Source: an uncultured candidate division Zixibacteria bacterium (GTDB lineage: Bacteria > Zixibacteria > MSB-5A5 > GN15 > FEB-12). From it: a DNA stretch of 64,000 nucleotides. The notes below the pieces were generated by a model. That model worked only from the letters and a program-made list of their open reading frames with translations, was not told the origin of the DNA and made no database searches. The position numbers were made by a program, and so were the translations under genes. Shown here in pieces: positions 1 through 64,000 of the stretch (positions within the stretch are counted from its first letter, which is position 1; each line of letters opens with the position of its first letter). Location: the NCBI GenBank assembly GCA_963735035.1, contig CAVTJJ010000004.1, positions 320,001-384,000 of the forward strand, given 5' to 3'.

Positions 1-158
1 GGTTCAGGGCCCACTGGGGGTGGTTCTTGTTTGTCCACATCCCAACCGCCCTGAGCTTGAGTGAACGGCGCCAACATGGATAGTGCCAAGACAGCCATAG
101 CGGCTGTTCGGATAAGTGTGTTTGTATTCGGCGCGACGCGCCTGCGAATTCCGCCCAT
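1..158 (-). CDS. 5' part of a probable secreted protein, truncated by the window edge
   Basis: ATG at 158, open to the edge: MGGIRRRVAPNTNTLIRTAAMAVLALSMLAPFTQAQGG..., which looks like a signal peptide. Confidence 0.55.
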   Translation of the reverse strand, partial: MGGIRRRVAPNTNTLIRTAAMAVLALSMLAPFTQAQGGWDVDKQEPPPVGPE

Positions 159-224
159 ATCTGCCCTGCTTTCAAGAGTGTGTACCTCCACCAGCGTGGC
201 TGGTGGAGGCGAAACGAGGAGCGA

Positions 225-302
225 CTATTCGTCGCCGCCCCACGGGTGATCGAGCAGGAAGAGGCCGATAACGACCCCAAACTTGAGCATCCAGTAGAGC
301 AT
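225..302 (-). CDS. Putative 25-aa hydrophobic small protein MLYWMLKFGVVIGLFLLDHPWGGDE
   Basis: GGAGGA RBS directly upstream of ATG 302; one hydrophobic segment. Confidence 0.4.
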   Translation of the reverse strand: MLYWMLKFGVVIGLFLLDHPWGGDE

Positions 303-581
303 GAATCCTCCATGCGGTGAAGGGTTGCGGTTGCCCCGTCGCAATTTGTGAGGGATTGCGCGGGTGTGCTTGCAACATAAGAGTATGCACCTCTCGTATG
401 CAGGCTCCCTCGGCTCCGCACAGTGCGACAATTCCACACAGGAAACGAACCGATGTTCGGTTCTGTCACCCGATCCCTAGCGAGAAGAGCCCACTCCGTC
501 TATACCAACTTATTAAATCAAACCCCGGCGCCTTTCAAGAGAAACCTACCTCCTGGCGCCATCATTGTTGATTCCGTTCTA

Positions 582-611
582 ACACTATGCGGGGGGGGGG
601 GATTTTGTCAA
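582..611 (-). promoter_or_regulatory. Putative sigma70 promoter with a C11 tract in the spacer
   Basis: TTGACA (611-606), 18-nt spacer containing C11 (G11 at 591-601 on +), then TAGTGT (587-582). Confidence 0.45.
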
Positions 612-665
612 GCACTTTTTTGCAAAATCATAATGTTTTGTGGTCAGACTCACAGCATAGAGCTT

Positions 666-722
666 GAGATTGCCGCGCTTCGCTGTCCCGCCTGACGGCG
701 GGCCATCTCCGCTCGCAATGAC
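666..722 (-). repeat. Half copy of the 129-bp GTCATTGCGAG...CTCGCGATGAC element
   Basis: Reverse complement closely matches the first ~57 bp of the copies at 18144 and 29947. Confidence 0.85.
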
Positions 723-804
723 GATTAGACAAGCTTCTTCAACATGCCCAAGCGGTAGGGCACACAGAGGGCTTCCTTCACTAATCCCCCCGATACCCGC
801 CGCT

Positions 805-1431
805 CTACTGCAAACTCACCGGCAGGCGACTGTATATCTCATCCAGGAATGATTTTTCGAAACGATCAAGCGCCTCAAGACCTTCAGGCGTGTCTTTGGC
901 GACAAAGCGGATAAACGTCAGATGTCGCGGACTGAGCGTCAGCGACGTCAGCATCTCAAACAGCTTGAGCTGATAATCATTCGACGTCTCGCCCCACGGA
1001 GTAACGTACCAGAAGTCCATCACGTGTCCGGTCTGCTTGTATCTCAAGTGCAGGCGTTTGATGTTCAGCGTGCGGTTGTGAAAAGCGATCGTGTGCGGTT
1101 CCGAACCTTCGACAATCCAACCCGATGCCGGCAGGCAATTCAACGGTGAGTGAGGGCCACCGCGCGGATCGGAGAAACTTCCGAGAAAGAGATTGACCCG
1201 GTTGCCGTCGAGATCGATAAAATTCGTGTTGATGATATGGTCCGGCTTGAGCAGGTCGATCACCCCCGGCGCGACTACTTCCGTCTGTCCGGTCCAGCCG
1301 TCGCGGGACATCGGAAAACCGTCCCACCCGGCAGACTTGAGTGCGGTCGGGGTGCGATACTTGATCACCCATCCGACCAGCGACGCCACTATTAGAATGG
1401 TCGCGATTATGAAGAACGTTTTCCGGGCCAT
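805..1431 (-). CDS. epsI: EpsI-family exosortase-associated protein
   Basis: N-terminal TM, GW-x-G motif, PHSPLNCLPASGW motif; overlaps the exosortase gene end. Confidence 0.85.
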   Translation of the reverse strand: MARKTFFIIATILIVASLVGWVIKYRTPTALKSAGWDGFPMSRDGWTGQTEVVAPGVIDLLKPDHIINTNFIDLDGNRVNLFLGSFSDPRGGPHSPLNCLPASGWIVEGSEPHTIAFHNRTLNIKRLHLRYKQTGHVMDFWYVTPWGETSNDYQLKLFEMLTSLTLSPRHLTFIRFVAKDTPEGLEALDRFEKSFLDEIYSRLPVSLQ

Positions 1432-2261
1432 TTCAGAATCGCTCCCAGGATCATCATCATTATAAGGGCCGAAATAAACACCAGCAGGCCGGATACTTCG
1501 TGCAGGAACGTATCCGCCAGGTCTCTGCTAACAGTATAGGCACCGATGGCCGTCACCAGAATTCGGAACACGTTCGCGGCGATGGCTATCGGGATCATGG
1601 CCAGGGTCAAGAGAATCGCCCGAACTTTTCCGGGCATATAGAGCCAGGAATAGAGCGACCCGAGGGCCAGAAGGGTCACGAGACTTCTAAGTCCGCTGCA
1701 GGCTTCAACTACCTCGAGCGAGTAGCCGGGAAGGTGGATGATATTTCCCTGGCGGATAGCCGGCATTCCAAGTAACTGCAGCAAGGAAGTGGTTGCTTCG
1801 GTGGACAGGAACTGCATCGGCAGAGTCGCCTGGTAGTAGATCACCGCCGGCACCGGCACCATGAACAGCAGGAAGAAGAAGGCGAACCAGATTTTGCGGA
1901 AATTTGTTTTGCCCAGATAGGCCAGTCCGATTCCGGTGATTTGAAGCAGGAGCGACATCCGGGTGATGAAGAACTCCGAGGCGGCCATACCCAGGACCAG
2001 GCCGACACTTCCCACAATGACCATGGCAACACCGAAGCGGCTGCTCTCGGCCGGAAAGACGAGCTCCTTGTGGCGGCGATAGGCGATCCAGATAGCAATA
2101 GGCACGACCAGAAAGCCGTGCGAATAATTGCCGTCCTGAAGCCAGTCCTGGATCAGGTCGTACCAGACATGAAAATTGAGCAGTGACGTGAGCGCGATCA
2201 GGGCGTACGGGTACTTGTGCCGGACTATATGATTTTTTATGGCGCTCCAGTTCTGGGTCAT
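1407..2261 (-). CDS. Exosortase (EpsH family)
   Basis: Multi-TM; YSHG motif; catalytic triad contexts VVEACSGLRS, NVFRI and LHE; start placed at ATG 2261. Confidence 0.92.
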   Translation of the reverse strand: MTQNWSAIKNHIVRHKYPYALIALTSLLNFHVWYDLIQDWLQDGNYSHGFLVVPIAIWIAYRRHKELVFPAESSRFGVAMVIVGSVGLVLGMAASEFFITRMSLLLQITGIGLAYLGKTNFRKIWFAFFFLLFMVPVPAVIYYQATLPMQFLSTEATTSLLQLLGMPAIRQGNIIHLPGYSLEVVEACSGLRSLVTLLALGSLYSWLYMPGKVRAILLTLAMIPIAIAANVFRILVTAIGAYTVSRDLADTFLHEVSGLLVFISALIMMMILGAILKWPGKRSS

Positions 2262-2468
2262 CGGCAATAGTACACCTGTCTTTGGTCTATACGCTCTGGT
2301 TATCGCCATCTTTGGGCCTCGGGGCAAGGTTTTATTTATCAAATGTCGTTGAGCCCAAAGGATTTGGTTGAACCTGCCGAGACAAGAACTATATTCGAGC
2401 GCCCGGCGCCGAACCGGACACCTGTCGCACCGGAAGCGGTCCGGTTCGCGTTCGCAGAATGATTATTT

Positions 2469-3944
2469 ATGGCCGAATCGGTAGCAAAAGAAGCGAAAGT
2501 CATTGCCCGGCATACCGCCGTGTATGGGATGGCGAATGTCCTCGACCGGGCGGTGAGCTTTATCATGCTGCCGGTCTATACCCGCTTTTTGACCCCGGGC
2601 GACTACGGCACCCTTGAACTAATAGGAATGACTGTCACGCTTCTGGCGGTTACCCTTGGGCTGGGAATCGAAGCGGCGGTCAGCCGGTTCTATTTCGACC
2701 ATGAAGATGCCGACAAACGCAACCTGGCGGTCAGTACCGGTCTGCTAGGCTATGGCGCCTTCGCACTCATTTTTGTCGCCGTCCTCGTGCCGTTCTCCGG
2801 GATCCTGGCCAATCTGATACTCGACTCCGCATCATTAGGGAACCTCTTTACGGTTGCCCTGATCGGTCTTGGTCTCAGTTTTATCCAGCCTATCAATCTG
2901 GCCTATCTCCGGGTACAACAGAAATCGGGCACGCTTCTGGTAGTTCAGGTCAGTAAGACACTTTTCAGCCTGGGAATTATCATCGTCCTGGTTGTGGTCA
3001 AAGAGATGGGGGTCTATGGTGTCCTGCTTGGCACTCTCATAAGCGACCTGACCGTTACGGCCATCCTGACCGTCTTCACGCTCAAGAAGACGCGGCCGCG
3101 GGTTGACTGGAAACTGCTCAAGGGCATGATAAAATTCGGGCTGCCGCTGGTCCCGTCTAATATAGCCGCTTACATGGTACAGGCTTCGGACCGGTACTTT
3201 GTCAAAGAGTACATGAATATCAGCTTTACCGGTCTGTACTCGATAGGTTACAAGTTTGGCACCCTCGTACACCAGTTTGTAACGTCGCCCTTTATCCAAA
3301 TCTGGACACCACGTCGATTCGAATATTTCCACAAGGAAGGTTCGGAGTACGTCTTTGCCCGCATCTTTACATATTTCTGTGCCGCATCGCTGTTCGTAGG
3401 GCTCTTCATTTCGCTCCTGGCGAAGGAAGTTATTCATATCATGACCACGGAGCCATTCTGGTCGGCATACCAGATCGTGCCGGTGGTGGTGCTGGCGTAC
3501 ATCGTGTTTTCCTTCCACTATCATTTCAATGTGGGCATCCTGATGAAGAAGGCGACCCGGTACATCGCCTATGTCAACGTCGCCAACGGACTCCTGAACA
3601 TCACGTTGAATATCATCATGATTCGTCGCTGGGGGATGTGGGGCGCGGCGATAGCCACCCTGATATGTTTCGTCTTCAAAGCGGTGATGACTTTCTACTT
3701 CTCGAACCGATTCTATCATATCAGAATCGAATGGCGCCGAATGACTATCTTGTTTGCCGCGGCGTTTATTCTCTTTTTCGGTGGTATTATGATAGACACC
3801 GGTTCGATCTGGTTGGATATTGGACTGAAGATTCTGGTGGGTTTGAGTTACCCGCTGGTTTTGTATTTTATGCGGCTGTTCGACGATTCCGAGATCGACC
3901 GGCTCAAACAAATCATCAAGACGCGGCGACTGTCGCTCGATTAG
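2469..3944 (+). CDS. Oligosaccharide flippase (Wzx/MOP superfamily)
   Basis: ~14 TM; LPVYTRFLTPGDYG, KFGLPLVP, SDRYF and GLYSIGYK motifs. Confidence 0.9.
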   Translation: MAESVAKEAKVIARHTAVYGMANVLDRAVSFIMLPVYTRFLTPGDYGTLELIGMTVTLLAVTLGLGIEAAVSRFYFDHEDADKRNLAVSTGLLGYGAFALIFVAVLVPFSGILANLILDSASLGNLFTVALIGLGLSFIQPINLAYLRVQQKSGTLLVVQVSKTLFSLGIIIVLVVVKEMGVYGVLLGTLISDLTVTAILTVFTLKKTRPRVDWKLLKGMIKFGLPLVPSNIAAYMVQASDRYFVKEYMNISFTGLYSIGYKFGTLVHQFVTSPFIQIWTPRRFEYFHKEGSEYVFARIFTYFCAASLFVGLFISLLAKEVIHIMTTEPFWSAYQIVPVVVLAYIVFSFHYHFNVGILMKKATRYIAYVNVANGLLNITLNIIMIRRWGMWGAAIATLICFVFKAVMTFYFSNRFYHIRIEWRRMTILFAAAFILFFGGIMIDTGSIWLDIGLKILVGLSYPLVLYFMRLFDDSEIDRLKQIIKTRRLSLD

Positions 3945-3979
3945 CTACGGCCCACGCTGCCTGACGAGATGATGTTACG

Positions 3980-5353
3980 ATGAGTATGATGGCTTCGCTT
4001 TCACGCAACGTATTTTTTCCAATGCTCATGGTGTATGAGCGCAGCGCCGTGCGCAAGCATCTGAAGGAACTGGAGAAATCACAGTTCTTTTCGGCCAATC
4101 AGATGCACGAGCTGCAGCTTGAACGTCTCCGGCGGCTGGTTCAGCATGCTTATGCGCATTGTCCGTTCTATCGCAAGAGATTCGATGAGGCGGGATTCAA
4201 TCCCCGGCGGGTGCAATCGCCGGAAGACCTTCAGATTATTCCGGTTCTGACCAAGAAAGAAATCCAGAACCATCTCGATAGTCTCAAAGCGGGCAATCTC
4301 TCAAAGAAGGATCTTCTACCCGACAAGACCGGCGGTTCTACCGGCAGCCCACTGAACTTCTTTGTCAACCAGGATCGCTATTTTTCGCGCAACGCTGCGG
4401 CGCTCCGTCATGACCGCTGGACCGGATGGGATATCGGTGACCGTTCGGCCTATCTCTGGGGTCATCGGGAAGATCTCTCCGCGGTGCAGGGTGTGAAAGC
4501 AGCTTTGCGTAACAGTCTGATTGACCGGCGCATCTTCCTCGATACATCCAGCATAACGGTCGAGAAGCTTGGCAAGTTCACCAAACAACTGCGCTCTTTC
4601 AAACCTAAGATATTCGTCGCCTATGCCAACGCGATGTATCTGTACGCGCGTTATCTATCCGAAACGGGCGTAAAGAAATACTGGCGGCCCTCGGCGATCA
4701 TTACCTCGGCGGAACTTCTCGAATCATACCAGCGCGAGTTAATCGAGCAAGTGTTCGAGTGCAAAGTGTTCGACCGGTATGGTTGCCGCGAGATGGGCAT
4801 AATTGCGTCGGAGTGTGACTGCCACGAAGGCCTTCACGTCTCCGCCGAGTCGGTTCTGGTCGAGACCGTCATTTCCAACCGATCGTCGAAACCCGGACAG
4901 GCCGGGCGGATCGTCATTACCGACCTGCTCAACTACGCTACGCCGTTTATCCGGTATCAGATTCAGGACATCGGCGGCCTCCTCGAACGCAAATGCACCT
5001 GTGGGCGCGGTCTGCCGCTCATGAGTATAGTCGGCGGGCGGGTCACCGACTTTCTGGTCACACCCGACGGGAAGATCATCTCAGGCGCCTCGCTTACTAT
5101 CTACCTGGTAGCAAACACGCCCGGAATTGCGCAGGCGCAGTTCATCCAGGAGAAGAAAGACGAGATCGTCTTTCGCATCGTCCCCGGCAAGGGATATGGC
5201 CCGGAGACGATTCGCCTGCTTGAACAGCAATTGCCCGAGTTCTTCGGCGCGCTGGTGAATTTCAAGTTCGATATTGTCGAATCGATTGCGCCGTCGCCGT
5301 CGGGCAAACATCAGTTCAGCATTTCGAAACTCGACCCCTCGCAATGGTTCTGA
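3980..5353 (+). CDS. Phenylacetate-CoA ligase-like/CapK-family adenylate-forming protein
   Basis: TGGSTG P-loop, YGCREMG, TDLLNYATPFIRY, GRVTD; polysaccharide-locus context. Confidence 0.88.
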   Translation: MSMMASLSRNVFFPMLMVYERSAVRKHLKELEKSQFFSANQMHELQLERLRRLVQHAYAHCPFYRKRFDEAGFNPRRVQSPEDLQIIPVLTKKEIQNHLDSLKAGNLSKKDLLPDKTGGSTGSPLNFFVNQDRYFSRNAAALRHDRWTGWDIGDRSAYLWGHREDLSAVQGVKAALRNSLIDRRIFLDTSSITVEKLGKFTKQLRSFKPKIFVAYANAMYLYARYLSETGVKKYWRPSAIITSAELLESYQRELIEQVFECKVFDRYGCREMGIIASECDCHEGLHVSAESVLVETVISNRSSKPGQAGRIVITDLLNYATPFIRYQIQDIGGLLERKCTCGRGLPLMSIVGGRVTDFLVTPDGKIISGASLTIYLVANTPGIAQAQFIQEKKDEIVFRIVPGKGYGPETIRLLEQQLPEFFGALVNFKFDIVESIAPSPSGKHQFSISKLDPSQWF

Positions 5354-5382
5354 GAATCGGTAATGTTCGACAGTCTATTATC

Positions 5383-5409
5383 TGATCGGCAGGGTTCCAC
5401 CCCTGCCGG
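5383..5409. repeat. REP-like palindrome TGATCGGCAGGGTTCCAnCCCTGCCG
   Basis: Further copies at 8391, 8457, 20271, 39724, 39847, 42305 and 53331, all intergenic. Confidence 0.85.
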
Positions 5410-5417
5410 GTCGATCT

Positions 5418-6632
5418 TCAGACCTCTTTAACCCTCAGGTCACGACCGCGCAGCGCAAACCAGATCGTGCCGAGTATGCCAAAGAAGAACGCCGTCAGGA
5501 AATTCACGGTCGGGCTGATCATCCAGAGCAGCGAACCGCCGAAAGCCGCCAGCGATACAATCGTGTCTCTTATCAAATAGTACAGACCGAACACTGCCGC
5601 CTCGCGCCCGCGAGGAGCGAGATCCATAATCAGCGCCTTGCGGGTCGGTTCGCCGAATTCCTTAAGTCCCCGCACAAAGAAAGCGAATACGAGCAGCCAG
5701 AAGGTGTGCGAGAAGAGCAGAATCAGCGGAAAGATCGCGAAGAATATGAACGTGATGACAACAAACGGCTTCTTGGCGGTCTTATCGGCCCAATACGCAA
5801 CCGGAATATAGCACAGAACCGCGGTAACCATCTCGACTGTTGTTAGTACGCCGAACTCCACCGCTGTCACGGGAGTAGCAATCGTCTTCATCGCCCAGAC
5901 GACCACGAACGCATACGGTATCTGTTCGCAGAAGCGAATCAGGATATCTGAGACCAGCAGGTTCTTCAAATCGGGGCTCATCAGGCGGTACAGTCGGAGC
6001 GGGTTCTTCTCCGCTTCCGGCCGTGAAGTCGCGCCGTGATGGTCATCCTGAATGAGAATCTGCTGCATGATTGCGGCCAGCGCTGCCATGATCAGCGCCG
6101 CGACAAACGCCAAACGCACACCTAGTACTTCGCCCCAGATGCTGATAAACAGTCCACCGATCACCGGTCCGAGCGCCATCGGTATCCGTCGCACGAGGGA
6201 GTGCATCGATACGCCCATGGTTCGCTTGTTCGACGGCAGCATTTTCGCGACGATGCCCATCGTAGCGGGCAGCGAGATCGCGCTCCACGCGAGAAAGAAG
6301 AAGGCGCCGATCAGGACCGCGTAGATCGACGGGAACACGATCACGATCACGAAACCGACCATGGCCATCAGATTGAAAATCAGCAGCGATCGTTTGGCGC
6401 CGATGCGGTCAGCGAGGTATCCGCCAGGGAACGAGTACAATGCGCCGAGAAGGTTTTGAAGTCCACCGAGTAATCCGATTGTCAGCGCACCGCCGCCGAG
6501 CGCCATCAGGTAGATCGGCAGGAACCGCTCGGCCATCCGCTCGCCCATACCCACGAGTATGACCATGCCGAGCAGGGCGACGATGCTCGGTTTGAGGGCG
6601 ACGAAATCGGCGACTTTTCTAAGTTTGGACAT
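5418..6632 (-). CDS. MFS transporter
   Basis: 12-TM pattern; motif A GGYLADRIGAKR. Confidence 0.92.
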   Translation of the reverse strand: MSKLRKVADFVALKPSIVALLGMVILVGMGERMAERFLPIYLMALGGGALTIGLLGGLQNLLGALYSFPGGYLADRIGAKRSLLIFNLMAMVGFVIVIVFPSIYAVLIGAFFFLAWSAISLPATMGIVAKMLPSNKRTMGVSMHSLVRRIPMALGPVIGGLFISIWGEVLGVRLAFVAALIMAALAAIMQQILIQDDHHGATSRPEAEKNPLRLYRLMSPDLKNLLVSDILIRFCEQIPYAFVVVWAMKTIATPVTAVEFGVLTTVEMVTAVLCYIPVAYWADKTAKKPFVVITFIFFAIFPLILLFSHTFWLLVFAFFVRGLKEFGEPTRKALIMDLAPRGREAAVFGLYYLIRDTIVSLAAFGGSLLWMISPTVNFLTAFFFGILGTIWFALRGRDLRVKEV

Positions 6633-6640
6633 CTTCTTTG

Positions 6641-6800
6641 GCCCGCCCAGTGGGTGGGTCTATTTTATCTCTGGATGCCCCGCCTGAAGCGGGGCAAGAC
6701 AGAGGGTTGGCCCGCTCGTGAAGAGTGCCCGGCAGATGCCCACATCTGCCGGCTAGTACGGCAATCTTCGGTACCCCACCCAAACGGGGGGCAAGACAGA
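6641..6800. repeat. Cluster of REP-like hairpins
   Basis: GCCCCGCCTGAAGCGGGGC and GGCAGATGCCCACATCTGCC, both recurring at 53080-53203; the former also at 57320. Confidence 0.75.
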
Positions 6801-6813
6801 GTAGTAATTGTCA

Positions 6814-7245
6814 TCAGCCCTTCGCTACTTGCAGGCGGCACCAGGCGTAGAGGGAGTCATACACCTCGAATTGGTGATGAAGGTTCTCGAGATCGTCGGG
6901 AAAGCGCAGGCTGTAACCGACGGCGATAGCTTCGAGTCCCACAGCCACGGAATCGGTGTCGAATTGGTCGGTATCGGCGGCGTGGACAATTTTCGCCAGA
7001 CGAAGAAGCGCCTTATCAGTCAGTTCGTATTTACGGATGATCGTCTCGAACGAACAGAGGCCGTCGTGATGTCCCAGCTCGACCCCGGGGGCGTCGAAAG
7101 GAATAGCGTCTTCTCGCCGGGCGACCGCATCCACCTGGGATTTAGGCACGAAGAGAAATTCAGCTTCGGAATCTATGAACCGGGTGATGAGCCAGGGGCA
7201 GGCGACGCGGTCAACGTGAACATGAGAGCGGGTGACCCATTTCAT
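6814..7245 (-). CDS. Chromate-resistance ChrB-like protein (C-terminal domain only)
   Basis: MKWVTR..HVDRVACPWLI.RFID, PFD, CSFE and YDSLY.W motifs. Confidence 0.85.
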   Translation of the reverse strand: MKWVTRSHVHVDRVACPWLITRFIDSEAEFLFVPKSQVDAVARREDAIPFDAPGVELGHHDGLCSFETIIRKYELTDKALLRLAKIVHAADTDQFDTDSVAVGLEAIAVGYSLRFPDDLENLHHQFEVYDSLYAWCRLQVAKG

Positions 7246-7316
7246 GAGTGACTCCTGTGTGTATCGTCGTCAATTCAATCTAACCATGCTTCGACAGGCT
7301 CAGCATGACTTCGCAT

Positions 7317-8189
7317 TTACGCCCAATACAGCACCGCGAGCACCGTCAGTATCCATAGCGAGACCGTTATCAAAATCGGCTTGTCCGTTATCAATACTTG
7401 TGTCGGTGAACCGCCCTGCTCTTCTTTGTGGATCAGATACAGATACCGAAAGACACCGTACACCACGAACGGAATCGTCAGGAACAGATTCTCCGTCCCC
7501 AGCTTTTCCGACACCTCGGGCGAAAATGAATACAGCATGTACATCACCACCACCGAGGCGGTCGTCACGCCAATCAACTGATCGAGCAGATACGCCGAGT
7601 ACCGGCTCAAGATGCGACGGTGCGTGATGGCGTCGGCATCCAAGAAGACCAGTTCATGCCGCCGCTTGCCGAATGAAAGAAACAACGCCAGCAGGAGCGT
7701 GTTGATGAGCATCCACTTCGACGCGGGTACGTTGATCGCCAGCGCACCGGCGTAGGCGCGAAGCACAAAACTCAGGCCGACTGTCATGGCGTCGACGATA
7801 ACAATATTCTTAAGTACCGCTGAATAGAGCAGGTTGAGCGCGACGAATGCGACCGCGGCGACAAAGAATTTCCAGTTCATCCACCAGGCGCCGGCCAGTC
7901 CGACCAGGGCCAGGATCGCTCCAAAAACAATCGCTTGGGCCACACCTAAGCGACCTGAGGCTATTGGTCGGTCCTTCTTGAGCGGGTGGTTCCGGTCTTT
8001 GTCTCGGTCGAAGATGTCGTTGAAGGTGTAGACCGCCGACGAGAGCAGGCAGAACAGCGCGGCCGCCGCCAGGGCGAGTTCGAAATAACCCGGGCGCGTC
8101 GCGTCCCCGGCGAAAACAAGAGCCGCCATGACAACCGAGTTCTTCAGCCATTGTCCGGGGCGGGCAATTTTGATCAGGTCACGCCACAT
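7317..8189 (-). CDS. UbiA-family prenyltransferase (decaprenyl-phosphate phosphoribosyltransferase-like)
   Basis: RPGQWLKN, NDIFDRDKDRNHPLKKDRPIASG, GKRRHEL. Confidence 0.9.
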   Translation of the reverse strand: MWRDLIKIARPGQWLKNSVVMAALVFAGDATRPGYFELALAAAALFCLLSSAVYTFNDIFDRDKDRNHPLKKDRPIASGRLGVAQAIVFGAILALVGLAGAWWMNWKFFVAAVAFVALNLLYSAVLKNIVIVDAMTVGLSFVLRAYAGALAINVPASKWMLINTLLLALFLSFGKRRHELVFLDADAITHRRILSRYSAYLLDQLIGVTTASVVVMYMLYSFSPEVSEKLGTENLFLTIPFVVYGVFRYLYLIHKEEQGGSPTQVLITDKPILITVSLWILTVLAVLYWA

Positions 8190-8320
8190 AGATCAGACAC
8201 CCTTGGAAGAAGCCAGAGGTTTCGGTACACCCATGATGGGGGAAGATAACGGGATGGGGGGCTGGAAATCAATTCTTAAATGTCTAATCGACAGTGGGTT
8301 GCATTGGAGGATCGGTCAAG

Positions 8321-8598
8321 ACGGCAGGCACGGAGGCCTGCCGATCAAGAATGGGGCCTGCTTATTAAGAAGAAGGATTTCCATCACCTGTGATCGGCAG
8401 GGTTCCAACCCTGCCGGACCGTCCTTCGCGGCAGGCGCAGAGGCCCACTAACTTAATCGGCAGGGTTCCAGCCCTGTCGGAACGTCCTTCGCGGCAGGCA
8501 CGGAGGCCTGCCGATCAAGAATGGGCCTTCCGATCAAGAATGGGGCCTGCCGATCAAGAATGGGGCCTGCCGATCAAGAATGGGCCTTCCGATCAAGA
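8321..8598. repeat. BIME-like REP mosaic ending in a 19/20-bp tandem array
   Basis: Two ~53-bp units (8393, 8457), then CCGATCAAGAATGGG(G)CCT(T/G) x4 plus a partial copy (8511-8598). Confidence 0.9.
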
Positions 8599-8652
8599 GG
8601 CTTTCTGACCAAAAAGGTTTCTTTTTGCGCCGGTTTGGCTATTATTGCATCA

Positions 8653-9597
8653 ATGATACGCCGCAGACAACGCAAAGTACAAAAGGGGCACCTCGCCCTG
8701 GTGGTTAACAAGCAGGCCGCCAACTTCAGTGAACGAGCTATCGAAAAGCTTATCTCAGCCATCCGCAGCCAGGGGATGGCCTACACCGTCTATGAACCGG
8801 ACTCCGCCGCGGAACTGCTGAAGTCGGCCGAAGTAGCCGCCGGGCTTCGTCAAGCTACCCCTCAACATCCGCGTCCGTACGAACGAGGTGGACCGGTCAC
8901 CGGTCTGGTGGCGTGTGGCGGCGACGGGACTTTCAATCTCGTGGCACGGGCCGCGCTCAAAGCCGGTCTCCCGATAGGGATTTACCCCCAGGGAAAGATG
9001 AACAATCTGTCACAGGCGTTCTATGGCACCTCGGATCCGTCGTCCGCGATCAAGAATCTCCTTTCGGGGAAGGCTCGTGCGAGTGATGTCGCCCTGGCCG
9101 GTAACATCCCCTTCTTTGGATCGATCGGCCTCGGTTTCGCCCCGCAGCTTTTGCAGGAGCTCAAGGATCGATCTCTGCCGCGTCTGTCGCTCAGTTGGTC
9201 GCAACTGGGTTCCAGGACGGCCGCCGGCGTGGTGGTAGAGCGCACGATTGTCAAAGTAGACGCCTTTCGGTTCGAAATCCGCCCCATCATTCTCAATATC
9301 AATGTAGTGAGTCACAGTCTCGGCCTGCCGCTTACGCCGTCGTCGGTGCCGGATGACGGCCAGGTGGAGATGGTTTTCGACGCCGAGCAACCGCCGGGAA
9401 ACTTTTCCGGGTTCACGCGTCTAATCAAGAAGAGGAAGTACCTCTACGGTGACGCATTCCGTCTGTTTCGCGGACGGGAAATATCGATCGAGCCGGTGGC
9501 CGGACGGATGTTGTATCTCGACGGCGAATTGATCAAGCTGCCGACCGATCTGCTGGAAGTCAGGATTGAAAACGAAAAGCTACAAGTGTTGTGTTAG
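8653..9597 (+). CDS. Diacylglycerol kinase catalytic-domain family protein
   Basis: GGDGTFN and LDGE motifs; start moved to ATG 8653 because the upstream ORF part is tandem repeat. Confidence 0.8.
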   Translation: MIRRRQRKVQKGHLALVVNKQAANFSERAIEKLISAIRSQGMAYTVYEPDSAAELLKSAEVAAGLRQATPQHPRPYERGGPVTGLVACGGDGTFNLVARAALKAGLPIGIYPQGKMNNLSQAFYGTSDPSSAIKNLLSGKARASDVALAGNIPFFGSIGLGFAPQLLQELKDRSLPRLSLSWSQLGSRTAAGVVVERTIVKVDAFRFEIRPIILNINVVSHSLGLPLTPSSVPDDGQVEMVFDAEQPPGNFSGFTRLIKKRKYLYGDAFRLFRGREISIEPVAGRMLYLDGELIKLPTDLLEVRIENEKLQVLC

Positions 9598-10210
9598 CGG
9601 CTACTGGCTGACCGCCGCGCTGCTTCTCACAGCCGCTTCGGCCTTCGCCCAGTCGGCGGCGGACTCTACCCATAAAGATACATTGACTGTCATAGCCAAA
9701 CCGGCTGAACCGGTTCGGGTCGATACCGTTCTGTTCATTCCGAAAGAGAGCGATGCCGCTGCGGCCGAGGTGGCCAACCCGGTCGATCTGGAAAAGCATC
9801 TGACTCAGCCGCCGACCCGGGCGCTGTTCAAGTCGATGTTGTTACCGGGGTGGGGGCAAGTGGGCAACCGACGGTATCTCAAAGCGGCGTTTTTCGCGGG
9901 GATAGAGGGCTGGATGTTCGTGAAGGCCATCGGCTTTAGCCGCGAAACGAGAGACGCGCGTACTCGCTACGATGCGGCCACCAGCTATGCGGACAGGGTG
10001 GTGGCATATCAGACTTATGACAGCAAGCGCAAGAGCCGGAACAAGTATGTCTGGTTCGGCGGATTTACCATCTTCATTTCGATGTTCGACGCCTATGTAG
10101 ACGCCCACCTGTCCGGCTCACCCGCCGACCATCGCAACGATAAGCTCTCGTTCGATGTGGGGCCATCGTCCAGCGGCGGGGCGCAGGCGTTGATCAATTA
10201 CAATTTCTAG
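9566..10210 (+). CDS. DUF5683-like membrane protein
   Basis: Signal peptide; SMLLPGWGQ..N and DAYVDAHL motifs. Confidence 0.75.
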   Translation: MKTKSYKCCVSGYWLTAALLLTAASAFAQSAADSTHKDTLTVIAKPAEPVRVDTVLFIPKESDAAAAEVANPVDLEKHLTQPPTRALFKSMLLPGWGQVGNRRYLKAAFFAGIEGWMFVKAIGFSRETRDARTRYDAATSYADRVVAYQTYDSKRKSRNKYVWFGGFTIFISMFDAYVDAHLSGSPADHRNDKLSFDVGPSSSGGAQALINYNF

Positions 10211-11652
10211 CTGTCGAGTACGAAATCCCGGATGTTGAGTCCGTAGTGGGTGGGATCGATCTGGCGCACGACCTTGCGGTTGGCATTCACCGGAAGTGAC
10301 AAATCCAGCCAGAGTGGTTCACCCAACAGACCGCTGCGGTCGCCGACAATCTTGACATAAGGTCGGAGCGGTTCCTTGTCGTTGTTGGTCAGGACCAGCG
10401 CGATTTCATCGGTGCTAAGCAGAATCAGACTGCCGGCCGGGTAGATGCCGATGATTTCATTGAAGAGCTTCAGCAGGAACGGATCGAATTTATTGGTCAT
10501 CTGGAACCGCATCTTCTTGAGCGCCTGATCGGCCGGCATCGCGGCTTTCATGTACACCCGTCCCGAAGCCAACGCGTCGAAACAGTCTACCACAGAAATG
10601 ATTCGCGAAAACAGGTTTGGCTCGCGGCGATTATGGTGAAGCATGGGGTAGCCGGTAAAGTCGCTGTTGATATGGTGTTCGAATGCGGCTCGTGCCGCCC
10701 GTGCGGCATAGACGTCTAATTTTAGCCCGCGAAGAATCGTCTTGCTGCCCAGAAGCGGGTGCCTCTGCATCTGGATCCAGTCGTTTTCGTCAAAAGCATC
10801 CGGCTTGCGGATTAGATCCTGAGGCAGCTTGACCTTGCCGACATCATGGAACAACCCGGCAAAACCCAGTTGTGACAGACGGGCCCGGTCCAATTCCATG
10901 CGTACGCCCATGGTGAGGGCATAGACCGTCACGTTGGTTGAATGAGCGAAAGTGTAATCGTCGAAATCGCGTATAGCCGTCAGCTCGATCATCGAATCCT
11001 GATCTCGACTGATATGGTCGATCAGGCTGTGGACGACCCGTTTGGTGCGAGCGGCATTGATCTCCTGACCATCGCGCATGCTGACCACTATATCCTGGAC
11101 CACCGACATCGCCTTGAAGAACGTGTTCCGGGCCATCGTGCGGAACTCCAAGCGCTTGTCATCGCCGTTTTCCGTTGGATCGTCCGATGACTCCTCCGCC
11201 GAGAGAAGACGAATCTGTGTCAAGCCGTGATCCGCGAGCCGGGCCGCGAGTCCGGTCAAGTCGGTATCCGACGGCCGCACTTCCGCCATGAACTTGAAGA
11301 AGCGGGCGGCTTCCGGCGGTTCTATATCCGCATCGATGCTAATCCCGCCAATACCGAGTTGTCGCCACTCTTCGACGACATCACCCGCGCCGGAGAGTCC
11401 CTGACCGTCGAATTTGATCATGGTCTGGTTGACGAAGAAATGCCCGGAGACATGCTTTATAGTTACTTCCGCCCGTTCACCCGCCACGATCCGGAAAATC
11501 TCCAGTAGACTGTGAAGTTGCTTCTTGAACACGTCGTTGGATTCGTCCACCAGACGCGCAGTCTTGCACAGGACGAAGAAAGCGTTCAGCAGTTTGATTT
11601 CATGCTGGCCCGCGACGGGACGATGAACAATTGGCTCAAACGGGCTATTCAT
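10207..11652 (-). CDS. HD-GYP domain phosphodiesterase
   Basis: YTFAHS, FHDVGK, EHH...GYP, VDCFDAL and FDP motifs; start overlaps the upstream stop. Confidence 0.9.
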   Translation of the reverse strand: MNSPFEPIVHRPVAGQHEIKLLNAFFVLCKTARLVDESNDVFKKQLHSLLEIFRIVAGERAEVTIKHVSGHFFVNQTMIKFDGQGLSGAGDVVEEWRQLGIGGISIDADIEPPEAARFFKFMAEVRPSDTDLTGLAARLADHGLTQIRLLSAEESSDDPTENGDDKRLEFRTMARNTFFKAMSVVQDIVVSMRDGQEINAARTKRVVHSLIDHISRDQDSMIELTAIRDFDDYTFAHSTNVTVYALTMGVRMELDRARLSQLGFAGLFHDVGKVKLPQDLIRKPDAFDENDWIQMQRHPLLGSKTILRGLKLDVYAARAARAAFEHHINSDFTGYPMLHHNRREPNLFSRIISVVDCFDALASGRVYMKAAMPADQALKKMRFQMTNKFDPFLLKLFNEIIGIYPAGSLILLSTDEIALVLTNNDKEPLRPYVKIVGDRSGLLGEPLWLDLSLPVNANRKVVRQIDPTHYGLNIRDFVLDS

Positions 11653-13534
11653 GGTCATCTCCGTAGATGAGTTCGCGTCGTTTTTGAAGCGCCGCGTGAG
11701 CCTGAGCTTTGAGGTCCGCCCGCCAGCTTCCTGAGAACTTGACCAGCACACGTTCGGCCTTTTCGCCGCGATTGTGAGCCAACGCCTCGAACGCGGCCTC
11801 GCGGTAGAACGTGGTGTTGCGGTCACCGAACAGATTGACTTTCTCCGCTAGCTCCACGAGGTAATCGACCGCCTCATCACCGCCCAGTCGAGAGTAGGCG
11901 ATCAGAACGTCGCGCTTATCGATAGGCGCGAGCCGGTCAAAACTATCACTGGCTAACAGCTCTGTGAGTGCATCGAATCCGGGCCGTCCGCGATATTTTT
12001 CGATAAGGCGCACCGCCGACTGTTGAATCTCGATTTCCTGATCATTGGCCAATTCGCGCAACATTTTGAGAGTATGGTCACCCGGACAGTCGGCCAGCGT
12101 CTTCACGAGGAGACGGCGTACCTCCAGATCACGATGACGCGCCACCCTGGACAGATGCTGCATGGCGTCGGCCGATCCGATCGTAGCCAGGATGCTGATG
12201 GACGCCGCCACGACCTCGCTGCGACGGTCGCTGAGTCCCTTGGCGATGATCGGAATTCGCTCCCGGCCGCGAAGCACCAGGTAGTCGCGGACAGCTTCGC
12301 GATGATGCGCATGTTGCAGTTCGCCGATCGACTCGGTGATAGCCATGAGGGCTTCCCAGTCGAAATTTTCCAGATAACGGCGCACTTCGAGGCTACCCAC
12401 TTCGTGATTTTCATTTAGGGTGTGGCAGAAGATCGCGAGGCGTTCGCGGGAACCGGCGGTTGTGCGCGCCTCTTTGAGCCTTTCGGCCCACATCGGACGA
12501 TTAGGTCGCAGTTGGTCCTGCAGCAAGGCGAAATGGCGCAACAGGTCGGAGGCATAAGTAAGTTTGCCGGCTTTCAGAAATTCGGTGACTATGCGCTCGC
12601 TGATGGTGACGGTCTCGAAGAAATCCGACATCTCCGCTTCCTGGTGGAGCATCTCTTTGACCAGGTCGCAGGTTGACTCGTATTCGGTGAACTTGGCGTC
12701 CTGGCAGACCAACTCGGCGACTCGTTTGGTTTCTTCTTCCGAAAGTTTGTACTCGTCGCTGAGGATCAGCTTGGTATCCAGGACACGCGGCCCCGCGACG
12801 GCATCAGCCAGACCCATAGCGTTGGTAGCGGCACTTACCTGAAGGGCCCGGTCAAGTTCTTCCTTCCCGGTCGAGAGCACTCCGGCTTTGGGAGACGGGT
12901 CGGCTGAGTCATCGGCTAAGAAGCCGACCTGTATACGGCTGGAAGTATCGCCGAAATGATTCTCGGAATCATCAAAGATGTCCTCGTAGTCTTGGTCGGA
13001 TTTGCCGACCACGAAGCCCCTGCCGAAACTGCCGCCGTGGTCGCGCACTTCCTGCACCTGTATCTGACCGTCATATTGACGAAGCTGAACGTCTTCGGCC
13101 GTTTCGTAACTGATGTTCTTCAGAGCCGCTTCCCAGAGACCGGCCACGAGGTCGCGCGTGCGGCGGTCCGCTCCCTGGTAATCTTTGAGGACGTCCAGGA
13201 GACGGTAGATGTCGTCGACTTCAAGGCCGTATTTGAACGTTAAGCGGTTGACCCCGGAGTCAAAGAACAGCCCCGCCAGGCTTTCTTCGCGGGATTTGTC
13301 GGTGAAGACCGATTCTTTGCCCAGATGAAGGCTGGTGGCTGTGAGAACAAAATCCAGTTCCCCGTAGCGCGAAACGATGTCAACGAGGCGTTCGGCAAAG
13401 GTCCGTCTGAGCGATTGGGGCAGGGGGTTGTTCTCGGGGTACATCGCGACAATCTTGATGACCTTGAGAAAATCTTTCAAGATGAGTCGAATGTCTTCGA
13501 GTTTTCGGTCCGATGTCGTTTTTTCAGCGCTCAT
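11645..13534 (-). CDS. HEAT-repeat protein
   Basis: C-terminal HEAT/PBS-like repeats (LSDRRSEVV, HRDLEVRR, DQEIEIQQSA); N-terminal MYPENNP domain. Confidence 0.8.
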   Translation of the reverse strand: MSAEKTTSDRKLEDIRLILKDFLKVIKIVAMYPENNPLPQSLRRTFAERLVDIVSRYGELDFVLTATSLHLGKESVFTDKSREESLAGLFFDSGVNRLTFKYGLEVDDIYRLLDVLKDYQGADRRTRDLVAGLWEAALKNISYETAEDVQLRQYDGQIQVQEVRDHGGSFGRGFVVGKSDQDYEDIFDDSENHFGDTSSRIQVGFLADDSADPSPKAGVLSTGKEELDRALQVSAATNAMGLADAVAGPRVLDTKLILSDEYKLSEEETKRVAELVCQDAKFTEYESTCDLVKEMLHQEAEMSDFFETVTISERIVTEFLKAGKLTYASDLLRHFALLQDQLRPNRPMWAERLKEARTTAGSRERLAIFCHTLNENHEVGSLEVRRYLENFDWEALMAITESIGELQHAHHREAVRDYLVLRGRERIPIIAKGLSDRRSEVVAASISILATIGSADAMQHLSRVARHRDLEVRRLLVKTLADCPGDHTLKMLRELANDQEIEIQQSAVRLIEKYRGRPGFDALTELLASDSFDRLAPIDKRDVLIAYSRLGGDEAVDYLVELAEKVNLFGDRNTTFYREAAFEALAHNRGEKAERVLVKFSGSWRADLKAQAHAALQKRRELIYGDDHE

Positions 13535-13552
13535 ATTACCCCGATTCTCCCA

Positions 13553-13580
13553 TTATCGGCAGTTGAAGTCTCTCCCTTGA
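13553..13580 (-). promoter_or_regulatory. Putative sigma28 (FliA-type) promoter
   Basis: CAAG-N15-GCCGATAA, 18 nt upstream of ATG 13534. Confidence 0.5.
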
Positions 13581-13730
13581 AGGAACCGTTCGTCAACTGT
13601 CCTAGCGGGAGTGATATGAGGGGGTGGGCGTTTCAGTGCGAACCGTTTCGTTCAGAACATCGTCCAATCTGACGACAAATAACTGGTAGACAATTGCTAA
13701 ATAGAAACGCGACTGATAAGGGGATCAATC

Positions 13731-15920
13731 ATGTTCCACCGCTTCGTGCCTAAATCCGTGATTCAGGTTCTTGTCCTGGGTCTGATACTAACCGCCGGCT
13801 TCTCGGCCCAAAGTATGGCGACCACCGATGACGAACTGACGGTCGATTACGTTAGCAGTACTCTCTGGAGATCGGTCAACGACGTAGCCGTTTCGACCGG
13901 TTATGCCTATTGCGCCATGGGCTACGGGCTAAAAGTGCTGGATTTGGGCGATCCGGCCAACCCGACCACAGCGGCGGACCTGCATCTGGTGGGTGAGCAG
14001 GCAGTAGGGATCGCGCTTGACGGCAACTATGCCTATGTAGCGGCCGGTTCACAGGGCTTGTATGTGATCGACATCACCGATCCGTTGAATCCGAGCGTCT
14101 CAGGGAATTATGATACCCCGGGGAATGCGGTGGCCGTGGCCGTTTCCGGCACCTATGCGTATATCGCCGACTCCGATTCCGGCCTTCAGGTGGTCGATAT
14201 CACCGATCCGTCCGCACCATCCGGTGTGGGAAGTCACGATTCCACGTTCGTATGTGATATGGTGGAAGTGTCCGGAAGTTACGCTTACGTGGGAGTCTCG
14301 CAGAACGGGAAAGTGCTCGTCTACGACGTATCCGATCCGTCCGCTCCGACAGTTGTGTCGGATTACACAGCTTTGAACGTCATTTCCGGTATGGCCGTGG
14401 CGAACAATACGCTGTTCGTTCTTGTTGCTTCCAACGGAACTCTCGATGTGGTCGATGTCACCGACCCGAATAATCCGACCTGGCTCAACGAGCACCTCTT
14501 GCTCTGGACCAGCGGTCATGATCTCGCGGTGGTTGGCGATTACGCCTATGTCACTTTCGACTATGAAGTGCTCACCGTGAACGTCAGTGCGCCTCTTTCC
14601 CTGAGCGAGGAGAACTACTTCACTTTGACCAACGGCGGCGGCCCGGTCGCAGTCGACGGCAACTATGGCTACTTCGGCGGGGTGGCCGACGGTCTCGAAG
14701 TAATCGACTTTACCGACATCGCTAACCCGGTTAGCGTGGGTGGGTACAACCAGACCGGTCGGGTCTTCAACGTGAATGTCAGTGGAAACTATGCCTACGT
14801 GGCCGATTTCCAGTCCGGGTTGCAGGTTGTAGACATTACAGATCCCAGCTCTCCGGAGGTCGTGGCGACTTTGGATACGTCCGGCTACGTGCGCCGAGTG
14901 ACGGTTGACGGCGATTACGCTTATCTGGCGATGTCTACTGATGGTGTTAGAGTAGTCGACATCTCCGACCCGCTCTCGCCGACGGTTGTGGCTGAGTACA
15001 ATACGACCGGATACGCTATTTCAGTGACCATCGACAGCATCTTTGCCTACATCGGTGATTCCAACGGCGGACTCACAATTCTCGACGTTACTGATCCCAC
15101 GACACCGACCTTTGTTGGCCAATACGATTCGACCGCCGGCATCTTTGGCGAAGTCGCGGTTGTCGGCAACTACGCTTACGTGACCGGTTACACCGTCGGC
15201 CTGTTCATCATCGATATCTCTGACCCGTCGACGCCGACTAAAGCGGCCTGCTACGACACTCCCGGCAACACCTACTCATTGGAAGTCTCGGGCAACTATC
15301 TGTACCTGGCCGACGGTACTTACGGGCTGAAGATACTTGACATCACGGATCCGGTCGCCCCGGTGCTGGTCGGTTCGTACGCAACCGACACTGAACTTTA
15401 TGATGTCAGGCTCTCCGGCGGCTATGCGTATCTGGCAGTTGACGATGGCGGACTTGTGGTGCTCAATCTGGCTGATCCGGTGTATCCGGTTCTCGCCGGA
15501 AGTATGGACACCTACGGCTACGCCTGCGAACTGTATGTTGTCGATACGCTCGTTTATATAGCCGACAATGAAGGCCTCGTGATCGCCGATGTATCGGCGT
15601 CACCGCAGGGAGTGGGCGACCCCGGCGCGACCGTGATTCCGGCTTCATACGAGCTTGCTCAAAACTACCCCAACCCGTTTAATCCGTCGACTACGATCAT
15701 ATTCGGCGTGCCTTCCCGGGCGGTCATCAGTCTGGAGGTCTTCAACGTGTTGGGTCAGAAAGTGCGGACACTGGTCCATCAAGCCCGGTCAGCCGGAACG
15801 TACCAAATCGACTGGAACGGTCTTGACGAAAACGGCAAGGCCGTGGCGACCGGAGTCTACTTCTACCGGATGCAGGCTAACGACCAGGTGGCCGTCAAGA
15901 AGATGATGTTGATGAAGTAA
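13731..15920 (+). CDS. Secreted LVIVD-repeat beta-propeller protein with FlgD/T9SS-like C-terminal domain
   Basis: Signal peptide; many V.VSGNYAYVAD...GLQVVDITDP repeats; C-terminal LAQNYPNPFNPST...GVYFYR...KKMMLMK. Confidence 0.92.
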   Translation: MFHRFVPKSVIQVLVLGLILTAGFSAQSMATTDDELTVDYVSSTLWRSVNDVAVSTGYAYCAMGYGLKVLDLGDPANPTTAADLHLVGEQAVGIALDGNYAYVAAGSQGLYVIDITDPLNPSVSGNYDTPGNAVAVAVSGTYAYIADSDSGLQVVDITDPSAPSGVGSHDSTFVCDMVEVSGSYAYVGVSQNGKVLVYDVSDPSAPTVVSDYTALNVISGMAVANNTLFVLVASNGTLDVVDVTDPNNPTWLNEHLLLWTSGHDLAVVGDYAYVTFDYEVLTVNVSAPLSLSEENYFTLTNGGGPVAVDGNYGYFGGVADGLEVIDFTDIANPVSVGGYNQTGRVFNVNVSGNYAYVADFQSGLQVVDITDPSSPEVVATLDTSGYVRRVTVDGDYAYLAMSTDGVRVVDISDPLSPTVVAEYNTTGYAISVTIDSIFAYIGDSNGGLTILDVTDPTTPTFVGQYDSTAGIFGEVAVVGNYAYVTGYTVGLFIIDISDPSTPTKAACYDTPGNTYSLEVSGNYLYLADGTYGLKILDITDPVAPVLVGSYATDTELYDVRLSGGYAYLAVDDGGLVVLNLADPVYPVLAGSMDTYGYACELYVVDTLVYIADNEGLVIADVSASPQGVGDPGATVIPASYELAQNYPNPFNPSTTIIFGVPSRAVISLEVFNVLGQKVRTLVHQARSAGTYQIDWNGLDENGKAVATGVYFYRMQANDQVAVKKMMLMK

Positions 15921-15943
15921 ACTCAGTAGCTGAGTCAAATACG

Positions 15944-15981
15944 ACGGGACGGGCTTTGTAAGCCTGTCCCGTTTCTTGTTT
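15944..15981 (+). terminator. Rho-independent terminator
   Basis: ACGGGACGGGCT-loop-AGCCTGTCCCGT followed by a T-rich tail. Confidence 0.75.
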
Positions 15982-16138
15982 ATGCGACTTGACGAAGCAA
16001 AGATTGACAGGGGACGGTAGAGCCGTTATTCTCACAACGTGGTACTGACCAAAGACAAGAAATTCACAGGGGACTGTTTCCGGTCCCTGGCGATAGCGAC
16101 AGAATCTGGCAGGCGACAAGTCGCTGCGGAACGGAATC

Positions 16139-17980
16139 GTGGCCGAGCCTAGTCGGGAAACTCTCCCCAAAGCCCTTACTCCACTGCTCGTCTGGGCGGT
16201 GGTGTTTTGCGATATAGGAACTTCGGTTTACTACTCGCCGGGTATTCTCTACGGTCAGATAGGGAGCCTGACCCCGTTGATGGTTATGGCGGTCACCGTG
16301 GGCTTCCTTCTGTTGGCCATCAAGTACGTCGAAATATGCTGGCGCAATCCCGAAGGTGGCGGCGTTGTCACCGTGGCCTCACGGGCATTCTCTCCGCGCT
16401 GGGGCCTGTTCGGCGGTCTCTTGATCACGGTCGACTATTTCCTGACTTCGGCGGTCTCGGCCATATCCGGGATGCACTATCTCGGCTCTCTGTTCCCGTC
16501 TTTTCAATCCTATGCCGTCTTGATCGCGGTGGTGGCGCTGATCTTTCTCGCCGTAATCAATGTCATCGGTATTCGCGAGAGCGCCGGACTGTCGCTGACC
16601 ATGGGCGTCGCCGCGTTTGCAGTGGCCATTGTCGTGGTAGCGATTACGATCTACATGATGTCTAACGCCGACTGGACCTCGGTTGGCAACCACCTGACCG
16701 TCCCCGAAGACGTCCGCTTTCCGACTCTTCTGGTGGGCTTCGGGGGCGCCTGGCTGGCTTTCTCAGGGCTGGAGAGTATTTCCCAGTTGAGCCCCGCCAT
16801 GCGGCTGCCGGTGGATAAGACGGCACGTCGCGGCATGTGGCTGGTGATCATCAGCGTGGTGGCGACATCACCACTGCTGACTCTTTTGTCCGTATCGATT
16901 GTGCCTGAATCCATCAAGGCCACGCGCGCCGAGCGATTTATTTCGGAACTGGCCGATGTCTACGGCGGCCTGCCGATGAAAGCAGCAGTTGTGGTAACGG
17001 CCTCGGTGCTGCTTCTCTTTGCAGCCAACACTGCCATTATCGGGGGATACCATGTATTCCTGGCCCTCTCCAAACAGGGTTTTCTTCCGCAAGTACTCAC
17101 ACGCCGCAACAAACGGTTCAAGACCCCACACATGGCCATTCTTTTGGCTACGGTGGTGCCGGTCGGTGTGCTGATATTCACGAAGGGCAATATCACTCTG
17201 TTGGGCGAGATGTACGCCTTTGGACTACTCGGAGCGTTCACGCTCAGTTCGCTCGGACTCGATGTTATCCGCTGGCGGGATCATCAACGTGGCTGGATGT
17301 TCATCGTGGGTCTGTTTACGACTCTCCTGGTCATGGTGGCGTGGGGCGTTGTGCTAGTCACCAAGCATCAGGCGACAATTTTCGGCGGCACGATCGTAGT
17401 GATAGGTATGCTTGTAGCGGTGCCCTTCAAGCAGGGGCTTTTCACTGCCTGGCTCTACCGGGTTCCCCTTGTTGACCGGTTGGCTACCCGCAAGATCGCC
17501 ATCGCGGAGCGTGACGTTGAAGAGGCCACCGAGTTGATCTCGCTGAGCGCTGCGGAAAATATCGCTCCGCTTTATCCCTCACACACGCTGGTCGCCGTGC
17601 TCGGTCAGAACCCATATCTCATAGGCGAGGCGATCACCCGCGAGAAAGGGTTGGGCGGGAAGTTCGTTTACGCGATTCATGTCGAGGAACGACCCGGCCT
17701 GTTTGTCGATGCCGCTGCGAAACCGTCGCAGGAAGCGGTCGATTCGCTTCTTTTCGCCTACGCCGAGGCGCAGAAACACAACTTCACGCTGATCCCCGTC
17801 TGGACCATCTCGTATGCGGCCTCCGAAGGCATCGCCCGCGCGGCCACGGTGCTGGCGGTCGATACGGTCGCACTGGGGGTAGGGCGCCGCAGTTCAATCT
17901 ACCATCTCTTGCGCGGTCATGTAATTAACAACCTGATCAAGCGTTTGCCGGAAAAGTGCCACCTCTGGCTGGTTAACTAG
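16139..17980 (+). CDS. APC-family permease (KimA/YdaO-like) with C-terminal USP-like domain
   Basis: DIGTSVYY, PEGGG, VDYFLT.AVS and FSGLESIS motifs; soluble C-terminus ending LLRGHVINNLIKRLP. Confidence 0.82.
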   Translation: MAEPSRETLPKALTPLLVWAVVFCDIGTSVYYSPGILYGQIGSLTPLMVMAVTVGFLLLAIKYVEICWRNPEGGGVVTVASRAFSPRWGLFGGLLITVDYFLTSAVSAISGMHYLGSLFPSFQSYAVLIAVVALIFLAVINVIGIRESAGLSLTMGVAAFAVAIVVVAITIYMMSNADWTSVGNHLTVPEDVRFPTLLVGFGGAWLAFSGLESISQLSPAMRLPVDKTARRGMWLVIISVVATSPLLTLLSVSIVPESIKATRAERFISELADVYGGLPMKAAVVVTASVLLLFAANTAIIGGYHVFLALSKQGFLPQVLTRRNKRFKTPHMAILLATVVPVGVLIFTKGNITLLGEMYAFGLLGAFTLSSLGLDVIRWRDHQRGWMFIVGLFTTLLVMVAWGVVLVTKHQATIFGGTIVVIGMLVAVPFKQGLFTAWLYRVPLVDRLATRKIAIAERDVEEATELISLSAAENIAPLYPSHTLVAVLGQNPYLIGEAITREKGLGGKFVYAIHVEERPGLFVDAAAKPSQEAVDSLLFAYAEAQKHNFTLIPVWTISYAASEGIARAATVLAVDTVALGVGRRSSIYHLLRGHVINNLIKRLPEKCHLWLVN

Positions 17981-18143
17981 TTTCGGGACCCGCCGTCACA
18001 CACCAAAGTTTTTGGGTGACTGGCATCTGATAATCCTGTTGAATTTGGGAGGTTGGGCGGGTTGGCAGGTCGAAACCCGTGTGGTTTCGACATTATGCCT
18101 TTTCACCCCACTCAACCGGAGTGTTGAAAATGTATATGTACTC

Positions 18144-18272
18144 GTCATTGCGAGCGAAGATGGCCCGCCGTCAGGCGGGACATCGTAGCGCGGCAATCTC
18201 AAGATTGTTGCGGCAGTGCTATTTGAGATCGCCACGTCTCGCCCACGAGGCGCGGTCGAGACTCGCGATGAC
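18144..18272 (+). repeat. 129-bp MITE/REP-like element with terminal inverted repeats
   Basis: GTCATTGCGAG...CTCGCGATGAC; near-identical 129-bp copy at 29947-30075. Confidence 0.9.
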
Positions 18273-18331
18273 AGCGAAAGCACTTTTGCAACATCCCCCG
18301 ACGGGTGGGAATTTGTACGTGTGAGGAAGAT

Positions 18332-18835
18332 ATGAAACGCAAAGTAACCCTTCGAGGCATTCTCATCGTTCTGGTCGTGTTGATTGTGGTCGCGCAGCTC
18401 GTACCGGTCACGCGGGACAATCCGCCGATCCAGTCCGATTTCAACGACAACGCCGCGGTGAAGCAGGTGCTGAAGAAGTCCTGCTATGATTGCCATTCCA
18501 ACGAGTCGGTTTGGCCCTGGTATAGCTATGTCGCGCCGGTGTCGTGGCTGGTGGCGAGCGACGTTCATGAAGCGCGCCAGAAGATCAATTTCTCCAACTG
18601 GGGTCTGATGCCGGCGACGAAACAAAAGCTCGCCCCGCAAAATATGCTGGATGAAATCGACGAAGGCGGCATGCCGCTGCCTATATACCTGATCATGCAT
18701 TCCAACGCCAAGCTGACCGACGCCGATAAGGCGACCATTCGCGCCTGGGTGGAAGGTGGTACGTCAAGCGACACAACCGGCAGTACGACAGGCGACACGA
18801 CCAAACCGGTCGAGCCGGAAGAAGAGAGCGAGTAG
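18332..18835 (+). CDS. Monoheme cytochrome c (Haem_bd domain)
   Basis: SCYDCHSN, WPWYS.VAP.SW, NFS.W, MP..Y..MH; GAGGA RBS. Confidence 0.9.
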   Translation: MKRKVTLRGILIVLVVLIVVAQLVPVTRDNPPIQSDFNDNAAVKQVLKKSCYDCHSNESVWPWYSYVAPVSWLVASDVHEARQKINFSNWGLMPATKQKLAPQNMLDEIDEGGMPLPIYLIMHSNAKLTDADKATIRAWVEGGTSSDTTGSTTGDTTKPVEPEEESE

Positions 18836-18879
18836 TCGGTTTGGGTGGCCCACCCGCTGCTATGTACTGTGTCAAGGGC

Positions 18880-19070
18880 TTTCTGTTCAGGCATAGGACT
18901 CGAACCAGTCTGCTATTCGTGGTCGCTGACTGGCAGCGCCACAGGCAATGTATCCGCTCGTGACCTGGCGAGGCAGCAGACTTGCGGACGTGGTCTCGGT
19001 TGGCCCGAGCCACAGCGGGTGGGTCGCTGTTCTCGCGTTAGCTTGGTACGGTTCCGACTCCTTGGTTATC
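18880..19070 (-). ncRNA. Predicted bridge/seek RNA of the IS110 element
   Basis: Non-coding region 3' of tnp; two stem-loops with internal loops matching target and donor junction; ends approximate. Confidence 0.75.
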
Positions 19071-20129
19071 TTAGGCGGCCGCACACGGCTCATAGGCAAC
19101 GTTATCAAGCAGAACCCGCCTGACTGCCAAGACCAGTCGTCGAGCTACCGCCACTATGGCTCGTTTGCCGCCGGCACGTTGCTTGATCCGGTTATAGACC
19201 AGTTGTAAGTGTGGGTCCTTCCGAACGGCAATCCAGGACGATTCCACTAACAAGCCCCGAAGATAGCTGTTGCCCGTGCCGGTAATCCGACCCATCCGGA
19301 CATGATCACCGCTGGAATACTGCGAAGGTGTCAGTCCCACATAAGCCGCCAATTGCTCAGCCCGTCCAAAACGACCGACCTCATGCAATTCCAACAGCAG
19401 AGCCATCGCCGTAATAACCCCTATGCCGGGAACGCTACTTAACAGCCGAACTCGATCACGATACTGTGGCAGTCGTGACAACTCCCGCAACAGTCGTGTC
19501 TGCAACGCCAGCTGGTTACTTACCAGATCGTACATCTCCAACAACCGCTCGTAGCTCGCCTGAGCCCAGACATCTGCCAAACACACCTGTCTCAGACGCT
19601 CTAATAACGGACCGGTCCACCGACCCGTCCCACTGCACACTGAAATACCATATAAGGCCAACTCCGATTTGATCCGACTCTGAAGACGTACCCGATCTTG
19701 AACCAATTGACGACGACGACGTAAGACCTCTCGGTGACCCCGCTGACTCTCATCCGGAACCCAGACCTTCTTCAACAACCCTAACGACAGCAACCAGGCC
19801 AGCTTCCGGCTATCCCGCTTGTCCGTCTTCACCCGATTACCGTAGGCCATCGGCACCAAGCTCGGCGGCGTTACTACGCACTGACCACCCCACGCTACCA
19901 CACAGTCGTGCAGCCAAAAACCAGAAAAACCCGCCTCGTAAACCACGGACACACACCCAGGATCATACCGATCCAGCAAACACCGCAAAGACGCCCAATC
20001 CCCGTTAATGCTGCCACAGAACAGTTCCACTTCTAACGTCCTCACCGTGACAAACCACTGACGCTTGTGAACATCCACGCCAACAAAAACAGCACTTCCC
20101 ACTTCCGCTCCAACTTCGTACCTTCTCAT
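19071..20129 (-). CDS. IS110-family transposase/recombinase
   Basis: DEDD RuvC-like domain (GVD, YEA, KTDKRD); C-terminal SVPGIG...F...QLAAYVGLTP..YSSG; AGGAGG RBS. Confidence 0.96.
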   Translation of the reverse strand: MRRYEVGAEVGSAVFVGVDVHKRQWFVTVRTLEVELFCGSINGDWASLRCLLDRYDPGCVSVVYEAGFSGFWLHDCVVAWGGQCVVTPPSLVPMAYGNRVKTDKRDSRKLAWLLSLGLLKKVWVPDESQRGHREVLRRRRQLVQDRVRLQSRIKSELALYGISVCSGTGRWTGPLLERLRQVCLADVWAQASYERLLEMYDLVSNQLALQTRLLRELSRLPQYRDRVRLLSSVPGIGVITAMALLLELHEVGRFGRAEQLAAYVGLTPSQYSSGDHVRMGRITGTGNSYLRGLLVESSWIAVRKDPHLQLVYNRIKQRAGGKRAIVAVARRLVLAVRRVLLDNVAYEPCAAA

Positions 20130-20351
20130 CTGAGCCTCCTGTTCTAAGGATCTATCGTTGTCTTCAGACCACGATACGATACCTTGTCCGAACAGAGGCT
20201 CAAATCACGAACAGTATCATAGTTACTTGCGGGTGGGATTGTGTCGTGCGCCGAGGGTGGATTCAATCTCTGATCGGCAGGGTTCCATCCCTGCCGGTTC
20301 TTGTATCGGCCGGTTCGGTGCCCCAGCGCTTGCGCTGGGCTTGAAGAACTC

Positions 20352-20380
20352 TTGACGCAATCTGATTGTTGGGCTATTAT
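20352..20380 (+). promoter_or_regulatory. Putative sigma70 promoter
   Basis: TTGACG-N17-TATTAT upstream of the ORF at 20480. Confidence 0.5.
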
Positions 20381-20479
20381 TCCATCATGCGAATTTGGTG
20401 TGCGGGGCTTTGTCACGAAGACCATAAACTCACCTGCAAGCAGGTGAGCGACTTGGACAAAGAATTGTGCGGTGGCAAT

Positions 20480-21421
20480 ATGAGACATTGTGTGATGAGT
20501 CTTGTCGTGTGTTTCGTGGCGCTATGGGTAGTCTTGGCTTCGAAAGTGCTCAGCAGTGATGAGATCGGTAGTTTGGACATACGTTCCATACCTGGCAATG
20601 ATGATTATGGGTTGGCATCTGCGCACACGACTCCGGATGGCAAGCAGTTTGTATATTATCTTTGCGTTCGTGGCGGTAGCGACACGGTTGAGTATACTCG
20701 TGTGATTGACTCTATAATGTCCTGTGTCCCAATCAAACCGTCCGATTCGCTTGACCTCAGCTATCTCGCCTGCAAGAGTGACAGTGTCATTCTATTGGCC
20801 CTCGATATCCTTAAGCCGCATGTCCGGGATACACTGCTCACGCTGTTCTTTCCCGATTGCTCGATTGGAAAGATCAACACGTACTTCTTTTCCAGAAGAG
20901 AAGCATTGCTTGGGCTGAGCGGTCTTCTTCCTGACTCCACTGGTGAGCCATGGCATGTCATTATTGGCAGGATTACATCGCGGGATAGCATGGACACAAT
21001 CGCTTATGTTTCAGGGGGTAATTCCGTCACACTTTCAAGTGATGGCACCGAGGTGTTTCTCAACCGCTTCACCAAATTCGCTCCCAACACTATACCTACC
21101 ATTTCTACGGCCGTGTACGATCTCGTGGCCGATTCGCTCTTGGATCCGCTGAGCAAAGCAACAAACACTAGTGGCGCTTTTCGGTTAGCGCGTGAACTCC
21201 CGCTATACTACCTGAGAGCTGATCCGGTGTCCGGGACCAACGTATGGAGGTGGGATGCCATCAGGGGAGAAGAGCAGGTATCTCATTTCTTGTTACCCCA
21301 ATGGGTGACACGCTTCAATCTAACTAAGGATTCGGTTCTGTGTGTTGTTGTGGACCAATCCCATAAGACTGCTGGCGAACTAATTGTGTCTATCCCGCTG
21401 GAAGCTTCTGGTATCAAGTAG
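20480..21421 (+). CDS. Hypothetical secreted, beta-rich protein
   Basis: Signal-like N-terminus; less GC-biased codon usage than neighbours; no recognised family. Confidence 0.65.
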   Translation: MRHCVMSLVVCFVALWVVLASKVLSSDEIGSLDIRSIPGNDDYGLASAHTTPDGKQFVYYLCVRGGSDTVEYTRVIDSIMSCVPIKPSDSLDLSYLACKSDSVILLALDILKPHVRDTLLTLFFPDCSIGKINTYFFSRREALLGLSGLLPDSTGEPWHVIIGRITSRDSMDTIAYVSGGNSVTLSSDGTEVFLNRFTKFAPNTIPTISTAVYDLVADSLLDPLSKATNTSGAFRLARELPLYYLRADPVSGTNVWRWDAIRGEEQVSHFLLPQWVTRFNLTKDSVLCVVVDQSHKTAGELIVSIPLEASGIK

Positions 21422-21477
21422 TTGGTCGGGTGGGGGGCAATCTGTCGGTATCAATACTCATCCATAAACGAAGAAAT

Positions 21478-21630
21478 CGGCAGGCCCGGAGGCCTGCCGA
21501 CTCTTGCATCTACTCTGCGAGCGAACCCACAGCAAGCTGTGGGGTACCCATACATAAAAGCGCCGTCAGGCAGAGACGCCTGACGGCACGGTTACTTACA
21601 TGGGGCAGACCAGGAGGTCTGCCGCCCACA
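21478..21630. repeat. Cluster of four different REP-like hairpins
   Basis: CGGCAGGCCCGGAGGCCTGCCG, CCCACAGCAAGCTGTGGG, GTCAGGCAGAGACGCCTGAC and GGCAGACCAGGAGGTCTGCC, each recurring elsewhere in the window. Confidence 0.85.
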
Positions 21631-21637
21631 TATCTTT

Positions 21638-22978
21638 CTACAACAGCTCGATCTTCTGGCGATTCTTGGTCACGAGCTTTGTGGCGTTGCGTGTGTCAAA
21701 CACAGCCTTCGCGTTATCCACGATGAACTGATAATCATACTTCGTATGATTCGTCAGAATCACCACCAGGTCGGCCGACTTCAACGCTGCCGCCGTCAGC
21801 CCAACCGATTTCGCAATCCCGCCCTTCCAGCGGAAAGTCGGCACGTGTGGATCGTTGTAGATCACCTTCGCGCCGGCATCCTCAAGCAGCTTGATGACAT
21901 CCAGCGACGGCGATTCGCGCACATCCTTGATGTCCTTCTTGTAGGCGATCCCCAGCACGAGAATCTTCATCTTGCTGACGGAACGGGCGAAGCGGTCGTT
22001 CATCATCCGTCCGATACGGGCAACCACATACTCCGGCATGTTAGAGTTGATCTCACCGGCCAATTCGATGAAATGAGCGTAATAGTTCAGTGACTTCAGT
22101 TTCCACGACAGATAGTGCGGATCGATCGGTATGCAATGTCCCCCCAAACCTGGGCCGGGATAGAACGGCATGAAACCGAACGGCTTGGTCGCGGCGGCGT
22201 CGATGATCTCCCACACGTTGAGTTTCAACCGGTCACACATCAATGCCACTTCGTTCACGAGACCGATATTCACCGAGCGGAACGTATTCTCAAGCAACTT
22301 GACCATCTCGGCCGCTTTGGTCGATGACACCGGCTGCACCGAACTCACCGACTGCTCGTAAAACTTCTTGGCCACCAGGATGCAATCATTGGTCACGCCG
22401 CCGACCACGCGGGGCGTATTCTCAGTTTTGAATTTGGGATTGCCCGGATCGACGCGTTCCGGCGAGAAGGCGAGGAAGAAATCTTCGCCCGCTTTCATTT
22501 TGAGACTTTCGAACATCGGCAGAATCAACTCATCGGTTGTGCCGGGATAAGTAGTCGACTCCAGCACCACCAGCGCGCCCTTCTTGACATTCCCAATCAC
22601 CCAGTCCATGGCGGCCAGGATGAAGCTGACGTCCGGGTCTTTCGTCTTGGAAAGAGGCGTCGGCACGCAGATTGAAATCGTGTCCATCTGGCGCAGATGT
22701 TTCGGATCGAAGGTCGCCTTGAAATGTCCCGAGTTGACCGCGTTGGCAACAACTTCATTGGGGATGTCATCGATATCCGACTTGCCCGAATTGAGCAGTT
22801 TGACTTTTGTCTGGGCGATATCGAAACCGGTGACTTTGAAACCGGCCTCGGCCATAACCATGGCGAGCGGCAGTCCGACATATCCCAGACCGATAATGCC
22901 CACGCGGGCGGTACGGTCATCGATCTTCTTTATCAGCGCTTTAGCCGCCGGTGATTTTACGCGGGTGGCAATAGCCAT
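21638..22978 (-). CDS. Nucleotide-sugar dehydrogenase (UDP-GlcNAc 6-dehydrogenase, WbpA/WecC-like)
   Basis: GLGYVG, ICVPTP, ESTTYPGTT, SPER, PGPGLGGHCIP, D.RESP. Confidence 0.93.
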   Translation of the reverse strand: MAIATRVKSPAAKALIKKIDDRTARVGIIGLGYVGLPLAMVMAEAGFKVTGFDIAQTKVKLLNSGKSDIDDIPNEVVANAVNSGHFKATFDPKHLRQMDTISICVPTPLSKTKDPDVSFILAAMDWVIGNVKKGALVVLESTTYPGTTDELILPMFESLKMKAGEDFFLAFSPERVDPGNPKFKTENTPRVVGGVTNDCILVAKKFYEQSVSSVQPVSSTKAAEMVKLLENTFRSVNIGLVNEVALMCDRLKLNVWEIIDAAATKPFGFMPFYPGPGLGGHCIPIDPHYLSWKLKSLNYYAHFIELAGEINSNMPEYVVARIGRMMNDRFARSVSKMKILVLGIAYKKDIKDVRESPSLDVIKLLEDAGAKVIYNDPHVPTFRWKGGIAKSVGLTAAALKSADLVVILTNHTKYDYQFIVDNAKAVFDTRNATKLVTKNRQKIELL

Positions 22979-23002
22979 ACAAGACACTCCGTTTTCTTGC
23001 GT

Positions 23003-24945
<1,943 letters not shown>

Positions 24946-25138
24946 CTAGTCCTTCCACCCGGGGGCCTTGTTATCAAGCACTCATCTGTGCGGCCGGCCG
25001 GGATCACATGTAGCTCAGGTCAGGGCGAATATAGGTTCATCGGTATTGTCGGTCAACTCGAAAGGAAATAACAGTTTAGTCTGGGGAATTGACCCCGGAC
25101 AGTTCTAGTATATATTGTACCCTTCTGACTGAAAGGAG

Positions 25139-26131
25139 ATGCCTGTGCGGAACATCGTCCTGGCGCTGTCGGTTCTTCTGACGGCGGTTTCGACCTATTC
25201 GATCGACCTGAAAACCAAAGGAGCCGCTATGCCGGAACCGGATACCTACAACGCCGATTCCCTTTTGGCCGAGGCCGACAGCCTCTTTCAGCAACAAGAA
25301 TACGACAGCGCTCTGGCGCGGTACACCCAGGCCCTGGAAAGCGGCCGCAAGGAGTTCAACCGCCCGGTGGAAACCGAGGCTCTGGCCCAGATTGCCCGGG
25401 TGAACATTGCGACCGGCAAGCTCGACGAAGCACGAAAATGGCTGGCCGAAGCCGTTAAGCGGGCTTCCGACAGCGACCCACTCGGTTGGTCGCGCTATCT
25501 CAGCGTCAAGGGGCGGCTGGAGTGGAGAGACAACGATCTCAAGAAGGCTCGTACCACTTTCGATGACATGTACGTCTATTGCAACACGAACGCCCTCTGG
25601 TCGCGCGCGGTCGACGCCTGCAACATGATCGCGATTGTGGCCGACACTCCCGAAGAGCAGATCGAATGGTCGAAGCTCGGAATCAAAACGGCCGAGGCCG
25701 GTGGCTCCGAACACTGGCTCGGACCGCTCTGGAACAACCTGGGGGCCGTCTATTACGACAATAAACAGTTTGATTTGGCGCTCGATGCTTTTCTCCGGGC
25801 GCACGACTATCACTGGCATTATTCCAACGAGACGGCCAAACTGTTCGCCGATTATCATGTTGGCATGGCCTATCGCGCGGTCGGACAGCTCGACAAGGCT
25901 GCCCAGTGGCTGCGACCGGTACTAGCGTGGGCGGAACGACTGGAAAACCACTCAGCCATCGCCCAGGCATGTGAGGATCTGGGAGAGATTGCGATTTCTA
26001 CGGGAAAGAAGAGCGATGGCCTGGCGCTTCTGAAACGGGCCCGCGATGAATACAAATTGGCCGGATTCGATCAATCGGCTCCGGAAATCTGGACAAATAT
26101 CAACAATCGCCTGAAGGCGCTGGGAGATTGA
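25139..26131 (+). CDS. Secreted TPR-repeat protein
   Basis: AGGAG RBS; signal peptide; TPR-like helices (NNLGAVYY...ALDAF). Confidence 0.8.
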   Translation: MPVRNIVLALSVLLTAVSTYSIDLKTKGAAMPEPDTYNADSLLAEADSLFQQQEYDSALARYTQALESGRKEFNRPVETEALAQIARVNIATGKLDEARKWLAEAVKRASDSDPLGWSRYLSVKGRLEWRDNDLKKARTTFDDMYVYCNTNALWSRAVDACNMIAIVADTPEEQIEWSKLGIKTAEAGGSEHWLGPLWNNLGAVYYDNKQFDLALDAFLRAHDYHWHYSNETAKLFADYHVGMAYRAVGQLDKAAQWLRPVLAWAERLENHSAIAQACEDLGEIAISTGKKSDGLALLKRARDEYKLAGFDQSAPEIWTNINNRLKALGD

Positions 26132-26181
26132 TCAGCGATGGTTATCCACGAAGTGCCCAGCGGTATCGATTTGGTGAAATT

Positions 26182-28614
26182 CTAGTTTCCTCTCTGTTTC
26201 CGAATTTTCTTTTCGTATTTCTGTCGCCCCCTATCCTTCTTCTCTTGTCTGGCTAGGTTCTCGCGCAACTTCCGGTTCTCTTCCGCAAGAGAAGATATCA
26301 CTTCTTCTTTCTCATAAAGGCTTTGCTTCAGGAAACTGTGAGCGACGCCTTCGCGGACCCGCTCTCTGTACTGGGCGGCAACCTGAGCTGCGATAGTCAC
26401 GCAAGCACTGACCTCAGTCTGGTCAAGGTCATCCTCAGAGGTAGATCTGATACTGTAGAAACGCTCCTGAATTCCACGCATGCGAGCTTCATTTGTGATC
26501 TCGGCTAGTTTTGGAAAGTCGTGTCTGACGACGCTTCGATTAACAAGAAAGTCGCCAATCAACGCATCGAAATCCAGTGCGCGTTTTAGTGAAGCTGACA
26601 ACGCCGCGGAAAACAGCAGGTTGGGCATCTCGAGAGGGCTTGAGGCGACTTCGTTAGTAAGAAACAAATATGGTAGCATGAACTCGTAAAACTCCGGAGC
26701 TGTGACCAAGAAAGGATAATTACCCGCACCACCCCTTCTCACTCTAGCGAGCCCGAAGTCACAAGTAACGAAGATACTCTCACATTCCAGAGGAGTGCTT
26801 CCATGACAATCCAGTGAAGACAGGCAGTTTGCATCGTGCAGTACTTTTGAATGATACACTGACACCTGCCCCGGGATTTCTAATTGCTTTGAAACGGGGT
26901 TGAATCTCTTCTTGGCCTGCCAAACAAGGTCAAAGACGATACCCAGATCCGCTTGGTTCTTAAATGGTGCCAAGGTCTCATAGATCAGACCTCCATTCAG
27001 CGGAGATTTACTGGGATCCGAGAAGATGTTACTGCCAGGCATATCGCTGTCGGCAGCGACTTTATGCACAGAGACAGCATAGCGAAAATCATTCCGATAT
27101 GCACCTGGATTGGATGAAAACTCTCTCATGATCCAAGACGAGTCGGGCCGACCAATAATCGAGAGACCATGGTCGGACTCGTAGTTCCTCAAGGATGAAT
27201 CAAGCGAGTCATTGTACTCCTCCAAGCTTCTGTCGAATATGCAAATCTCCGCTCCCAAATCGGCAAGCTTGTTTAGGGAGAACCGTAAACTGTCTTGGAA
27301 CTCACTATATCCACACATTACTGCATAGAAAGCATTCGTGTCTAAGAATATCCTCTTCCCACGTATCGCATCTCGCTGTGTCTGCGCAAATTTCTGGTTT
27401 TGGTTTAGGTAGTAAAGCAGTAGCACATTGTGAAAAATCGCAGCAACATACATGTTGTCTCTGCTGTGATCGACAACCTGCCGGAGTGCTCTCAGAAAGA
27501 CTCCCTTCAAATAGTGGAATCTCTCGGGGTCGTTTGCTAATACAGGCTCAAGTCCCGACCGGACGATGTAGTCAAACTGGCTGCTTTCTCCGAGCCTCTC
27601 GAAGAGCGTCTGGCTTGATTGGAAGTAATTTGCCATAAAACGGATTTCCAGAAATACTGAACACAGAAATTCCTCCACGAGCTTACTTACATCTAACTTG
27701 CTCAGGATATCGGATACCTCAAGGCCACTCTCATTGGAGATTGCCTTTGCGACCCGATTGATGGTATCGGTTTTTGAAATGGCCAGGCTCTTTCTGGTTT
27801 GAACGAGAGCTTCCTGGGCTGATGTTGTCAGTTCAAAGTTGCCTTCCTCGTCCATTTGCAGGGTATCTGAAGCCTCGGCCTCTTCGATAATTTTCTTTTC
27901 TGTCCACCCACGGAGGCCACGTTTCTCCAACCACTTAGCGATGGCTGCCACATCCACTTTGCCACCCCTGCGCTCAGAAATGCACTCCATCATGAGAACC
28001 TGCAGAGAACGTGTCCTGACTTCGCTCCCCTTCGGATCAGCGATGAATAGAGCGTGGACCAGCGCGGAGTCCTCAACCAGCCTTGGGTTCGCATAGCTGG
28101 CCTCAAATATCTGCTCTTTTCTCTTATCGCTGATAGCGATAGTTCCGCGCCGGAGGAATTGTACTAATGTGGGGTCTGTTCTTTGAAGTATTCGACTAGT
28201 AACGCCGATCGTTCCTGGACCGAACCCCTTCTCGATCTTGCTTACAACCTCAAACGGCTCGCCGACAAGCTCCAATCTATCCAATATGAACTGTTCACTA
28301 ATTTCCCCAACGTCCATTACAGCTCTGCAGTCCGGCAGAGAAGGTACGAGGCCGCACCATTCTTTCATGAATTCAATTGTTGCTCGGAGGGCGACTGTTG
28401 GTTTCTCCAAGATCACGTGTATGCAATCACCCTGGGCACTGTAGATACTCCCCTTTGGATAGTTGTCTTCACCGTATGGATAACAGCATTTGACCTTTTC
28501 CAGTAGCTTGGCCAGCACTTCCTTCCGCGCACCTGTCGGATCGGAAGGATTGCGATCAAAGAACTTCTTGGATCCACACAGGTCAATCTTCACGATAACT
28601 TTGTGCTGTGCCAT
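26182..28614 (-). CDS. Hypothetical 810-aa protein: class III cyclase-like N-terminus, PIN-like domain, C-terminal coiled coil
   Basis: IVKIDLCGS, QGDC, RAVMDVGEI, GEPFEVVSKIE; RIFLDTN..EEY..HDA..FVTCD; atypical codon usage. Confidence 0.75.
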   Translation of the reverse strand: MAQHKVIVKIDLCGSKKFFDRNPSDPTGARKEVLAKLLEKVKCCYPYGEDNYPKGSIYSAQGDCIHVILEKPTVALRATIEFMKEWCGLVPSLPDCRAVMDVGEISEQFILDRLELVGEPFEVVSKIEKGFGPGTIGVTSRILQRTDPTLVQFLRRGTIAISDKRKEQIFEASYANPRLVEDSALVHALFIADPKGSEVRTRSLQVLMMECISERRGGKVDVAAIAKWLEKRGLRGWTEKKIIEEAEASDTLQMDEEGNFELTTSAQEALVQTRKSLAISKTDTINRVAKAISNESGLEVSDILSKLDVSKLVEEFLCSVFLEIRFMANYFQSSQTLFERLGESSQFDYIVRSGLEPVLANDPERFHYLKGVFLRALRQVVDHSRDNMYVAAIFHNVLLLYYLNQNQKFAQTQRDAIRGKRIFLDTNAFYAVMCGYSEFQDSLRFSLNKLADLGAEICIFDRSLEEYNDSLDSSLRNYESDHGLSIIGRPDSSWIMREFSSNPGAYRNDFRYAVSVHKVAADSDMPGSNIFSDPSKSPLNGGLIYETLAPFKNQADLGIVFDLVWQAKKRFNPVSKQLEIPGQVSVYHSKVLHDANCLSSLDCHGSTPLECESIFVTCDFGLARVRRGGAGNYPFLVTAPEFYEFMLPYLFLTNEVASSPLEMPNLLFSAALSASLKRALDFDALIGDFLVNRSVVRHDFPKLAEITNEARMRGIQERFYSIRSTSEDDLDQTEVSACVTIAAQVAAQYRERVREGVAHSFLKQSLYEKEEVISSLAEENRKLRENLARQEKKDRGRQKYEKKIRKQRGN

Positions 28615-28835
28615 CGGTCTCCCATCCTCTTTGCTGGACTATTTCTATCGCTGTTATTGCGTTCGTTCGTCAGGACCTCCGGTTCGGTGCATCTGAACTT
28701 ATAGACAAATTCAGCATAGCATGTTATGTCGCAACGGTCAACTGAAAATCTCCCGGTTTTGAGTTGCGGAACTGTCCTCTTGTTCAGTATGGTGCTGCAG
28801 ATAGCGTGAGCTGCCACTTAGAGAGGTAACCCAGA

Positions 28836-29796
28836 ATGAAGTATCGCAAGATCGGCAAGTACGGGATCAAAGTATCTGAAATTTCACTCGGCGCCTGGCT
28901 GACCTACGGCAATACGGTCGACGCCAAACGGACCGCTGAAATCGTCCACGCGGCCCTCGATGCCGGGGTCAATTTCCTCGATATCGCTGACATCTACACC
29001 AAAGGTGAAGCCGAACGAGTGGTCGGTAAGGCGATTGAAGGCCGTACCCGTACCGATCTGGTGATCTCCAGCAAAGTGTTCTGGCCGATGAGCGAAAACA
29101 TCAACGACCGGGGTCTCAGCCGCAAACATATAATGGAGTCGGTCGAGAAATCGCTCAAACGGATCGGCACCGACTATCTCGATTTGTATTTCTGCCACCG
29201 TTTCGACAAAGACACTGAGATTGAGGAAACGGTCCGGGCAATGTCCGACCTCGTATCCCAGGGAAAAATTCTCTACTGGGGAACGTCGGTCTGGGAAGCC
29301 GATCAGATCGAACGGGCGGTGGGTGACGCACGAGCGCTCGGCGGGTATCTTCCGGCCATTGAGCAACCGCGCTACAACATGCTCGACCGTCATATCGAAG
29401 ACGCCATCCTGCCGACCTGCGCTCATCACGGTATCGGAATGGTTGTCTGGTCGCCGCTGGCGCAAGGAATGCTTACCGGCAAGTACAACGACGGCGTCCC
29501 GAAAGGAACGCGAGGGGCCGATACGATGTGGTTGACGGGGCAACTCACCGAAGACAACCTGAACAAAGTAAAACAGTTGAGCGTTCTGGCGCAGGGAATC
29601 CGGCATGAGCCTCATACAGTTGGCGCTGGCCTGGATCCTGCGTCGGCCGGAGATCAGCTCAGCGATTGTCGGCGCCACTAGCGTATCACAACTGCAAGAA
29701 AATCTGACCGGTGGCGACGTCGTGCTGGACGCTGAACTCATAGCCAAGATCGATGCTATCATCGGCCAGATTAAGAGTACCCGGTTCAAGCTCTAG
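28836..29796 (+). CDS. Aldo/keto reductase (Kv-beta-like); +1 frameshift near 29595
   Basis: LGAW, DIADIY, SSK, DLYFCH and WSPLAQG; C-terminus QLALAWIL..AIVGA in the next frame; span is 3n+1. Confidence 0.88.
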
Positions 29797-29868
29797 GCCG
29801 TTTCTAAATGTGATTGAGGCCTTGGGCTTGTGACATATTTTGTCTGCGACGGGTCTACACTATCGGAA

Positions 29869-30075
29869 GTTGCGTCAGGTCTTGCCCCCGACTTTGTCGG
29901 GGGTGTGACCTGACGCGTGACCGATGACGAACGAGTTCGTCACGCCGTCATTGCGAGCGAAGATGACCCGCCGTCAGGCGGGACGTCGTAGCGCGGCAAT
30001 CTCATAGTCGTTGGAGCGGCACCAATTGAGTTCGCCACGTCTCGCCCACGAAGCGCGGTCGAGACTCGCGATGAC
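29869..30075. repeat. REP hairpin plus the 129-bp element
   Basis: GCGTCAGGTC...GACCTGACGC (also at 35011), then a copy of the 18144 element at 29947-30075. Confidence 0.88.
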
Positions 30076-30159
30076 AAACCCGGGACCTGTCACAACAAAT
30101 GGACATCGACCTTCCACCCAAACTGGTGGAATAGACTGCTATTTGCAAAGGAGATAGAC

Positions 30160-30663
30160 ATGTTTCACACCATCGAAGAATTCACTCTAGGCTGGAATTA
30201 TGAATCACAGGGTACCCAGAAGCTCCTGGATCAACTGACGGACAAATCCCTCGCCCAGGCGGTGGCGAAGGATCATCGCACGATTGGGCGAATCGCCTGG
30301 CATATCACCACGGCCATCCCCGAAATGATGGGGCATACCGGATTGAGACTTCCGGCCGTTGATGCTTCCGCGCCCGTTCCGAAAACCGCGGCCGAGATCG
30401 GGAAGGCGTATGCGGCCGTCTCGAAGCAGTTGCTGGAACAGGTCAAGGCCAACTGGAAGGATGCCACGCTGCTAACCGTCGATGAAATGTATGGCGAGAA
30501 GTGGCCACGCGGCATGACTCTGGATGTGCTTATCAAGCACCAGACACATCATCGTGGCCAGTTGACCGTGCTTATCCGCCAGGCTGGATTGCCGGTACCC
30601 GGCGTTTATGGTCCGTCGAAGGAAGAATGGGTCAAGTACGGTGCCCCGGCCCCGGAGATCTAG
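30160..30663 (+). CDS. DinB-family protein
   Basis: RIAWH and HQTHHRGQL...G.YG motifs; AGGAG RBS. Confidence 0.9.
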   Translation: MFHTIEEFTLGWNYESQGTQKLLDQLTDKSLAQAVAKDHRTIGRIAWHITTAIPEMMGHTGLRLPAVDASAPVPKTAAEIGKAYAAVSKQLLEQVKANWKDATLLTVDEMYGEKWPRGMTLDVLIKHQTHHRGQLTVLIRQAGLPVPGVYGPSKEEWVKYGAPAPEI

Positions 30664-30683
30664 GCGGCGATCATACGATCAAC

Positions 30684-30846
30684 GTAGGGCAGAACCCGAG
30701 CCTGTCGCGGGCGAGCGGTTCTGCCATCGTCGGCAGGTTCGAAGACGGACCTGCCCTACGGTCTGTTGCCAATCCGCAAGTCATGCTGAGCTTGTCGAAG
30801 CATGACGGGTAATTGAAAGGTCACCCTTCGACAGGTTCAGGGTGAC
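30684..30846. repeat. REP cluster (GTAG-type and GTCA-type)
   Basis: GTAGGGCAG...CTGCC and CTGCCCTAC; GTCATGCTGAGCTTGTCGAAGCATG (inverted copy near 7285); CCCTTCGACAGGTTCAGGGTGAC (related copy at 34973). Confidence 0.8.
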
Positions 30847-30892
30847 TAAGTATATTGCTTCTTTAGAGATACACATACCGACCTGGTTGTAT

Positions 30893-33709
30893 CTATCTGT
30901 TCTCCGAATCAGGACCTTCAAAATCAGAGCCAAAGCCCGGGCCCAGCAGTATCGCATTGACCAGCATCTGCCGAGATCCATAGAAATAGGCGCGCTCATT
31001 GGGATCGGTGGCGAACAGGATTACCTGGCCACGCCCCTTAGATTCGCGGGTAGTATACGCTGTGTTGGCCCAGCGCGTGCGAGCCTCGGGCCAGAGCAGA
31101 CCGGACATGCGAAGATCCTTCTCGCCGGCCAGGCGGGCGACCGTCTTGACCGGCGCCTTCGCCAGCAAGGCGTCATCCGTGTACATCATCACTGGTAGAG
31201 ACCGCGCCAGACCGAACGACAACCATTCTTCGATATCGAGCTCGGCCTTCATGATCACGCCGCGTGGGAAGAACTTCCGCTGCCACTCATCGGCTCGCTT
31301 CGCTTCCTCGAGGCTAGGTGCGGGTGCCTTCTCTTTCTTGGTCGTATCGGCCTTCACCTTTTCCGGATACCACAATGCCAGGGTATCGACTTCCGGGCTT
31401 TCGGCCTGACGCTCACGGGCTACACTCAGATCGAATTCCTGAAGCTTATCGAGGACCTGTTGCCGCAGCCGCACCTGGGAGAGGCCACTGGACGAATCCG
31501 CCGCCCAGACGGCGGACTGGCCCATGCAGATTAGGGTGCCGCCGTCCTCGACCCATTCCTTGAGAGTGCGGCGTCCTTCGTCGCCGATCGAGTAGTCGAG
31601 CGGCCCCCAACTGCTGGGCACAATGAGAACGTTGTAAAGGCTCAGATTCTGTTCGGCGAGTCGCGACACGCTTACCAGCGATGCGGGCACACCCAGTTCC
31701 TGATCGAGCATGAACCAGGCAGTACCGAATGAACTGGTGCTGATGCCGTCCCCGCCAATGAGACCGATAGTCGGTTTCTTCAGGAGACGAAACGTCTCGG
31801 CGCCAAGATAAGAGCCCTTTTCGCTGCGTCCGGTGTTGATCCCGAAAATATCGATGCCTATTTCAGCCGCGAGCTTTTCGAGTATTTGTGTCAGATTATC
31901 CGGGTTGCCGCGTTTACGAATCACTATCGATCCGGCCGCATACTCACGACCCTCCACGGTAAACGGTTTCTCGGAGGAATACATAACCAGATCCTGATCG
32001 AAGAGCTTGACCAGCAGGCGGTCGGTCGATTCTCCGATCATGTTGACGGCAAACCCAAATTGTGCTTCCGGTTTGTATACCTTGCCGGGCGAAGGTTTGG
32101 TTTCGCCGGACGACTCCGTAGTGACATTGAATGCAGTCGTCGTCCAGTACGACTCAATATTATAGGCCAACGGTACTGACCAGGTGGAGAGGTCATAAAT
32201 CTTGGAGCGGCCGAATTTTTCTACCTCACGACGCTCCTCCTTGATAATCTCGTATTTGAAGCGAGGGTCGAACTCGAGCACGGCTTTAGCCAGCGCCCCC
32301 TGCGGCTGATCGGTAGAGACGATCATCGTGCCGGAAGGAAGCGCGACCGTCGCCTGCTTGCGGCCGTAGCTGTCGGTGACGCCACTGACCGTGAATTCTT
32401 TGGTAGCCTGCTTAACTACGATCCCTTGATCTGTAAGGGACTGCACGAAGCGCTGCATTTTCAGTGCGTCACGATCAGGCTTGAACAGGTAAGTCAACCG
32501 GTTGCGACGGCCTTCTTCGGTGATCTGTCGGCGCGCCTGAGCATAGTCGCGCAGGATGGCGGTACGATTTTTCGACAGTGTGGTCAGGTTGCTTAGTGAC
32601 GATGTAAACTGCTTATTGACCGCTTCGTGATAGGTCAGCAGATAGTCATCTTGTTGTTTCACGAACTGACCGTCCACACCGGCCATTTCGTACAGGATGC
32701 CGATCGAGCCGAAAAAGGTCGACCAGGCCGACCCGTACCCCGGGTACCATTGTTCGGCCCATTCCTTGACATAGTACGGCCAGGCACGGGAATCGAAAGC
32801 AGCCGCCTGGTCATCACCGAATACTTGCGCCCACTTCATGAAAATCGACGGGGTGTTGTAGTTGATCGGATCCCCGGGCGGTCCGAACAGGAAACTCGAG
32901 TTCGAGCCCATTTCGTGGGCGTCGACCGTCAACTGCGGATGCCACTTAAGAATTGTCGCCAGTTTCCCGCGCGTCTCCTGATTTCGCACCATGATCCAGT
33001 CGCGATTGAGATCGAACAGATAATGATTGCCGCGCCCATACGGCCATACACCCCCGTGCTGCATGGCGAAGCGATTGTAGTTAGGGACATCGCTCCGGTA
33101 TGTTTCGAGCATGGAGAGATAGCGCTCACGTCCGTCGGGGTTCTGAGTCGGGTCGATAACAATCACCACATTCTTCAGCAGATTGACCGTGGCTGAATCG
33201 GTGCCCCCGGTCAATTGATAGATCAACTGTACTGCGGCATCGACGCCGGAAAGCTCATCACCATGTATCGAATATCCCATCCAGGCGAACGCCGGAAGGG
33301 TGTGCGCCAGAGAATCAACTTCGGACGACGAGGCGTTCTCCGACGGTTCCGCCAGCCGGTTCATAGCCAGACGTAGCTTCTCCAGGTTGGCAATGTTTTC
33401 CTCGGATGAGACAAACACGTTGAACAGCCTTCGCCCCTCGTACGAATTTCCGTGCGATTCTACCTTTACCCGACGAGATTCATTGGCCAGGGCGGTCAGG
33501 TAGTTGACCATTTCACCGTACCGCAACGGCCATTGACCGACCGGGTATTTCAAGTACAAGTTAGGTCTGGGCACCGTCATGTCGTACTGGCCGTTGGCAT
33601 AGAACGGCACGGTGTCGATCACAACTTTGCTGGAGTACGCGGGGTCCATCCCGGCCAGTGCAGTTGTCACACAGATTGTCAGAAAGACGAGAAGATAAAC
33701 ATAACGCAT
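30893..33709 (-). CDS. Secreted M14 zinc carboxypeptidase-family protein
   Basis: IHGDE, NPDG, DLNRD and DAHE motifs; signal peptide. Confidence 0.9.
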   Translation of the reverse strand: MRYVYLLVFLTICVTTALAGMDPAYSSKVVIDTVPFYANGQYDMTVPRPNLYLKYPVGQWPLRYGEMVNYLTALANESRRVKVESHGNSYEGRRLFNVFVSSEENIANLEKLRLAMNRLAEPSENASSSEVDSLAHTLPAFAWMGYSIHGDELSGVDAAVQLIYQLTGGTDSATVNLLKNVVIVIDPTQNPDGRERYLSMLETYRSDVPNYNRFAMQHGGVWPYGRGNHYLFDLNRDWIMVRNQETRGKLATILKWHPQLTVDAHEMGSNSSFLFGPPGDPINYNTPSIFMKWAQVFGDDQAAAFDSRAWPYYVKEWAEQWYPGYGSAWSTFFGSIGILYEMAGVDGQFVKQQDDYLLTYHEAVNKQFTSSLSNLTTLSKNRTAILRDYAQARRQITEEGRRNRLTYLFKPDRDALKMQRFVQSLTDQGIVVKQATKEFTVSGVTDSYGRKQATVALPSGTMIVSTDQPQGALAKAVLEFDPRFKYEIIKEERREVEKFGRSKIYDLSTWSVPLAYNIESYWTTTAFNVTTESSGETKPSPGKVYKPEAQFGFAVNMIGESTDRLLVKLFDQDLVMYSSEKPFTVEGREYAAGSIVIRKRGNPDNLTQILEKLAAEIGIDIFGINTGRSEKGSYLGAETFRLLKKPTIGLIGGDGISTSSFGTAWFMLDQELGVPASLVSVSRLAEQNLSLYNVLIVPSSWGPLDYSIGDEGRRTLKEWVEDGGTLICMGQSAVWAADSSSGLSQVRLRQQVLDKLQEFDLSVARERQAESPEVDTLALWYPEKVKADTTKKEKAPAPSLEEAKRADEWQRKFFPRGVIMKAELDIEEWLSFGLARSLPVMMYTDDALLAKAPVKTVARLAGEKDLRMSGLLWPEARTRWANTAYTTRESKGRGQVILFATDPNERAYFYGSRQMLVNAILLGPGFGSDFEGPDSENR

Positions 33710-33784
33710 ATTCAGAGACCTCGAGGTTTGAATTGGCGAGTCAGAGTAATCGGGGATCGAAATATCATTCTATTCTGCGGCAAA

Positions 33785-34865
33785 TCATGGCTCAACTGGA
33801 GTTGTTTGGTGGTCTTCCGAATGAAGGCGCATCTCAAAGATATTTATCAGGATCACGAACGCCGCCGCGACCATCGGGCCGACCACCAATCCGACCAGAC
33901 CCCACATCGTAATTCCACCGAGGATCGCAAAAAACAACAGCAGCGGGTTCATGCTGGTCTTGCCGGAAATCAGATAGGGCCTCACCACATTGTCCGCCTG
34001 GCTGATCACCGCCACGCCGACAGCAATTACAATTATCCCCTTTATGGTCGAACCAGCCAGAATGAGTGCGATTCCCGCCGGGACATAGACGATAAACGCT
34101 CCGATAAACGGCAGGAGCGAAAGAAACGCCATTACCGCGCCCCAGAAGACCGCCGAGTCGATACCGACCGAGGCAAACAGAATGCCGCCGAGCAATCCCT
34201 GAAGCAACGCCACGGCTATCCCGCCGTACATGGTGGCCTGGACCACTTCGCGAAGTTGCACGAACGCAACATCGACCTGACTCTTTTCGATAGGCAGCAG
34301 TTTCTTGATCCTAGCGACCAGGCCGTCGCCGTCGCGGAAGAGATAGAACATCGTGAATACCATCAGGCCGAAACTGAAGACCGTTTTGGTGGCGTTGGTT
34401 ATCAGCCAGGTGGTCTGATCGAGCACCACACTGCTGATTTTGTTTACGGAGTTACTGACCAGCTGGTCAAGATCGACCTGGGTCATATCGTAATACGGCG
34501 AGAGCAGCTTCTTGATCGACTGCCAGAACGGCCAGTCGACATCGAGCAACTGGTCGAAGCTGCCCGCTACTGTTGAGTTTGTCGATTGCGGCTACAGCTC
34601 CCGCCGCCTGATACACTACCGCCACGAACAGGTAGGCGATCGGACCTATTATCAACACTATGACCATGAGGCTCATCACCAGAGCCGCGAGACTCCGGTT
34701 CTTCAACACGCGGAGAAGTCGATCTTGCAGCGGGTAGAAGATGATCGCGAACACCGCCGCCCAGCAGATCGGGATCAGAAACGGCAGCATGATCCGCGCA
34801 AAGAGGTAGAAGATGACGGCGGCGACGAGCAGAAACAGGGTCATGTGAAGTTGCTCACGTTGCAC
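33785..34865 (-). CDS. AI-2E family transporter; +1 frameshift near 34563
   Basis: FYLFRDG, LPFIG, DNVVRP, G..GLVVGP; GTG start with AGGAG RBS; span is 3n+1. Confidence 0.87.
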
Positions 34866-34972
34866 GGCGGAATCTCTCCTGACGGGTTGGCTGTATGTAT
34901 GCGACCCGCCCGGCGCAGAAGCAACAACTATCGATTGTGTGCTGCTATCCAGGTACATCGAAGCCATTTCAA

Positions 34973-35122
34973 GTCACCTTGAACTTGTCGGAGGGTGATG
35001 AGTTGATGTTGCGTCAGGTCCTGCCCCCAACCCGGTTGGGGGTGTGACCTGACGCCTTTCTGACGAGTCTTTGAAGAAACGTAGCGCAGAACCCCCGCCC
35101 GTCGGGCGGGTGGTTCTGCCGT
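34973..35122. repeat. REP cluster
   Basis: Three hairpin types shared with 29869, 30684 and 30823. Confidence 0.75.
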
Positions 35123-35426
35123 CGGGAGCAAGCGTCACGACCGTAACGTTATGTGTCACAACGAGGTACCGATATCGTCGAATTACGAGAGATAACGCCT
35201 ACCAGTGCAGTCCACGTTCACAAAACGAGGGTGTGATCGGGTGTGGCGGGGCGTTCCCATAGGGCAAATTGGGTGCGAAAAAATCTTATCATAGACCTAA
35301 AATCTCAAAGCCTTGGGGTTAAGTATTTTAGCGCGATACCGAAAGATATCTACAGATAGTTAATAGCCGGAGGGTGCACAGCCATTATCCCACCGGCAAC
35401 TTCAATACTCAAACAAGGAGTAACCA

Positions 35427-35837
35427 ATGGCTGCAAGAAAACCGAGAAGCAGAAAGACCCGCGTCGCCAGCCGTCGTCCGGCTCAGAATCGCACGCGTCG
35501 TGCCGGCAATGGTGGCAACGTATGGAGCCGCGAGGAAGTCGCGTTCCTGCGCAAGTATTACAAGCAGTACCCGACCTCCTGGGTTGCTCGTCAGCTTGGC
35601 CGCACCGCTTATGCGGTTCGTTACAAAGCTTCTGACCTGAGCATCAAGAAGGCCCGTCCGTCGGTCTGGAGAGCCAACACCGGTTCCAACCAGCCGAAAA
35701 CCAACTGGCGCACGAAGTCCGCTCGTCCGAGCTTCTCCCGTCAGTCCAAGTGGTCACGTCGTCCGGCTCGTCGGGCCAACGCTCGTCGTCGGACCTTCCG
35801 CACCACCAAGAGCCGTCGGAACTATCGCCGGCACTAA
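35427..35837 (+). CDS. Arg-rich basic protein with a central Myb/SANT-like HTH
   Basis: AAGGAG RBS; WSREEVAFLRKYY...VARQLGRT..AVRYKA; followed by a terminator. Confidence 0.85.
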   Translation: MAARKPRSRKTRVASRRPAQNRTRRAGNGGNVWSREEVAFLRKYYKQYPTSWVARQLGRTAYAVRYKASDLSIKKARPSVWRANTGSNQPKTNWRTKSARPSFSRQSKWSRRPARRANARRRTFRTTKSRRNYRRH

Positions 35838-35883
35838 TTGCTTTGGAAGCTACAGCTCGATGGCAACATCGGGCGATGCAGAT

Positions 35884-35922
35884 AAAACCCGCTGTCTCAT
35901 TTGAGGCGCGGGTTTTCTGTTT
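35884..35922. terminator. Bidirectional intrinsic terminator
   Basis: AAAACCCGC...GCGGGTTTT between convergent genes. Confidence 0.7.
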
Positions 35923-35953
35923 GTGGGGGGAGATAGAAGGCACCGGATTAGAA

Positions 35954-37201
35954 CTAGTAGTTCAGGTAGAAATCACTCAAGTAGAAGTACTTCTCGTTCT
36001 CGGACGTATATTGGGCGTGCCATGGAGTAGACGGATACCTCTTCACCCCATCGGGTTCGTTGCGTGGAACGAGCTTGAAGTCAAGACCGGGGCTGAACAG
36101 TTGCGGTTTGTCAGGACTCGAGTTACGGTCATATATACTGGGACGTCGGGCCAGTATCGCGCCGAGAAGAGACGCGAAAATGATGTTGCGCTGGACGATT
36201 CTCTCTCTTCTTAATGAATCAATGTAGGGAGTCGCTTGGTCGTTGGGTGAGGGAATATACTTGGCCGCTTCAAAACAAATGGTCACAAGCCATTCTGGCT
36301 GATGGCCGTCACTTACTTGCCGCCGATATGCAATGTCTGCACCCCGTAGCATAGTCTTAAGCAATCGGACTGTCATAGGTTCATAATCGAGCAGACGCTC
36401 ACAGAAGCTTGATACTTGGCCCTTCCTGAGTGCATCCTTTCCCAGAAAGAGATTATCTTTGAAAATCTCTCCGACGAATCGGTCAAATCCACTAATCTGA
36501 GGGCAAAAGAAATCCACATAATCGAAGCATTTATGGTACTCCTCATGGTGACCTTTGTAGCTAAAGTCAGATATGGGTACAATCGTGATTACCCGCTTAT
36601 CGTAGTTCAACTTCCTGATAAACTCCTTCAGGGTCTCAAGAAAGTATATCCCGGCGTCTCCAGAACGGTCGATGTCTTCTACCACGATGCATATATCCTT
36701 CTTGTGCCTGTGAATGATCTCGGATAGAATTTCTTGGATTTCGAAGACTCTAGTTGCGGGCGAGTTCTTGAATAGTTCTAAGAGGCCACCTATGTTGCCT
36801 ATGCCTGCAGTAGCCTGCGTTACACCACTGACTATCTTACCGAGTATTTCAACAGACCTGGACTTTGGATCCCGACCAGCAATCCTATTCCTAGCCATCT
36901 TCTTACTACCAACCTGATCAGCGAAGTCAAGCACAAAGCCTTCCCATAGACCTCTACGCTCTGGGTACTTCCATGCGTCAAAAAGTATCCAAGTCTCCTT
37001 GTCCTTTCTTCCCTTCTCTATCTGATATAGCATCGTGCTCTTACCTGAGCCGAATTTTCCGATCAGGCCTACCAGGGATGGTCTATCGATCGACTCCAAC
37101 CGCTTCGAAAAGTCGCTCACAGACTTAGAGAAATCCAATAAATCGTCTACGCGAGACGTCTCTTGAATAAGGTTGTAATTCTTGATGAAGCCGTCTGCCA
37201 T
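35954..37201 (-). CDS. KAP-family P-loop NTPase
   Basis: DDLL.F, GLIGKFGSGKST, FDAWKY, VVEDIDR; AT-richer than neighbours. Confidence 0.85.
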   Translation of the reverse strand: MADGFIKNYNLIQETSRVDDLLDFSKSVSDFSKRLESIDRPSLVGLIGKFGSGKSTMLYQIEKGRKDKETWILFDAWKYPERRGLWEGFVLDFADQVGSKKMARNRIAGRDPKSRSVEILGKIVSGVTQATAGIGNIGGLLELFKNSPATRVFEIQEILSEIIHRHKKDICIVVEDIDRSGDAGIYFLETLKEFIRKLNYDKRVITIVPISDFSYKGHHEEYHKCFDYVDFFCPQISGFDRFVGEIFKDNLFLGKDALRKGQVSSFCERLLDYEPMTVRLLKTMLRGADIAYRRQVSDGHQPEWLVTICFEAAKYIPSPNDQATPYIDSLRRERIVQRNIIFASLLGAILARRPSIYDRNSSPDKPQLFSPGLDFKLVPRNEPDGVKRYPSTPWHAQYTSENEKYFYLSDFYLNY

Positions 37202-37300
37202 TGAATCATGCCTCCGCTATGCAGGTGAACACAGTTCGTACCCCGTGTCCTTGATTGCTATTTCAATCCAATATAGCGGGAATAGCGCCACCGCGTCAAG

Positions 37301-37430
37301 CCGGCAGATGTGGACATCTGCCGGGCACGGTTCAGGAGGGGCATTCAAAGATGGGGCAGACGAGGACGTCTGCCTCACACAATCAGACGAGGACCCCCGA
37401 TCAGGTCGGGGGCAGGCTCTGCCGCCCACC
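37301..37430. repeat. REP cluster
   Basis: CCGGCAGATGTGGACATCTGCCGG and GGCAGACGAGGACGTCTGCC. Confidence 0.75.
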
Positions 37431-37436
37431 ACTAAA

Positions 37437-38523
37437 CTACTTTCCCTCAAACAGCGTCAGATTCGTGCCTCCGGGGGAGACTATCTGACGCTCGTGGTCC
37501 AGCAACCACTTCTTTCGCCACACCCCCCCTCCATAACCGCACAGGTCGCCGTCGGCGCGAATCACCCGATGACACGGAATCGCAATCGCTATGCTGTTTC
37601 GTCCGTTGGCCCGACCCACCGCGCGCACTGCCCCCGGACTGCCGACTTTCTTCGCCAGGTCGCTGTACGACCGCGTTTCCCCCGGCGGAATCGTCTGAAG
37701 TTGCTCCCACACCGCCCGCTCGAACGGCGTCCCCGACGTAATCATCGGCACGGTGAACGTCAGCGATGTCCCCTCGAAATACGCTTTCACCTCGGCGCAG
37801 AACTTCTCGAGATGATGATTGCTGCCGGGGACTACCGCGCATTTGACATGTTTGCGAAGGCGGGCGATTTCGTTCTCCAGCCCGCGACGATCGATGAATT
37901 CAAACACGTGGATGCCGTCGTCGTTGCCCAGCGCCACCATCGCGCCGAGCGGTGTCTCGATCCACTGCGCCAGCAGACATCCGGCCCGTTCGGCCTCGCT
38001 TGGCGGCGTGCCGAACACTTGTTTGAACGCCTCCCAGAAACCGCTGGCGGATTCGAAACCGGTGTCAATCTGTGCTCCGATCACGCTTTCTCCTTTCCGA
38101 ATTTCATGCAGCGCCAGCCCCATGCGCCGCGCCCGATGATACGCCTGAAACGTCATGCCGTAGTACGCGCGGAACCGGCGACGGGCGGTCGACGGGATCT
38201 ATGCGCAATTCGCGAAGGTCGCCGTCGGTGATTTTGCCCGTGGGGGATTCGTCGACCATCTGACGCAACCGTGTGACCAGTTCGGGCGCTTTCTTGTCGC
38301 GGTCGAGCGGTTGACAGCGCAGGCAGGGGCGGTACCCGGCGTAAAGGGCTTCTTTGGGCGACGGGAAGAACTCGACATTCTCCGGCTTCGGTTTTTTCGA
38401 CGGGCAAGTCGGACGGCAGAAGATGCCGGTGGTCCGGACGCCGACGAAGAAGACGCCTTCGAATTCGGAATTGCGGTCGACCAGCGCCTGGTACATGGTG
38501 GTGGTGGACGGGAGTGTTGTCAT
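37437..38523 (-). CDS. ada: Bifunctional Ada regulator / O6-methylguanine methyltransferase; +1 frameshift near 38195
   Basis: TTGIFCRPTC and GYRPCLRC zinc site, AraC HTH, PCHRV; span is 3n+1. Confidence 0.92.
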
Positions 38524-38559
38524 AGCCATATATCCGATCAAAACGTTTATTGCCAACGT

Positions 38560-38875
38560 CATGTAGGTCGGGACCATTGTGCCTGCTCGCCGTGGCGAGG
38601 TCCCGACACTCACCTGGCAGAACCACAAGGGGTTCTGCCCTACGTTGCCACCAATTTAGCGGTCTGAACGCCGAACGCATCCGCTTTTTGAGCATCTAAT
38701 TCGAGAATGTGATGTGGCCTACTGGTTGCGTCAGAGCCTACCCACGACAAGTCGGGGCCGTAGGACCTGCCGCAACCGGGTCTAAGGGGGGGGCCGCCGC
38801 GTCGCAATACCGTGGGCGGCACACGTCCTCGTGTGCCCCTTCTTTGGGGCAGACCAGGAGGTCTGCCGCCCACGA
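38560..38875. repeat. REP cluster
   Basis: GTAGGTCGGGACC...GGTCCCGAC, GGCAGAACC...GGTTCTGCCCTAC, GGCAGACCAGGAGGTCTGCC. Confidence 0.75.
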
Positions 38876-38881
38876 ATACAT

Positions 38882-39710
38882 CTACGACCAGGCGTCGCCG
38901 AATTCGCCTATATCCGCTATCGCCTCGGCAGTGATCTCACGCGGGATGCCGATATGTTGTTCCACTGCGGCCGCCAGAGCGTCTCGGTCAGCTAGTTGGC
39001 GGGTAGTCCAGTGCGTGCCTTCCGATTCGAGAACTGTCAAATTGTGAATCGCGAGTGATCGACCGGGAAAGAATCGCACCAGCAGCACCGCATTCATAAA
39101 CGTAGCCGCCTCGCGGTAAGAATGGGCGACGACGCCGGAGAAATACTCGATCGAGCGCGGCTGCGGTTTGATCGTGTAGCCGTGTCTCAATTGCCCGTCC
39201 CGAATAAGCTGCATGATCGACCGGCCATCGCCGTCCTGCGGCTTGAGCACGTACCGATCCCGGCCGAGCCCAGTCTCGTAGTCCTCGAGCAAGTCACGCG
39301 GAATAGGCTCCAGAAACGGCGCGGCGTAGCCGGTGTCTACGACATATTCGTGTCCGTCCACAGTGACCAGGTTGACGATATGAACGTCGGGGTTGTTCAT
39401 GTCGCACCCGCACAGCTTTGTCTGATACCCCAGGTGTTCGAGCAACAGGTGCAGGTAGACGTTATTCGTGTAGCAAGTTCCGCCAAAATGATACCGTTCG
39501 ATCCCGTCGAGATAACGTTCGAGACCGGGCAGCTCGCGAAGGTTGTGGCGTTTCAGGTAGAAGAGCTTGGAGACATTCTCGAATGGGATACGGGTCAGGT
39601 GAGCCGTGGTCAACTCGGTCAGTGCTTTGAGGCTGGGTTTCTTCCGGGCTGACTCCCAAGATGTGGAGGTATCGGTCGAAGAGGGTGGAGGGTGGTGGGG
39701 TGATTGACAT
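38882..39710 (-). CDS. Arylamine N-acetyltransferase family; +1 frameshift near 39647
   Basis: IPFEN, GGTCY, H and VDTGY triad motifs; span is 3n+1. Confidence 0.88.
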
Positions 39711-39883
39711 ATGGCTCACAAAACCGGCAGGGGTGGAACCCTGCCGATCACTATCTGCCGGGCACGTAAGAAACTATGTCGGGTTTCTCCCCCGGATCAA
39801 AGTCCGGGGTCGGAACCCGACCTACTATTACTTATTCATCACAGAACCGGCAGGGGTGGAACCCTGCCGATCAAATAAAGTGT

Positions 39884-40853
39884 CTACACCAACTTCGATT
39901 TCAAGATGTCATGCAGATGGATCACGCCCGCCAGGCGGCCGGACTCATCAACCGTCGGCAATTGCGTGATCTCTTTCTTCTCCATAAGCGCCAACGCAGC
40001 GTCGAGCAAAGCATCCTGCGGAATCGTCTTCGGGTTCTTCACCATGACATCCGACGCCTTCAAGCTCGAAATCGCCTTGTCTCCCACTCGTTCCAGCAGT
40101 CGCCGCAAGTCACCGTCGCAGAAATATACCCGTTACGCGTCCATCACTGTCGGCCGTGACCACACAGCCGAGCCGCTTGCGGCTCATTTCCACCATCAGC
40201 TCCGAAAAAGTCGCATCGGATGACACCATCGGGATATTATCGCCCGAATGGTGATACTCCGCCACCCGCTTGAGCAGCCGCCGTCCGAGAAATCCACCCG
40301 GATGAAGCTCCGCGAAATCTTCTTTGGTGAAATTCCGTGCTCTTAACAACGCTACCGCGAGAGCGTCGCCCATCACGAGCGCCGCGGTCGATGACGATGT
40401 CGGCACCAGGTTGTTGGGGCAGGCTTCGGATTCGACTGAGCAATCAAGCGCGATATCGGCCTTCTCCCACAGATCGGACTTCGTGTTGCCGCCAAGCAGG
40501 ATGATTCTGACACCAAGCCGACGAGTAGCGGCGATAATCGTCTCGAGTTCTTCCTGCCTTCCCGATTTGGAAATAATCATCAGCAGGTCTTCGGCGCGGA
40601 TGAGTCCGAGGTCGCCGTGTAGGGCATCAGCCGGGTGCAGGAAAAACGAGGAAATCCCGGTCGAGTTGAACGTGGCGACAATCTTGCGGCCGATCAGGCC
40701 CGATTTGCCGAGCCCGGCAACGATAACGCGTCCCTTGCATTCGAGGATGGCATCGACCGCCTGCTGAAAACTCTCACCCAGCCGATCGGCCATGGCCGCG
40801 ACCGCGCCGGCCTCGTTGCGAATAACTTCCTGTGCATATTTGATCAGGTCCAT
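39884..40853 (-). CDS. kdsD: Arabinose-5-phosphate isomerase (KpsF/GutQ; SIS plus 2 CBS); +1 frameshift near 40123
   Basis: GLGKSG, HGDLG, SKSG, PTSS, HPGG.LG; DGDLRR restored by removing one T. Confidence 0.93.
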
Positions 40854-41383
40854 CAGGCCACCATATCTTTGGGATTCAGTCCGACCGCCTCGAACCAGGC
40901 CGCGAGGACTTCGTGCACGGCGGCATGGCCGCCCTTGCGCTCGGTGACATACACCACTTCGCTCAGCAGGTCGGGGGCTGCATCGGCGACTGCAATCGGC
41001 AGGCCGATCTCGCGCGCCAGCTTGATATCGAGCAGTTCGTTGCCGACAAACGCCACCTGTTCGAAACCGATCTTCAACTCGGCCAGCACGGGGCGGATCA
41101 TCTCGACTTTGTCTTGTTTCGCCTGAAGCACATGCTTTACGCCGAGATCTTTCATACGGCTTTCAGTGGCGGCAGAATAGCGGCCGGAGACAATCGCAAT
41201 TTCAAGTCCGGATCGCATTGCCAACACCATGTAGAAGCCGTCAGAGATGTTAAATTTCTTGAGCTCGAAACCGTCCGGGCCGAAATAGATCGAATCGTCG
41301 GTGAGCACACCATCGACATCAAGCGCCAGCAGTTTGATCGTCTTAAGACGCTCGACAAATTCCGGGCGTGAAAGTCGTTTCAT
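40853..41383 (-). CDS. kdsC: KDO-8-phosphate phosphatase (HAD)
   Basis: LDVDGVLTD, F...DG, GGHAAV. Confidence 0.9.
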   Translation of the reverse strand: MKRLSRPEFVERLKTIKLLALDVDGVLTDDSIYFGPDGFELKKFNISDGFYMVLAMRSGLEIAIVSGRYSAATESRMKDLGVKHVLQAKQDKVEMIRPVLAELKIGFEQVAFVGNELLDIKLAREIGLPIAVADAAPDLLSEVVYVTERKGGHAAVHEVLAAWFEAVGLNPKDMVA

Positions 41384-41391
41384 CGGGGAGT

Positions 41392-42187
41392 CTACCTCAA
41401 CGCCTTGTTGATACGGATGACCGCGTCCAGCAGTTCCGGCATCCGGTCGAGCGGAAGCATAACCCCGGCGTCGCAGAGCGCCTCGGCCGGATTGGGATGC
41501 GTTTCGACAAAAAGTCCGTCGATCCCGACTGCTGCCGCCGCACGCGCCATCGGTACGATAAACTCCGGCTGGCCGGTAGAGACATCCCCGCCGCCGCTCG
41601 GAAGTTGCAGCGAGTGGGTGGCATCGAATACGATCTCTATGGCCGGTTTGCTTCATGATCAGCAGCGACCGGAAATCGACTACTAGGTTATGATATCCGA
41701 ACGATGCCCCCCGCTCGGTCAGCATGATCCGGGTGGTTTTGGCCTTGGCGGCGATTTTGGCCATGTCGTCCGGCGCGAGAAACTGACCCTTCTTGATGTT
41801 GATCCATTTACCGGTCGATGCCGCTTTGACGACCAGGTCGGTCTGGCGACAAAGGAAAGCGGGGATTTGCAGGATGTCGGCCACTTCGGCGACCCGGTCG
41901 ACCTCGGACGTCTCGTGGACATCGGTCAGGATCGGCAGGTCGAATTCAGTCTTGATCTTCTGAAGCACTTTCAGGCCGCTTTCGAGTCCCGGTCCGGCGT
42001 AGGAACCGGCCGAGGTTCGGTTGGCCTTCTTGTACGACGCCTTGAAGATGTATGGCACGTCGTATTTAGCGGCCAGCTCGGAGACTACGCGAGCGACCTG
42101 ACGGCAGAGTTGTTCCGATTCGATTACACACGGTCCGGCGATCAGGAAGAACTCGCCCCGTTCGATTCGTTGAAGCGTTTTGTTCAT
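41392..42187 (-). CDS. kdsA: KDO-8-phosphate synthase; +1 frameshift near 41643
   Basis: AGPCVIE, KANRTS, QIPAFL.RQTD, KKGQF, ERG; FDATHS restored by removing one C. Confidence 0.93.
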
Positions 42188-42432
42188 GGCGACCGGAAAT
42201 ATATGTCTGTGGGCTGCAAAAGCCAGTGGGAATTAGGGGACTGTTCGCTGCGTGATTCCGGTGGGCGACGAGACGTTTCGTCGGTTCAGTGCGGCCGTCA
42301 TACTTGATCGGCAGGGTTCCAACCCTGCCGTATAGTCGACACCCCGATGCCGGCAGGCCCAGAGGCCTGCCGATCACTTTGGTGGGCATCTGCCGGGCAC
42401 GATTCGGGGCCTGCGGGCGCCCATTTGCGCAC

Positions 42433-42469
42433 AAAAAAAGCGGCCCGGCGGTTGTTCACCACCGGGCCG
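42433..42469 (-). terminator. Rho-independent terminator
   Basis: CGGCCCGGTGGT..ACCGCCGGGCCG followed by T7 on the minus strand. Confidence 0.8.
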
Positions 42470-42514
42470 TAAGTGCAGTCTTGTTTCGAGGCCGCACTTC
42501 AATCTACGAAGAAA

Positions 42515-42586
42515 CTAGCAGCCCTTCTTCTTGTCTTTTTTGGGCTTCTTGGTCTCTTTTTTCGGTTTGTCTTTGCCTTTGGCCAT
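42515..42586 (-). CDS. 23-aa Lys-rich peptide MAKGKDKPKKETKKPKKDKKKGC
   Basis: GAGGAGG RBS 6 nt upstream; own terminator downstream. Confidence 0.7.
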   Translation of the reverse strand: MAKGKDKPKKETKKPKKDKKKGC

Positions 42587-42656
42587 TACGACCTCCTCTA
42601 AGTTGCGGCTGAAATATGACAACCTTGATTCATTCATGCAATATTTAAGTTTGAAC

Positions 42657-43046
42657 TTATCGTCCCATCCGTCGGAAATGCCAGACCACCCGATCCCCGT
42701 TGGATGTGACACATTTGTCACAGGCAGTCTGGGGGAACGAGTCATTGACCGAATACATCCAGAAATATTCGGCACTGGCTTCGGCCCGATCCACCCGGGT
42801 CACGAACGCCCCAACCACGGTGCCACGATAGTCCACCTCATGTTTCGCCTTAAGCAGGTCAAGAACCGAGGTCTGGTCCACACCAACCAGTTCAATTGCC
42901 AGACTATCCTGACCCTTTGCAACCGACGTTGAGGCGGAATCGGTCTGTTTAGGGGTTGGTTTGGAATCCGATCCACAGCCCGTGAAAAACGTCGCCAGAG
43001 CCAGGGCCGCGGCCGTCAGCAATAGCTGTTTGAGGGGGTGGATCAT
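42657..43046 (-). CDS. DUF4430-like lipoprotein
   Basis: Lipobox FTGC; G.FV..., FWMYSVND...GDRVVW. Confidence 0.75.
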   Translation of the reverse strand: MIHPLKQLLLTAAALALATFFTGCGSDSKPTPKQTDSASTSVAKGQDSLAIELVGVDQTSVLDLLKAKHEVDYRGTVVGAFVTRVDRAEASAEYFWMYSVNDSFPQTACDKCVTSNGDRVVWHFRRMGR

Positions 43047-43207
43047 CTGTTTATTTCTCGGGATTGAATAGTTTTCCACCCCGGTTGGTAATACGGTAAA
43101 CATGGTATCGCAAGCAGAAACAGTGTGTGAGGTTATCCGACAAGACTGTTGCGATGTCGGTTTGTGGGTGTATATTTCGGCGATGCAGCCTAACCCGGAG
43201 GTGAGAG

Positions 43208-44098
43208 ATGGGCATTGAGTTCGGCAGTCTGATCCAGCGCTCTTTTGATATTGCCTGGAAGTACAAGACCCTGTGGATTTTCGGTCTGTTTACCGGCGGT
43301 ACATCGGCCTTCAATTTCGACTGGACCAAGAAAGTCGAGTACCAGGCCACGGACTTGAACTTTGCCAGCGAGTGGTTTGACAAGCTTGGCCTGCCGTCGA
43401 CCATGGTGCAGCCAAGCTTCGCGATTCTGGGCGCAATCCTGCTCTGGCTGATAGCACTCGCCCTGCTCTTCTTCATTTGTTACCTAATCTCTCAGCCGGC
43501 GATTATCGATGCCGTCAACAAGATTACTCGAGGGGGGCAATACAACTGGGGAACGTCGTTCTCCAGGGGGACTGATTTCTTCTGGCGTTTTCTGGGTATG
43601 GTCATGGTCGAATTCTTCGTTGTCATTGCCATTCTAGCTGGAGTAGTGATGCCCGCCGTTCTTCTCACGCCGTTCACTCTTCTTCTAACTATACCGGTGG
43701 CGCTGATCTTGTACTTCTTTGTCTTTCACACCTTTCGATTGGGCGGGGTGGCTATGGTGGCGCGAGACAGTCACATCGCCGATGCCATCATTGAGGGTTG
43801 GAACCTGCTGATGCAGAACAAGACCAACTGTTTCCTAATAACCCTGATCGGGCTAGGGCTGGCGATAGCCTTCGCGATCGTGATCGGAATCTTCACGTTC
43901 CTGCTGTATTGGCCGATCAACGCGCTCATACTCAGCTTGACCGGGAATTTGGTGGCGATCTTGATGATGGCGCTGACTATCGGATTGCCGGTGGCGCTGG
44001 TTCTGGGCGGGTACTCCGGGACTTTTTTCAACGCCCTGTACGTGCAGTTCTATTTCCGGATGGTGGAACCACCGCGCCCGGTGGCAGTGGTGGCGTAG
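43208..44098 (+). CDS. Multi-TM membrane protein, unknown function
   Basis: GGAGG RBS; IAWKYK.LWIFG; about 6 TM. Confidence 0.8.
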   Translation: MGIEFGSLIQRSFDIAWKYKTLWIFGLFTGGTSAFNFDWTKKVEYQATDLNFASEWFDKLGLPSTMVQPSFAILGAILLWLIALALLFFICYLISQPAIIDAVNKITRGGQYNWGTSFSRGTDFFWRFLGMVMVEFFVVIAILAGVVMPAVLLTPFTLLLTIPVALILYFFVFHTFRLGGVAMVARDSHIADAIIEGWNLLMQNKTNCFLITLIGLGLAIAFAIVIGIFTFLLYWPINALILSLTGNLVAILMMALTIGLPVALVLGGYSGTFFNALYVQFYFRMVEPPRPVAVVA

Positions 44099-44189
44099 CG
44101 TAGAATAGTGGGCGGCAGACCTCCCGGTCTGCCCCAATCATCTGCTTTAGTCTTGCCAAGGTTAAGGGTGCGTCGTTAATTCTTCCGGC

Positions 44190-45410
44190 ATGAATAAGAC
44201 AGTATTTGGAATTCTTCTGCTTTTCGCGTGCGCTTCTTCGAGCGCGCAGGTTGATTCCGCCGATTCGGTCGCTCCGGCCACTCCGGCGCCAAGACCGATT
44301 CGCTACGATCTGCCCGTGCCGGAAGTTCGCTTCAATGACCGCGCCGCCATGTTTCAGGCGGAACTGTATCCGGAGTTCTACCTGACCCATTCCGTGGCCC
44401 AGGACCTTCGCTGGGTGCGTGAAAACGACTCGGCGCTGGCCTACTTTTGGCAGACTCAGGGCGACAGCACACTGTGGCTGCTCACTCAGTACTCTGGACT
44501 TGACTGGGTCGAGGACCGTTTCGATCTGTACGTATTGCGCTGGTATCCGTCGTTCGGCGGGTCCGACCCGCTCGTAATTCCAATCGGCGGGATGCGTCGT
44601 GGCGGCACCGCTATTGCCGCGCCCCCTGGAGCGGTTCAGAAATTCAACCTGATCTACCAGTTGGCCCATCGGATGTTGTCCCAGTCGGAGCGGGCCGACG
44701 ATCCGCTGTATCGCTCGATGGCCGGGCATCCGCTTATGCAGCCCAGCCCGTACCGTCGTGATAATCTGGCCGTACTTCTCGCCACCGTGACGGCGCAGAA
44801 GATCCTCGGCCTCGATTCGACGTTCGAAGCTTACCAGTCGGATTTCTTCAAGAGACTTCACCCTGGGCGGGAAGTCTTTGAAAAGTTCCTGCTCACTCAT
44901 TGGGCGCTAACCCCGGAACGTCCGTTGCTGCAGTGGGTGCTCGACGAATCGCCGATGTCGGCGCTGGTCGAGGCTACCCGCGCCCCGGCGCGGTCCGAGG
45001 ATTCGCTTGCCCTGGCTCCGGAATATGTCGAAGGGCTCCCGCTGAAAGGACAGCTCGGATTCTCGATCAAAACGGGCGACAACAACCGTCTCACTATCGA
45101 CAAGATTGACACGTTGCGTCTGGCCTATGCCTGCGGCCTGCGGGTGGGTGACGTGGTCCGTTCGGTGGACGGGAAACGGCCGCGGACACATCGCCAGCTA
45201 ATCGAATTCGTGCTGGTTGGGCTCGACAAGGGTGGCTCGACCGTCTCGGTGTTGCGCAATGAGGCCGAAATCACGATGGTTCTCCGACCCGGGGCTTTCG
45301 CCGGCAGCAAGGACAAGCGGACCAGCCCGTTCGACGACTCCGCGGACACTCTGATTTTCGAGTCTCGTCCCCCGGACAGCTCCAAATCCCGTTCGGTCGG
45401 GCCGCACTAG
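44190..45410 (+). CDS. Secreted PDZ-domain protein
   Basis: Signal peptide; LGFS...GLRVGDVVRSVDG...VLRN. Confidence 0.78.
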   Translation: MNKTVFGILLLFACASSSAQVDSADSVAPATPAPRPIRYDLPVPEVRFNDRAAMFQAELYPEFYLTHSVAQDLRWVRENDSALAYFWQTQGDSTLWLLTQYSGLDWVEDRFDLYVLRWYPSFGGSDPLVIPIGGMRRGGTAIAAPPGAVQKFNLIYQLAHRMLSQSERADDPLYRSMAGHPLMQPSPYRRDNLAVLLATVTAQKILGLDSTFEAYQSDFFKRLHPGREVFEKFLLTHWALTPERPLLQWVLDESPMSALVEATRAPARSEDSLALAPEYVEGLPLKGQLGFSIKTGDNNRLTIDKIDTLRLAYACGLRVGDVVRSVDGKRPRTHRQLIEFVLVGLDKGGSTVSVLRNEAEITMVLRPGAFAGSKDKRTSPFDDSADTLIFESRPPDSSKSRSVGPH

Positions 45411-45549
45411 GCTTTCTTTCGTCTTCCAGCCGATTGACGACTGCACTGCCGTAACGTATTCTTCAGCCTAGCCTGTTCATTCGCTGCGTCAGAGTATTAT
45501 CAGGATTTGAAAAGACGGGCGGCGGCACAGGTACGGGAAAGCGGTCCGT

Positions 45550-46458
45550 GTGAGGCTATTCAAGAGTACCAAGCGATATACGGTCTATCTGCTGATCAGA
45601 GGTCTGGCCGCGATATTCAATTTGGTACCGAGGCGAGTCGCCATCTCTATGGGTGGGTGGCTTGGACTGGCCGCCTGGACCATGGCCACGCGCGAACAGC
45701 ACCGGGCGCTCCGTCATCTGACACTGGTTTACGGACGGCATATGTCTCACCGCGAGAGGGTGCGCCTCGCGCGCGATTTCTTTATCAACAGCGGGAAGAA
45801 CGTCGCCGATTTCCTTCGCTTCAAGAAGCATTTCCACAGCGAAATCCTGCCTTTGATTGATATCGAAGGGCTGGAGCATTTCGATGCGGCGTACCGTCGT
45901 GGCAAGGGTCTTATCGGCGTGACCGGGCATATCGGTAATTTTGAGTTGTTAGCGGCCTGTATTCAGAGCCGGGGATACGAAGTCGCCGCAATCGGTCGCG
46001 AACTCAGTAACCCGTACCTTGATCGCATGCTTCTGGCCAATCGTGAGGCGGTCGGGCTGGTCACCATTGCCACCACCGATTCGCCCAAGCGCATGCTTGG
46101 TTGGCTCAAAGACGGCAAGGCGCTCGGGGTATTGATCGACACCGACTCCCACCGCGTACGCGGGGAGTTCATTCCGGCTTTCGGACGTTGGTCTTACACG
46201 CCGGTTGGCCAGACCATCCTCGGACTCCGGATGGGTTCGGCTTTTGTGCCAATGGCGTGCGTGCGGACGGCCGACGACCACTATAAAATAATCGTTTGCC
46301 CCGAAGTGAAAAGCGATCCGGGGGCCGATCCCGACGCTGAAATCTACAATATCACTCTGAAATGTACCCAGGCCCTTGAGGGTATTATCCGCAATTACCC
46401 TGACCAGTGGCCCTGGCAGCACAACCGTTGGCGGACCCGCAAGCCCCGACCTGCTTGA
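45550..46458 (+). CDS. Lipid A lauroyl acyltransferase (LpxL/HtrB family)
   Basis: HIGNFE and IR.YPDQW.W.H.RW motifs. Confidence 0.88.
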   Translation: MRLFKSTKRYTVYLLIRGLAAIFNLVPRRVAISMGGWLGLAAWTMATREQHRALRHLTLVYGRHMSHRERVRLARDFFINSGKNVADFLRFKKHFHSEILPLIDIEGLEHFDAAYRRGKGLIGVTGHIGNFELLAACIQSRGYEVAAIGRELSNPYLDRMLLANREAVGLVTIATTDSPKRMLGWLKDGKALGVLIDTDSHRVRGEFIPAFGRWSYTPVGQTILGLRMGSAFVPMACVRTADDHYKIIVCPEVKSDPGADPDAEIYNITLKCTQALEGIIRNYPDQWPWQHNRWRTRKPRPA

Positions 46459-46514
46459 CTTTGGGCTGTTTTCTTCGATCTTACTGGTCGAAATACGTAT
46501 AAGAGAGTCGAGCT

Positions 46515-47081
46515 ATGAATATGTTAAGAGTCGGAGTCCTGATATCATTGGCAATGCTGGTTCTTCTGGCGGCGTGCACCCGGAAGAATGTGGCCCCGGG
46601 GGATAAGGGTCCGACCGATTCTGCCCTGAAGCCCGACTCGGAAGTCTCTGGTGCCACCATCTTTCTCTACGATCGCGAAGTAGTTCAGGCCGAAATCCAT
46701 TCCAAACTGATGCGCCGGTTCGAAGCTATCGATTCAACTGTGGCGTACACTCTCGACGTCGATTTTCACGATTCGCTCGGCGCGGTCACGTCCAATCTCA
46801 TTGCCGATTCGGGCGTGATTCGCGAAAAGGACGACCGCATGGAGGTGTTCGGCAAGGTGGTTGTCTTGACTCAGGACTCTACCCGGTTAGACACCGACTT
46901 TCTTCGATGGAACCCCAAGCGGCACAAGATCGAATCGGAATCGTTCGTCAAGTTCACCCGCCGGACTGATATAATGACCGGGTGGGGGATGGAAGCGGAT
47001 CCTGACCTGGGACGTCTCAAGATTCTAAGTCAGGTCTCCGGCTCGGTCTCTGAGACCGAAATCAAGTCCGACTCTTTGTGA
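46515..47081 (+). CDS. lptC: LPS export protein LptC
   Basis: Lipobox LAAC; beta-jellyroll with L.TD.L.W and G.GMEAD..L; LPS context. Confidence 0.78.
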   Translation: MNMLRVGVLISLAMLVLLAACTRKNVAPGDKGPTDSALKPDSEVSGATIFLYDREVVQAEIHSKLMRRFEAIDSTVAYTLDVDFHDSLGAVTSNLIADSGVIREKDDRMEVFGKVVVLTQDSTRLDTDFLRWNPKRHKIESESFVKFTRRTDIMTGWGMEADPDLGRLKILSQVSGSVSETEIKSDSL

Positions 47082-47160
47082 CCCGCAAAATCGTCTCGGC
47101 ATCCCTTGTTTTCGGGCGGCGCGCTAGTATATTGTGCTCTCCAAAGGGGTTGATGGGCTG

Positions 47161-47541
47161 ATGGGTAAGCTGGCCGATTTCTTTCAATTTTCAAACGCAC
47201 AATTGCGGTTCCTGATAGTGTTGACCGTGACCGCAGTCGCTATGTCAATATTTCTGCTTCTTCACACCCTCGCGGCTCCGACTTCGGCGGCGCTTACGTT
47301 TCCGGTGATCCTGGGTGACGAGAATTCTCAGTACACCGGTGTGTTCTTGCTTGATCCCAATACCGCCCCGGCTGATTCGCTGGAGCTGCTTCCAGGCATA
47401 GGTCGTGTCCTGGCAGATCGCATCGTCGAATATCGGCAGACCCATCGTTTCGAGCGACCGGTCGACCTCACCGAAGTCAAAGGGATCAGACCAAAACTCT
47501 TTGAGCGGCTCCGTCCGTACATTCGTATTAACCAACCATGA
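47161..47541 (+). CDS. ComEA-like helix-hairpin-helix protein
   Basis: DPNTA....LELLPGIG..LA.RIV.YR. Confidence 0.85.
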   Translation: MGKLADFFQFSNAQLRFLIVLTVTAVAMSIFLLLHTLAAPTSAALTFPVILGDENSQYTGVFLLDPNTAPADSLELLPGIGRVLADRIVEYRQTHRFERPVDLTEVKGIRPKLFERLRPYIRINQP

Positions 47542-48395
47542 GCGAACGTTGCACCGGCCTTGATCTGCGCGGGGAAAAACTCCTGGCGGCATCCACTCGT
47601 CTGGAATCAGGTCGCCTGATTGTGGAGCGGCTGGAGACGTCTTCTGCGATCGAATCCCCGCACCTATCACTGGTCGGGGGAGATCGCATCCGACTGGCAG
47701 TGTCAGATCATCACACCATGGTTAAGACCATCCGGTTGAGCGAGACGGGCTCAACAAATCTGAATGATCGCCTTCAGTTTGAACTTATCCAGTCGTTGCT
47801 GGAACCCGCCGAAATGTTTCAGTTCGATCAAGCGTCCAGCGGCATTCCGGAGCGATATCTTGGATTCATCTGGCGGAAGGAATACCTGTACGAGCTTACT
47901 ACGAAACTCGGTCTGAACGAGGAGTCCACCGCGGAACCGGTGTCGTATAGGGCCCGGTCGATAGCTCTCGGGCGGGGGTTTCTGGCGGTTTGTGACGGCC
48001 GTGACGACAACCTGGTCGTTCTGGTAGATCTGGCCGGAGATGGTGCCTCGCTCTGTTATCTCTACAACCGGCATGTGGTCGATGTCGCCGTCATGTCTCT
48101 TGGGGGCTACGATCTGAACGGCGATACAGGACGCCGGAGCTTTGGGGTCGATCTTAGAACACTTATGAATTACAAACTGTCGACCCTGCTCGATTCCGGG
48201 ATCTCGGTGCCTCTGGCCGGTCTGTACCTTACGGGTGAGCAGGTGGACGACGCCGTCATAGCCGCGGTTCAGGAGTCTTTCCCGGTAGCGGTGTCGATTC
48301 CGAAGCCACGCGAGGGATTCTTTGGCGCCTTCGACGATGCCACTCATCGAGCTTTACCCCTCTACCTGATCGCGATCGGTCTGACTGTCAATTAG
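47538..48395 (+). CDS. PilM-like actin-fold protein (divergent)
   Basis: GLDL N-terminus, LVDLAG, LYLTG, C-terminal AIGL. Confidence 0.55.
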   Translation: MSERCTGLDLRGEKLLAASTRLESGRLIVERLETSSAIESPHLSLVGGDRIRLAVSDHHTMVKTIRLSETGSTNLNDRLQFELIQSLLEPAEMFQFDQASSGIPERYLGFIWRKEYLYELTTKLGLNEESTAEPVSYRARSIALGRGFLAVCDGRDDNLVVLVDLAGDGASLCYLYNRHVVDVAVMSLGGYDLNGDTGRRSFGVDLRTLMNYKLSTLLDSGISVPLAGLYLTGEQVDDAVIAAVQESFPVAVSIPKPREGFFGAFDDATHRALPLYLIAIGLTVN

Positions 48396-48470
48396 CTTGC
48401 CATCAGACGTCCGGGATTCTATGTTTGAAATCCGGCGGCTTGGTTGGCCGCCGGATATTCGAGCGTGATT

Positions 48471-48980
48471 ATGACAAGTGAAACTGACATTCGCCTGGGC
48501 CTGTATCCGGGGACTTTCGATCCGGTAACCAACGGCCATATTTCCCTGATTGAGCGCGCCTGCCACATCTTTGATGAAGTGATCGTCGCCGTCGCGGCCA
48601 ATGTCGGCAAGGCCCCGCTTTTCTCTCACGACGAGAGAGTCGCCCTGATGAAGGCCTCGGTGAACCAGCTCGAATCGAACGGGCACATCCGGGTGGTCAA
48701 GTTTGACGGACTCCTGGCGGATTTGGTCCGGGATCTCAAGATTACGGCCATCATTCGCGGGCTGCGCGCGGTCTCCGATTTCGAGAGCGAATTTCAGATG
48801 GCGCTCATGAATCGGAAGTTGGCGCGTGATGTTGAGACGGTTTTCATGATGCCCGCTCTCTCCTGGGTGTACCTCTCATCGTCGATAGTGCGTGATGTGG
48901 CTGCCAACCGGGGCGATGTCAGCGGCCTGGTGCCCGATCCGGTGCTCGAAGCCCTCAAGAAGAAATTTCCGCCTCGATAG
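48471..48980 (+). CDS. coaD: Phosphopantetheine adenylyltransferase
   Basis: YPGTFDPVTNGH, RGLR..SDF, SSS. Confidence 0.96.
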   Translation: MTSETDIRLGLYPGTFDPVTNGHISLIERACHIFDEVIVAVAANVGKAPLFSHDERVALMKASVNQLESNGHIRVVKFDGLLADLVRDLKITAIIRGLRAVSDFESEFQMALMNRKLARDVETVFMMPALSWVYLSSSIVRDVAANRGDVSGLVPDPVLEALKKKFPPR

Positions 48981-49038
48981 AATCACCCGGGTGTCGGGGG
49001 CCCTGGCCCGATCACACCCTATGAATTGGACGAATACC

Positions 49039-50607
49039 ATGAGCGAAGAACACGCCCCAACCCCTCCGACCGACGATATCCAGATTCCGCTTACCGATCT
49101 GGTCCGGATCAGACGCGCCAAAGCCCGCGATCTTGCAGCTGCCGGCGTCAATCCGTATCCATACCGGTTCGAGTCGGTCCGACATATCAAAGGAATCCTT
49201 GACGATTTCGACCGTATGGTCGCCGAAGCCACGGTGATACGCATCGCCGGACGCATCATGTCCAATCGCAAGATGGGGAAGGTCTTCTTTGCCGATCTGC
49301 GCGACAGCACCGAGCGGTTACAGATTTATGTCAAGCGCGACATAGTCGGCGAGGATGGGTTCAAGATTTTCGACCAGGTCGATTTGGGAGACATCATTGG
49401 CTGCGAGGGCACCCTGTTCGTAACCAAGACCGGCGAGCGCACTCTTAAGGTCCAATCTTTCGAGTTGCTCACCAAGTCTTTGCACCCGCTGCCCGACAAG
49501 CATTCGGGCCTGACCGACAAGGAAACGCGCTACCGTCGCCGCTACGCTGATTTGATCGTCAACCCGGAAGTTCGCGATACGTTTCGCAAACGTACGAAGA
49601 TCATTCAGATCGTCCGAGATTTTCTGAACGGCGAAGATTTTCTCGAAGTCGAAACGCCGATTTTGCAGCCGCAATACGGCGGCGCCAGCGCCCGGCCGTT
49701 CAAGACGCATCATTTCCGGCTGGACATACCGATGTACCTTCGCATCGCCGACGAACTCTACCTCAAGCGCCTGATAGTTGGAGGTTACGACAAGGTCTGG
49801 GAGTTCTGTAAGGATTTCCGCAACGAAGGTCTCGACCGTTTACACAACCCGGAATTCTCGATGATCGAGCTCTACTGGGCCTACGCCGATTATCGCGACG
49901 TGGCGGCGTTGTTCGAGAATCTCTTACGCCACACCGCGAAGCAACTCACCGGCTCGTACAAAGTGCCCTACGGCGAGCACGTGATCGATTTCGAACCGCC
50001 GTTTCGCTGGGTGACGATGATCGGGTCCATAAGGGAACACACCGGGGTTGATTTTACCGATTTCGATTTTGCCGAATCAAAAGCCGCTGCCAAGAAGCTG
50101 GGCGTGGAAGGCAGCGAGTTGATCAATCGCGGCAAAGTCATCGCCGCGGTGTATGAGGCGAAAGTCGAGCCGACTCTCATTCAGCCGACTTTCGTGGCCG
50201 ATTTCCCGGTGGAAATTTCGCCTCTAGCCAAGAAGCATCGCGCCGATGATCGTCTGACCGAGCGGTTCGAGCTGTTCATCGCCGCGCAGGAAATGGGCAA
50301 TGCCTTTTCTGAGCTGAACGACCCGATGGATCAATTGCAGCGCTTTCTGCAACAGGGGAAGGCGCTGGCGGCGGGTGATGAAGAAGCGCAGCCGCTCGAC
50401 GATGATTTCATTACGGCGCTTGCCTACGGCATGCCGCCGACCGCGGGGCTCGGGTTCGGTATCGACCGCCTGGTGATGCTCCTGACCGATTCGCACTCGA
50501 TCCGCGACGTGGTATTCTTCCCGCAAATGAAGGATCTGCGCGAAGGATCGGTGCCGGTATCGCACATTCTGGCGCAACTTCTGGAAGAGGAACAGTCCTC
50601 GAGTTGA
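49039..50607 (+). CDS. lysS: Lysine-tRNA ligase (class II)
   Basis: OB fold; GGASARPF.T, LRIA.EL.LKRL, FRNEG, HNPEF, PPTAGLGFGIDRL. Confidence 0.97.
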   Translation: MSEEHAPTPPTDDIQIPLTDLVRIRRAKARDLAAAGVNPYPYRFESVRHIKGILDDFDRMVAEATVIRIAGRIMSNRKMGKVFFADLRDSTERLQIYVKRDIVGEDGFKIFDQVDLGDIIGCEGTLFVTKTGERTLKVQSFELLTKSLHPLPDKHSGLTDKETRYRRRYADLIVNPEVRDTFRKRTKIIQIVRDFLNGEDFLEVETPILQPQYGGASARPFKTHHFRLDIPMYLRIADELYLKRLIVGGYDKVWEFCKDFRNEGLDRLHNPEFSMIELYWAYADYRDVAALFENLLRHTAKQLTGSYKVPYGEHVIDFEPPFRWVTMIGSIREHTGVDFTDFDFAESKAAAKKLGVEGSELINRGKVIAAVYEAKVEPTLIQPTFVADFPVEISPLAKKHRADDRLTERFELFIAAQEMGNAFSELNDPMDQLQRFLQQGKALAAGDEEAQPLDDDFITALAYGMPPTAGLGFGIDRLVMLLTDSHSIRDVVFFPQMKDLREGSVPVSHILAQLLEEEQSSS

Positions 50608-50620
50608 CGTATAAGGCTAT

Positions 50621-51226
50621 ATGAGACGGCAAAGCACTCACATGGTTGTCGCCGCCGTAATGGCGGCTCTCCTGGTCGGGCTCGCATCCTGCAGCACATT
50701 TCGATCCAGCTATTTCTTACCATCGAACGAGAACCCGGTCTTCTTTGATCACTACCGGTTGACGCCTCGCATTTTCGCTTATAGAGAATCCCGCCTCAAT
50801 GCACCAAGAGTGGTAAGGGGCACATACTCGGTCACCATTAGAGTCCAAGATTCAGTTGCTGACCTTGAAGGTTACGAATGGCAAATGACCGACGAGCAAC
50901 TGAAAAGCCTGTCCGACGGATTCCTGAAACGGATCACTGATGATTTCCTGGTCGATTCGCTCGTGATGTATGAAACTCCCGGCGAGTCGCAGCCGATGGT
51001 GTTGCTGCCGGACCGAACGAACTATGCCCCGCGACGTGAGGATTTCCTGACCTTCAAATTCGGCGAGATTACGTTCCCTCGCGAGACGATACGGCTCCGC
51101 GCCGTACTGCACGTGACCCGTCTAGGATCACCGCCGTCGGCCGATTCGGTCGTGTTTCAATTGAACCGAATTGAACTCGAAGATCGCGGGCTATTGATGA
51201 TGAGCAATCAAACCCAGGGCTATTGA
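50621..51226 (+). CDS. Hypothetical lipoprotein
   Basis: Lipobox LASC. Confidence 0.7.
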   Translation: MRRQSTHMVVAAVMAALLVGLASCSTFRSSYFLPSNENPVFFDHYRLTPRIFAYRESRLNAPRVVRGTYSVTIRVQDSVADLEGYEWQMTDEQLKSLSDGFLKRITDDFLVDSLVMYETPGESQPMVLLPDRTNYAPRREDFLTFKFGEITFPRETIRLRAVLHVTRLGSPPSADSVVFQLNRIELEDRGLLMMSNQTQGY

Positions 51227-51256
51227 GCCACGCGAGTGGCGAAGGAGGCTATAGTC

Positions 51257-51712
51257 ATGGCAAATATAATGACTCCCCCGACGTCAGAGTTTTTCGACAA
51301 CGTCCGGTCCATTGCAGTGATTGGTGTGTCCGAGAACAAAATGAAATTCGGCGCGGCTGCCTATCGTGAGTTGAAAGAGCGAGGCTACGAGGTCTTTCCG
51401 CTACATCCGTCACTTAGGACCTTCGACGGCGCTGCATGCTACGCCGCCTTGTCCGACCTTCCGGTGACACCCGACTGCGTCCTGATAACGGTCAAGCCCT
51501 CACAGGCTGTGGCCGTTGTAAGGCAGACCGCAGAACGGGGTACCAAAAGAATCTGGTTTCAGCAGGGGAAGAATTTCTCTGACGCCGTCAAGCAGGCCGA
51601 TCAGCTCGGTCTTAAGAGCGTTCACGGTCGTTGTATCTTGATGTACGCTGGCCCGGTCAAGGGGATGCACAAGGTGCATCGCTTCTTGAGCAAGTTTTTC
51701 GGAAGATATTGA
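51257..51712 (+). CDS. CoA-binding domain protein (YccU-like)
   Basis: IAVIGVS...KFG, WFQQG, CILM; AAGGAGG RBS. Confidence 0.88.
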   Translation: MANIMTPPTSEFFDNVRSIAVIGVSENKMKFGAAAYRELKERGYEVFPLHPSLRTFDGAACYAALSDLPVTPDCVLITVKPSQAVAVVRQTAERGTKRIWFQQGKNFSDAVKQADQLGLKSVHGRCILMYAGPVKGMHKVHRFLSKFFGRY

Positions 51713-51779
51713 ACTTTTCGTTCTGCTTTTCGTCAATCATCTTGAGCTACGAACGCCAACCTAACCGATGAGGTCGATT

Positions 51780-53036
51780 ATGTCTGAGATCAGAATAGTT
51801 CAGGAAAGTGAATTCGAAGAAGTCATCCGCATCGCCGCTGAGGCGTATCCATCGATGGGCGTGACCGGCCGCGAAGCGATTCGTAGCTGGGAGAAACGAC
51901 TGATTACTACCATGCGGGACAAAGACTGGACCCCGTATGGCGTATTTCGCAACGGCAAGATGGTGGGCATCTATCGCAACTTCGATTTCGTCCTCAACGT
52001 TCGTGGCAATCTCATGCCCGCCGGAGGTCTCGGTATGGTGGCGGTCGACCTCACCCACAAAAAGGAACATATTGCCAAGGAGATCGTGGAGTCGTTCCTG
52101 GGGCACTACTATCGCAAAGGCGAGCCCATGACCACGCTCTGGCCGTTCCGTATCGATTTCTATCATCAGATGGGTTTCGGCCTCGGCGGACGTCGTTACC
52201 AGTATCGCATTCGTCCGGAAAGTCTCCCGCGCGGTACCGGCAAAGTGCACATCCGGTATCTGAGCGAGAAAGACATCCCGGCCCTTACCGAATGCTACAA
52301 TCGGCTGGTCGACAAACGCAACGGGATGATCCGCCACAGCGAAGCACGCTGGGAGAACCGATTCGAATTCCTGGAGAAACTCAAGTACATCGGTTGCGAA
52401 TTCGACGGTCGTCTCGACGGGTACCTGGTGTACAATTTCAAGACCCCGGCGAATCCCGGAAGTTTCATGGACAGCGAAATGATCGTGACCGAGCTGTTCT
52501 ATCACACACCACAGGCGCTTTCCGAGTTGCTCGCCTTTCTACATTCACAAGCGGATCAGGTGTCTTGCCTGACGCTGGAAACATCGGATGACGAACTGTA
52601 CTTCATCATGTCTAATCCTGCGATGGCATCCGGAACCAAGATGGCGCCGACCTATCATGACAGCCACATGGCCGGGCTGGGGGTCATGTACCGCGTGATG
52701 GATCTCGGCCGATTGTTTGCCGCGCTGGAGAAACCATCGTTCGGCGATGACCGCCTGACCGTGAAGATCAATCTGCTCGATACTTTCCTCCCCCAGAATC
52801 AGGGGGCGCGAGTAGTCCATTTCGAAGGGGGCCGGGGGAGAGTCGTGGATGACGAACCGGCCGAGGTTGCGATCAGTCTCGATGTGGCCGAGTTCACGTC
52901 GATGCTCATGGCGGCGGTCGGATTCCGCAAACTGCATACTTATGGGCTGGCGACAATATCCGATCATGAGTATATCGATCGCATCGACCGGTTGTTTGCT
53001 TATCCTCAGAAGCCGGTCTGTGTGACGCCGTTCTGA
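51780..53036 (+). CDS. Eis-like GNAT acetyltransferase with SCP2-like C-terminus
   Basis: GLGMVAVD..H, LWPF..DFY..MGF, C-terminal TPF. Confidence 0.85.
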   Translation: MSEIRIVQESEFEEVIRIAAEAYPSMGVTGREAIRSWEKRLITTMRDKDWTPYGVFRNGKMVGIYRNFDFVLNVRGNLMPAGGLGMVAVDLTHKKEHIAKEIVESFLGHYYRKGEPMTTLWPFRIDFYHQMGFGLGGRRYQYRIRPESLPRGTGKVHIRYLSEKDIPALTECYNRLVDKRNGMIRHSEARWENRFEFLEKLKYIGCEFDGRLDGYLVYNFKTPANPGSFMDSEMIVTELFYHTPQALSELLAFLHSQADQVSCLTLETSDDELYFIMSNPAMASGTKMAPTYHDSHMAGLGVMYRVMDLGRLFAALEKPSFGDDRLTVKINLLDTFLPQNQGARVVHFEGGRGRVVDDEPAEVAISLDVAEFTSMLMAAVGFRKLHTYGLATISDHEYIDRIDRLFAYPQKPVCVTPF

Positions 53037-53037
53037 C

Positions 53038-53390
53038 GGGTACCCCACAGCTTGCTGTGGGATCGACCGCTAATGCTGTCTTACCCCGCTTTAGGCGGGG
53101 CACCCAAGGGTTGTTTGTTATGTGCCCGGCAGATGCCCACATCTGCCGGCTCGTACCTCTAACGGTCTATGTCTGTCTTGCCCCGCTTCAGGCGGGGCAC
53201 CCATGAATGCGAGCGACAAGTCCGCACGTTTTCCCCTTGCGTCACACAGCGGCGTAAGTTATTCTACCTAACAGGAGACAGCATCCCCTGTATCTTGAGG
53301 GTTCCGGCACGACACCACGTTAATTGTATTCGGCAGGGTTCCATTCCTGCCGGACGGTCGAAAGGGGTAGCCCACAGCTTGCTGTGGGTT
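53038..53390. repeat. Dense REP cluster
   Basis: Two CCCACAGCTTGCTGTGGG, two CCCCGCTT.AGGCGGGG, one GGCAGATGCCCACATCTGCC and one CGGCAGGGTTCC..CCTGCCG. Confidence 0.85.
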
Positions 53391-53421
53391 GGTGGAAACT
53401 GAAGCAGTGAGGGAGTAGTAG

Positions 53422-54074
53422 ATGATGCAAATCAAGAGTAAAGTAGTATGGGTTATGGGGGGGTGACGCTGGTAGCGCTCGCCTATCTCATTGGCACACA
53501 GTCGGCTGAGTGGATGAATGAGTGGAATTTCAGCCGCCACGCCGATGAGTACCGCACCCAGGTCGCTGACCAGACGGCGGCAATTCTGAGGAAGATGGGG
53601 ACAATCAAAGTGGGTGACACACTGGGGAACTTCCCGCTGGAAGACATCGATGGGAAGTTGCATCTGTTATCGGAACTGGTGACAGATAGGACATTAATTA
53701 CTTACATGAAGCCGGACTGCGATGCATGTCTGGAAGAACTCGAGCGATTGCGAAGCGTCGCCAAAGGCCCGGATGATTACGAGCATGTGATATTGATCAC
53801 CTCGGCCAATCCGTTGCACATGCAGCGCATACGAGAAGATTACGGTCTGGGGTGTGAGATTTTGTACGATAATGAACGACAGTTTGGTGCGGCGTTGAAG
53901 ATACAGTTGTTTCCTTTCAACCTGGTAGTTGATCGCAACAGTGTGGTACAAGAAATTCATGCGAACACGCTTCTACCGGATGACTATGAACAGTTGTTTG
54001 AAGCGGCTCGTTCCGTCACACCCGCGCAGGCGGGTGCCGAGATTATTCGTCATGCTGTGCCTGTCGAAGGGTGA
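53422..54074 (+). CDS. Membrane-anchored AhpC/TSA/TlpA-like redoxin (CXXC); probable frameshift in G7 at 53457-53463
   Basis: VGD....FPLEDIDG, PDCDAC, FP...VVD; GAGGGAG RBS precedes ATG 53422; alternative in-frame start at 53448. Confidence 0.8.
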
Positions 54075-54199
54075 ATAGGTAACAAATGCAATGCTGCCTG
54101 ACTGTCCGTTCATGATATGAACACAAATCGCATCACATATGAGTCGAGCCGAGAAGAGGTGTTCTCCGCAAATTATGACTCGAGAGGAGGTGATGACAA

Positions 54200-54436
54200 A
54201 TGACTACTAAGAAAACCGTGATCGTCTATACATATTTGTTCCTCGCGGCATTTGCATTTGCCGTAGGATTCAATATGAATGCCAACGCGGTTCCTGGAGG
54301 GTGCTGTGTGCAAATGTGCGACCATCCATATGAGGATTACCCTTCCTATGAAGGCTGTCCTGATCCTATTTATGGCTGTCGTTCTACGACGTGTCGGGAT
54401 TGCATGAATCCTCACACGTGGTTGTGTCCGGACTAG
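54200..54436 (+). CDS. Secreted Cys-rich mini-protein
   Basis: AGGAGGTG RBS; signal peptide ending ANA; 48-aa mature part with 8 Cys. Confidence 0.85.
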   Translation: MTTKKTVIVYTYLFLAAFAFAVGFNMNANAVPGGCCVQMCDHPYEDYPSYEGCPDPIYGCRSTTCRDCMNPHTWLCPD

Positions 54437-54542
54437 TGTGAGTGAGTATTAAACGGTGCGGCAGTCAGGTGGCGCATATTCTGATTCATGGTCTTGTTCG
54501 TTTGGTAAGTCAGACCTGGGGCGAAGGTACATAGGTGGAGTC

Positions 54543-56945
54543 ATGCGTTTGGTGAAATGGCCAACGATTCTGTTCGTCTGTATGCTGTACGCTTCAATGC
54601 CGATGGCTGGGGATTATCCATTCAACCTGAGAGCCCACAGCCAAGGTAATTTACAGTTAACAGTCAACCCGAATGGGGGCTGGGGGCAGTTGACTGGGGC
54701 AGAGGGACAATGGATTCCGTTTCCCGATCCGTACACCGGCGACTCGATCTATGGCTGTGTCTATCCTCGGGGCAGCCGCAATATGTTCATTGCTGGTCAA
54801 ATGTGTTTTGGCGCAATCGTCGCACGAGACACTTTGGTTTCAATGTACTGGGACCTGATGGGACTCAGTTCTCCTTGGCGGTCGAGCACCACCTCACCGG
54901 ATAAATCCATTTTTAGCCCTGAAGCCCGGTCAGCCCTCGATCTGGAGATACAGTTTCATGATTCCACTGACGTGTATTTGTATTGGGAGCGGTGGGAGCG
55001 GGAGCGTCATCATCCGCTTGGAGTCACTGTCACACAGCGATCCATGGCCTGGAGTGGCGCTACGATTGATGACTTCGTGCTGTTCGATTATGAAATCGTT
55101 AATCGTGGTATCAATGACTTACATGATTTCTATGTTACATTCTTAGTCAGCGACTACGGGTATGACATGAACGACGGACATCTGATGGGTTACCTTGACA
55201 AGTACAAGGTGCCGGATGCTTGCGATAATTGGGACATCGTGAATTTGGCATATATGATGGACAATGACGGTAACCCTGTCGGTGGCCACTTCACCCCACA
55301 GTCAAAGCGCGGAGCGGTGGGGGTAATGCTCATCGGAGCTTCATCGGATTCTGTAAGAGTCAACTACAACTGGGTGACTTTCGATGCCGCTGAGACAGAG
55401 GATTGGGGTCCGCGCAAACCCGGATCGCTTGACGATCCATTTCGGAGCTTCAATCCGTATTTTGCCTGGCCGGGGCGAAACAACAATTTGTACTATTTGA
55501 TGAGTCATCCTGAACAGGATTACGATCAGATGTTTGCCGCGGTAAATCACTATGGCTGGCTACCGCCGTGGCAGTTCGGCGAACAAATTGCGGCTGGATT
55601 GCCGGGCGCGTTTTTCTATTCTTTCGGTCCTTTTGATATCCCAGTGCGAGAGAAGATCAACTACACTATCGCTGTTGTCGGTGGCGATAACGTCCACTCA
55701 AATCCGAACGCAGTCTTCTATCCCGATAACCCACAGGCGTATTACGATCAACTCGACTTCTCCGAACTTGCCACCAATGCGCAATGGGCGAAATGGGTGT
55801 ACGATAATCCGGGCGTAGACACCGACAGCGACGGGTACTTCGGCGAGTATCGTATCTGTGAAGGCGAAACGACCTGGTACAAAGGCGACGGCGTCCCCGA
55901 CTTTCGTGGCAACACCCCGCCGCCGATCCCGTTCACGCGATATGAAACTGAAGCCGGGAAGATCATTGTCCGCTGGAACGGCTTTCTCTCCGAAACAACG
56001 AAAGACATATTCTCGAATCTGATCGACTTCGAAGGGTATCGAGTATACTGCGGTTTGGACAATCGTCGTACCAGCCTATCACTTCTGACAAGCTATGACA
56101 AACAAGACTGGCTACGCTGGAAGTTCAACTCGTTGGGATCAGGCGAAAGTCGCTGGTTCAACGACGATCCACCGTTCAGTCTTGATTCGCTCCGCACACT
56201 ACATAACAATCCCGATTTCAACCCCAACGACTATCCTCGCCAGAGGCCGTTATTTCAGGGCGACAGCGCCTTCTATTTCTCGGCCGTTGACGAGAACGTG
56301 TACAGTCTGACTACTCCCAACGGCATCCACAAAGCGTATCCGGATGCTATCAACCCCGGCACCGATTCGACCCTCTGGACCGAAGCTGACATAACAACCG
56401 AACATGACGGCCGCAAGTTGCCCAAGTATTACGAATACGAGTACATCATCGACAACCTGTTGCCGACCGTGCCATATTTTGTTGCCGTAACCGTCTTTGA
56501 CTTTGGTTACGCCGGAGGACGCGGCAATATGCCTCCCGACGAAACCAACCCGCTCAATAACGTCACCGAATGTTACGCGCAGACTTCGTCGGAGATAGTC
56601 GAACAAGAGAATCTCGACGCCTATGTCTATCCCAATCCCTACAGAGTTGACGCCAAATATGAGGACGGCGGTTACGAGAACCGCAAGGGGAACATCATCC
56701 CAGACCGGGCGCGACTAATACATTTCGGCAATCTGCCTCGGGTGTGCAAGATCAAAGTGTATTCACTCGACGGCGATCATATTGGCACGATCGATCACAA
56801 TTTCCCCGAGGGCGGCCCTGAGTCGATGCACGACTGGTGGAACCTTGTGAGCCGCTCCGGTCTCGCGGTAGAGTCGGGGCTTTACTACTGGGTCGTTGAA
56901 TCGGCGACCCGCACGCAAATCGGTAAGCTGGTGATATTGAAGTGA
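54543..56945 (+). CDS. Large secreted protein with Fn3-like and T9SS/FlgD-like C-terminal domain
   Basis: GGTGGAG RBS; signal peptide; DFEGYRVY; VYPNPY...F.NLP..C.IK.YSL.G...WNL.SR.G..V.SGLY. Confidence 0.85.
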   Translation: MRLVKWPTILFVCMLYASMPMAGDYPFNLRAHSQGNLQLTVNPNGGWGQLTGAEGQWIPFPDPYTGDSIYGCVYPRGSRNMFIAGQMCFGAIVARDTLVSMYWDLMGLSSPWRSSTTSPDKSIFSPEARSALDLEIQFHDSTDVYLYWERWERERHHPLGVTVTQRSMAWSGATIDDFVLFDYEIVNRGINDLHDFYVTFLVSDYGYDMNDGHLMGYLDKYKVPDACDNWDIVNLAYMMDNDGNPVGGHFTPQSKRGAVGVMLIGASSDSVRVNYNWVTFDAAETEDWGPRKPGSLDDPFRSFNPYFAWPGRNNNLYYLMSHPEQDYDQMFAAVNHYGWLPPWQFGEQIAAGLPGAFFYSFGPFDIPVREKINYTIAVVGGDNVHSNPNAVFYPDNPQAYYDQLDFSELATNAQWAKWVYDNPGVDTDSDGYFGEYRICEGETTWYKGDGVPDFRGNTPPPIPFTRYETEAGKIIVRWNGFLSETTKDIFSNLIDFEGYRVYCGLDNRRTSLSLLTSYDKQDWLRWKFNSLGSGESRWFNDDPPFSLDSLRTLHNNPDFNPNDYPRQRPLFQGDSAFYFSAVDENVYSLTTPNGIHKAYPDAINPGTDSTLWTEADITTEHDGRKLPKYYEYEYIIDNLLPTVPYFVAVTVFDFGYAGGRGNMPPDETNPLNNVTECYAQTSSEIVEQENLDAYVYPNPYRVDAKYEDGGYENRKGNIIPDRARLIHFGNLPRVCKIKVYSLDGDHIGTIDHNFPEGGPESMHDWWNLVSRSGLAVESGLYYWVVESATRTQIGKLVILK

Positions 56946-56954
56946 CAATCCACT

Positions 56955-57385
56955 TGGTGGACGAGGACGTCCATCACGCACGACGGGTGGGATTCTTATG
57001 CCAACGGCCGAAAGGCCGTCACCCCCGAGGCGTCGGGGGCCCAGTCAAGTTCGCTGTGAAGAGATAGTAGACATCAGGAAAGATGCTCGAAACAATTCTC
57101 TTATTGAAAACTCGCTCTTGTGAACATCCATCTTGACTGGGTTCCTGCCTTCGCAGGAATGACAGGACTCGCGTCCTGTTTCAGAGTCGATCAACCCACA
57201 GCAAGCTGTGGGATACCAGGTACGAGTCGGCAGATGTGGGCTCGCCGCGGCGGACCGGGCACTTTGCACATCAAGCGGCGGGCCGGGCACTCTTCATGAG
57301 CGGGCCACACAACTGTCTTGCCCCGCTTCAGGCGGGGCACCCACTGGCCTTCAACCCCCAGTCAGGCAGAGACGCCTGACCGCAC
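56955..57385. repeat. REP cluster
   Basis: TGGACGAGGACGTCCA, TTCCTGCCTTCGCAGGAATGAC, CCCACAGCAAGCTGTGGG, CCCCGCTTCAGGCGGGG and GTCAGGCAGAGACGCCTGAC. Confidence 0.8.
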
Positions 57386-57512
57386 GCGCCTGACCGTACC
57401 TACTGACCACCCCACCCAAGCCGCCCTTTCGCCTCTCCGAAAGTAATTGCGGGGCATTGTCTAAGGTCGTAAGTTCTCTTAAAGAAAATGACCTCTTGCG
57501 CCCGGATACTGC

Positions 57513-58739
57513 ATGTCCTTTGAAACTTACATTGCCCGTCGCTATTTCGGATCCGGGCGCTTCTTCGTCTCTGTTTCCACCTGGATTACAATTCTGGGTG
57601 TCACGGTTGGTGTCGCCGCCGTCTGTTTTGTAACCTCGATGCACAACGGCTTCGAGGCGGAAATCCGCTCCCGTCTGTTGGGTACTTCGTCGCACATCTC
57701 GATCTTCCCCTTTCAAGGCGGTTTCATCACCGATTATCGTGACCTGGTCAACCAACTCGAAAAAGTCGAACACGTCAAAGCGGCGTCGCCATTCATCTTC
57801 TATAAGGCGGCGATTTCGTCAGCGTCGGCCGGCGACGGTATCGTTGTTCGCGGTATCGACCTGGAAAGAGAATCCCGGACGTCGAACATCGAACGCGATA
57901 TCACCGCCGGGGTCTGCAATTTCGAAAAGAGTGTGCTTGGAGAAGACACTTTGCCGGGGATTATTCTCGGCAACGGTCTCGCCGATCAGCTCGGGGTCTA
58001 TCTCGGCGATCCGGTGGTTCTCTACTCGCTCCGAGGAGATGAACTTCGCAAAGGCACCCGCCCACGCGTCGCGAGGTTTCTTGTCACGGGTATCTTCGAG
58101 ACCGGGATGTACGAGTTCGACGGTTCCATGGCCTATATCTCGCTGCCTGATGCCCAGGACCTTTTCAAAACCGGTGACGTCGCTACGGCCGTCCATCTGA
58201 AACTTGACGACATCAACCTGGCGGAACAGATCACCCCCAAAATTGATTCGCTGCTCGGGTTCAAATATGATGTCGTGCCGTGGACCATCATGCACAAGAA
58301 CCTATTTTCCTGGATCGCTATTGAGAAGTTGGCTCTGACAATCGGTTTTTCACTGATTGTCCTGGTGGCCGCCTTTTCGATCATCTCGACCCTGGTAATG
58401 CTGACAATGGAGAAACGGGGTGAGATAGGGATATTGAAAACCATGGGAGCAGTGCCGGCCTCGATACGTAAGATATTCGTATACAAGGGGTTGGCTATTG
58501 CCACGATTGGGGTGCTCGCAGGCTGGACGATCTCCCTGACGGCGGGGTTCATCCAAAACACGTGGAAAGTGGTCTCGCTTCCGCCGGACATATATTTCAT
58601 TACTTTTGTGCCTATCGAATCCCACTGGATGGATTATCTGATTTCCGGCGGCGTGACCTATTTGATCTGTTTTATTGCCGCCCTGATTCCTTCGCAGCAG
58701 GCGGCTAGAATGTCGGTAGTAGACGTACTTCGCCGGTAG
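57513..58739 (+). CDS. Lipoprotein-releasing ABC permease (LolC/E family)
   Basis: IARRY, GF...IR, GIFETGMYEFD, EKR.EIGILKTMG, IYFI. Confidence 0.92.
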   Translation: MSFETYIARRYFGSGRFFVSVSTWITILGVTVGVAAVCFVTSMHNGFEAEIRSRLLGTSSHISIFPFQGGFITDYRDLVNQLEKVEHVKAASPFIFYKAAISSASAGDGIVVRGIDLERESRTSNIERDITAGVCNFEKSVLGEDTLPGIILGNGLADQLGVYLGDPVVLYSLRGDELRKGTRPRVARFLVTGIFETGMYEFDGSMAYISLPDAQDLFKTGDVATAVHLKLDDINLAEQITPKIDSLLGFKYDVVPWTIMHKNLFSWIAIEKLALTIGFSLIVLVAAFSIISTLVMLTMEKRGEIGILKTMGAVPASIRKIFVYKGLAIATIGVLAGWTISLTAGFIQNTWKVVSLPPDIYFITFVPIESHWMDYLISGGVTYLICFIAALIPSQQAARMSVVDVLRR

Positions 58740-58832
58740 TTCAAACGTATAAGAGCGCCGGGCTAATGGTTTTGGCAGAAGTGGCGAAAATATAAACAGG
58801 GCTTGAAAAATCGGACTTTTACCGGACGAGGC

Positions 58833-59528
58833 ATGGAGAGCAATAATACCATACTTGCAGCAACTGATATAACCCGGGAGTTCCGGACGGTCGAAGGGAC
58901 TCTTCCGGTGCTAAAGGGTATCTCGCTGGAAGTGAATCGGGGACAGATGGTTGCCGTCACAGGCGCGTCCGGGGTTGGCAAGTCCACCCTGCTGCACGTC
59001 CTGGGTGGTTTGGATCGCCCGACCTACGGACAGGTGGTGGTTTCCGGTACTTCTTTCGTGGGCCTTTCGGAAGCTGATTTGGCGCGGTTCCGCAACCGTA
59101 AAGTAGGGTTTGTGTTCCAATTTCACTACCTTCTTGACGATTTCAACGCCCTGGAAAACGTCATGATTCCCATGATCTTAGGTGGACGATCGCACCCTGA
59201 GGCCGCGCAGCGCGGGGAACAGCTTCTCGCACAAGTTGGTTTAGAAGATAGGATGACGCATCGACCTAAAGAACTCTCCGGCGGTGAACAACAGCGCGTG
59301 GCGGTGGCTCGCGCGCTCGCTAATGAGCCGGATGTGGTTCTGGCCGATGAACCTTCCGGTAATCTCGATACCGCCACCGGCCGAAAACTACATGAGTTGA
59401 TGTTTCGCTTGAACGAGGCCAACGGCACCACTTTTGTAGTGGCCACGCACAACCGCGAACTGGCGGATCGATGTAACCTCGAGTTTCAATTGGTCGAAGG
59501 TCGTCTGGCTCAGACCGTAAGCAGGTGA
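58833..59528 (+). CDS. lolD: Lipoprotein-releasing ABC ATPase
   Basis: GASGVGKS, GFVFQFHYLL, LSGGEQQR, ADEPSGNLD. Confidence 0.92.
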   Translation: MESNNTILAATDITREFRTVEGTLPVLKGISLEVNRGQMVAVTGASGVGKSTLLHVLGGLDRPTYGQVVVSGTSFVGLSEADLARFRNRKVGFVFQFHYLLDDFNALENVMIPMILGGRSHPEAAQRGEQLLAQVGLEDRMTHRPKELSGGEQQRVAVARALANEPDVVLADEPSGNLDTATGRKLHELMFRLNEANGTTFVVATHNRELADRCNLEFQLVEGRLAQTVSR

Positions 59529-59533
59529 TGTAT

Positions 59534-60070
59534 ATGTTGTGTCAGGATTGCAAGAAGCGCGAAGCGCAGGTTCATCTGACTCAGATCATTAATAACGAAA
59601 AGCTTTCGCTTTCGCTCTGCAAGGAATGTGCGGCCGCTCGTGGCTTCCATTCGCCGTTGGACAACGTCCCGTTTCCGCTGGCCGAGATTCTTTCCGGTCT
59701 GGCCAATCCGGGTGGCGAGCTCAGCAAGAACGATCCCCAGGATAATCTGGCCTGCTCGATGTGCGGTCTGACTTTCAACGAGTTCACCCGCCAGGGTCGA
59801 TTTGGATGCGGCGAATGCTACACCGCTTTCAGGAATCGGCTGGAACCGATCATGCGCAAGATTCACGGCGCGTCACTCCATCGCGGACGTAATCCGCACT
59901 ATGTACATGTGGATGATGCCGCCGCTTTGCCGATAAAGGAAGAAGAACGTTTAGAGACTGAACTCACCAAGGCAATCGCGGCCGAGGATTTCGAGCGCGC
60001 CGCCGAGTTGAGAGATAAGTTGAAAACGGTTCGTGAGAAGATCGGCGTTGAAGAAGCATCGAAAGGCTGA
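59534..60070 (+). CDS. mcsA: McsA (CXXC motifs plus UVR domain)
   Basis: Four CXXC pairs; EDFERAAELRD. Confidence 0.92.
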   Translation: MLCQDCKKREAQVHLTQIINNEKLSLSLCKECAAARGFHSPLDNVPFPLAEILSGLANPGGELSKNDPQDNLACSMCGLTFNEFTRQGRFGCGECYTAFRNRLEPIMRKIHGASLHRGRNPHYVHVDDAAALPIKEEERLETELTKAIAAEDFERAAELRDKLKTVREKIGVEEASKG

Positions 60071-60082
60071 GTGTTGACTACG

Positions 60083-61141
60083 ATGTTCGAAGAAATGGCA
60101 AAGTCCCCGGCCGCCTGGCTCTCAGGGCAGGGCGAAGAGGCCCTGGTGATTTTGTCTACCCGCATACGGCTGGCCCGCAATGTCGCCGGCTGCCGCTATC
60201 CTACCACGGCCGACACCGAAACGCGCAAACGGGTGATCGGCTACTTCGATTCGGTTGTTACGCGCACCGAGCAACTGGGCCGGGGACAGTACTATAAGGC
60301 AACCGATCTGGCCGAACTCGATCGCGACTTTCTGATCGAACGCCATCTGATTTCGCCGGCGTTTCTCGACGGCGATATGTCGAAAGCGGTGCTGCTCGGT
60401 TCTCAGGAGCGGATCTCCATTATGGTCAATGAAGAGGATCACCTGCGAATTCAGGCGCTGTCGCCTGGACTCGATCCGCAGGGAGCCTTCGATCTGGCCA
60501 TGAAGTACGAAGTCGAAATCGGCCGCTACATCGAATTCGACTACGACAAGGATTTCGGATACCTGACCGCCTGTCCCACCAATGCCGGAACCGGGATGCG
60601 GGCCTCGGTGTTAATTCATCTGCCGGGCCTCGTGCTGACGCGTGATATCGACCGTGTGATTACACGCATCACCCGGGGCGGCCTGGCGGTGCGCGGCTTC
60701 TACGGCGAAGGCTCCGAGGTACTGGGTAACCTGTTCCAGGTGTCGAACCAGAACACTCTCGGCCTAACCGAAAGCGACATTATCAGCCAGATCGACCGCG
60801 TGGCGCGGGAGATCATCGACGAAGAAGCCAAGGCGCGGGCGCGACTGACCGAGGAAGCGGCCGACATGATCGAAGATAAGATCTGGCGTGCCTTTGGCAT
60901 TCTGAAACACGCCCGCGTGTTGACCAGCGAAGAGGTGATGAACCTCCTCTCGGCCGTCCGGTTGGGCCACGCTATGAAAGTCATTGATTTCCTGAACGTG
61001 GCGCTGATAAACGAAATATTGCTGCTGTCGCAGCCGGCCCATCTCCAGAAGTATTATGGTACGGAGATGGATCATAACAAACGGGATTTTGTTCGCGCTC
61101 AGATGGTTCGCGAAAAACTGCGGCATACGAAAGCGCAGTGA
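60083..61141 (+). CDS. mcsB: Protein arginine kinase
   Basis: STRIRLARN, NEEDHLRIQ, GYLTACPTN.GTG.RAS. Confidence 0.95.
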   Translation: MFEEMAKSPAAWLSGQGEEALVILSTRIRLARNVAGCRYPTTADTETRKRVIGYFDSVVTRTEQLGRGQYYKATDLAELDRDFLIERHLISPAFLDGDMSKAVLLGSQERISIMVNEEDHLRIQALSPGLDPQGAFDLAMKYEVEIGRYIEFDYDKDFGYLTACPTNAGTGMRASVLIHLPGLVLTRDIDRVITRITRGGLAVRGFYGEGSEVLGNLFQVSNQNTLGLTESDIISQIDRVAREIIDEEAKARARLTEEAADMIEDKIWRAFGILKHARVLTSEEVMNLLSAVRLGHAMKVIDFLNVALINEILLLSQPAHLQKYYGTEMDHNKRDFVRAQMVREKLRHTKAQ

Positions 61142-61208
61142 CCAGGCAGGATTGAATGGTGTCACAGGATGACGCTCTGTTGAAAGCAACCTGGAAGGAT
61201 GATATATC

Positions 61209-63680
61209 ATGAATGAAATGTTCACCGAGGCCGCACGTAAGGCAATCGAATACGCCCGCGACGAAGCCTCACGATTGAAACATGACTATATCGGTACCGA
61301 ACACCTTCTGCTCGGGCTAATTCGGCTCGGCGAAGGTCTGGCGGTCGAGATCATCGGAAACCTCGGTCTTGAAATCGAAGACCTGAAGGCGTCCATCGAA
61401 GAGGTGGTCCAACCGTCTGGCGGTACCATGACTATGGGCCAATTGCCGCTGACCGCCCGCGCCAAGAAGACGCTCGAGGTCTCCGGTCAGGAAGCCCGCG
61501 CGCTCAAGTCGAAAGATATCGACACCGAGCATATCCTGCTCGCCCTGCTCAAGGACGAAGAGGGTGTTGCGGCGCAGGTGCTTTCGACGTACGAGATCGA
61601 TTACAAGGAAGCCTACGAGGAACTGAAGAATATCCACGCCGGCAAACCGTCCTCGTTCAAGAAGAAACGCAAAAAATCAAAAACTCCGGCGCTCGATCAT
61701 TTCGGACGCGATCTGACCGAAATGGCCCGCCGGGGCAAGCTCGACCCGATTATCGGACGTGAAGATGAAATCGAACGCGTCTGCCAGGTGCTGTCGCGCC
61801 GCAAGAAGAACAACCCGGTGCTCATCGGCGAACCCGGTGTTGGCAAGACGGCGATTGTCGAAGGACTCGCCCAGCGCGTGGTCGAGGGGAATGTCCCGCA
61901 GACGCTCGAAAACAAGAGAGTCGTTACGCTGGATATGGCGTCGCTCGTGGCTGGTACCAAATATCGCGGCCAGTTCGAAGAACGTCTCAAGGCAGTGATG
62001 AACGAAATCGTAAACGCTGACGACGTGATTATCTTTATCGACGAATTGCATACAATCGTAGGCGCCGGCGGAGCCGAGGGCTCTCTGGACGCTTCGAATA
62101 TCTTCAAGCCGGCCCTGTCTCGCGGCGAACTGCGCTGTATCGGCGCCACGACGCTGAATGAATATCGCAAGTTCATCGAGAAGGACGGAGCTCTGGAACG
62201 GCGTTTCCAGACCGTGATGGTCGATCCGCCGAGCGAGTCCGATACCATCCGGATTCTCAAAGGCCTTCGCGAGCAGTACGAGAAGCACCATCAATTGCGC
62301 ATCTCGGACGAGGCGATTGAAGCGGCCGTTCATCTTTCTAATCGTTACATCTCCGGCAAATTCCAGCCGGATAAAGCCATCGATCTGGTCGACGAGGCTG
62401 GCTCAAGAGCCCATCTGTCGACTTACACGCGTCCCGAGGTATTCAACTCCACCGAGTCACGACTGAACGAGCTGCAGACTCGAAAAGAGGACGCTGTCAA
62501 GAACCAGGCCTTTGAAACCGCGGCTAAACTGCGTGACGAGATCAAAGCCGAAAAAGAGAAACTCTCCAAGCTGCAATCCGACTGGGAGCACCAGCGGCAG
62601 CAGGAGAAGATTGTTCTGACCGCCGACGATGTCGCCTGCGTCCTTTCAAAAATCACCGGCATTCCGCTCTTCCGACTGGAAGAAAAGGAATCCCGGCGGC
62701 TGCTACGGATGGAAGAAGACCTGCAGAAGGTGATCATCGGACAGGACGACGCGATTACGATTATTGCCAAGGCGATTCGTCGCGCCCGCGCCGGGCTGGG
62801 AGATCCAAGTCGCCCGATTGGTACCTTCATCTTCCTCGGTCCGACCGGTGTCGGCAAGACCGAATTAGCCCGTCAACTGGCCAAGTTCCTGTTTGATGAC
62901 GTCGATTCGCTCATCCGTATCGACATGTCGGAGTACATGGAAAAGCACGCCGTCTCGCGTATGATCGGCGCCCCGCCCGGATATGTCGGTTATGAAGAAG
63001 GCGGTCAGTTAACCGAGAAAGTCCGCCGCAAACCGTACTCGGTGGTGTTGCTCGACGAAATCGAGAAGGCGCATCCGGACGTTTTCAATATCTTGTTGCA
63101 GTTGTTCGATGACGGTCAGTTGACCGATTCGTTCGGACGGAAGGTCGATTTCAAGAACACCGTCATCATTATGACCTCGAACATCGGAACGAAACGCATT
63201 CGTGACGACAAGACGGTCGGTTTTGACTCCGCAGCGGTCGATGACTCGTTTGACGGCATGAAGAAGATCATCATCGACGAGGTCAAGAAGCTGTTCAATC
63301 CGGAACTGTTTAACCGTATCGATGAGACGATCGTGTTCCACAAGTTGACTCGCGAACACATCTCGCTGATCATCGATGTTCTGGTGAACGACTTCGCGAA
63401 GCAACTCGCCGAGAAAGGCATCAGCTTCCATCTGACACCGGAGGCGAAGGAATTTCTGACCAACAAGGGATTCGATCCGACCTACGGCGCCCGGCCGCTC
63501 AAGCGCGCCTTACAGCGGTTTCTCGAAGATCCTCTGGCGGAGGAAATTCTCCGGGGCCAGTACGCCGGCGACTGCGATCTGGTGGTCGGCTGCGGCGATG
63601 ATCGCCTGACGTTTCTGTTCAATCGGCCGGATCATAGTTCGGAACGACCGGAACAGAAAGAACCGGAAAAGGTCGGCTGA
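61209..63680 (+). CDS. clpC: ATP-dependent Clp protease ATPase ClpC
   Basis: Clp-N repeats; two AAA+ modules ([16 protein letters not shown]); UVR domain; VGF loop. Confidence 0.97.
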
Positions 63681-63740
63681 TAATCATGTGACCAAGTCGG
63701 GTGCGGCACCCGGCGGCGTCCACAAACGTTGAACGTCATG

Positions 63741-63775
63741 AAAGGCAGAGCCAAACTTGGCTCTGCCTTTCTTTA
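63741..63775. terminator. Intrinsic (possibly bidirectional) terminator
   Basis: Perfect 14-bp stem AAAGGCAGAGCCAA / TTGGCTCTGCCTTT. Confidence 0.85.
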
Positions 63776-64000
63776 TTGTGTAGTGGCGTGAGGGTCGAGT
63801 GATGTCGAGAATACGCCATCATGGTGGCGGAGACGCCTCAACAGGGCAAGGAAACAGAAATACAGTCCCAGCAGACAGATCAAGCGAATCGGCGTGTTCT
63901 TCAGGCCGTGTCCCAGATGATGGCCCGCCACTAGAAGCATGAAGGCGAGTGACAGCCGATCCTTCAGAAGCGAATTTCCCCCGATGTAAAGCTCTCTCCA
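63773..64000 (-). CDS. Possible 3' end of a convergent membrane protein (truncated)
   Basis: Open frame from the window edge to TAA at 63773, ending at the terminator; hydrophobic stretches. Confidence 0.4.
   Translation of the reverse strand, partial: WRELYIGGNSLLKDRLSLAFMLLVAGHHLGHGLKNTPIRLICLLGLYFCFLALLRRLRHHDGVFSTSLDPHATTQ

Follow-up and report, generated by a model that had tools for sequence, protein, structure and literature searches.

IS110-family elements inserted in REP sequences were reportedly the subject of a survey by Tobes and Pareja in 2006. REP targeting by members of this family (IS621, ISPpu9 and ISPa11) is by now established, and so is the bridge RNA or seekRNA mechanism. 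In the description of ISPa11, an IS1111-family element of Pseudomonas aeruginosa, by Siddiquee et al. (2024; 10.1101/2024.04.26.591405), the non-coding region downstream of tnp gives rise to a seekRNA that is copurified with the transposase and has matches to both strands of the target; in the IS1111-type seekRNAs described there, the part complementary to the top strand precedes the other. According to the same account, transposases of the IS1111 subgroup measure about 330-350 aa and carry GL-P----S/TG as a C-terminal motif and, as also described by Durrant et al. (2024; PMC11208160), IS1111-type elements have their longer non-coding stretch 3' of the transposase gene. The bridge RNA of IS621, an IS110-group element of Escherichia coli, is described by the latter authors as following a two-loop logic in which the core is part of both the left and the right guide, and a promoter is placed at the circle junction (PMC11208160); their naming of the guide strands (LTG and RTG) is followed below.

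Here we describe an insertion sequence of this kind from a Zixibacteria genome (3.6-Mb assembly, 6 contigs). The window, that is, the whole stretch of DNA analysed, comprises 64,000 nt (contig C4, positions 320001-384000), and coordinates refer to it unless a contig is named. The insertion sequence proper occupies 18859-20225 on the minus strand (1367 bp) and is an IS1111-type bridge/seekRNA element of the IS110 family that targets REP-like repeats by a mechanism already known. Weighing the evidence presented below, we put at roughly 0.87 the probability that it is active or recently active and that it enters one variant of the host REP-like palindromes by RNA-guided, site-specific recombination.

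The transposase/recombinase gene (19071-20129, minus strand) encodes a protein of 352 aa with a DEDD RuvC-like domain and an IS110 C-terminal domain (PF01548, E 1.4e-12; PF02371, E 2.4e-25; both past the curated cut-offs), which scores 226.7 bits against the NCBIfam model NF033542, 'IS110 family RNA-guided transposase' (cut-off 140). The C-terminal domain is similar to the transposase structures of IS621 and ISCro4, with E values of about 1e-11 (1.5e-11 for the IS621 structure 8wt6). The translation contains GLTPSQYSSG, in agreement with the C-terminal motif of the IS1111 subgroup, and is slightly longer than the size range given for that subgroup. Non-coding DNA extends over 212 nt downstream of the gene (18859-19070) and 96 nt upstream of it (20130-20225), an asymmetry that is the IS1111-type layout. 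Subterminal inverted repeats, both arms of which were read by eye from the sequence, are located at 18860-18870 (right-end arm) and 20211-20222 (left-end arm) and begin 1 and 3 nt, respectively, inside the element ends; CTATGTACTGT and the reverse complement CTATGATACTGT agree at 11 of 12 positions with one indel, on account of which the pair is absent from the output of an ungapped repeat search. Their length falls within the 7-17 bp that characterize the subterminal inverted repeats of IS1111 elements. As is typical of the IS110 family, insertion is site-specific and leaves a short common core in place of the usual target-site duplication, with all five full copies in the genome located in the same sequence.

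The element splits a host REP-like target into a left half (18844-18856, plus strand), which consists of a GGTGG tail (18844-18848) and CCCACCCG (18849-18856), and a right half (20228-20237, plus strand), TGCGGGTGGG, which is identical at all five full copies. The dinucleotide CT, AG in the transposase sense, stands at both junctions (18857-18858 and 20226-20227, plus strand). The inverted arms at 18849-18857 and 20229-20237 can pair over all of their 9 nt (100% complementarity; repeat pair I15) and, together with the domain assignments given above, they bear out the first-pass annotation of the locus as an IS110 element between perfect 9-bp palindrome arms. When the IS and one CT are removed, the resulting 20-mer is found uninterrupted in two other genomes of the family, G002 and G063. 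The empty site is thus a palindrome of 20 bp centred on TT, in which the core occupies positions 9-10 and touches the dyad axis. That annotation had placed the insertion at the exact centre of the palindrome, which is right to within a base given this position of the core. Its repeated core, TGC, and its empty site, a 19-mer with a one-base T centre, have to be given up. The repeated bases are CT, as judged from the relatives G153, G154 and G140, in which AG (transposase sense) is the sole sequence common to both junctions, and a 2-nt core is common to both junctions in every relative with both flanks. The apparent TGC repeat results from the right-end tip of the element, which prolongs the match by one base, and the corresponding one-base centre has no occurrences in this genome or among 37 sites collected from 41 genomes of the family. 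A third candidate, with the CT core further left and a five-base centre, likewise has no occurrences in this genome and among the 37 sites. Out of the three candidates, the CT core giving a TT centre is the reconstruction that we accept on the basis of these sequences.

A relative, G108, provides a comparison of occupied and uninterrupted palindromes within a single locus. Its occupied site reads CCCACAGCA-AG-[IS]-AG-CTGTGGGG, and the uninterrupted CCCACAGCAAGCTGTGGG is present in the same locus; the two differ by the IS and one AG. No perfect empty site exists in the genome under study, and the reconstruction of the empty site accordingly rests on other genomes and on the IS relatives. The orthologous site was also sought in G002, where the two flanks map to different contigs (left, C17; right, C3) and the orthologous gene is not followed by a repeat; this comparison was uninformative.

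The non-coding DNA 3' of the transposase gene contains copies of both target halves. The 11-mer CCCACCCGCTG at 19023-19013 is identical to the flank (repeat pair I4), the 8-mer CCGCAAGT at 18987-18980 is identical to the left junction, and ATAGCAG at 18916-18910 repeats the right-end tip with the core. The number of 11-mer matches expected by chance is estimated at about 0.005 (209 nt compared with 2 x 48 nt), and the 8-mer and 7-mer are not significant alone. These segments are embedded in two predicted modules on the minus strand. The predicted target-binding module of a bridge/seekRNA (18968-19036) consists of an outer stem, an internal loop and an inner hairpin (18989-19013). Its putative 5' guide strand, CCCACCCGCU (19014-19023, minus strand; RTG-like), has the sequence of the right target half with the core as read on the bottom strand, and the putative 3' guide strand, CCGCAAGU (18980-18987, minus strand; LTG-like), has that of the left target half as read on the top strand, with core AG and the first left-end base. 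As in bridge/seekRNAs, the two segments match opposite target strands, overlap at the core and flank an internal loop; in the predicted RNA, the segment that complements the top strand precedes the one that complements the bottom strand. The predicted donor-binding module (18896-18967) is formed by a hairpin followed by AAUAGCAG, with 18910-18916 corresponding to the right-end tip plus core.

In the minimum free energy (MFE) fold, CCACCC and CCGCAA face each other across the internal loop between the outer stem and the inner hairpin; the energy of the fold is unremarkable (z -1.45). We aligned the downstream regions of 8 relatives and proposed 22 base pairs in three helices. Because the helices were drawn from these same sequences, the numbers favour them: 96.5% of the cells are paired and 14 pairs show a compensatory change, as against 29-59% of cells and 1-7 compensatory pairs in slid controls, in which the partners were moved by 1-3 columns. 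The observed covariation score, which again refers to helices drawn from the same sequences, was reached by none of 500 shuffles. Compensatory changes affect 8 of the 9 pairs of the outer stem across the 8 relatives and 6 of the 9 pairs of the donor-module hairpin. Both modules follow one plan, namely, 5' guide, CU, hairpin, G, 3' guide, AG and one base. The 3' strand of the donor module (AAUAGCAG / CGAATAGCAGA) is unchanged in all 8 relatives, and its AUAGCAG fits the tip of the right end together with the core. On the other side of this loop, the 5' strand (UUGC or UUAC before CU) fits the left end only at a one-base offset; several registers were tried by eye against the left end, and none suits all relatives. 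A search of positions 18000-21000 against Rfam returned no families at E<=1, and the guide logic put forward here for the predicted RNA is based on sequence and covariation.

Guides and insertion sites were compared in IS relatives with 50-66% protein identity, which share the same ends and have other flanks; relatives recovered at 27-52% identity by the protein search of the genome contigs were left out as too distant for alignment of the non-coding region. The guide segments covary with the insertion sites, imperfectly so for G051 and G140. When the 5' guides were set against all targets in a matrix, the own target was the best or joint-best for the present element (G000; 8 contiguous positions + 2 core), for G108 and G153 (7+2 each) and, once wobble was allowed, for G154 (8+2 with one G-U pair). 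The relative G133 carries the guides of G108 and its right flank is missing, leaving only the left-half guide for comparison; the 3' guide of both, CAGCAAGU, is opposed to the flank CAGCA-AG. The left-half guide is less discriminating than the right-half guide. The G140 guide has one mismatch to its target. The G051 copy has an altered right flank, which misfits its guide; the guide fits the REP-B consensus lying uninterrupted nearby.

Additional sequences extend this comparison. The metagenomic relative L114, identical at 218 of 260 nt in the end region, has the site GGTGCCCCACCG-CT and the guide CCCCACCGCU, and its target is a sister REP subfamily present in 17 copies in the genome studied here. 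In L128, from a Zixibacteriota chromosome, the guide matches the flank over 8+2 contiguous positions. Two further hits, L112 and L113, match only the last 20-odd right-end bases in unrelated sequence and were set aside as chance matches or remnants.

Could the protein alone recognize the target? Under this explanation the transposase would bind the hairpin or cruciform of the REP in the manner of RAYT-type enzymes, and the matches in the non-coding region would be incidental or otherwise used. The target is indeed a strong palindrome, and the 5' strand of the donor loop lacks an explanation under RNA guidance. However, the 11-mer match is improbable by chance at the expectation given above, guides and flanks change together in at least six elements with different targets, some of them non-palindromic, and an RNA is required in family members according to the experiments described by Durrant et al. 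and Siddiquee et al. (PMC11208160; 10.1101/2024.04.26.591405). We therefore regard recognition by the protein as improbable and RNA guidance as the preferred reading.

A DNA search of the genome with the element recovered five full copies; a sixth, partial one lies at the end of contig C3. Four of the full copies are identical over the 1367 bp, and the fifth differs by two 1-nt insertions and one substitution. All five are flanked by the inner sequences GGTGGCCCACCCGCT and TGCGGGTGGG in the same orientation, including their orientation relative to the asymmetric GGTGG tail, and the outer sequence is unrelated, with nothing in common past a repeat of roughly 25 bp on each side. Copies in unrelated sequences had been named by the first-pass annotation as an observation that would speak against REP targeting; the five full copies all sit within the same arms. 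In the partial copy one arm is altered, and the segment carrying it is collinear with C4:1131-4418, the locus of copy 3, over more than 3 kb at 92-98% identity, which identifies it as a duplicate or strain variant, with no independent insertion. Such collinearity is what would be expected if the copies owed their spread to a REP-flanked segment that was duplicated or recombined, not to transposition into REPs. For the family of copies as a whole this scenario is very improbable, because the five full copies share no sequence beyond the roughly 25-bp repeat and four of them are identical over their entire length amid unrelated surroundings. Transposition into REP-like sites by RNA-guided recombination is thus retained.

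Occupancy of the candidate sites was assessed for the 15-nt stretch spanned by both guides. In this genome, all five perfect sites are occupied and there are no perfect empty copies. The sites with one mismatch, at 11 distinct loci, are all without the IS, and the same is true of those with two mismatches (69 hits counting both strands). The half GGTGGCCCACC is present in 65 copies in this genome, of which 60 are not next to an IS copy, and it is mostly followed by a short variable centre and then GGTGGG. The pattern CCCACC...GGTGGG occurs at about 100 loci, which fall into subfamilies by their centre. The 18-mer of REP-B has 40 copies in the genome and a third variant has 17. Only 17-20% of the repeats lie inside long open frames, compared with 84% of the genome. 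These are the properties of REPs, that is, short imperfect palindromes in many copies outside genes. The genome also contains six Y1-transposase-like genes. For three of them fragments were scanned, each of which had NF047646 (REP-associated tyrosine transposase) as its best match, in one case above the cut-off; only one of the six genes has a CCCAC...GTGGG palindrome within 900 bp.

The complete palindrome was found by searching the 41 genomes of the family for the pattern CCCACCCGC-N(1-6)-GCGGGTGGG. The 37 sites recovered are distributed among G002 (27), G063 (9) and the present genome, G000 (1); all 37 have a two-base centre, which reads TT in 30 of them and AT in the single site of the present genome. 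The exact predicted empty site, CCCACCCGCTTGCGGGTGGG, makes up 22 of the 27 uninterrupted sites in G002 and 8 of the 9 sites in G063. G002 belongs to the same genus and is 100% complete in 140 contigs, and the 5 exact G002 sites among 15 loci examined all carry the GGTGG tail. The IS was not found in G002 by a DNA search or by a protein search at E<=1e-60. Its absence from an assembly of 140 contigs could reflect the assembly; the 22 intact sites hold regardless.

These independent copies within the genome, the uninterrupted sites in G002 and G063 and the different flanks of the IS relatives identify the arms as host sequence. The notion that the palindrome arms are terminal inverted repeats travelling with an element that would span 18844-20237 and insert regardless of REPs, although it would account for the identical arms at all five full copies and for the lack of a perfect empty site in this genome, is already contradicted by the 22 uninterrupted copies of the complete palindrome in G002 and the 8 in G063, two genomes in which no IS was found, by the unrelated flanks of relatives with the same ends and by the 60 of 65 GGTGGCCCACC halves away from the IS, and is most improbable.

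With the arms assigned to the host, several other claims of the first-pass annotation can be judged. It had listed arms that travel with the element as a refuting observation; the arms are the same at all five copies, but they are host sequence for the reasons just given. Its central proposal, that the element is aimed at a REP-like family, is upheld by the arms being host repeats, by the internal copies of both target halves and by guides that change with the flanks; the REP-targeting interpretation is essentially correct, whereas the reconstruction errs by one base. The many landing sites that it foresaw did not materialize in this genome, where the perfect sites are all occupied and the 11 empty ones carry a mismatch. 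It further proposed that one guide would nearly fit both orientations, with a difference in the centre base; a difference at the centre does exist, but it involves both centre bases, one of which is in the core, there are two guide strands, and all five copies have one orientation. Finally, the palindromes to which it likened the target, at 21526, 53044, 53371 and 57195, are present but belong to a different subfamily unmatched by the guides of this copy. They read CCCACAGC-AA/TT-GCTGTGGG, a sequence with 40 copies genome-wide, and the right-half guide (RTG) of this copy agrees with it at 5 of 10 positions, 1 of them contiguous from the core. This subfamily, REP-B, is the target of G108 and G133 and, judging by its guide, of G051 as well.

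The element ends contain candidate promoter motifs, read by eye, which would form a promoter only at the circle junction: TTGACA, a candidate -35 (18870-18875, minus strand), and TATGAT, a candidate -10 (20216-20221, minus strand), upstream of the transposase gene. Joining of the ends through one 2-nt core gives TTGACA-17 nt-TATGAT; the spacer would be 18 nt with a 3-nt repeat and 14 nt with the other alternative. TTGAC is kept in the relatives, and TATG(A/C/T)T is found in the left ends of all of them. A promoter scan of the minus strand of the integrated element found nothing. Among the short contigs of four sequencing runs, no piece ran across a junction.

By analogy with IS621, ISEc11 and ISPa11, the downstream region would be transcribed into a bridge/seekRNA bound by the DEDD recombinase. 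One loop of this RNA would pair with both target strands and the other with the joined ends of the excised circle, and strand exchange would take place at the CT core. The junction of the circle may then provide the TTGACA-17-TATGAT promoter to drive the transposase. The non-palindromic centre (TT versus AA), which overlaps the core, would fix the orientation of insertion.

The material contains three guide-target pairs: this genome has CCCACCCG, a close metagenomic relative has CCCCACCG and other genomes have CCCACAG. The comparison shows natural retargeting between sister REP subfamilies via single-base guide changes. It is conceivable, if on the whole doubtful, that a Zixibacteria lineage of IS1111-type elements tracks the diversifying REP subfamilies of its hosts through one- or two-base changes of the guides, of which the three pairs would be instances. 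If this were true, the drift of REPs and the change of IS guides would amount to a parasite-on-parasite chase, and the occupancy of sites would be a natural read-out of guide specificity. Independently of this scenario, the locus allows natural RNA-guided targeting of the IS1111 type to be dissected in a candidate phylum without a cultured model, with the empty site, the core, the guide strands, the structure and the junction promoter all readable from sequence. It also carries a warning, namely, that the reconstruction of a junction from a single copy can err by a base where the element end prolongs the target. The known mechanism is unchanged by the present element, which is a clear but ordinary example of it.

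Compared with the systems described so far, the element shares features with three. ISPpu9 and ISPpu10 of Pseudomonas putida are likened to it by description, as IS110-family elements inserted in REPs in several copies per genome (PMC12288879); ISPpu9 is described as having additional solo copies of its small-RNA gene, whereas the DNA search made here with the whole element recovered six IS copies only. With IS621, as described by Durrant et al. (PMC11208160), the element has in common the DEDD recombinase, the REP target and the CT core; its predicted target guides, which likewise take in the core, and its candidate circle-junction promoter also recall IS621. The two differ in that the RNA of IS621 is described as lying upstream of the gene with the guides in the reverse order, whereas here the predicted RNA region is downstream and the right-half guide is located 5' of the left-half guide; in addition, the present element, unlike IS621, has subterminal inverted repeats of 11-12 bp. 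ISPa11 is likened to it by description: both are of the IS1111 type and inserted at a specific position of a REP (Siddiquee et al. 2024, 10.1101/2024.04.26.591405), although the host phylum and the REP sequence are different, and the order of the guides in the present element is that of the IS1111-type seekRNAs.

The gene immediately upstream of the IS110-family element, encoding 176 aa (window positions 18305-18835), ends 8 nt before the GGTGG tail of the repeat and 13 nt before the palindrome arm. The hairpin split by the element thus occupies the place where a terminator or an mRNA-stabilising repetitive extragenic palindromic (REP) element would be found. The orthologue of the 176-aa gene in G002, a genome of the same genus, has no repeat at the corresponding place.

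A second REP-like subfamily is represented in the window at positions 21526-21543, 53044-53061, 53371-53388 and 57195-57212, with 40 copies in the whole genome. Its members have the form CCCACAGC-AA/TT-GCTGTGGG and in most cases carry a GGTAC tail; this subfamily is the insertion site or guide target of relatives of the element in three other Zixibacteria genomes (G108, G133 and G051). Short intergenic palindromic repeats of other types are located at 20271-20296, about 20321-20341, 21514-21548 and 21597-21630; one example of these other types is a GGCAGGG...CCCTGCC hairpin. These other types are also found in numerous copies in G001 and G002, two genomes of the same genus, and several repeat families are present in the genus.

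Elsewhere in the genome, the fifth copy of the element (C4:851861-853229) has three differences from the remaining four: one extra nucleotide in the 3' outer stem region of the predicted target-binding module, another just ahead of the start codon, and a single substitution in the 5' leader. This copy may be impaired. In addition, the end of contig C3 (985005-989185) is collinear with the start of contig C4 (1131-4418) over more than 3 kb at 92-98% identity, including a copy of the element; this stretch is either duplicated in the genome or present in the assembly as two variants from different strains.

The guide modules of the relatives are variable. The G154 relative carries insertions of some tens of nucleotides at two places, one within the hairpin of the target module and one following the donor strand; the target-module hairpin is missing from the relative at locus L115 and replaced by a different stem at L119, and both of these loci have CA at the position of the CU found in other relatives. 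Two metagenome contigs (L112 and L113) match the last 20-odd bases of the right end of the element within sequence that is otherwise unrelated and appears to be coding; these matches may be remnants, or may have arisen by chance given the very large size of the collection.

The genome also has six Y1-transposase-like genes resembling those of REP-associated tyrosine transposases (RAYTs), each of about 175-219 codons, at C4:1466644, C3:433887, C3:865329, C6:22391, C3:165272 and C4:8010. Of the three genes from which fragments were scanned, all had the RAYT model NF047646 as their best match.

Follow-up and report, generated by a model that had tools for sequence, protein, structure and literature searches.

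An IS1111-type IS110 element with a predicted bridge RNA downstream of its recombinase gene

The window, as the whole 64,000-nt stretch of DNA analysed here is called, carries on its minus strand an IS110-family element of the IS1111 type at positions 18857-20225 (1369 bp with one core copy). It is in all probability an active or recently active member of this group, whose 3' non-coding region would encode a bridge (seek) RNA of ~166 nt. This interpretation is built from the computed borders, target and core, the recombinase family and its motifs, a conserved RNA fold, and covariation between guides and flanks. A preliminary description of this DNA had read the element as an RNA-guided IS110/IS1111 recombinase, and matches of the protein to NF033542 and to Pfam models, the IS1111 layout, the order of the guides and a fold kept in seven relatives all agree with that reading. 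The system had also been called new; it is so as an undescribed orthologue, but the kind of system was already known, having been described in 2024.

The element, its borders and its target

The genome to which the window belongs comprises 3.6 Mb in 6 contigs and contains five full copies of the element, with 100% identity over ~1.4 kb. The stretch common to these copies defines the insertion sequence, with its body at 18859-20225 and one core copy at 18857-18858 (minus strand). All five occupy the same 20-nt site in the same host hairpin repeat, and in each the adjoining flanks read CCCACCCGCAAG| and |CGGGTGGGCCACC in the tnp sense, with unrelated sequence further out and five different outer flanks on both sides. 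Their frames are open, extending over 357-377 codons from stop to stop. The earlier judgement that the element is probably intact fits the five 100%-identical copies, the open frame and the catalytic motifs described below.

A partial sixth copy is present at a contig end of the same genome (L006 1500-2189). On its left flank it is similar to copy L003 apart from substitutions and small indels, some of them in the target half-site. It is either a diverged duplicate or one locus that the assembly contains twice with errors; the independent insertions are counted as five. The several differences in that flank suggest some assembly redundancy or error, and would suit the explanation that the element has a bridge-type RNA and a recombinase and is no longer mobile, its copies being duplications or assembly repeats. 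The runs in which the stretch occurs include no RNA run, and contigs from four DNA runs gave only short internal pieces of the element, some of them 95-99% alike, with no joints, circles, loose ends or bridges across empty sites. The lack of circle and empty-site reads also suits an immobile element. Against this explanation, the outer flanks of the five full copies differ from one another on both sides, their frames are intact and they show no differences over ~1.4 kb; contigs of other metagenome runs also contain variants that are 95-99% alike. We consider loss of mobility exceedingly improbable, and treat the element as active or recently active.

In the tnp sense, the left half of the target is CCCACCCGCA, followed by the core AG (20226..20237, with the core at 20227-20226), and is identical in all five full copies, the sequence differing further upstream. 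Equally invariant in the five copies is the right half CGGGTGGG (18856-18849) together with the host-repeat tail CCACC(C) that follows it (18843..18856 for both). Uninterrupted host repeats read CCCACCCGCAAGCGGGTGGG, and since only AG is shared by both element junctions, the core is AG in the tnp sense and CT on the plus strand of the window, not the TG(C) of the preliminary description. The target is accordingly CCCACCCGCA-AG-CGGGTGGG, and comparison with the uninterrupted repeats shows that insertion occurred without duplication beyond the shared core dinucleotide AG. The CCACC tail is also present after uninterrupted host repeats and is therefore part of the host repeat, which accounts for the longer conservation seen on the right flank than on the left.

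Insertion takes place in the GCAA loop of a REP-like hairpin repeat belonging to the family CCCAC-N-GCAAGC-N-GTGGG followed by CCACC, and further examples lie in the window at 21526-21543, 53044-53061, 53371-53388 and 57195-57212. A first reconstruction of the target, CCCACCCGCGGGTGGG with a GC core, was rejected, as it matched only 2 places at 2 mismatches, equal to its reversed control; adding two loop bases to it led to the real site. The pattern CCCACCCGCAAGCGGGTGGG was searched because the relatives and flanks had revealed the host hairpin repeat CCCACAGC-AA-GCTGTGGG. Allowing up to 3 mismatches in the element's own genome, it gave 18 forward and 24 reverse matches, versus 0 and 0 for the reversed pattern used as control. 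Uninterrupted exact copies of the target number zero, and 8 places differ from it by one mismatch (none for the reversed control); the preferred repeat variant is thus occupied wherever it exists as an exact copy in this genome (5/5, with 0 empty). In seven of the 8 empty one-mismatch sites the mismatch falls in the right half, which is read by the long guide, and in the remaining one it falls in the core. Other variants of the repeat are abundant, with CCCACAGCAAGCTGTGGG present in 40 exact copies and CCCACCTGCAAGCAGGTGGG at more than 10 places in the same genome.

We also considered a REP-associated Y1 transposase tied to the host repeat. There are 6 Y1_Tnp matches in the genome, and the repeat was found within 1.5 kb at only one of the four Y1_Tnp loci examined; the association is unsupported, and for this reason the target is termed 'REP-like'. 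A plus-strand ORF of 176 aa with a CxxCH motif (SCYDCH; window 18305-18835) ends 8 nt before the hairpin-repeat target, such that the element sits just downstream of that gene.

The ends of the element carry sub-terminal inverted repeats. The left one, CTATGATACTGT (20211..20222, minus strand), lies 3 nt inside the core and is the reverse complement of 18860-18870 plus one extra A; the right one, ACAGTACATAG (18860..18870, minus strand), lies 1 nt inside the core. They match at 11 of 11 positions with one extra base; a gapless repeat search did not return the pair. Between the stop codon of tnp and the right end lie 212 nt of non-coding sequence (19070-18859), and the left end measures 96 nt (20225-20130). 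Sub-terminal inverted repeats together with a long non-coding region 3' of tnp constitute the IS1111 layout (PMC11187229; PMC11208160).

The recombinase and its predicted control signals

The tnp gene (19071..20129, minus strand) encodes a DEDD/Ser recombinase of 352 aa. It contains the Pfam domains PF01548 (E 1.4e-12; N-terminal DEDD, RuvC-like) and PF02371 (E 2.4e-25; C-terminal Transposase_20), and it scores 226.7 bits, relative to a cut-off of 140, with NF033542, the NCBI equivalog model 'IS110 family RNA-guided transposase'. The DEDD/Ser motifs are located at GVDVH (D19), YEAG (E65), KTDKRD (D103 and D106) and GLTPSQYSSG (S273). The C-terminal domain aligns to the transposases of IS621 and ISCro4 (E 1.5e-11 for IS621, about 1e-11 overall), with the Ser-Gly of GLTPSQYSSG in register with YESG of both, and KTDKRD falls opposite KTDTVD in a weak, non-significant N-terminal alignment only. 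The D, E, D, D and Ser positions matched in tnp correspond to what we take to be the catalytic residues of IS621. Residues 178-270 (window 19320-19598) additionally give a sub-threshold match to the NCBIfam TIGR-Tas RNA-guided endonuclease model (E 2.5e-4; 21 bits, cut-off 100).

Upstream of tnp, a predicted leader hairpin at 20130..20205 (minus strand), with arms GAGCCUCUGUUC … GAACAGGAGGCUC, would pair the Shine-Dalgarno sequence and the AUG of tnp. It folds with -40.7 kcal/mol and a z of -5.22, with 0 of 200 shuffles as stable, and its arms are kept upstream of tnp in the relatives. The two halves of a predicted promoter lie at opposite ends of the element, with the -35 half TTGACA at 18870..18875 and the -10 half TATGAT at 20216..20221 (both on the minus strand), 17 nt apart across the joined ends. 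When the ends are joined over one core, TTGACA-N17-TATGAT is formed in 7 of the 7 elements for which both ends are available. A scan of the linear element for promoters and terminators found no promoter-like and no terminator-like site. A promoter at the circle junction and a leader hairpin over the ribosome-binding site are usual in such elements.

The predicted RNA and its guide segments

The predicted bridge/seek RNA spans 18896..19061 on the minus strand (~166 nt), as judged from an alignment of 8 sequences from which its approximate ends were also derived. A long-range stem, P0, closes it by pairing 19061-19050 with 18906-18896 (82.9% of cells paired; 3 of 10 pairs changed on both sides). 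The target-binding module occupies 18968..19036 and consists, by RNAalifold, of an outer stem P1, an internal loop and an inner hairpin P2; P1 pairs 19036-19025 with 18978-18968 (8 of 11 pairs compensatory, 94.3% of cells paired), and P2 extends from 19014 to 18989 inside the module. The inner hairpin of the donor module, P3, lies at 18918..18943 and reads UGUGGCGCUG..CAGCG-A-CCACG, with compensatory changes in 5 of 9 pairs and 98.6% of cells paired. The strings quoted in the preliminary description were all recovered from the minus strand where it had placed them, namely the outer stem GCGAG..CAGC / GCUG..CUCGC, CCCACCCGCUG (19023-19013), CCGCA, AUAGCA, the hairpins UGGCUCGG..CCGAGACCA and GUGGCGCUG..CAGCGACCAC, and UACAUUGC.

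Applied to the 8 sequences, RNAalifold returned P1 and the inner hairpins P2 and P3, with 13 of 25 pairs compensatory. Adding the long-range P0 gives a structure of 36 pairs in which 92.7% of cells are paired, versus 36-45% when it is slid by 1-3 columns. In this structure 16 of the 36 pairs are changed on both sides. Neither its pairing nor its covariation was equalled in any of 500 shuffles, although with only eight related sequences the shuffle counts overstate the case and the slid controls are the fairer comparison. Folding of the window sequence by itself gave a z of -0.81 for 18855-19075 (38 of 200 shuffles fold as well) and of -2.47 for 18893-19061 (3 of 200). Support for the predicted structure comes from the relatives, the single-sequence energy being unremarkable.

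Both modules follow one plan: the complement of the right half followed by CUG, then a hairpin UGUGGC…purine bulge…CCACG, then N, the left half, AG and N. The bulged A that had been reported in both inner hairpins is present, and the relatives have either A or G at this place. For the donor guides, the fold provides a multiloop in place of a closed internal loop. In the contigs of another metagenome run, a copy otherwise 95-99% similar has T>C (plus strand) at window 18931, in the loop of the donor-module hairpin. An Rfam 15 scan of 18500-20600 (E <= 1) gave only a sub-threshold match to Acido-Lenti-1, on the other strand at 20322-20342 and outside the element.

Four guide segments can be assigned within this fold. 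The 5' target guide, CCCACCCGCU(G) at 19013..19023 (minus strand), is the exact 11-nt reverse complement of the right junction and would pair with AG-CGGGTGGG in the tnp sense, that is, with the core and the right half (CCCACCCG-CU-G in the common plan); its last UG also forms the base of P2. The equality of this 11-mer with the insertion-site flank, as first described, is confirmed in that 18849-18859 and 19013-19023 form an 11-nt inverted repeat with 100% complementarity. The 3' target guide, CCGCAAG(U) at 18980..18987 (minus strand), equals the left half and core of the target, plus the first base of the element (CCGCA-AG-U), and would pair with the opposite strand. The preliminary description had recognized CCGCA as this second target segment, and the match proves to be longer, an 8-mer CCGCAAGT at 18987-18980 that equals the left junction. 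At the same place the relatives read UCAGCAAGU, their own flanks being CACAGCAAG|T.

In the donor module, the 3' guide AUAGCAG (18910..18916, minus strand) equals the right end ATAGC plus the core (AUAGC-AG). It extends the AUAGCA match to the right end noted earlier to a 7-mer, ATAGCAG (18916-18910), and all 8 sequences share AATAGCAGA without variation. In distant clades with a right end of CATAGAAG, ATAGAAG stands at this place, and the donor guide thus follows the right end between clades. The candidate 5' donor guide, UUGC(C)UG at 18942..18948 (minus strand), is the weakest of the four; it may pair with C-AG-TAA of the circle junction, that is, with the core and left end (UUGC(C)-UG), in ~6 pairs with one bulged C and one G:T wobble, and the relatives read UUAC(C)UG. 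We propose it in place of the donor pairing of UACAUUGC with TACTTGC (one extra nt), which is not kept: it uses two host-flank bases, and the relatives read CUUACCUG or AUUACCUG.

The matches of the 11-mer, the 8-mer CCGCAAGT and the 7-mer ATAGCAG sit exactly on the strands that flank the two inner hairpins. Every pairing takes in the core, where the two target pairings overlap, and the match to the top strand lies 5' of the match to the bottom strand. Because the target is nearly palindromic, the matches of the 5' guide to the left and right flanks are one observation and not two. When the non-coding region 19070-18890 was compared on either strand with two 30-nt junction windows, an exact match of at least 11 nt arose in 8 of 2000 dinucleotide-preserving shuffles. 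A more speculative idea is that two terminal bases, the G ending the 5' guide and the U ending the 3' guide, serve to pair with the recombination product; these one-nucleotide extensions fit the window clade and L033, and not L027 (G opposite A).

A conserved structure directly after the stop codon might instead serve the tnp messenger, in its stability, termination or translational control, and have no part in DNA targeting. The linear element has no promoter-like site for a separate transcript, and the leader hairpin over the ribosome-binding site suggests that it relies on RNA structure for control at another place as well. A terminator-like site is, however, equally absent from the linear element, and a stability element needs no loop sequences that follow the insertion site and the element ends. 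Origin in a 3' UTR is in any case compatible with a processed guide RNA, in that IS1111 seekRNAs derive from the downstream non-coding region (PMC11187229). A role confined to the messenger therefore appears extremely unlikely.

For the guide RNA that we favour, expression, processing, protein binding, circle formation and catalysis would follow the published work on IS621 and IS1111 elements. By analogy with these, the element would leave as a circle with its right and left ends joined over one AG/CT core, and the TTGACA-N17-TATGAT of the circle junction would drive tnp and the downstream RNA. The RNA would bind the DEDD/Ser recombinase through its two similar hairpins (UGUGGC..purine bulge..CCACG). 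On either side of the first hairpin, the RNA strands would pair with both strands of CCCACCCGCA-AG-CGGGTGGG, overlapping at the core, those flanking the second would pair with the circle junction ...ATAGC-AG-TAAC..., and the recombinase would exchange strands at the core.

Relatives, known systems and the host repeat

Scanned against one genome per species, the protein matched 55 loci, none above 45% identity, which were used for the comparison of distant clades only. Among 160 genomes searched from the same order, 8 besides that of the window had a match at E <= 1e-40, and seven loci, L065-L071, encode recombinases 50-66% identical to that of the window. The 3' non-coding regions of all 7 align with that of the window. 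Six of them (L065 and L067-L071), as far as their ends lie on the contig, share the ends AAG|TAACTATG and CATAGCAG|, the left end being AAG|T(A/C)ACTATG…; all the relatives are MAG contigs, and since most show a single copy their borders rest on the shared end sequences.

The preliminary description had expected guides to covary with the targets of homologous elements, and the target guides do change with the relatives' own flanks. We compared the 8 nt upstream of CUG in each RNA with the 8 nt of right flank after CAG. The window guide fits its own flank at 8/8, L067 at 7/8, L069 at 7 plus 1 wobble, L071 at 6 plus 2 wobbles, and L070 at 6/8, whereas L065 fits at 3/8, reaching 7/8 only when 3 nt, a repeated CAG at its junction, are left out. 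The fit to the own right flank is therefore 6-8 of 8 in five of the six elements, as compared with 0-5 for the window guide on foreign flanks. The left half (5 nt) fits at 4 plus a wobble in the window, at 4/5 in L067 and L068, and at 2-3/5 in L065, L069, L070 and L071; the 3' target guide (5 nt plus core) discriminates weakly, the L066 guide fitting four foreign flanks at 4/5. The variant to which L067 and L068 are tuned, CCCACAGCAAGCTGTGGGG, has 40 exact copies in the window genome, where the window element leaves them unused. L065 has the closest recombinase (66%) and reads CAGCAG at its right junction where the others read CAG, its flanks fitting its guides less well; this may reflect an older insertion or one into a non-cognate variant of the repeat.

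The distant clades (35-39% aa identity) have the same layout, order and spacing. At corresponding places L012 has TATTCGCGAGAC and L027 has TAACCTAGAC, in both cases identical to the element's own left junction, and L033 carries GCCGCATTCTT, the reverse complement of its own right junction. An Acidobacteriota family (L035-L050) was set aside as evidence, having only a 7-mer match (ACCGCAG) to the right flank and undefined borders.

These comparisons bear on the explanation that the matches between tail and flanks are captured remnants of the host repeat, or chance, and that the protein or the shape of the target hairpin picks the site. The target does belong to an abundant repeat family, with 40 exact copies of the sister variant and many near-copies of the target itself, and a GC-rich, low-complexity 11-mer arises in 8 of the 2000 shuffles. 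The tail nonetheless has no partner arm able to form a repeat hairpin, and the matching segments are single strands beside conserved hairpins. At these positions, moreover, relatives and distant clades have segments that have changed to fit unrelated, non-palindromic flanks (CAG|ACCCAGC, TATTCGCG|AGAC and AAG|AATGCGGC). We therefore regard remnants or chance as very unlikely. Natural retargeting among the relatives suggests that the guide RNA may be reprogrammable.

The closest described systems are the IS1111 elements with seekRNAs and IS621. IS1111-family elements with a seekRNA include ISEc11, ISKpn4, ISPa11 and ISPst6 (Siddiquee et al. 2024, PMC11187229). The group is characterized in that source by sub-terminal inverted repeats of 7-17 bp, a longer non-coding region downstream of tnp and a recombinase of 330-350 aa, and in its seekRNAs the top-strand match lies 5' of the bottom-strand match, the two overlapping in the target. 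By this description (PMC11187229) the window element is alike in guide order and IS1111 layout; it differs from the four named elements in its host lineage, its target and its recombinase of 352 aa versus 330-350.

Likeness to IS621 (structures 8WT6-8WT9) extends to a DEDD + Ser recombinase, two guide modules for target and donor, and the inclusion of the core in every pairing, as is described for IS621 by Durrant et al. 2024 (PMC11208160). When the window element is read on the strand opposite tnp, its core is CT as in IS621, and a long left guide that includes CT is followed by a short right guide. In contrast, the IS621 RNA lies 5' of tnp in the left end, whereas that of the window lies 3' of tnp with the guide order relative to tnp reversed. 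The guides of the window element have 8 nt plus core and 5 nt plus core, versus 7 plus core and about 2 plus core in IS621. The IS621 modules are two simple internal loops, whereas in the window element a long-range stem closes the multiloop that holds the donor guides; the same account by Durrant et al. (PMC11208160) mentions donor guides in a multiloop, and not a closed internal loop, for many IS1111 orthologues.

RNA-guided IS110/IS1111 recombinases are under development as programmable DNA-insertion tools. The window element leaves the known mechanism unchanged and provides a fully legible natural example in which borders, core, target and four guide segments are assigned, and the relatives form a ready series with differing target guides on the same scaffold. 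The genome-wide census of occupied and unoccupied near-cognate sites may be useful for the choice of orthologues and for questions of specificity.

The location in a repeated extragenic palindrome also has parallels. IS110-family elements that insert into REP sequences were reportedly described by Tobes and Pareja in 2006, a study cited in PMC11208160. ISPpu9 (PMC12288879) is an IS110-family element that inserts into REP sequences and has the Ssr9 RNA downstream; the window element resembles it in occupying such a palindrome and in having a small RNA gene, here predicted, downstream of tnp. It differs from ISPpu9 and the REP-inserting IS110 elements, as these are described there, in that the exact copies of the preferred variant in its genome are all occupied and that sister elements are tuned to other variants. 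It is possible, if somewhat doubtful, that the sister elements of one bacterial order keep donor module and scaffold and rewrite only their target guides, each following a different host-repeat variant, with near single-mismatch discrimination in vivo. If true, this would point to a continuing contest: mutated repeat variants evade the element, which then catches up through changes in its guides.
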